A DNA stretch of 23,440 nucleotides, taken from the IMG/VR virus record IMGVR_UViG_2563366964_000006. One strand, given 5' to 3'. Positions 1 through 23,440 of this stretch are shown in pieces. This DNA comes from a virus. Its lineage: Duplodnaviria; Heunggongvirae; Uroviricota; Caudoviricetes. The notes under the pieces are model-generated. The model was not told the origin of the DNA and searched no databases. It saw nothing but the letters and a program-made list of their open reading frames with translations. Made by a program: the position numbers and the translations under genes. Every line of letters starts with the position of its first letter. Within the stretch, counting starts at the first letter, position 1.

Positions 1-399
1 ATGCCAAATACTGTAATCGACAGCTGGTCCGGTATGGTGTTTTTGAAGTTCAACGGGGCGAAATTTTCTGCCACTGATTACCCTGTGCTGGCGAAAGTGT
101 TTCCTTCGCTGGTATTACCTGAAGCCCGCGGTGATTTCATTCGTATCTGGGATGACGGGCGAGGTGCAGATGGTGGTCGCGAATTATTAAGCTGGCAGGA
201 AGCTACAAACTTTTCTCAGTTTGCCGGGAATATAGGCGGAGGTGCGGGACACGCAATTAACTTTCATGATGGCATCGCCGGAAATCAGCCAGGATTTTCA
301 CGATTTAATTTCACCAGTAACTCTGTGGGTGATGGTGTGAATTTTGTTGCTGTCAGACCGCGAAATATTGCATTTAACTTTCTGGTGAGGGCTAAATAA
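1..399 (+). CDS. Alternative tail-fibre C-terminal (receptor-binding) module, S'v-like; probably has no independent start in vivo
   Basis: 132-aa ORF with a tail-fibre collar-type motif (LPEARGDFIRIWDDGRGADGGRELLSWQEA resembles the LPDLRG-F-RGWD-GRG-D-GR signature of Mu S / P2 H-type fibres). Opposite strand to the main fibre gene; stop overlaps the next ATG (TAATG at 397-401). Family call from memory, no search. Confidence 0.5.
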   Translation: MPNTVIDSWSGMVFLKFNGAKFSATDYPVLAKVFPSLVLPEARGDFIRIWDDGRGADGGRELLSWQEATNFSQFAGNIGGGAGHAINFHDGIAGNQPGFSRFNFTSNSVGDGVNFVAVRPRNIAFNFLVRAK

Positions 400-992
400 T
401 GAAACCTGTTTTTGATGAAAATGGGCTGGCTACAGTGCCGGGCGATATGCGTTGTTTTTATTATGATGCAGTAACGTATGAATATACGGGCTGGTCTGAT
501 GAATATATTAATACTGGTGTAAGTATGCCCGCCTGTTCCACTGGTATTGACCCGGGCGAAAACATTCCGGGAAAAGTGGCAGTATTTACGGGTAAGGGAT
601 GGAGCCATGAAGAAGACCATCGCAATGAGACTGTTTACTCAACAGAAAATGGTGCAGCTGTTACAGTGGATTATATCGGTGCCATCAAAGACGGTTATGT
701 CACGCTTTCACCGTTAACGCCATATGATAAATGGGATGGTGAGAAATGGGTGACCGATACTGAGGCACAGCATAGCGCAGCAGTAGACGCGGCAGAAGCA
801 CAGCGCCAGTCGCTGATTGATGCTGCAATGGCTTCCATCAGTCTGATTCAACTGAAATTACAGGCCGGACGGAAGCTGACGCAGGCAGAAACAACCCGAC
901 TTAACGCCGTGCTGGATTACATTGACGCGGTGGCGGCAACAGATACCAGCACTGCGCCGGATGTCATCTGGCCTGAACTGCCGGAGGCGTAG
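399..992 (+). CDS. Tail fibre assembly protein (U'-like chaperone of the alternative fibre)
   Basis: 197 aa; C-terminus ...DTSTAPDVIWPELPEA matches the conserved end of phage tail-fibre assembly proteins; immediately follows the fibre-tip ORF with start/stop overlap. Confidence 0.7.
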   Translation: MKPVFDENGLATVPGDMRCFYYDAVTYEYTGWSDEYINTGVSMPACSTGIDPGENIPGKVAVFTGKGWSHEEDHRNETVYSTENGAAVTVDYIGAIKDGYVTLSPLTPYDKWDGEKWVTDTEAQHSAAVDAAEAQRQSLIDAAMASISLIQLKLQAGRKLTQAETTRLNAVLDYIDAVAATDTSTAPDVIWPELPEA

Positions 993-1404
993 GCCATTCA
1001 ATATCTGGCGCACCGGAAGTATCGACCAGTTCCAGTGTGTCCAGATAATCCAGCCACAAATTATATTGCGCCAGTTCCTCACCTTTCAGGCGACCAATCG
1101 CCGCTTTACCAGGCCATTGCTTACTGTTTATGTATTCGTTGACCTGATTAATCAATTGCTGCTTTTCCAGTTCGGCTGCGGCAATTTGTTCCTCATGAGT
1201 TGGCGGTGGAATATCAATCCATGCAGGCATTCCGTCGATGACGCCTCTGTATTTTCCTTCTGGTGCTTCCTTCATAAATTCGGCGGCAACAGTGTCGTCA
1301 ATTTCGATTCCATCACCGGGCCATTCGCCGGATTCCTGATAAGCGATTTTAAGCTCCACAGGGAAAAACGCATTTTTATCGGCACTGAAAATATATCTCT
1401 GCAT
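964..1404 (-). CDS. Tail fibre assembly protein (U-like)
   Basis: 146 aa; C-terminus ...VDTSGAPDIEWPTPPAVQAR carries the same conserved motif; ATG at 1404 lies 2 nt after the fibre gene stop; 3' end converges on and overlaps the opposite-strand assembly gene by 29 bp. Confidence 0.7.
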   Translation of the reverse strand: MQRYIFSADKNAFFPVELKIAYQESGEWPGDGIEIDDTVAAEFMKEAPEGKYRGVIDGMPAWIDIPPPTHEEQIAAAELEKQQLINQVNEYINSKQWPGKAAIGRLKGEELAQYNLWLDYLDTLELVDTSGAPDIEWPTPPAVQAR

Positions 1405-1406
1405 TT

Positions 1407-2147
1407 CTACCGTCCTATCGAAATATAACTGAATCTGTATTGATATGAGATATCACTGGTTGCCACACGCCACGCTGAATTACTGATATGTTCAAAATTT
1501 ACAGACAAAACCTGCGGGGCAGGATTCGACGGGTCTGACTGAACGGCATCAGACATAACACTGACTGAAACCATCGGCTGATTAGGGAATGGTATAGGGA
1601 AGTGTCCACTGATAAAGCGGGTCGAGTTTCCTGAAAAAGTGCCAAACTGAACAATATATCCACCTGGTAGCCTGAACCATCCCGAACCAGAAGCGAATGC
1701 TCCCATATCCGGTATCTGATTATCTCCTGTGCCCACATCCCTTTTCGCCGCTTCTCCCAAACCAAGGTCTGAGAGAACACCTTCAGCATCGCTACGACCA
1801 AGCAACGTTCTGGCGAAAGCCGTCAGGTCTGTCAGGGCCGCGTTTTTAGGACCAGTGAAGTACGGGAGTTTGTTTGCAGCACCAACCAGAGAGGCCAGCG
1901 CTCCCAGAGTATCGTTACCGGGGGCATAGAGTTTATTCAACGCTGCCAGAAGCTGACCAGCAGTTGAATCTGGTTCCATCGCAGCAGCAGTAAGAATGGC
2001 AATCATCTCGCTTTGAACATCGCGAATAGAGCCTTGCTCATTATTAAGATGTTCTGCGGGGACTATAGTCCCTTCAACCCCCGTTGTAGGGTTCCCATCG
2101 TGAAACAGATTGTCAGGGGTATTAATGGGCGGCATTAACGGTTGCAT
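1407..2147 (-). CDS. Tail fibre protein (S-like); start moved to the ATG at 2147 that overlaps the upstream stop (TAATG)
   Basis: Track ORF 1407..2177; the internal ATG at 2147-2145 overlaps the stop of the upstream DUF2313-like gene. Gly/Ala-rich fibre-like repeats and a C-terminal [14 protein letters not shown] tip-like motif; position after baseplate genes and before the assembly protein. Confidence 0.6.
1752..1777. other. Candidate 26-bp serine-invertase (Hin/Gin/Cin-type) crossover site inside the tail-fibre gene
   Basis: TTCTCCCAAACC-AA-GGTCTGAGAGAA: two 12-bp half-sites with 10/12 dyad symmetry around a 2-bp AA core; core AAACCAAGGT is identical to the hixL core as I recall it. Falls at codons ~123-132 of the fibre gene ([10 protein letters not shown]). 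Confidence 0.5.
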
Positions 2148-2719
2148 TATGCGTTTTCCTGATAGGCGAAATAACAAAAGGTATGAGCCGGTTTTAAGTC
2201 CTGGAAGACCTCTTCAATAACCGGGTCGCCAAATGAGGTAAGCCGTTCACCAGCGGCAGAATTACCCGCGCGGAAGCGGTAAACCAGCGTTCCGGAGTTT
2301 TTAACATTCACAACCCACACCCAGATAATGTCTTCAACATAAAGACGATCACCGGCGCGATTAGTGCCCGCCCTGAAGGGCTGTGGTTCATCGATCGTGA
2401 CGGTATATCCAAGGCTGGATGCCAGTCGGGTGAAGTATGGGATGCTGAGTCCGCCCGTTTCGGCCAGTTTGGCCAGCACGCGCTGCTGGCGCTGCTGATA
2501 GCTGGCCCCGGACTGAGCTGTCAGGCCAAGAACACGCTCCCAGTCTGAGAGCAGGTTCATGGCCATATAGGGCGTGACGCCCCCTTTAGCAAGTTCAGCC
2601 GAGTTCTCTACATCGTCGAAAACCCGGGCTTCAGCCTGCAGAGATGCAGCCAGAACCGGCTGACCGGGGCTGTAACTGACTTTGGGTAACAGTAAATTCA
2701 GTAAGGTATAATGGCTCAC
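2147..2719 (-). CDS. Mu gp48-like tail/baseplate protein (DUF2313-type)
   Basis: 190 aa; position between baseplate J-like gene and tail fibre; sequence character of DUF2313/YmfQ-like proteins as recalled. Confidence 0.6.
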
Positions 2720-3783
2720 AGTAATCCAACCTCCACATTACCGAGTCGAAGCCACTCCACTTTCTCCTCATTGACGACCGGGAAGATATTGGCTGCAGGC
2801 GCGATAAATTCGCGGTCAGTAATTCCTGGAATCAGTGATATCAGTGTCCCGGCCTGGCTACGGATAAACGGCACGGCAGGGTCACGGCGACTGTCGTCAT
2901 CCTGAAGAGAAGCGATAATTTGCGTAGTAGCATCGGCTAGTGTCAGACCATCCAGAGATACCTGGACTGAAACGTCAAAATTGACAATGGTCGGGGCAAT
3001 AACCAGGGCGTTCTTAGCCGTCACCGGGCGTACGTCATCAATATGAGCCTGAGTACGATCAATAACATCCTGAGACGGCAGACCACCGGCAGAGGTGATC
3101 ACAATATCAACGGTGCCAAGACCCCGACGCAGAGGATAGACATACGCAGCTGATACACCTGCAACTTCAAGGGCCCAGCGCTTATAGTCATATTTATTGC
3201 CGCCTGCAGGCGGTCGGCGAATAACATCGAGTAAACGGGCCAGTAACTCAGCATCAGTCTCTTCGTCAGTGCCACCAGACATCATCCCGACGGTCACCGT
3301 ACTGTCGAGGCCCGATGGCGTCGTGCTGAGAATGGCAGTGGTGGTTGAGGTTGTATTACCGGCGGTGCCTTTTGCCGACGAGACAGCATTAACAGTGCCT
3401 TTGCCATCGGCTCCGATGGTCAGTTCCGCTGTTGTTGTCCATGCCTGGCTGTCACGCTTAAAAACTAACCCTGCTGCTGCTGTCGTGTTGGGCTGTCCGG
3501 TAAAGGTGGCAGGACCAGAAGCGCTGTTAGCGGGTTTCTTGGTAAGCCCTCGGGTTCTCGCGTGAAGGTAGAGATACTCAGCATCAGCGGTATCCGGGAA
3601 AATCTGACGAACAATCCAGCCCTGATGCTGGTAAAGCCCCTCGGCAACACTTGCAACACTGGAGGCGCGAACGAACCAGTCGCTGTCTTCACCCAGTTTA
3701 TCGTCAGTCAGTTGCAGCTGGTTTTTAATATCACGCAACAGCTCATCGCGGATTTGTGCTGTTGTTTTAGTAACGAAGGGCAT
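2716..3783 (-). CDS. Baseplate J-like protein (Mu gp47-like)
   Basis: 355 aa; typical size and N-terminal character of Baseplate_J proteins; synteny. Confidence 0.75.
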   Translation of the reverse strand: MPFVTKTTAQIRDELLRDIKNQLQLTDDKLGEDSDWFVRASSVASVAEGLYQHQGWIVRQIFPDTADAEYLYLHARTRGLTKKPANSASGPATFTGQPNTTAAAGLVFKRDSQAWTTTAELTIGADGKGTVNAVSSAKGTAGNTTSTTTAILSTTPSGLDSTVTVGMMSGGTDEETDAELLARLLDVIRRPPAGGNKYDYKRWALEVAGVSAAYVYPLRRGLGTVDIVITSAGGLPSQDVIDRTQAHIDDVRPVTAKNALVIAPTIVNFDVSVQVSLDGLTLADATTQIIASLQDDDSRRDPAVPFIRSQAGTLISLIPGITDREFIAPAANIFPVVNEEKVEWLRLGNVEVGLL

Positions 3784-4133
3784 CAGCTCACCTTAACCGG
3801 ATATTTCCAGGTCTGCGGTGAAACACCGGCAGACGTAACAGTGATAAGCAGCAGGAGCCAGCCTGGCTGATAGCGTTCTGCCGTTATATCAATGGATATG
3901 GCCCTGCCATCGTCCAGCATAGGCTGAAGCGCCTGCTCTGCGTACTGGCGGGCGAGTTTACGCACGCGAGGCGTATCTTTTTCCCGCTGTAGCGTGTGCA
4001 AAAGTGACCCCAGTGATGGTGCCGCCCACCATGAGCCAAGCGGCGTCATTAACCGTAAATAAACGGCATTGGCCAGGGAGTCAGTGCTGTCACCGGTATA
4101 GTCGCCGGTGACTGGGTCAATTAGCATTTCCAT
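3783..4133 (-). CDS. Mu gp46-like baseplate protein
   Basis: 116 aa; first gene after the 4134-4227 intergenic gap; stop overlaps the J-like start; synteny with Mu-like baseplate modules. Confidence 0.6.
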   Translation of the reverse strand: MEMLIDPVTGDYTGDSTDSLANAVYLRLMTPLGSWWAAPSLGSLLHTLQREKDTPRVRKLARQYAEQALQPMLDDGRAISIDITAERYQPGWLLLLITVTSAGVSPQTWKYPVKVS

Positions 4134-4163
4134 GCCGACATAGTATCGGCAATGGAAATAATG

Positions 4164-4191
4164 TAAGAGTTGAAGGGGTTCAGTGGGTTAA
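4164..4191 (-). promoter_or_regulatory. Conserved motif (minus strand TTAACCCACTGAACCCCTTCAACTCTTA), candidate late-promoter / activator-binding element
   Basis: 17-bp core GTTGAAGGGGTTCAGTG (plus 4169-4185) is identical to 15957-15973; contains a TGAA-N4-TTCA dyad; ends 35 nt upstream of the ATG at 4133; lies in the only intergenic gap of the tail/baseplate gene block. Confidence 0.4.
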
Positions 4192-4227
4192 TTAGTTTCA
4201 GAAAGGTAAACAGGAAAATACCACAAA

Positions 4228-4815
4228 TTACATCAGCTGATTAGGTTTATCCGTAGTTCCTGCATCGCCACCATGCTCGTGGTCATGGTCGTCATAAGTT
4301 TCACGTACCTTATTGAGCGTGGATGTACCGTCAGCAAGGTCATTCGTTGCTTTCAGAAGCGGTGTATCGAAGTTTGCTTTATTTGTCGCGTTGACATCAT
4401 AGTCGGCGGTATTAACTGAATATTTATTTTTGGCATTCACGATAAAATCATCGCAATTAGCCTCAATAATTTTCCCGCGTTTAAGAACAATATTGCAGCC
4501 TTCATCCGTATACAGTGCAACTTCTCCCGGTTTCAGTTCTTTCAGACGATAGCGGCCATGCTCCGTCGCAATAACAATACCGTGGCTGGTTTTACCGTTA
4601 ATTGGTAACACGACCGCCATCGTGCCAGGTAGCGGATTAGAGGTGAAACCATAATGCTGAAAGAGTTCTATATCCTGTAACGGTTCAGGGCCAAGCCCCT
4701 TGCCCTGAATAGTCTGCGCAGGCCCCGCGCTGTTAACGCGAGTTATTACGCCTCTGAATGCGTTTCTGATACGGTTTAAAGCCATATTAATCCGCTGATC
4801 CACTTTATTCCACAT
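4228..4815 (-). CDS. Baseplate assembly protein V-like / spike (Mu gp45-like); start revised to the ATG at 4815
   Basis: Track ORF 4228..4947 overlaps the upstream gene by 143 nt; internal ATG at 4815 has GGAGA 7 nt upstream and begins MWNKVDQRINMALNRIRNAFRGV, typical of gpV-type proteins. Confidence 0.65.
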   Translation of the reverse strand: MWNKVDQRINMALNRIRNAFRGVITRVNSAGPAQTIQGKGLGPEPLQDIELFQHYGFTSNPLPGTMAVVLPINGKTSHGIVIATEHGRYRLKELKPGEVALYTDEGCNIVLKRGKIIEANCDDFIVNAKNKYSVNTADYDVNATNKANFDTPLLKATNDLADGTSTLNKVRETYDDHDHEHGGDAGTTDKPNQLM

Positions 4816-6010
4816 CAATAATCTCCAGCTTTTTATTAACCTTAGCGCGGCTTTTACGCAGTTTGCGTTTTTTAGGATAAGCATCGGGTATCCAGATACC
4901 ATCCTCTTTAAGCCTGAGCGTGGTGACGGTGTTATCGGGGCGGCCACCGCTAAATTCCCGGCCCATCAGAAAGAAAATATCGTCGATACCATGGGGCTCG
5001 CTGCGTACACGAATACGCTGACCTGGAGCCCAGAGCTTGCCGCTCTCCATGCGATGACCTTTCACTACAGCGGTTAACTCATAACCACTGAGCCGGGCAT
5101 CTGCCATGGCTTTTTTAGCCCGATAGTCAACCTGCGCCTGGTTATCAGCATCACCCACAACCATGATTTGAGGTCTGTAAAAGGAGACACTCGGGTCACG
5201 AACGACACTGCGGAGACCATGGAAACCACTCTCGGGGGAACCAACCGTCGTCAACAGGTCATTGTCACTGTCGTCGTCACCATCATCACTGTAAACATCG
5301 ATAATCTCAGTCCCTGAGGAAGACTTAGAACCCTGAGCGTGTCCCTGAGCCAGTACGGTCAGTTCGGAAAAAGAGCCATTCACAGATGAGCGATCGCTGA
5401 GGTCGAGAATATTATTCCCACGGCCATCACGGTTAAGCACCAGAGTAGCCACCGGGTCGGCCGTGTAATCCGGACCACCGATAACCAGCGTGCCGTCAGG
5501 CTCAAACCATGGCCAGAGCCCTCTGGCGGCAGCGGCGCGTTCCAGAGTGTCCCAGGCTCGCTCCCCTGGCTCAACGCTGACTTTATCGCTCTGCATCGAC
5601 GACTCAGCCTGCAGACGGATATTTCGTACCCCGAGCGGCCTGACCACCTGAGCGATAACTTCTTCCAGGCTCAGTTGACGGGAGGTGAATACGGGAGATG
5701 CGCAATCCACAAGGACGGCAGAACCATCGCGGCCAGAAATCCCCAGAGATACCTGCTGGCGTGATACGCGACGTTGAATAGTATCCACACGACCGGACAT
5801 CACTACGTCATCCCCTACGCGAACCAGCACAGGCACGCCCCGCGCAATTGAGGCCGGGAATACGCCATCAGGTAGCCCCATCGTCACACTCCAGGCGTCA
5901 GCGGGCACCAGAAAATCAGAATCAATCTGATAACGACTCCAGGAACTGTGGACTTTGCCATCAATAATCAGGCTCACCTTGTCCTGCGAGCTTTTATCTT
6001 GAGTAGGCAT
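4805..6010 (-). CDS. Baseplate hub protein (Mu P / gp44-like)
   Basis: 401 aa; size and position downstream of the DNA-circularisation gene; synteny. Confidence 0.75.
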   Translation of the reverse strand: MPTQDKSSQDKVSLIIDGKVHSSWSRYQIDSDFLVPADAWSVTMGLPDGVFPASIARGVPVLVRVGDDVVMSGRVDTIQRRVSRQQVSLGISGRDGSAVLVDCASPVFTSRQLSLEEVIAQVVRPLGVRNIRLQAESSMQSDKVSVEPGERAWDTLERAAAARGLWPWFEPDGTLVIGGPDYTADPVATLVLNRDGRGNNILDLSDRSSVNGSFSELTVLAQGHAQGSKSSSGTEIIDVYSDDGDDDSDNDLLTTVGSPESGFHGLRSVVRDPSVSFYRPQIMVVGDADNQAQVDYRAKKAMADARLSGYELTAVVKGHRMESGKLWAPGQRIRVRSEPHGIDDIFFLMGREFSGGRPDNTVTTLRLKEDGIWIPDAYPKKRKLRKSRAKVNKKLEIIDVE

Positions 6011-7328
6011 TCAGTACATCTCCCGCTTTCAGTGCATTGGGGTTACGTAGCGTCGGATTCAGGCGCAGCAGCTCGCTGGCTCGGCTGTAGTCTGCATACC
6101 AGAGATGAGCGAGCAAATGCAGGTTACAGTCTGCTTCAACCGTTCTGGTGGTAAGCGGTGGTCGCTGAGTGATGACGGTGGTCCCCAGCTCCTGGACGGC
6201 CAGCGCGATATCTTTCAGACCATTAACAACAGGCTGCCAGGTTACACCGCTCGCGCTGACTGATGAGCTGACGGCCTGAGTGTCGTCTGCAAACAGTTCG
6301 CGGGTCAGGTCAATAGCCTGTTGAATAGCCTTACGAGTATCACCGGCGATCTGTTCAACATCATCCGGTGAAAGTAATGTGATGACGCTTTCATCGCTAA
6401 GAATATCGGAAGCATCAGTCGCCAGCTGCAGCGCAACCTGAATTCGCGTCGCGGTTACCAGCTCGGCAATATCGCTGACTGAAGAACCTGAAGGCGTTGC
6501 CACGGCCGAGGTGGTCTGCCCTGTAATCAGTTTCTCGGATAATGCTGCGACTTCCTGCAATGAAGTATTACCGCTCTTCCAGTCCGCCATTATGATCCCG
6601 GCCACGCCAGTGACGTCCGATGACGTGCTGGCATAAGACCCTGGGTTATTGCTCACCGAAGATTTTGACGAGAGCGATGTCAGGCTGAGAGCGCTCTGCA
6701 AATCGTTCATATAGGCTTTGGGGTAGTTGATAAAGTCAGTTGTCGTGCTGACAAAACCAGTCAGCTCACCTTTAAGAACGGTCACCATATTCAGCGAGGT
6801 GGTCGCCAGCCCCTTGATACGCTTCATCCATTTTTTGGCTGTTCTCAGCGGAGCGAGCACATTATCGATGGCGGTCTGCGCCATATCGAGAGTGGACTGC
6901 ACCTGGTTGAAAATAATGTCAGCCTGCGAGAGAGGATTATCGCTGCCAAAGAAAGGCACTTCCGGCTTCGCCTGCAGGAAAACCACCTCAACAACGCAGT
7001 AATCCACATTTTCAGCCTCATGGGATGCCTGGTATTCGATGCATTGCATATATGGCATTGAACCGAAGACGGGGTGAATCAACTCCGCGTTACCGCGCTT
7101 ATCGAGCGCCGCAAGGAATGACTGCAGGCGGGTTTCATAGGCATCCCCCCAGAATAACGACGTTATTCTCAGGTTGCGCGGTTTGCGCCCCAGGTCGTCA
7201 ACGTCACCGCCATCAACATAAGGGTACTCGTAGACTGCCGTATCGCGGCTGGCGCTGTCACGGGTGTTAACAACGTCAAAGGTCACGCCACGGAACGACG
7301 CATCCTGTAATGAATCTTCCCAGCTCAC
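5994..7328 (-). CDS. DNA circularisation protein N-like (Mu gp43-like)
   Basis: 444 aa; immediately after tape measure with GTGA start/stop overlap and AGGAGG 7 nt upstream; N-terminal domain resembles the DNA_circ_N family as recalled. Confidence 0.7.
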   Translation of the reverse strand: MSWEDSLQDASFRGVTFDVVNTRDSASRDTAVYEYPYVDGGDVDDLGRKPRNLRITSLFWGDAYETRLQSFLAALDKRGNAELIHPVFGSMPYMQCIEYQASHEAENVDYCVVEVVFLQAKPEVPFFGSDNPLSQADIIFNQVQSTLDMAQTAIDNVLAPLRTAKKWMKRIKGLATTSLNMVTVLKGELTGFVSTTTDFINYPKAYMNDLQSALSLTSLSSKSSVSNNPGSYASTSSDVTGVAGIIMADWKSGNTSLQEVAALSEKLITGQTTSAVATPSGSSVSDIAELVTATRIQVALQLATDASDILSDESVITLLSPDDVEQIAGDTRKAIQQAIDLTRELFADDTQAVSSSVSASGVTWQPVVNGLKDIALAVQELGTTVITQRPPLTTRTVEADCNLHLLAHLWYADYSRASELLRLNPTLRNPNALKAGDVLNAYSR

Positions 7329-16184: not shown

Positions 16185-16327
16185 TTCCCCCGTTAATCGA
16201 ATGAGCCCCCCGACGATATCGCCAGGGCTTTTTAAACCCCTTTTAAAAACGATTAACAGGGGATGAGGCGAATCACTCTACCACATTTGCGATAAACGCG
16301 TCTGCGTGGCTTACAGCGCCGTTACGC

Positions 16328-16873
16328 TTATCCATCGATAATACGCTGGAGATAGCTTTCAGCGGTTGTTTCCATCCCGCTGACGTCATCCTCGGTCAGG
16401 TGCAGGAACGGTCGTGCGGGCATCTTAATTTTATATGCACCAATGGTATTCCACTGGGTGAAGTTAGACCGCGACTTTTTCACGAACCGATTACCAACCG
16501 ACCCATTTTTATACTGGCGGTAATAGGCTCGCTGGCTCCTGGCGGCAATACTGATTTCACCGCCTTCCTGATGAATACGGGCATATTTCACGTTAGTACC
16601 AACAACCGCTTCGTCGTTGGTACTGAACTGCGTAATACTTTTGGCCAACCTGCCAGAACGTTGCAGGATTTTTCCGCCATGACGTTTACGGGCATATGCC
16701 GGACTCCATCCCATCCACTCCGGGCGACCTTCGCGGGCAAAGTTCTCTTCAACCGCATCGGCCATCGCTGCTGCCATTTCCCGCATCAGCGGCTCACGCT
16801 GCTCCAGCTTATTGATGAGCTCGCCCAGAGAACGTTCGAAGTCGCCGATATCATAGGTAATGGTATAACTCAT
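16328..16873 (-). CDS. Virion morphogenesis protein, Mu G-like
   Basis: 181 aa; follows the F-like gene with ATGA-type overlap; sequence character of the Mu G family as recalled. Confidence 0.7.
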   Translation of the reverse strand: MSYTITYDIGDFERSLGELINKLEQREPLMREMAAAMADAVEENFAREGRPEWMGWSPAYARKRHGGKILQRSGRLAKSITQFSTNDEAVVGTNVKYARIHQEGGEISIAARSQRAYYRQYKNGSVGNRFVKKSRSNFTQWNTIGAYKIKMPARPFLHLTEDDVSGMETTAESYLQRIIDG

Positions 16874-18123
16874 GGTTTCGGCCTCAGTAATACAGCATCA
16901 TCAGCAATATCCTGTGGACGGATAACATCGCCGCCATTGACGAGTGACAATCGCCAGCCGTCTGCAGCAGGCGCAGCCCGGACCGCGCGAGTCCCCTGGT
17001 CTGCGACCATCGTCCACACTAAATTATCACCATCGAGCCAGACATCCCCGTCACTGGCCAGCAGCGCAGGAAGTTCTGACCACATCGGCCCCGGAGCCTG
17101 ACGGACGTCTGATTCATGGATACTGAGTGTGACCGGCTGGCGAATACCGCGCTCTTCAAGGCGGTCAAGCAAGTCAGGCGAAACCCCGCCGACACGCCTG
17201 AGGTCACCTCTGGTTTTACCCCGAACGCTGACGGCATCCACCCATCGGCGTACATCGTCGCTGACGGAAGATAATACAGCCGGGTCGGAAAGTGTTTCGC
17301 TGATGGCCAGCGCGGCCGTTCTGGGTGGTGCAGTGACGGACTGGTCCATCAGACGCTGCCCCAGAGAAGACAGCCAGCCCTGACCCGGATTGTGACCAAA
17401 GCCCGCATCCGGGGTATAAAGCTCACCGTTAAAGCGCAGCGCCTGAACCTCTCGGGTATCATTGGGCCCCCACGCCTGCTGGACGGTGACGATATCCTGT
17501 TCCCAGGATTTAAGCACAATCCCAAGACGTTCAGCCTCGGCCAGTGAACGTGCCCGGATACGGCAGCGGCAATGATAGCCATCGGGCGGATACATGAACT
17601 GCCAGACCGGATCATCGTAGCGGGCGGTAAAACCGTTCAGTGCCGCGTGTCGCGGTCGGGTACGCAAATCCATGACGGCCACACGTTCCCAGACAGGACG
17701 AAACTCCGCGTTGGCCATCTGCTCTTCATAACGTCCGGCACCATACGCCGCCTGCATGTTGGTTTCGAAGATGGTACGCAGGCGGCGTGGTGTCAGCTGC
17801 TTGCCCTCCAGCACACCATCCTCATCTGCGATTAAGCGTGCTTTATCGGCCAGCCAGCCTTTACGAATCAGGGTTGGCGTCAGCTGGCGTTCGAAGTCAC
17901 GCAGCGTGCCGCCATTCTCCAGATGAGCCTGCAGAGCGCCGTGAATATCGGTCAGAATATCCTGCTTAAGAACGCCTGCGACCGTGAATTCAGTGGCATG
18001 GGTGCGGGCTTCAACATCGTGCCAGTTAAAGCCTATGACGTAGCCCTTAGACTCAAAATAGCGGATGGCTTCTTCCGGCTTCAGACCAATGGCATACCCG
18101 AGATCAACATCAGCTTTCGGCAT
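16870..18123 (-). CDS. Head morphogenesis protein, Mu F-like; start placed at the ATG at 18123
   Basis: Track ORF 16870..18144 starts at GTG and overlaps the portal gene by 35 nt; the ATG at 18123 (MPKADVDLGY...) has a G-rich Shine-Dalgarno-like run upstream. Confidence 0.8.
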   Translation of the reverse strand: MPKADVDLGYAIGLKPEEAIRYFESKGYVIGFNWHDVEARTHATEFTVAGVLKQDILTDIHGALQAHLENGGTLRDFERQLTPTLIRKGWLADKARLIADEDGVLEGKQLTPRRLRTIFETNMQAAYGAGRYEEQMANAEFRPVWERVAVMDLRTRPRHAALNGFTARYDDPVWQFMYPPDGYHCRCRIRARSLAEAERLGIVLKSWEQDIVTVQQAWGPNDTREVQALRFNGELYTPDAGFGHNPGQGWLSSLGQRLMDQSVTAPPRTAALAISETLSDPAVLSSVSDDVRRWVDAVSVRGKTRGDLRRVGGVSPDLLDRLEERGIRQPVTLSIHESDVRQAPGPMWSELPALLASDGDVWLDGDNLVWTMVADQGTRAVRAAPAADGWRLSLVNGGDVIRPQDIADDAVLLRPKP

Positions 18124-19690
18124 TGAGTCGCCCCCAGACCTCACTCACGAACAATGCCTGGTGCAGCAGCTGCCGGAGCATCGAATCATCGAGCTGTGGA
18201 TAGCTGGCGGCGATAATGTCCATCGCCTCATCAGGCGTCTGGCCTTGTTGCAGCGCAGCCACTAATGGGGTGATCAGCTTTTCCATCGCCAGGTTAATGG
18301 CGGCACCTGGCTGAAGGGAGTTATCCAGCGCCTCCTGTGCAGGGTCAGTAATCTCACCGGTACTGCTCAGCGCAGTAAAATGACGGAACGGAGAAGCCGC
18401 TGCCTGAGTCGTCAGTGCCTGTAACGAAAGCGGCGAGGCCGGAGGCGTCAACACGGCTTCATTGTCTTTCGGTTCCGGGATACCAATCTTTTTATGCACC
18501 CAACTGACCGGGATAGTCTTCATCCCCGCACCAACCAGCTTTGATACGCCCTCGGCGAAGACCTGGATATTTTCCAGCTCGCGGGTATCAAAGACCAGTC
18601 TGGGCTGGCGGCGTGGGCTGACATCGTACCCGTTAATCGCCAGTAACATGCGAATAACTCCCCGATAAAAGCCCTCTATCTGGCGAGCATCAGCGGTCAA
18701 CAGGTCATGGCGGACCTCATTGTGTACAACGCCCAGCGCGTTGGTTGAGGACTTACCGTCCGCCTGGGAAGTCAGCGTGCCACCGAGGATAACTTTTGAT
18801 TCAGTGCGCTCAGCCCAGCTAATCATGGCCATAAAGGGATCAGACTGGCCGTTCGCCGCTTCCTTAAACTCAATTTTGGCCCCTTCGGGAATAATACCAG
18901 AGGCATTATGGCCAAGCGTGACAAGCGCCTCCATCAGCTTGTCCTGCTCGTCCTGCGTGGCCCCGGCGATATAAGTACCGATACGCGCGGGCAGACCGTA
19001 TATCTCCAGGAACTCGGCCAGGTCACGTACGCTGTAGTTTTTGAAGAGGTACGGCCAGACCAGCACGCGGTACAGGCCGGACTGGGCGATATAGCCAGAT
19101 TTAGCATTGTGCGTATGGACCAGCCAGCCGAACGGCCACAGTTCTTCGCCGTCCATCGACCCATTATTCAGCCGGATTTCATCACCTTTATCCGGGGTGG
19201 TGCAGAACCAGCGATGCGGGCGTAACTTGATTCGGGTAGGCAACCACAGATTCCCGTCTCGCTCCCACTTCTCAATCTCCTGAGCGGAAAAACCGTGGCC
19301 AATCGCCTCGGCCGCATTGAGAGTGATATCTTCCATTTCCTGCAGGTCAGCAAACCAGCTCGCCACCATTGCCGCCAGTTGCTTCTCTTCGGCGGTGGCG
19401 TTCGGCGGCGGTTCGATACTCCAGTCCAGCGTCAGCAACGCATTCTTGCGTTTGGCCATCTCAGAGAAAATATGGCCGTCCCGCTCAACCATATCTTCGA
19501 AGAGGTCTGCCTGGGCGGAAATATCGCCGCGCTCAGCCGCCTCCAGGATACGAGGCAAACGGGCGATCGTCATTCCGCGTGAGGGATGCGTCGGCCAGTC
19601 CCGGTTCAGCTGCACGGTGCGTGCGGTCTGAGGGGCTTTCAGCACGTCTTTGTTGAGCGGGCGACCATACTGGTCAAGGATTTGAACCAT
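18110..19690 (-). CDS. Portal protein (Mu H-like, DUF935-type)
   Basis: 526 aa; ATG at 19690 with GGAGG upstream, 3 nt after the large terminase stop; canonical terminase-portal-F order. Confidence 0.85.
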   Translation of the reverse strand: MVQILDQYGRPLNKDVLKAPQTARTVQLNRDWPTHPSRGMTIARLPRILEAAERGDISAQADLFEDMVERDGHIFSEMAKRKNALLTLDWSIEPPPNATAEEKQLAAMVASWFADLQEMEDITLNAAEAIGHGFSAQEIEKWERDGNLWLPTRIKLRPHRWFCTTPDKGDEIRLNNGSMDGEELWPFGWLVHTHNAKSGYIAQSGLYRVLVWPYLFKNYSVRDLAEFLEIYGLPARIGTYIAGATQDEQDKLMEALVTLGHNASGIIPEGAKIEFKEAANGQSDPFMAMISWAERTESKVILGGTLTSQADGKSSTNALGVVHNEVRHDLLTADARQIEGFYRGVIRMLLAINGYDVSPRRQPRLVFDTRELENIQVFAEGVSKLVGAGMKTIPVSWVHKKIGIPEPKDNEAVLTPPASPLSLQALTTQAAASPFRHFTALSSTGEITDPAQEALDNSLQPGAAINLAMEKLITPLVAALQQGQTPDEAMDIIAASYPQLDDSMLRQLLHQALFVSEVWGRLNAES

Positions 19691-19693
19691 TTA

Positions 19694-21340
19694 TTACCAT
19701 CCTCCGGATGAGCCGAACCGATCGCCGCTGCGGCGCGGTGCCGGTTTAAAATCAAAGTTACCCGCGCCAGACACTGCCAGCGCCCATAGCATGTGCAGGG
19801 CATCAGGCCCGTCATCATGGTCTGCTTTCGGGAAGTGCCGGAGCTGGTCAATCAGCGTGGTTTGGGTGGGGTGAAGACGGATGAGGCCATTGGCCATATG
19901 CGGCTGCAGGGATTCGATACGCAGCAATTTATCTGCACTGGGGGTGACGGCGCGGGCCGGAACCGGCACCCCGGCCATGGCCGAGCGTTTCACCAGTTCG
20001 GTACGCAGAAACTCCTGGAACTGAACGGACTCAACCGCCCAGATGAGACAGTTGTACTCGCGCTGCAGCTCGATCACATCGGAAATGATGCGGTCGGGTA
20101 CGCGCTTGCGGATGCGGGCTTCAACAACGTCCAGAATACCGGTGAAGCGATTAAAGCCACCAACCAGCAGCGCGGAGGGGTCACGACTGTTACCGGCCTT
20201 ACCCAGACTCGGGTCGCAGGCACCATAAAAGCGCCATTCCGCCAGACGGTTCACCCAGAAGTTGATACAGCCATTGAACGGAGCATCTTCGCCGTTAACC
20301 GGGTCATTCTGGTATTCGGCATCGAAAGTGCCGTGGCCATCACGCGCACGAATCAGCATCAGCGTATAAAGCGGGCGGGCGTCCCACGAAACAACGGCAC
20401 CGGCATCCATTTCGGCCCGGTGCTGCTGATAGAATGCCTGTGCCAGCATCTCGCCATCTTCATCATTGTTGCGAAGGATCTCTTCCCAGCGGTCCCACAA
20501 ATCCATATTGTGCGGCCAGCTGATGAGCGCTTTAAAGCGGGCTCGTTTCCACAGTGGATTCTTCAGCGTGCGGGATAGGACCGAATCATGATGCAGAATG
20601 GTGCCGATATAAACGACATCAAATTTGGCACCGGCTCCCCCCAACGGCAGAACGGTTTTCTTGAGCCAGTTATCAAGTTTGTCGCGCTGTTCGGGGTTTC
20701 GTACCTGTTCGTCGTTCTCAATATCATCGAGTACAGCAAGGTCAGGACGATATGGGCCATGCCGCAGGCCACGCAGCTTTTTACCACTACCGGCGACCTG
20801 AACCTTAATATCGTTACGCGTGAGGATAGTCCCTGCCTGCCAGACGCGGCCGCCGCCCGTCGCCTCCGGGAAGTCCATCAGCAGACGCGGGTTGAACTGC
20901 AGCTCTGCTTTGATAGCTTCCAGCATCGGGTATGCCTGGTCTATCGAGTCCATAATGATGACCGGGTAATGTTTGAGCGCCAGAACGATGCACCAGATAA
21001 CAAACAGCTGGCTCACGATGGTGGACTTGGCTTCGCCGCGAGGTGCTGCGATGGCGTCGTTCTGCCCGGTTGTCGCCTGGATAAGTTCCGGAAGGCGGGA
21101 ATAAAGGTATTTATGCAGCTCGCTTTTCGCTGTATGACGCACGTAATGCGGGAAGTAGTTCTGCACGAAATACTCAAATCCCGTGGAGGGGTCAGCCACA
21201 CAGGCACGCCGAACCTCAATCGCCGAGGGTTTAGGATCAAAGCCAACATCTTCGGCCTCGATGGTCCGACGTAGGCTAGCCCCCAGCTCGGCGAGCTCGG
21301 CGAGGAAATCTTTGCTGGAAAGCTTTTTACCACTGGCCAC
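19694..21340 (-). CDS. Terminase large subunit (Mu gp28-like)
   Basis: 548 aa; size, position upstream of portal. Annotated start is GTG at 21340 with no Shine-Dalgarno, overlapping the upstream small ORF by 14 nt, so the exact start is uncertain. Confidence 0.85.
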   Translation of the reverse strand: MASGKKLSSKDFLAELAELGASLRRTIEAEDVGFDPKPSAIEVRRACVADPSTGFEYFVQNYFPHYVRHTAKSELHKYLYSRLPELIQATTGQNDAIAAPRGEAKSTIVSQLFVIWCIVLALKHYPVIIMDSIDQAYPMLEAIKAELQFNPRLLMDFPEATGGGRVWQAGTILTRNDIKVQVAGSGKKLRGLRHGPYRPDLAVLDDIENDEQVRNPEQRDKLDNWLKKTVLPLGGAGAKFDVVYIGTILHHDSVLSRTLKNPLWKRARFKALISWPHNMDLWDRWEEILRNNDEDGEMLAQAFYQQHRAEMDAGAVVSWDARPLYTLMLIRARDGHGTFDAEYQNDPVNGEDAPFNGCINFWVNRLAEWRFYGACDPSLGKAGNSRDPSALLVGGFNRFTGILDVVEARIRKRVPDRIISDVIELQREYNCLIWAVESVQFQEFLRTELVKRSAMAGVPVPARAVTPSADKLLRIESLQPHMANGLIRLHPTQTTLIDQLRHFPKADHDDGPDALHMLWALAVSGAGNFDFKPAPRRSGDRFGSSGGW

Positions 21341-21542
21341 AGGAGGAAACCCCGGTTAAAGCGGCATTAACTGCCTTTTCAAAGCTCTCTTTTGTACGGT
21401 AACAATCCCCCATAAAGGACAGTTCATGGTGTTCACCGTCGATGGTTGTGACAAAGCAGTAGCCTGATGCGATGTAAACTGAGGCCACTGTGCTGGCCAT
21501 GACACTCACTTTTTCGTTAACGCGAATCAATTTATCAGCCAT
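21327..21542 (-). CDS. Small hypothetical protein (71 aa) between the terminase subunit genes
   Basis: ATG at 21542 preceded by GGAGAAAC and overlapping the small-terminase stop (TATGGCTGA); protein MADKLIRVNEKVS...SSCGQW; 3' end overlaps the large terminase start. Confidence 0.45.
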   Translation of the reverse strand: MADKLIRVNEKVSVMASTVASVYIASGYCFVTTIDGEHHELSFMGDCYRTKESFEKAVNAALTGVSSCGQW

Positions 21543-22041
21543 AGTGTTTCTCCATCTCGCCCCCGAAGGGCTCCAGAATCTCGACGAACGCCGCCAGGTG
21601 CTGCGGGTATTGTTCAGAGACAAAGAGGCTCAGTTTCTGGATCACATCCAGAGCAACAGCGAGCTGACTGACCTCCGGTAGTATCTTCTTGTTCGCTGCT
21701 ACCGCCTTGTTGAAGGCATCCGCCAGACTGGACAGCAGTTCTACCCGCTTGTCTGGTGGCAAATCAGCATCGGTTGTCAGCAGTTCCAGCGTCACCTGAT
21801 ACTGGGTCATCAGTCCGGTAAGAATGGCGCGGCCAATATCCTCAAGACCGTTGCCAGCCATGATGTGCGCTGCCCTGAGCTTGTCCCAGTCATCACCAGC
21901 ATCCTGAGCTTCTTTCTTCCAGCGTCTGGCGGTAGCAAAGGCAACTCCCGCCTGAGCTGACGCAATCTCCAGTGACATCTGGCCAAAGATGTATGATCGT
22001 CGCAGTCTGTCCCGTGTTTCCTGCGGATGGGCCATACTCAT
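21535..22041 (-). CDS. Terminase small subunit-like DNA-binding protein (Mu gp27-like, DUF1804-type)
   Basis: 168 aa with N-terminal helix-turn-helix-like segment (LEIASAQAGVAFATARRW); position just upstream of the large terminase. Confidence 0.55.
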   Translation of the reverse strand: MSMAHPQETRDRLRRSYIFGQMSLEIASAQAGVAFATARRWKKEAQDAGDDWDKLRAAHIMAGNGLEDIGRAILTGLMTQYQVTLELLTTDADLPPDKRVELLSSLADAFNKAVAANKKILPEVSQLAVALDVIQKLSLFVSEQYPQHLAAFVEILEPFGGEMEKHYG

Positions 22042-22322
22042 AACTCCAGTTTTGCGCGGATTAACAGGATGGCTACAGCAATAAGACCGCCTGTAAGTCC
22101 ACCGGCGATAGCCCCGGCTTTTGCGCCATGGCGGGTTGCATCGGCATTAATGGCTGATAAACGTGAGTCAATACGCTCCAGCTTGTCGTTGATACCACCC
22201 AGGATATCGGGGTTAACTGGCATCTGCAGACGATCGAGCTGAGCAGAGATTCGGTTCAGCGTTTCCTGCTCATCGCTGGCAATCGGGATACGGCGAGTAC
22301 GGCGCTTTTGTCTGGCTTTCAT
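22038..22322 (-). CDS. Small C-terminally anchored membrane protein (lysis/packaging-boundary protein, unknown function)
   Basis: 94 aa; basic N-terminus (KARQKRRTRR), coiled-coil middle, C-terminal Gly-zipper helix (GAIAGGLTGGLIAVAILLI); start/stop overlaps with neighbours. Confidence 0.4.
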   Translation of the reverse strand: MKARQKRRTRRIPIASDEQETLNRISAQLDRLQMPVNPDILGGINDKLERIDSRLSAINADATRHGAKAGAIAGGLTGGLIAVAILLIRAKLEL

Positions 22323-22582
22323 TTGTCGGCTTTCCTGTCGAGTTTGTTATCGATGCGTTCAATGGCCGCTCGCAGCTCTTTCATCGCATCCATCATTGCT
22401 GTGTAGTTCGTCCGGGCATCTTCGCGGCGCTGATACTCGTCGCGGATGCGTTCGACGGCTTTTTCGAGGTCATGAATATCCTGATTCAGGCGGCGAATAA
22501 AAATGCCGCCAAAGAGTGCGGCCAGTCCCAGAGCAATCTGGAAGGCCGTGTCGAGAGTCATTACCGTGTCCACTCCTTTCAC
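22319..22582 (-). CDS. Small N-terminally anchored membrane protein with coiled coil (DUF2730-like)
   Basis: 87 aa; N-terminal helix (AFQIALGLAALFGGIFI) followed by a charged coiled coil; sits between the spanin and terminase genes. Confidence 0.4.
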   Translation of the reverse strand: MKGVDTVMTLDTAFQIALGLAALFGGIFIRRLNQDIHDLEKAVERIRDEYQRREDARTNYTAMMDAMKELRAAIERIDNKLDRKADK

Positions 22583-23208
22583 CTGTAGTAATCGTTAATA
22601 GCTTGCAGACGATCGCGGAGAGACAGGCACCATTTGCCATATTCCGCGCTATGGCCAACTATCCCGGAGGGAGAGAGTCCGCCACTGGCGCTGATGGCAT
22701 CTCCGGTATCACCAGCAGCGCTGCCGGTGGTTTCTGGCAGATAGTGACCAGCGTTGACTGTTTGGGCTGTGGGGTAGCCAAGGGCTTCACGCCAGAGTTG
22801 CAGGCTGGCAGGGCCAATACCGGTATAAGTATTGCCATCGCTTTTAATTGCATTTTTGAGCCTCTTTTTCAGGTCTTTTACTTCCCGTTGATGGGATGCA
22901 TCCTGTTCCGCGAGCTGACGACTCATTTCGTCAGCCTTACGCTGCCAGGTTTGCTGTGCCGCCAGCGCATCTTTAAGGTCTGACGCATACTGGTTCGCGG
23001 CGGTAATACGCTCCTGATCCCACTGTGATTTTTGCGTGTTAAACTCGCTGATAAGCGTCGATTTTTCATTGCTGAACGCCAGCGCCTGGTCACTCAACCG
23101 CGATTGCGTGATGAGCGTTCCCAGCCATACACCACCGCCCGACAGAACGACGATTAGCAGAAGTGACTTCCAGTTACCTTTGAGAAGTTTCAGGGTTATC
23201 GCCCACAT
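22579..23208 (-). CDS. Putative inner-membrane spanin (i-spanin, Rz-like)
   Basis: 209 aa; N-terminal transmembrane helix (LLLIVVLSGGGVWLGTLI) then a long charged coiled-coil region; contains the embedded lipoprotein ORF in another frame. Confidence 0.5.
   Translation of the reverse strand: MWAITLKLLKGNWKSLLLIVVLSGGGVWLGTLITQSRLSDQALAFSNEKSTLISEFNTQKSQWDQERITAANQYASDLKDALAAQQTWQRKADEMSRQLAEQDASHQREVKDLKKRLKNAIKSDGNTYTGIGPASLQLWREALGYPTAQTVNAGHYLPETTGSAAGDTGDAISASGGLSPSGIVGHSAEYGKWCLSLRDRLQAINDYYR
22659..22853 (-). CDS. Putative outer-membrane lipoprotein spanin (o-spanin, Rz1-like), embedded in the i-spanin gene
   Basis: 64 aa in an alternative frame entirely inside 22579..23208; signal peptide with a lipobox-like LPAC, then a proline-rich mature part with a second Cys (ICQKPP), as in lambda Rz1. 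Confidence 0.55.
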   Translation of the reverse strand: MQLKAMAILIPVLALPACNSGVKPLATPQPKQSTLVTICQKPPAALLVIPEMPSAPVADSLPPG

Positions 23209-23440
23209 GGTTCACCTCTCTGGCTCGTTTAATGGACATGTGCTTCGATGCCTGGCTCTGAGCAACCCACGCGCCCAGATAAGCCCAGTACAATTCAGTC
23301 GCAATCTCAGAACGGGTGACCGTGACCCAGACGAGCACAAAGGAGCTGATAAGGAAGGCTCCAAGTATGATGGTGTCGGAGGTGGAGAGCCGCCCAGAAC
23401 CGGGATTGGTGATGAGGTCACCCAGGGATATCAGACGCAT
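23174..23440 (-). CDS. Small membrane protein, possible holin or lysis regulator
   Basis: 88 aa with one or two hydrophobic helices (TIILGAFLISSFVLVWVTV) and a basic C-terminus; directly upstream of the spanins; ATG is at the window edge. No endolysin in the window. Confidence 0.35.
   Translation of the reverse strand: MRLISLGDLITNPGSGRLSTSDTIILGAFLISSFVLVWVTVTRSEIATELYWAYLGAWVAQSQASKHMSIKRAREVNHVGDNPETSQR

Follow-up and report, generated by a model that had tools for sequence, protein, structure and literature searches.

A probable Mu G-segment-type tail-fibre switch in a Mu-like prophage of Escherichia coli KTE40

At one edge of a 23,440-nt stretch of viral DNA (IMG/VR record IMGVR_UViG_2563366964_000006; the window) lies a tail-fibre gene, followed by two convergent genes and, on the opposite strand, a short open reading frame (ORF) that begins at position 1. 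Is this group part of an inversion system that joins a constant fibre N-terminus to alternative tips? The original prediction was that it is, and it placed the missing parts, a second crossover site and an invertase gene, beyond position 1. The source contig, KE136832.1 of Escherichia coli KTE40 (locus L004; window position x is L004 12148 - x), extends past this edge. The provirus boundary that defines the window omits the final 822 nt of the prophage; within 1-822 nt upstream of position 1 lie the second site, the gene for the invertase and the end of the prophage (Table 1). That a Mu-like transposable prophage carries here a host-range switch of the Mu G-segment type is, in our view, highly probable.

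Table 1. Features of the fibre switch region (window coordinates unless L004 is given)
Feature	Position	Strand	Remarks
Sc, constant N-terminal fibre part, aa 1-128	1766..2147	-	supplies start codon and upstream transcription
Fibre-side 26-bp crossover site	1752..1777		dyad, hixL match, inverted second copy in L004
Core dinucleotide, putative strand-exchange point	1764..1765		AA on plus strand, TT on coding strand; in Leu128 codon (CTT)
Sv, expressed tip, aa 129-246	1407..1763	-	Gp53-like_C, Pfam PF21882, E 1.4e-8
U-like tail-fibre assembly (chaperone) gene, cognate to Sv	964..1404	-	Caudo_TAP, E 7.8e-34
U'-like tail-fibre assembly gene, cognate to silent tip	399..992	+	Caudo_TAP, E 1e-27
S'v, final 399 nt of silent alternative tip, collar-type	1..399	+	frame continues upstream into second site
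In-window part of invertible segment	1..1765		whole segment 1,822 bp; other 57 nt upstream of position 1
Invertase-side 26-bp site	L004 12193-12218; 46-71 nt upstream of position 1		TTCTCCCAAACC-AA-CCTTTTATGGAT
Gin-type serine invertase, 186 aa, full-length	L004 12303-12863; 156-716 nt upstream of position 1		last gene of the prophage

The element carries a Mu-type tail/baseplate set (Pfam Phage_Mu_Gp37, Gp45, GP46, Baseplate_J and Gp48) and interrupts the host gene fhuE, with its right end at L004 12969, 106 bp past the invertase gene. By its Mu-type tail and baseplate genes and its insertion into a host gene, we identify it as a Mu-like transposable prophage. The order of genes is gp47-like, gp48-like, S, U, U', S' and invertase. 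This order equals that of the Mu G region, in support of the proposed Mu G layout. For window positions 1780-8000 the phage collection gave no near match, and complete E. coli genomes gave a single match, of 73%. A scan for promoters and terminators gave nothing exceeding chance, and an exact search with a 41-mer from the constant fibre part returned one IMG/VR provirus contig, which ends at about window position 408, and none in genome_contigs.

The fibre-side crossover site reads TTCTCCCAAACCAAGGTCTGAGAGAA on the plus strand, i.e., TTCTCCCAAACC-AA-GGTCTGAGAGAA. On the fibre-coding (minus) strand, TTCTCTCAGACC represents the outer half-site, TT the 2-bp core and GGTTTGGGAGAA the inner half-site. 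Recomputing the dyad gave the predicted value, the arms TTCTCCCAAACC and TTCTCTCAGACC (the reverse complement of the right arm) being equal at 10 of 12 positions around the core. The minus strand over the site, (G)TT CTC TCA GAC CTT GGT TTG GGA GAA, encodes VLSDLGLGE, which corresponds to codons 124-132 of the 246-aa fibre. The likeness to the core of hixL holds for the actual Salmonella sequence: hixL, upstream of hin, is TTCTTGAAAACCAAGGTTTTTGATAA, and the two sites have 19 of 26 positions in common, the central AAACCAAGGT among them. The 10/12 dyad symmetry by itself is not significant, as two such 26-mers occur in the window where shuffles lead to an expectation of 0.9; the other one, at 4684, is unrelated. 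The site stands out because of its 9/10 match to the centre of an invertase site, its position and its second copy outside the window.

This second copy lies upstream of position 1, as predicted, where the inner arm and core of the fibre-side site recur in inverted orientation at L004 12193-12206. The 14-mer TTCTCCCAAACCAA has exactly two copies in 20.7 kb of the source contig (0.11 expected), inverted around four genes, and no third copy of the arm is present in these 20.7 kb with up to two mismatches tolerated. Inner half-sites and core dinucleotide together form a 15-bp inverted repeat with 100% complementarity. Read along one strand, the cores (L004 10383-84 and 12205-06) are TT in site 1 and AA in site 2; they become identical once the sites are aligned, as religation of an inverted product would require. 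The segment is thus flanked, as in Din-type systems, by two inverted 26-bp sites, each with a 2-bp core between 12-bp half-sites. At the invertase-side site, the outer half (ATCCATAAAAGG) agrees with the inner arm at 5 of 12 positions only. Its CC beside the core is also present in functional hixR, and CCTTT is found beside the core in four more loci with the same invertase clade (L006, L009, L012 and L013).

The predicted invertase is a serine recombinase composed of Resolvase (PF00239, E 2.8e-37) and HTH_7 (PF02796) domains. It aligns end to end with Mu Gin, gapless over Gin residues 1-185 (E 3e-55), whereas resolvases reach only 1e-21. An N-terminal catalytic domain with nucleophilic Ser9/10 and a C-terminal helix-turn-helix, the features of a Din-type recombinase, are both present, and residues R7, S9, R42, D64, R65 and R68 are invariant in the invertase alignment (A1). 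Sequence identity is 49% to Gin, approximately 50% to Gin and Cin, and 73% to the invertase of Citrobacter phage Omnitron. More than 400 contigs, from Citrobacter, E. coli, Salmonella, Enterobacter and Klebsiella, encode the exact protein, which we assign to a distinct, divergent and widespread clade. Neither the invertase nor the fibre parts have a specific NCBIfam model. Both an inverted copy of the site and an invertase are therefore present on the source contig within a few kilobases upstream of position 1. A chance palindrome at 1752-1777 was considered as well and rejected, given that inverted copy and invertase lie where they were predicted.

The fibre gene extends from 2147 to 1407, its start overlapping the stop of the gp48-like gene. 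Neither the complete E. coli genomes nor the phage collection contain a near DNA match to its constant part Sc. The protein relatives of Sc have the constant part in common and carry many different tips, and where constant parts are near-identical the tips part ways right after ...SDL. The U gene starts 2 nt past the fibre stop codon and is convergent with U', with an overlap of 29 nt; the ATG of U' shares the sequence TAATG with the stop of the silent tip. Both products belong to Caudo_TAP, in keeping with the predicted pair of convergent assembly genes. The region thus has the Mu G-type organization, with a crossover site inside the fibre ORF, a tip swap that is in frame and an assembly gene for each tip.

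The silent tip S'v was expected to remain open towards the second site, and its frame indeed continues for 54-57 nt beyond position 1, up to that site (ORF L004 11749..12201, minus strand). S'v is a cassette without its own start, and the ATG at position 1 is not a real one. Its designation as a collar-type tip needs some qualification. The Collar match of ORF 1..399 itself is below threshold (E 0.011, 16 bits versus a cut-off of 24); the ORF is 40% identical to the silent-position fibre tip of Citrobacter phage Omnitron, whose close relatives have precomputed Collar (PF07484) matches. ORF 1..399 has been annotated as a gene in its own right (WGA_01050, hypothetical protein, 132 aa), and the ATG and the agreement of two gene-calling pipelines would be in line with an independent gene rather than a promoterless cassette. 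We reject this reading as practically negligible in probability: the frame is open for a further 54 nt to the crossover site, the scan revealed no promoter-like site upstream of S'v, no obvious ribosome-binding site precedes the ATG on reading the sequence, and the same sequence forms the C-terminus of full-length, fused fibres in relatives. In addition, RefSeq annotates an S'v homologue as a partial gene without N-terminus.

Both wiring states appear in relatives. Against 40 complete E. coli genomes and P2-like phages, Megablast alignments stop at 1765-1790, in most cases at 1765-1768, and the 96-99% identity of the segment to P2-like prophages ceases at the core dinucleotide. A related Mu-like contig (L014) has the segment in inverted orientation, with 98.4% identity and with ends exactly at both cores. 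Escherichia phage 500465-2 has the Sv sequence in the silent position beside the invertase and S'v fused to the constant fibre part; relative to the P2-like prophage of E. coli 503025, its cassette is flipped and the flanks are 99.98% identical. Over the 6.4 kb that lead up to the site, a sister prophage (L018) shares 99.95% identity; from there L018 continues into a collar-type tip, and this expressed tip is a close relative of the one that is silent in KTE40. In proteins P0152-P0155, S'v is fused to the constant fibre part, giving a length of 279 aa, and these natural fusions share 77-91% identity with the predicted flipped product at full coverage. The exact predicted flipped protein is absent from a collection of 15 billion proteins. 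KTE40 itself is represented by a single orientation, in one draft assembly, and four complete E. coli genomes with the same invertase allele have differing cassettes, with no isogenic flip for the clade. Inversion of such prophage segments has been measured in E. coli cultures (PMC4272514), and the biology of the G segment has been described (PMC4406740). Inversion would be expected in the KTE40 strain as well.

These comparisons also bear on the view that the boundary within the fibre gene is an ordinary mosaic one, where a conserved coding motif (LGLGE) marks fibre modules shuffled by homologous recombination and the dyad is due to chance and no invertase substrate. Many tips do follow near-identical constant parts, and approximately 0.9 chance dyads of 10/12 are expected in the window, which has the unrelated second one at 4684. 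Yet shuffling of this kind leaves unexplained why an inverted copy and a Gin-type invertase are situated exactly at the predicted places, why homology breaks on the 2-bp core at both ends and why the same cassette occurs cleanly inverted in an isogenic background. On these points, mosaicism by homologous recombination alone is rejected, and we regard the mosaic boundary as very improbable.

Within the 5' part of its invertase gene, a Din-type system has an enhancer formed by two Fis sites at a distance of approximately 48 bp. We compared homologous positions, anchored on hin, by a crude consensus score. By this crude score, the conserved Fis pair reaches 9.4-12.4 in Hin, Gin, two P2-like invertases and L015, and KTE40-type genes reach 6.4 and 3.6 at the homologous positions. 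The latter are devoid of the G/C boundary bases and have a GC-rich stretch in between, and the pair inside the invertase gene is not recognisable at the homologous positions by this score; an enhancer may lie elsewhere. In Hin, activation by Fis and the enhancer involves basic residues 47, 48 and 51 as well as three residues of the DNA-binding domain, Q151, R154 and L155, all from its helix 1 (PMC3798978). The KTE40 counterparts are K46, K47, E50, A150, R153 and E154; three of these six positions are conserved, and E50, A150 and E154 take the places of K51, Q151 and L155, respectively. One of the three basic residues of helix B is replaced in the invertase clade, and Gin helix-E residues F104, H106, M108 and M114 correspond to N, R, I and Y in the KTE40 invertase.

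With these contact residues absent and the Fis sites unrecognised, regulation of the invertase may therefore differ. Our suggestion here is a tentative one, and rather doubtful: the clade may invert fibre cassettes without Fis or with another enhancer, on Gin-type inner half-sites. A half-site common to both enzyme types would account for the transfer of identical cassettes between Mu-like phages and P2-like ones, and for breakpoints that fall exactly on the 2-bp core. The same features could also mean that the architecture is invertible and that inversion has been lost in the KTE40 prophage, owing to a weak outer half-site or an invertase that cannot be activated. The 5/12 outer half-site, the non-conserved Fis-contact residues, the unrecognised in-gene Fis sites and the one known orientation are all compatible with such a loss, and the G segment of SfMu has been proposed to be frozen as a result of a single change in one repeat (PMC4406740). 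However, no reading frame is broken, be it of either tip, of either chaperone gene or of the invertase, hundreds of contigs from several genera encode the exact invertase protein, the CC-type outer half-site recurs alongside the same invertase clade, and the 99.95%-identical sister prophage joins the other kind of tip at exactly the same site. We thus consider a frozen switch unlikely.

Returning to the reading as a working switch of the Mu G type, the locus has its anatomy, an intact invertase and an alternative tip in frame. In the fibre, an exchangeable tip follows an N-terminal part (aa 1-128) that stays fixed, and the 1,822-bp segment presents two tip cassettes with their cognate assembly genes, tail to tail (Sv-U, U'-S'v), between inverted sites. 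By homology with Gin and Hin, the invertase, encoded just outside the segment, would bind both sites and cleave at the central TT/AA through Ser9, and one subunit pair would turn by 180 degrees prior to religation. The assembled orientation yields the 246-aa fibre with its Gp53-like tip, plus U, and the flipped orientation would yield a 279-aa fibre with the collar-type tip, plus U'. Induced particles would then have two receptor specificities, and host range would be expected to change accordingly.

Because an invertase-driven host-range switch is of a well-known kind, the switch, although correctly predicted, is ordinary: it is a compact Mu-like addition to the classical family of invertase-driven tail-fibre switches, with little import beyond annotation. 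For annotation it illustrates several pitfalls, namely a provirus boundary that drops second site and invertase, a promoterless cassette called as a 132-aa gene, and assembly breaks. Draft assemblies of relatives frequently break at the crossover site. Of possible specialist interest are the 1.8-kb cassette that Mu-like phages share with P2-like ones, its exchange points lying exactly on the core dinucleotide, and an invertase clade that appears to have lost the canonical Fis/enhancer interface.

Among known systems, Hin/hix of Salmonella shares the structure and centre of the site (19/26 to hixL) and a 14-15-bp inverted repeat made up of one half-site and the core. Its hixR (TTATCAAAAACC-TT-CCAAAAGGAAAA) resembles the second KTE40 site in having a poorly matching outer half that starts with CC. 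Hin inverts a promoter together with its own gene, whereas a coding cassette is inverted in KTE40 and the invertase gene lies outside the segment, and, of the Hin activation features (PMC3798978), K51, Q151 and L155 are unmatched and the two Fis sites at approximately nt 26-88 of hin have no recognisable counterpart.

The P2-like prophages (500465-2, EC26 and 503025), which we grouped for comparison with e14 Pin and P1 Cin, have the same cassette (window 1..1765-1790 at 96-99% nucleotide identity) with identical inner half-sites and core. Their phage backbone as a whole is unrelated, as is their constant fibre part, and they also differ in their outer half-sites (CGTTTAAGAAAA) and in their invertases, which are Gin-like, of approximately 195 aa and approximately 50% identical to that of KTE40. 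A shufflon in a P2-like prophage of EPEC has been described (PMC4272514).

The Mu G segment has the same gene order as KTE40, a site within the fibre ORF and an invertase, Gin, that can be aligned end to end. Both phages are transposable, with Mu-type baseplate genes and insertion into host genes (fhuE in KTE40), and both have 26-bp sites with a 2-bp core, those of Mu being gixL (TTATCCAAAACC-TC-GGTTTACAGGAA) and gixR (TTCCTGTAAACC-GA-GGTTTTGGATAA). The KTE40 version is the smaller one: its segment has 1.8 kb compared with approximately 3 kb, its fibre 246 or 279 aa compared with 504 aa for Mu S, its constant part 128 aa compared with approximately 170 aa, and its inverted repeat 15 bp compared with 34 bp, with core TT/AA instead of TC/GA. 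It further differs from Mu in its invertase, 49% identical to Gin with Fis-contact residues not conserved and in-gene Fis sites not recognisable, and in having no com/mom region, since the prophage ends 106 bp past the invertase gene. Multi-cassette inversion systems, such as Min of plasmid p15B and the EPEC shufflon, go beyond the two sites and two cassettes of the KTE40 prophage; what they have in common with its relatives are near-identical constant parts that carry many tips at one crossover point.

Our original prediction placed a 26-bp crossover site with 10/12 dyad symmetry and a likeness to hixL inside the tail-fibre gene, as part of a Hin/Gin-type inversion switch. Window positions 1752–1777 read TTCTCCCAAACCAAGGTCTGAGAGAA, two 12-bp arms that are indeed complementary at 10/12 positions around a 2-bp core, and the minus strand encodes VLSDLGLGE (codons 124–132 of the 246-aa fibre gene). 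Taken alone, this symmetry is within chance, with two such 26-mers observed in the window and 0.9 expected from shuffles. The only other one, at 4684–4709 within the gp45-like gene (TTCAGGGCCAAGCCCCTTGCCCTGAA), is unlike invertase sites and most likely a chance occurrence: it matches their centre, AAACC..GGTTT, at 3/10 positions, whereas the site at 1752–1777 matches at 9/10. The hixL likeness also holds, since hixL (TTCTTGAAAACCAAGGTTTTTGATAA), which we checked upstream of hin in real Salmonella enterica subsp. diarizonae sequence, is identical to the site at 19/26 positions.

The fibre protein occurs only once in the protein collection, and the single contig encoding it is KE136832.1 from E. 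coli KTE40 (GCA_000408025.1; L004). Window 1..3000 matches L004 9148–12147 exactly, so that window position x corresponds to L004 12148 − x. Another 54 nt of open frame extend the silent fibre-tip ORF upstream of the window into a second site, TTCTCCCAAACC-AA-CCTTTTATGGAT (L004 12193–12218, 46–71 nt upstream of window position 1). The 14-mer TTCTCCCAAACCAA has two exact copies in 20.7 kb, in inverted orientation, where 0.11 matches are expected; the inverted repeat is 15 bp long and perfect, with 1,822 bp between the two cores. The gene order is baseplate J, gp48-like, S, U, U′, S′ and invertase, where S and U are the expressed fibre and assembly genes and S′ and U′ the silent pair. Both the observation and its interpretation were thus right, with the second site and a Gin-like invertase gene lying just beyond the window, where they had been expected.

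Features of the inversion region (window coordinates)
Feature	Position	Strand	Remarks
Serine invertase, 186 aa	start 156 nt upstream of window (L004)		Resolvase and HTH_7 domains
Fibre-tip ORF (silent cassette)	1..399	opposite to fibre gene	sub-threshold Collar match, E 0.011
Assembly gene	399..992	plus	Caudo_TAP; convergent with 964..1404, downstream of fibre gene
Assembly gene	964..1404	minus	Caudo_TAP
Tail-fibre gene, 246 aa	2147..1407	minus	ATG overlaps stop of upstream Mu gp48-like gene

The two convergent assembly genes are as proposed, and each tip–chaperone pair is tightly spaced, with a TAATG overlap in one and a 2-nt gap in the other. The opposite-strand tip ORF is likewise present; the collar-type motif claimed for it stays below threshold. 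This ORF shares 40% identity with the tip in silent position in Citrobacter phage Omnitron, close relatives of which have precomputed Collar (PF07484) matches. Neither a start nor a promoter of its own was found for the silent cassette.

The window starts exactly on the gene-caller ATG of the silent cassette and lacks the terminal 822 nt of the prophage (L004 12147–12969), which comprise 57 nt of cassette sequence, the other crossover site, the gene for the invertase and the Mu-type right end. For this region, IMG/VR has a further provirus, UViG_2563366964_000005, which ends earlier still, at about window 408. At L004 12970, about 106–107 nt past the invertase stop codon, the contig becomes homologous to intact fhuE as found in each of 5,426 E. 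coli genomes, which makes the invertase gene the final one in a Mu-like prophage interrupting fhuE (region L004 12864–13500, outside the window). The prophage terminates in ...GCGCTACA, which resembles the right end of Mu. In contrast to phage Mu, the prophage has no com/mom region.

Besides the anatomy of the switch, its alternative states are seen in relatives. Segments 96–99% identical to window 1..1765–1790 occur in several P2-like phages and in 40 complete E. coli genomes. None of these matches continues past 1790, and most stop at 1765–1768, the core. For the rest of the window, there is no near relative among complete E. coli genomes or in the phage collection. In an E. coli EC26 prophage, the cassette is wired as in KTE40, with a recombinase gene adjoining. 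Phage 500465-2 has the KTE40 silent tip fused to a P2-type fibre, and there the tip expressed in KTE40 is silent and adjoins a DNA invertase. This phage and a prophage of E. coli 503025 are 99.98% identical in their flanks, whereas the middle 1,827 bp are inverted, with breakpoints inside the repeats. A metagenome contig of a Mu-like phage (L014) carries L004 10383–12206 inverted at 98.4% identity between collinear flanks of 71% identity. Over the 6,397 nt up to the site, sister prophage L018 and the KTE40 prophage share 99.95% identity; L018 then continues with a collar-type tip and a U′-like gene. Natural counterparts of the predicted flipped fusion, 279 aa long, match it over its full length (77–91% identity), and constant parts 98–100% identical to that of KTE40 (fibre aa 1–128) carry many unrelated tips right after ...SDL, the codon with the core. 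From these comparisons, we take the site at 1752–1777 to be a real exchange point.

Many database proteins with a KTE40-type constant part are flagged partial, and P0011, P0013, P0021, P0026, P0036 and P0039 among them are 125–130 aa long, which indicates that draft contigs tend to break at or just past the crossover site. Assemblies would be expected to break there if they were confused by the presence of both orientations or by repeated cassettes.

At the invertase-side site, CC replaces GG beside the core, and the outer half is weak, matching at 5/12 positions. Since hixR (TTATCAAAAACC-TT-CCAAAAGGAAAA, in front of the flagellin gene of S. enterica subsp. diarizonae) likewise has CC, and CCTTT beside the core recurs with the KTE40 invertase clade in loci L006, L009, L012 and L013, we read this as a feature of the clade and not as decay. 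In the Mu-like family of the KTE40 prophage, the phage retains its outer half-sites (TTCTCTCAGACC at the fibre end, CCTTTT(A/G)TGGAT at the invertase end) and inner half-sites move with the cassettes.

Several relatives depart from this layout. In P0004, P0046, L012 8116–8277 and L013 7876–8043, the constant part runs in frame (...SDLHLRAQADSEI...) into the C-terminal third of a tail-fibre assembly (tfa) protein. Such fusions point to additional crossover sites within tfa genes or to aberrant products of recombination. The Citrobacter braakii relative (L013 7001–8720) has a single cassette, possibly as the result of a deletion, with only a fibre, one assembly gene and the invertase; its invertase-side outer half-site (AA-CCTTTTGTGGAT) directly abuts the tfa gene end. 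An E. coli O127:H6-type Mu-like prophage (L016 5001–7965) has the two-cassette layout of KTE40, and after its silent cassette there is no invertase gene, host eut genes being found there instead. Inversion has been reported in a 'Mu prophage' of EPEC (Goldberg et al., PMC4272514), and if this is the same element, an invertase would be required in trans. In L006 5354–5808 and L014 8207–8667, two features that KTE40 does not have lie between the crossover site and the KTE40-type invertase gene: a perfect hairpin (GGTCACCTATATAGGTGACC) and a gene for a 140-aa protein of unknown function (WP_003030314). A 96.6% identical copy of the invertase gene is found on the 198-kb E. coli plasmid pMCR10_2641_2 (L007 5613–6574), detached from any phage, with a truncated tail-fibre assembly gene alongside, between IS26 copies and beside a heat-resistance island.

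The mechanism can be predicted from the homologues Gin and Hin (PMC3798978, PMC4406740): invertase dimers on the two sites would synapse, Ser9 would cut at the TT/AA core, and rotation and religation would follow. Inversion would swap aa 129–246 (Gp53-like tip, co-expressed with U) for a 151-aa collar-type tip co-expressed with U′. We infer that the segment inverts in KTE40 and that the switch of tips affects host range.

The KTE40 invertase aligns without gaps to Mu Gin residues 1–185 (E 3e-55, versus about 1e-21 for resolvases), and the catalytic residues are present. It is 49–51% identical to Gin and P2-like invertases, 51% to Cin and 73% to the invertase of phage Omnitron, which shares the short-fibre layout; it belongs to a separate clade. 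Hin residues K47, R48, K51, Q151, R154 and L155, which Fis/enhancer activation has been shown to require and which are reportedly conserved among DNA invertases (PMC3798978), correspond to K46, K47, E50, A150, R153 and E154, and Gin helix-E residues F104, H106, M108 and M114 to N, R, I and Y. A Fis-like 15-mer pair (Gin nt 22–36 and 71–85) is conserved in Hin, Gin, two P2-like invertases and locus L015; by a crude score, which is not decisive, it is not recognisable in KTE40-type invertase genes. The sole lead of some novelty is the divergent clade, which may not depend on the canonical Fis enhancer. Otherwise, the system is a further example of a textbook kind of switch, with the gene order of the phage Mu G region, as originally claimed.

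Follow-up and report, generated by a model that had tools for sequence, protein, structure and literature searches.

The cI mRNA that phage lambda makes from PRM is leaderless; it starts at the A of the AUG and carries no Shine-Dalgarno (SD) sequence. The transposable elements IS10 and IS50 use what has been called fold-back inhibition, in which a hairpin blocks translation of the transposase in read-through transcripts. In phage T4, gene e, soc and I-TevI are covered by long early or read-through transcripts in which a helix closes over the SD sequence or the AUG; the transcripts made from the late promoters, which lack the 5' strand of that helix, are translated (PMC3014915). In phage Mu, the C protein is reported to occupy a dyad whose centre lies at -43.5, and the promoters concerned have a -10 element but no -35 (PMC2582627, PMC12867686); the consensus of the dyad, TTAT-N5-6-ATAA, is given in PMC12867686.

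The DNA analysed here, a stretch of 23,440 nucleotides that we call the window, covers the late region of a transposable prophage of the Mu type, in which every late gene lies on the minus strand. It carries a motif that stands ahead of two late operons and is most likely the docking site, predicted from its sequence and spacing, of the prophage's own Mor/C-type late activator. The element is a widespread variant of the known Mu late promoter and not a new kind of element; what surrounds its start codons would combine features of several of the systems above.

The repeated dyad and its genomic setting

Among the genes of the window, Pfam recognises gp45 (4228-4947), GP46, Baseplate_J, gp48 and the Mu I protease, as well as G, F, the T capsid protein, DUF1804 and tail-fibre chaperones. 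The start codons of the gp46-like and I-like genes (Table 1) are well supported because homologues align from residue 1. A complete, near-identical prophage was found in public assemblies (L162, with 2 differences from the window in 10,862 bases), and another prophage (L082) is identical to the window. In L162 the gene order runs from a repressor through Ner-like, MuA, MuB and GemA genes to one Mor-family gene, a 152-aa ORF and a GH19 endolysin, after which the window follows; at the right end of the prophage, a tail-fibre inversion segment and a resolvase are succeeded by host genes. Copies of the prophage sit at differing chromosomal sites, which fits an active transposable phage. Its host belongs to the enterobacteria but is not E. 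coli, and DNA searches found neither a close phage nor a copy in E. coli. A search of the window against Rfam gave no match.

Two neighbouring regions deserve brief description. Window positions 1-1404 form a G-segment-like invertible region of convergent tail-fibre and chaperone genes, with 964-1404 on the minus strand and 1-399 and 399-992 on the plus strand, and a Gin-like resolvase lies just beyond the window (L169:12926-13486). The tail-fibre chaperone is common to unrelated P2-like prophages, and looking it up gave unrelated mosaic phages. Between G and I there is a conserved A/T-rich element on the minus strand (CGTTTTTAAAAGGGGTTTAAAAAG, window 16226-16258); in related phages, 32 of 44 distinct G-I gaps contain the pattern TT[TA]AA-N3-16-TT[TA]AA, against 0 of 44 control coding stretches. 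In phage Mu a similar sequence, TTTTTTAAAACG...TTTTTAAACC, lies just right of the annotated strong gyrase cut site, and the element may be the equivalent of that site. A 69-aa ORF on the minus strand (window 15975-16184) is placed between the A/T-rich element and the I promoter. It encodes a hydrophobic helix, has no match in Pfam or PHROG and is called as a gene in some assemblies only; its TAA stop falls within the TTAA that precedes motif copy 2, and its slot is the one where Pseudomonas Mu-like phages have anti-CRISPR/aca genes.

Table 1. Features of the two late-operon heads in the window
Feature	Position	Strand	Description
gp46-like baseplate wedge gene	3783..4133	-	Pfam GP46 3e-19; PHROG 180 baseplate wedge; ATG 4131-4133
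Mu I-like protease/scaffold gene	14802..15920	-	Pfam Mu-like_Pro 2.5e-94; ATG 15918-15920
Motif copy 1, 18-bp core CACTGAACCCCTTCAACT	4168..4185	-	Exact repeat; PWM 24.7 bits
Dyad of copy 1, TGAACCCCTTCA	4171-4182	-	Centre about -43.5 from A of ATG
Motif copy 2, 18-bp core	15956..15973	-	Exact repeat; dyad 15959-15970
Hairpin of copy 1, UAUUUCCAU-u-GCCGAUA/CUA/UGUCGGCAUGGAAAU	4125..4160	-	16-bp stem with one bulge
Hairpin of copy 2, UGGUGCUG/UACGCU/CAGCACCA plus outer extension	15915..15947	-	-15.1 kcal/mol, z = -4.1
Predicted -10 hexamer TACTAT, copy 1	4140..4145	-	26 nt after dyad; 6 nt before ATG
Predicted -10 hexamer TACGCT, copy 2	15928..15933	-	26 nt after dyad; 7 nt before ATG; coincides exactly with the hairpin loop

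The first-pass annotation of this DNA had singled out the minus-strand sequence TTAACCCACTGAACCCCTTCAACTCTTA as one of two copies of a repeated motif, and it is indeed found at 4164-4191. The core shared by the two copies is identical at both, as claimed, and measures 18 bp (CACTGAACCCCTTCAACT) rather than the 17 bp first given. It is the sole 100%-identical repeat of that length in the window; both copies are on the coding strand, one upstream of the gp46-like gene and the other upstream of the I-like gene. No third copy of the core occurs within the window at up to 4 mismatches, and shuffled sequences led to an expectation of 0.10 matches for a 17-mer at up to 3 mismatches. The internal dyad TGAA-N4-TTCA ascribed to the core is present. 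Likewise, the distance from core to ATG differs by one base between the copies, although the absolute values are 34 nt (copy 1) and 35 nt (copy 2) where 35 and 36 had been given, a matter of counting convention. The flanks of the two copies are unrelated and fail to align, so that the motif stands as a discrete element; a longer duplication containing it would have told against the original proposal. The gap that holds copy 1 (4134-4227, 94 nt) is the only sizeable one among the baseplate genes, much as had been described.

A further copy had been expected upstream of the lysis genes, and one is there: ACTGAACCCCTTCAACTTATT (L162:9053-9066) lies 716 nt past the end of the window, in an 81-nt gap ahead of the endolysin gene. 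When the whole prophage was scanned with a position weight matrix (PWM), exactly three boxes scored at least 23.7 bits (lys, I and gp46) and the next best reached 11.8 bits; the early region and the part beyond gp48 held no high-scoring box. One box stands at the head of each of three operons: lysis/head, I and baseplate.

To place these sites among relatives, we used a comparison set of 166 related loci, which come from Gamma-, Beta- and Deltaproteobacteria and include Pseudomonas phage DMS3; the sheath protein served to fetch 80 related genomic loci, and the large terminase 80 viral contigs. The dyad recurs ahead of the same genes across related loci, with GGAA-N4-TTCC replacing TGAA-N4-TTCA in Gallionella-type phages. 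It is kept ahead of gp46 homologues in about 35 loci and ahead of I homologues in about 38, its end lying 35-39 nt from the ATG. Across 2.98 Mb of related loci, the coding strand has 100 matches of at least 18 bits and the other strand 1, and the genes downstream of such matches are I (51), endolysin (28), gp46 (19), N (5), mor (3) and gp47 (1). The symmetry of the dyad is itself maintained: among 65 distinct boxes, each of the outer four pairs is complementary in 69-100% of cases, position 12 is a C whenever position 1 is a G (14/14), and in three loci (L050, L061 and L073) the box is a perfect palindrome. In more distant phages the gp45 stop is coupled to the gp46 ATG and the motif is missing there; the module is found ahead of N instead.

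Phage DMS3 (L173) has the module twice, at 10209-10263 and 18984-19039. The first copy heads an un-annotated 115-aa ORF (10261-10608) directly after DMS3-19, a gene whose product resembles a Mor homologue by eye and is annotated as an integral membrane protein. The second heads gene I, whose ORF starts at 19037; the annotated start at 19163 makes the gene 126 nt too short.

Promoter geometry, start codons and hairpins

Several features point to a promoter of the Mu late type. A -10-like hexamer, nAnnnT, begins at +26 or +27 after the dyad in all site classes and is present in 72 of 74 distinct sites. At lys sites it reads AATACT in 12 of 13 cases; all 43 I sites have a TAnnnT-like version, and the gp46, N and gp47 sites have the hexamer too. 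Given a 12-bp dyad, this spacing puts the dyad centre 31.5 bp from the hexamer, and we measured the same 31.5 bp in Mu Pmom between the centre of TTAT-GCCCCA-ATAA and TAAGAT. The predicted hexamers are weak (TACGCT, CACACT). A -35 element is absent. A sigma-70 consensus scan of the coding strand was empty at both copies, and a terminator consensus scan of the same strand found none at either copy.

The prophage has one Mor-family gene (L162:8157-8591), located two genes upstream of lys and the first box. Its product matches Pfam Mor (3e-10; 40.5 bits against a cut-off of 24.9) and PHROG 836, 'late transcriptional activator' (1e-38), and shares 27-29% identity with Mu C and Mor in their C-terminal parts. 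The 152-aa ORF between mor and lys was considered as a second C-like activator and rejected. An intrinsic terminator (GGCGGGA...TCCCGC followed by TTTTTT) occupies the interval between gemA and mor (L162:8086-8156), where a Mor box is absent.

The proposal that the two copies mark a shared activator-dependent late promoter thus gains support from the dyad, the fixed spacing to the -10, the missing -35, the Mu-like choice of operon heads and the single Mor/C-family activator, and on these grounds the motifs are very probably Mor-type late promoters. We infer that the prophage's Mor-family protein would bind the box. In two viral contigs (L137:5158 and L156:7142) the dyad and AATACT stand ahead of mor itself, which suggests positive autoregulation of the predicted activator. 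The predicted start there falls within the 5' arm of an intrinsic terminator (AACACC...GGTGTT and a T run), so that upstream transcripts would terminate and promoter-initiated ones would not.

From the hexamer to the ATG there are 6-7 nt at 66 of the 67 distinct sites that precede I, gp46, N and gp47. As transcription from sigma-70 promoters normally begins about 7 nt past the hexamer, +1 would come to lie on the A of the ATG. We also looked for an SD core in the region from -16 to -5. None of 37 I sites and none of 4 N sites had a 4-base core, and of 19 gp46 sites 1 had it, as against 300 of 443 (68%) other starts in the same phages; even a 3-base core was missing from all 37 distinct I-class sites. 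Both window genes lack an SD sequence, as had been remarked for the gp46-like one. The short gap and the absence of an SD together lead us to predict leaderless mRNAs, with starts that probably fall at window 4133 and 15920. The very short or structured leader proposed earlier would then need refining: its length is probably zero nucleotides, and it would not be structured, since the promoter's own RNA would have no 5' arm. Leaderless mRNAs are usually translated poorly in enterobacteria, which makes their use by structural operons odd; the genes downstream have SD sequences of their own.

The hairpin noted at the start codon of copy 1 (gccga-N7-tcggc, 4134-4150) is real, but it is only the tip of a larger stem (Table 1) that takes in the ATG and the next 5 bases. 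The full structure has a predicted energy of -19.1 kcal/mol (z = -6.0), and none of 200 shuffles was equally stable. At copy 2 the 3' arm takes in the A of the ATG. The lys copy has a 10-bp hairpin directly after the -10 AATACT, and its 3' arm holds the SD and abuts the ATG. As read-through RNA this sequence folds at -20.7 kcal/mol (z = -6.5), versus -3.9 kcal/mol (z about 0) for the RNA from the predicted start (L162:9104); at lys sites the predicted start lies inside the 5' arm.

Similar structures are found in the relatives. Median z is -2.7 at I, -4.95 at gp46 and -5.4 at lys, whereas 20 other starts taken from these loci have a median near 0. Pairing involves at least one base of the ATG at 31 of 37 I sites, at all 19 gp46 sites and at 11 of 13 lys sites. 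The stem sequences vary between sites and between phages, the constant feature being a 3' arm that abuts or contains the start codon. Neither RNAalifold on 48 ATG-anchored sites nor a two-end-anchored register scan yielded a consensus structure. Because the stems float by 1-3 nt between loci, there is no column-wise covariation statistic to be had, and we therefore relied on per-sequence z-scores and control gene starts.

In the hairpins at I and gp46, it is the apical part that holds the -10 hexamer. The whole 5' arm would therefore be left untranscribed by the predicted promoter, and the structure would act only on RNAs begun upstream. Whether the hairpins do serve as occluders of read-through RNA, as this layout would allow, we regard as evenly balanced. 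No terminator is predicted between gp45 and gp46. Read-through into gp46 would come from another late promoter, so temporal insulation offers no obvious explanation there; protection of a randomly inserted prophage from host read-through, or independent dosing, are guesses at a purpose. Nor is the hairpin obligatory, since the gp46 sites of some Chromobacterium loci (L015, L016, L022, L029 and related ones) do without it. They have the dyad, ACTGACCCGCTTCC, at the usual distance, and the hairpin is replaced by CCCGGAAAATAACGCC-ATG (..GGAAAATAACGCC-ATG, with GGAAAAT in the hairpin's place), possibly to be read as a GAAAAT -10 hexamer or a weak SD.

A proposed mechanism and its alternatives

The explanation that we favour, and consider reasonably likely as a whole, joins Mor/C-type late promoters to leaderless starts and to a hairpin that locks read-through RNA. 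A dimer or tetramer of the single Mor/C-family activator would bind the dyad CTGAACCCCTTCA about 43.5 bp upstream of the start point and would bring sigma-70 RNA polymerase to a weak -10 of the form nAnnnT, unaccompanied by a -35. At gp46 and I, transcription would start on the A of the ATG or no more than 1-2 nt from it, giving a leaderless mRNA. The GC-rich inverted repeat that straddles the -10, with the ATG in its 3' arm, would pair only in longer, read-through RNAs; in these the start codon would be locked, making translation of the operon head dependent on initiation at the activator-dependent promoter. The endolysin copy would follow the same logic with a 24-nt leader, its -10 AATACT standing directly before the hairpin.

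The same promoter could instead start upstream of the hairpin, in which case a structured leader would throttle or regulate translation of its own mRNA. The strength and conservation of the hairpins fit this idea, as does the fact that leaderless mRNAs for structural genes would be unusual. We nevertheless think it unlikely, because no conserved -10-like hexamer exists between dyad and hairpin, a stretch that is variable and C-rich, and the sole conserved nAnnnT is the one at +26/+27, inside the hairpin or at its tip. A start above the 5' arm would moreover put the dyad centre near -25, unlike any Mor/C promoter, and internal initiation would need the SD that the I and gp46 genes lack. If the dyad acted as RNA, in an RNA switch like that of Mu Com and mom, a stem-loop (UGAA-CCCC-UUCA) bound by a phage protein would open the start-codon hairpin. 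Mu is annotated with a translation-inhibition structure for mom, and RNA prediction allows the dyad to fold as a 4-bp stem, but a stem of 3-4 bp is too weak for a stable RNA structure. The distance of the dyad is fixed to the -10-like hexamer and not to the hairpin, which at lys is about 24 nt further off; com and mom are absent, the prophage ending after the Gin-like resolvase; and a gene for a DNA-binding activator of the Mor family adjoins the first box. An RNA switch is for these reasons very improbable.

Alternatively, the inverted repeat might work as DNA, either as a repressor operator or as a supercoil-driven cruciform that gates the -10. Its position astride the -10 hexamer at the I and gp46 sites would suit such a role, but at lys sites it lies downstream of the -10, across the leader. 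The stems differ among the three sites of one phage and among phages and so offer no common operator, and what is constant is the 3' arm at the start codon (and at any SD), a translation-related feature; a DNA-level role is accordingly quite improbable. The last alternative, that the motif is a -35 of the ECF sigma type or else a chance or duplicated repeat, is extremely improbable. TGAAC and GGAAC do resemble ECF -35 cores. However, the half-site is 25-32 nt from the hexamer and not 16-18 nt, which effectively refutes an ECF -35; the motif is a dyad, and the gene list of the prophage includes no sigma gene. Chance is excluded by the shuffle, mismatch and strand-bias counts, and duplication is contradicted by the unrelated flanks.

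It is possible, though we put it at somewhat below an even chance, that a large clade of Mu-like phages heads its late operons with a three-part module, a Mor box, a -10 within a hairpin and an SD-less ATG at +1, that leaves outside transcripts translationally dead. If so, the clade would take in enterobacterial, Burkholderia and Desulfovibrio prophages and the Pseudomonas phages DMS3, JBD30 and D3112, and late proteins would be translated only from activator-initiated leaderless RNAs. The silenced transcripts would include host read-through, early and middle transcripts and those from strong moron or anti-CRISPR promoters. Some members of the clade would play the same trick at mor, using an intrinsic terminator placed in front of the gene. 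Mu-like prophages of this kind form a very large group with poor annotation, for which this amounts to a testable late-promoter model that specifies box, -10 hexamer and +1. Leaderless operon heads, as predicted, would also explain wrong or missing start annotations such as those of the DMS3 I gene and the 115-aa ORF after mor, and DMS3, where the module shows up two annotation errors, is a ready experimental system. According to the Aca1 literature as relayed in PMC9410906, strong upstream transcription into the I region of JBD30-type phages is harmful; hairpin occlusion would offer a mechanism for that harm.

Comparison with known systems

The literature that we searched does not describe the box, leaderless late operons or the -10-in-hairpin layout for Mu-like phages, which is not proof of novelty, and searches on the motif string, on leaderless Mu-like late promoters and on D3112 start sites returned nothing relevant. 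We rate the finding as Mu late promoters combined with occlusion of the T4 gene e type.

The closest relative is Mu itself. Its late promoters likewise have a Mor/C-family dyad box 31.5 bp before a weak -10, centred at -43.5 and lacking a -35, in only 3-4 copies per genome, and with boxes that precede lys and I and another within the baseplate block (Plys, PI and PP). The position of the module ahead of N in the more distant phages is close to that of PP. The box here, by contrast, reads CTGAACCCCTTCA or CTGA-ACCCCT-TCA where Mu has TTAT-N5-6-ATAA or CCATAACCCC; a PWM built from this box found no match on the Mu late promoters, and the only likeness to Pmom is the N6 geometry and the C-rich centre. 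The difference in sequence argues for a different specificity. Mu also differs in its two-step cascade of Mor and then C, where one Mor-type gene is found here, and in the placement of its baseplate promoter inside N rather than ahead of gp46. Its late genes have leaders and annotated ribosome-binding sites, with about 9-28 nt from -10 to ATG, unlike the I and gp46 genes here, which are predicted to have neither leader nor SD.

The hairpins have counterparts in Mu (L081). Plys (1445-1495) has a TAGACT-GCCATCA...TGATGGC hairpin over the ATG (-13.9 kcal/mol), and PI (9019-9070) a CTGCTCA...TGAGCAG hairpin over the SD (-14.7 kcal/mol, z = -4.9); in both, the 5' arm begins at or just after the -10 hexamer. 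No mention of these hairpins was found in the literature searched. Their presence suggests that Plys and PI use the same start-codon-occluding layout, and from this shared layout it can be argued that the design is ancestral to the group.

Of the systems outside Mu, T4 gene e is the nearest, and the endolysin copy here would be a near-exact analogue of it. T4 relies on gp55 and gp33, however, whereas sigma-70 and a Mor-type activator are predicted here, and two of the three sites of the prophage have the -10 in the loop together with a predicted leaderless start. IS10 and IS50 resemble the present case in that a transposable element shields a gene from outside transcription and the 5' arm of the hairpin lies upstream of the start of the element's own promoter; the shielded gene is a transposase there, and here phage late genes behind an activator-dependent promoter. 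With lambda cI the prophage shares a predicted start at the A of the AUG and the lack of an SD, but the genes concerned here are the heads of late structural and lysis-region operons, and the predicted starts are accompanied by an occluding hairpin and conserved across a large phage clade.

Follow-up and report, generated by a model that had tools for sequence, protein, structure and literature searches.

A conserved small-protein gene in a variable slot between the DUF1804 and large terminase genes of Enterobacterales Mu-like prophages

The window, by which we mean the whole 23,440-nucleotide stretch of the IMG/VR virus record IMGVR_UViG_2563366964_000006, carries a small gene on its minus strand between a gene of the DUF1804 family and the gene of the large terminase, TerL (Table 1). 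The 71-aa product reads MADKLIRVNEKVS...SSCGQW, from an ATG at 21542-21540 to a TAA at 21329-21327, and is made up of a conserved domain (residues 1-64) and a lineage-specific read-through tail (residues 66-71, SSCGQW). The ATG is embedded in the end of the 168-aa gene upstream (...CAC TAT GGC TGA) and has a GGAG before it, so the ORF, its overlap with the upstream stop and its Shine-Dalgarno (SD) sequence lie where the original prediction had placed them. The same overlap with DUF1804 is common to 22 of 33 related loci, and in relatives with a spacer in its place the same ATG follows GGAGG or AAGGG. An upstream TTG start at 21623, which would give 98 aa, was rejected because MADK is the start of every homologue, even of those that are 60-574 nt away from DUF1804 and carry an SD of their own. 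No promoter-like or terminator-like sites were found on the coding strand between 20900 and 22400.

Table 1. Genes and sequence features at the junction of DUF1804 and TerL (positions in the window).
Feature	Position	Strand	Evidence or remark
Large terminase gene TerL, 548 aa, GTG start 21340	19694..21340	minus	phrog_38, E 6e-136; TIGR01630
71-aa gene, MADKLIRVN...VNDAL family (phrog_19649)	21327..21542	minus	ORF, PHROG match, homologues, dN/dS, AlphaFold models
TCC codon (Ser66) at the position of the relatives' TAA	21345..21347	minus	DNA alignment
Weak SD of TerL, GGGGT	21349..21353	minus	Inside codons 64-65 of the small gene; duplex energy
DUF1804/small-gene overlap ATGGCTGA, 8 nt	21535..21542	minus	Small-gene start 21542-21540 and DUF1804 TGA 21537-21535
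DUF1804 gene, 168 aa	21535..22041	minus	PF08822, E 1.5e-58; phrog_756 'DNA binding protein'
SD of the small gene, GGAG	21550..21553	minus	7 nt 5' of the ATG, within the DUF1804 coding sequence

The gene upstream had been taken for the small terminase. It does stand where Mu has its small terminase gene; it is a DUF1804/phrog_756 gene, and none of the tools used identified it as a small terminase. A TerL start further upstream, which had been considered as well, is excluded, because an in-frame TAA at 21358-21356 prevents TerL from beginning 5' of the GTG. The TerL N-terminus read from this GTG is conserved in relatives, which have a homologous GTG GCC start there.

The length of the small ORF is not beyond chance, since dozens of ORFs of at least 70 aa occur in this GC-rich window; its significance comes from conservation and dN/dS. 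Besides 9 close homologues, about 15 clusters (50% identity) of 66-76 aa came out of an exhaustive profile search through 1.84 billion representatives. The family match is to phrog_19649 (PHROGs v4, function unknown) and is full-length, with an E-value of 2.2e-6 over residues 1-61 against profile positions 1-63 of 67. Homologues are 65-77 aa long, and wherever a locus was recovered together with the small gene, this gene lies between DUF1804 and TerL; each of the 33 loci recovered through the protein has it on the same strand, 3' of DUF1804 and 5' of TerL. The protein is present in 28 IMG/VR loci, the same gene order is found in records of E. coli, Klebsiella, Enterobacter and Yersinia, and an identical protein occurs on 172 public contigs from Salmonella, Enterobacter, E. 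coli, Citrobacter and Cronobacter. The expectation that Mu-like prophages conserve an ORF at this position was thus borne out, as the frame is conserved in related prophages. Against close alleles, dN/dS of the small gene is 0.09-0.14. The N-terminal 20 codons are highly conserved with saturated synonymous sites (pS 0.65), and because of this saturation the N- and C-terminal conservation lies at the protein level. These values indicate a selected protein and uphold the view that the ORF is translated: it is, by comparative evidence, a genuine small-protein gene of Enterobacterales Mu-like prophages. The chance-ORF explanation, which could point to the many ORFs of similar length, is refuted by a frame, start and position conserved across homologues of 36-100% identity and by a dN/dS far below 1, and we leave it almost no probability.

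Databases already hold the small protein as a hypothetical protein. Members of phrog_19649 and of NCBI hypothetical clusters, for example WP_076735016.1, WP_023311731.1 and QBA84966.1 (the last from Klebsiella phage ST405-OXA48phi1.1), belong to the same length class and have the same position after DUF1804. Most phrog_19649 members lack the 6-residue read-through tail overlapping TerL, in contrast to the copy in the window. Searches of Pfam (E<=10, 17 family members), NCBIfam, PADLOC and PDB sequence profiles gave no matches to the protein, and Foldseek against BFVD gave only uncharacterised ones. A megablast comparison of the region with the phage collection gave no match, and tblastn picked up one Klebsiella phage. 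In the literature we found no study of the small gene or of the DUF1804-TerL slot.

The 3' overlap with TerL is present, as had been described, and amounts to 14 nt, but it is not a conserved design. At the relatives' junction the order is GGGGTT TAA GCCT GTG, and the window has TCC replacing the TAA; the small ORF therefore runs 14 nt into TerL because its stop codon was lost. The SSCGQW tail produced in this way is not conserved in protein alignments. We regard this overlap, from the DNA alignment, as a lineage-specific stop-codon loss and a recent accident. TerL had also been thought to have no SD of its own. A weak one is present, namely GGGGU (21353-21349), which lies about 7-8 nt before the GTG and whose duplex with the anti-SD has an energy of -5.7 kcal/mol. 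In this operon most genes have stronger ones (-8 to -11.6), the DUF1804 and G genes equal TerL, and relatives all keep a GGRG motif ahead of the TerL start.

The weak SD, the GTG and the nearby upstream stop fit translational coupling of TerL. The layout is that of coupled pairs, with an 8-nt overlap and GGAG from DUF1804 to the small gene and a 14-nt overlap and GGGGU from the small gene to TerL. However, the proposal that TerL is coupled to this ORF in particular holds only in part. TerL is preceded in this same manner by whichever gene is upstream (a 109-aa gene, a 119-aa gene or others), and in E. coli-type relatives a 24-nt spacer separates the small gene from TerL, which starts with ATG. 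Tight stop/start junctions are general in the operon, where neighbouring junctions overlap by 4 nt. The predicted coupling is thus a property of the junction and not of the small gene. Local RNA folding across the TerL start shows no gain in stability over shuffled sequences (z -0.2 to -0.45). An SD-sequestering hairpin (GGGG/CCUCC) created by the stop loss does appear in the minimum-free-energy structure, but was rejected because this fold does not exceed shuffled sequences in stability. A frameshift fusion of the small ORF with TerL is out, since relatives have a stop before the GTG, and no obvious slippery motif was seen on reading the sequence of this junction.

How often the slot is filled was counted in a census of 41 loci that was anchored on DUF1804 and hence is unbiased for the small gene. 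Twenty loci have it intact, one has it frameshifted and one has a chimera; in six it is replaced or lost, and the remaining 13 are slot-less, with the DUF1804 stop overlapping the TerL ATG. Where DUF1804 identity is at least 64%, the small gene is found in 20 of 26 loci, and its orientation is invariably forward, with no other gene preceding it in the slot. The slot itself holds 0-4 genes of unrelated families, and TerL begins anywhere between -14 and about 1400 nt after the small gene ends. Co-resident cargo includes DUF6527, a 119-aa predicted membrane protein, a DUF4145/PD-T7-4-like gene and a DNA methyltransferase. The content is therefore variable between a conserved DUF1804 and a conserved TerL, as in an accessory region. 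Mu has no such small gene, and in D3112 and LESphi4 (D3112-type, Pseudomonas) it is absent and other cargo stands in its place. It is replaced, truncated or frameshifted in L039, L041, L057, L059 and L061, and in close relatives, whose DUF1804 is 80-92% identical, its place is taken by unrelated ORFs, by a remnant of 6 codons or by a frameshifted copy.

Alleles of the small gene also move between backbones. One locus (L013) shares 99.6% of TerL, 100% of the portal and 96% of DUF1804 with the window, but its small protein is only 52% identical, and alleles of the window type occur in backbones with DUF1804 at 65% and TerL at 75% identity; an allele that is 80-86% identical is flanked by neighbours of 65-77% identity. 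A nearly identical TerL can be paired with an allele of no more than 36-52% identity. The small protein does not co-vary with partner subunits, and its gene does not accompany the terminase genes in every phage that has them. The suggestion of a terminase part consequently fails, given the absence from Mu, D3112-type phages and the 13 slot-less loci and the replacement in close relatives. On this distribution, we conclude that the small gene is not a core terminase part, and that, in a widespread group of Enterobacterales prophages, the DUF1804-TerL junction serves as a cargo site prone to recombination.

A compact fold is confidently predicted and is shared by divergent alleles. In the AlphaFold models five beta-strands are capped by a C-terminal helix, giving a minimal PH/PTB-like shape. 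Modules with a PH/PTB-like fold typically bind peptides or proteins, and the small protein probably binds protein. It has only five strands in about 65 residues, and nearly all of the structural matches are 2-16% identical in sequence; PH/PTB-like domains proper have a seven-stranded beta-sandwich with a C-terminal helix. No PDB chain showed sequence-profile similarity at E<=1. The likeness is generic and may be convergent.

What the protein does was weighed among several explanations. The one we favour, with moderate confidence, is a late-expressed, non-essential accessory protein whose translation would also deliver ribosomes to TerL. A lineage-specific packaging cofactor, which would bind the DUF1804 protein and/or TerL, for example as adaptor, assembly chaperone or terminase regulator, and be needed for efficient headful packaging in this phage group, is a less likely yet serious candidate. 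High prevalence, fixed orientation and first place in the slot fit such a helper as well: the gene is present in most enterobacterial relatives, where a presumed terminase gene always stands on either side of it in the same orientation, with a predicted translational link to both. Its strongly conserved N-terminal strands and C-terminal helix could form a fixed interaction surface, and the binding habits of PH/PTB-like folds speak for such a role too. However, homologous pairs of DUF1804 and TerL work without it in Pseudomonas Mu-like phages and in the slot-less loci, the close relatives described above have lost or replaced it, and it co-varies with neither neighbour, divergent alleles lying beside near-identical TerL. 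A RemA/LytTR-like DNA-binding oligomer that aids recognition of the packaging site is highly improbable. Matches of that kind rank below the PH-like ones and have no profile support among PDB chains, all family members are acidic or neutral (pI 4.7-6.7) where a basic surface would be looked for together with the fold, and the gene is dispensable in relatives.

The idea that the ORF is purely a coupling leader, carrying ribosomes from DUF1804 to the weak TerL GTG while its peptide is functionless, accords with the overlaps at both ends, with the GTG and weak SD of TerL, and with the unrelated small ORFs that use the same embedded ATG in L039, L057 and L058 or overlap the DUF1804 end in L063 and L077. 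We consider it very unlikely, because purifying selection on the amino acids is strong (dN/dS about 0.1) and divergent alleles have a compact predicted fold in common; a leader is also unneeded, since the slot-less clade couples TerL straight to DUF1804. An anti-defence role, in which a small acidic inhibitor or decoy made with the terminase would block an immune sensor, for example one of TerL or the portal, is an improbable reading. The protein is small, acidic and fast-diversifying, and it is exchanged horizontally at one set place with conserved core genes on both sides; these traits match published accessory regions rich in counter-defence genes (bioRxiv 10.1101/2023.04.06.535777). The slot also takes defence-like and methyltransferase cargo. 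Against it, no similarity to known anti-defence families appeared in the libraries searched (the PHROG carries no function and PADLOC gave no match), expression from the late operon is late relative to early-acting defences, and the slot has no associated regulator gene. More speculatively, and with about one chance in ten in our judgement, the junction would be a dedicated counter-defence locus, where the MADKLIRVN family and the unrelated small acidic ORFs replacing it would act as inhibitors or decoys that shield co-translated TerL from host immunity sensing terminase or portal, for example through Avs-type sensors.

Comparison with known systems helps to place the accessory protein that we favour. 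Phage accessory regions are enriched in counter-defence genes (bioRxiv 10.1101/2023.04.06.535777), and the slot resembles them in its conserved borders, zero-to-four-gene content, allele replacement, shuffling, small fast-evolving proteins and defence-like or methyltransferase cargo; unlike typical cargo, the small gene is far more constant and always first. Classical morons have their own promoter and terminator, whereas the small gene has neither and overlaps both neighbours. Coupled late-operon pairs (e.g. ATGA) share the start inside the upstream end, the SD in upstream coding sequence and a downstream weak SD with GTG beside the upstream stop, but the 14-nt overlap with TerL seen here is a recent accident.

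The anti-CRISPR locus of Pseudomonas Mu-like phages reportedly is a fixed slot among head genes, as Bondy-Denomy et al. 2013 are said to have described. The DUF1804 gene of these phages is 54-57% identical, so the phage type is related, and in both cases one fixed place between conserved late genes is filled by a variety of small acidic proteins. However, the slot there is G-protease and not DUF1804-TerL, the small gene has neither an HTH regulator partner nor its own promoter, and the tools used showed no similarity of the small protein to known anti-CRISPR proteins.

We propose the following course. The small gene would be the commonest first occupant of the accessory slot opened at the DUF1804-TerL junction in Enterobacterales Mu-like prophages. 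Ribosomes ending DUF1804 would restart at the ATG within ...TATGGCTGA, aided by GGAG, and make from the late operon a soluble, acidic protein of small size, with a core of about 65 aa. Those ending the small ORF would stop near the weak-SD GTG and thus feed TerL; in the window they would stop 14 nt past this GTG because of the lost stop codon. The protein would act late in infection as a dispensable, fast-diversifying accessory factor, binding perhaps a host or defence component or modulating assembly, and would not be an obligatory subunit of the packaging motor.

The value of these results is mainly for annotation: annotators should retain the small ORF as a real gene, set the TerL start at the GTG 21340, and label the upstream gene as DUF1804 and not as a proven small terminase. 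The variants of the junction (ATGA-type overlap, stop plus 4 nt plus GTG, 14-nt overlap, and 24-nt spacer plus ATG) form a natural series for coupling and terminase dosage. A more useful by-product is the DUF1804-TerL slot itself, as a source of candidate accessory and anti-defence genes.

The small ORF lies at the coordinates originally given and overlaps both of its neighbours as noted there, by 8 nt with the DUF1804 gene upstream, whose 3' end (...CAC TAT GGC TGA) embeds its ATG, and by 14 nt with TerL, the large terminase gene. All genes in this part of the window are coded on the minus strand, and throughout the operon gene junctions overlap or abut as a rule. An earlier TerL start, which would have made the small-ORF region part of the terminase coding sequence, is impossible because of an in-frame TAA upstream of the GTG. 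Downstream of the GTG, the encoded residues (MASGKKLSSKDFLAELAELGASLRR...) can be aligned to the N-termini in relatives, whose genes likewise begin GTG GCC. The remaining window carries the late genes of a Mu-like myovirus (F, G, protease I, major head T, sheath, tape measure, baseplate J). The DUF1804 gene takes the position of the small terminase gene in Mu; since no tool used identified it as such, that label is an assumption. Mu was absent among the 238 phage records matching the DUF1804 protein.

Positions of the features, in the window unless a related IMG/VR locus (L number) is named
Feature	Position	Strand	Description
Small ORF	ATG 21542-21540 to TAA 21329-21327	minus	71 aa; MADKLIRVNEKVSVMASTVASVYIASGYCFVTTIDGEHHELSFMGDCYRTKESFEKAVNAALTGVSSCGQW
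GGAG upstream of small ORF	21553-21550	minus	7 nt 5' of ATG
DUF1804 gene	21535-22041	minus	168 aa; DUF1804 / phrog_756 'DNA binding protein'
TerL	19694-21340	minus	548 aa, GTG start 21340; phrog_38 E 6e-136; TIGR01630
In-frame TAA before TerL GTG	21358-21356
GGGGU before TerL	21353-21349		pairs with anti-SD, -5.7 kcal/mol
TCC where relatives have TAA	21347-21345
Mu-type portal gene	18110-19690		Portal_Mu
Tail-fibre-assembly gene	399-992	plus	Caudo_TAP; convergent with next
Tail-fibre-assembly gene	964-1404	minus	Caudo_TAP
Fibre C-terminal gene	1407-2177	minus	adjoins Caudo_TAP pair
Partial ORF	1-399	plus	adjoins Caudo_TAP pair
Gap, virion-morphogenesis G gene to protease I gene	15921-16327		407 nt
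Slot gene, L022/L024/L026; L061	~4537-5328; 3564-4334	minus	256-263 aa, between DUF1804 and TerL
Slot DNA methyltransferase, L063; L077	3704-4438; 3928-4692		DPPY motif; DUF1804 55-59% identity
Insert ORF, L003; L020	5471-5959; 3472-4011	minus	162-179 aa, in 470-574 nt DUF1804/small-gene insert
Insert ORF, L013, L007	~3540-3975	reverse	90-94 aa, in 470-574 nt DUF1804/small-gene insert
Split small gene, L041	3407-3693		E. coli type, two ORFs, frameshift after codon 11
Chimeric small gene, L058	3494-3688		64 aa
WP_023311731.1-type allele, L036	3752-3958 (cluster)		68 aa

Elsewhere in the window, the layout of positions 1-2177 is like that of the invertible G segment of Mu, a host-range switch. 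The gap between G and protease I holds short ORFs only: a minus-strand one of 69 aa that includes a hydrophobic stretch, and a plus-strand one of 71 aa. In the E. coli relative L036 a hypothetical protein of 77 aa is annotated at this place on the reverse strand, and in Pseudomonas Mu-like phages the anti-CRISPR locus lies here.

Length alone does not prove a gene, as ORFs of at least 70 aa number in the dozens across the window. The suggestion that the small ORF is translated finds decisive support in homology and selection. Its match to phrog_19649 is full-length (E 2.2e-6), nine close homologues (Cronobacter, Enterobacter, Yersinia, metagenomes) came from a word-indexed search, and an exhaustive profile search against 1.84 billion representatives added only about 15 clusters, all of 66-76 aa and none fused to another domain. 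An IMG/VR scan with the protein gave 28 loci; L006 is identical to the window over this region. The exact protein occurs in 172 public contigs (Salmonella, Enterobacter, E. coli, Citrobacter, Cronobacter), each time under the name 'hypothetical protein'; Klebsiella, the Enterobacter cloacae complex and Pectobacterium commonly carry other alleles. Alleles of the WP_023311731.1 type are named 'lipoate-protein ligase A' in some public records, evidently an annotation error propagated across several sources. Against four close alleles (77-86% identity), dN/dS was 0.09-0.14 at dS of about 1. With all alleles included, codons 1-20 gave a pS of 0.65 against a pN of 0.17, and thus the conservation of MADKLIRVN.KVSVMAS.V acts on the protein and not on the RNA. 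Homologues all begin MADK or MADR, and where a spacer follows DUF1804 the same ATG has a GGAGG or AAGGG of its own; at the level of sequence comparison, this confirms the start. Together, these results show that the small ORF is a protein-coding gene under selection, from a narrow family found in Enterobacterales prophages.

The position is conserved in Mu-like prophages, with the order DUF1804, small gene, TerL in 33/33 loci found by way of the small protein. The 8-nt ATGGCTGA overlap with DUF1804 is common to 22 of them, and the others have inserts of 60-574 nt, in which a 90-179-aa ORF on the reverse strand is frequent. TerL starts at -14 to +4 nt from the small-gene stop in 16 loci; the remaining loci have 335-1400 nt of additional genes in between, among them those for a 109-aa DUF6527 protein and a predicted membrane protein of 119 aa, and a DUF4145 / PD-T7-4-like gene on the reverse strand. 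Whichever gene precedes, the TerL junction keeps one design: GGRG, upstream stop, 0-4 nt, GTG (some ATG). Relatives read ...GGG GTT TAA GCCT GTG GNC AGT GG at the small-gene end and the window ...GGG GTT TCC TCC T GTG GCC AGT GG, where read-through to the next in-frame stop adds SSCGQW, a tail in no other subtype. The 3' overlap is a recent accident. TerL does not lack a Shine-Dalgarno sequence, as had been claimed; its GGGGU is weaker than that of most operon genes (-8 to -11.6 kcal/mol) and equal to those of DUF1804 and G. The new CCUCC of the window can pair with the TerL GGGG in the predicted MFE structure, but the fold is no stabler than shuffled sequences (z -0.2 to -0.45), so we put no weight on it.

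A second scan was anchored on the DUF1804 protein and hence unbiased for the small gene. Among its 41 loci the small gene was intact in 20, frameshifted in one (L041, a pseudogene or else an assembly error) and chimeric in one. In the latter, L058, the N-terminus of an unrelated MDKYD... family (L057, L059) is joined to the C-terminal helix of the MADKLI family (...RLINEINKALE), which indicates recombination inside the gene. It was replaced or lost in six: by an unrelated 72-aa ORF that starts at the identical embedded ATG, together with a reverse gene of 171 aa (L039), an unrelated 83-aa ORF (L057, L059), a 6-codon remnant plus DUF4145-like cargo (L061), or a small helical ORF, overlapping the DUF1804 end, before the methyltransferase (L063, L077). 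The other 13 have no slot, the DUF1804 TGA overlapping the TerL ATG (GGCATGAAG), with DUF1804 57-58% and TerL 62-69% identical. In Mu the small and large terminase genes lie 7 nt apart with nothing between. Pseudomonas D3112 and LESphi4 have DUF1804 proteins about 54% identical; the slot holds orf25, on the reverse strand, in D3112 and a NinC-like gene in LESphi4. The insert ORFs of L003, L020, L013 and L007 share with orf25 a reverse orientation in this slot; those scanned had no Pfam or PADLOC match. In the L022 copy of the longer reverse-strand gene, a DUF4145 domain and a weak similarity to the PD-T7-4 defence family make prophage-borne defence cargo likely.

Compared with the window, L013 has TerL 99.6%, portal 100% and DUF1804 96% identical, but the small protein only 52%, nucleotide similarity vanishing across the gene's central part. 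Backbones with DUF1804 only 65% and TerL only 75% identical carry window-type alleles as well. Judged by these identities, the alleles do not follow their neighbours. No promoter-like or terminator-like site was found on the coding strand. These data show that the small gene heads a variable cargo slot and that, in relatives, the DUF1804/TerL module can do without it.

AlphaFold2 models of two alleles, built from a 17-sequence alignment, had a mean pLDDT of 71 and pTM of 0.50 for the window allele, and 88 and 0.73 for the Klebsiella-type allele (P0014). Both are predicted to form five short strands and then a 17-residue C-terminal helix. Foldseek against BFVD gave no significant match, and any likeness of the modelled fold is one of shape only, with no family assignment. 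Every family member has an acidic or neutral pI (4.7-6.7, median 5.3) and lacks a hydrophobic segment, which speaks against binding to DNA and favours a soluble protein-binding module; a RemA-like DNA binder is very improbable. With the selection on the protein, a chance ORF or a pure coupling leader is each given as little credit. The likeliest reading, somewhat more probable than not, is that the small protein is a non-essential accessory factor that would act by binding a protein partner late in infection. A lineage-specific packaging cofactor seems unlikely, and an anti-defence protein more unlikely still. Slightly less credible again is the slot as a counter-defence locus that shields the terminase from immune sensing.

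PHROGs and RefSeq already list the small gene, as a hypothetical protein, and its expression mode and accessory-slot behaviour are ordinary among phage late operons. We found no paper on the gene or its slot; published phage accessory regions describe the slot well (bioRxiv 10.1101/2023.04.06.535777). The small gene would be expressed by ribosomes restarting at the DUF1804 stop, and its termination beside the weak-SD GTG may add ribosomes to TerL. Any gene set at this place would feed TerL equally.
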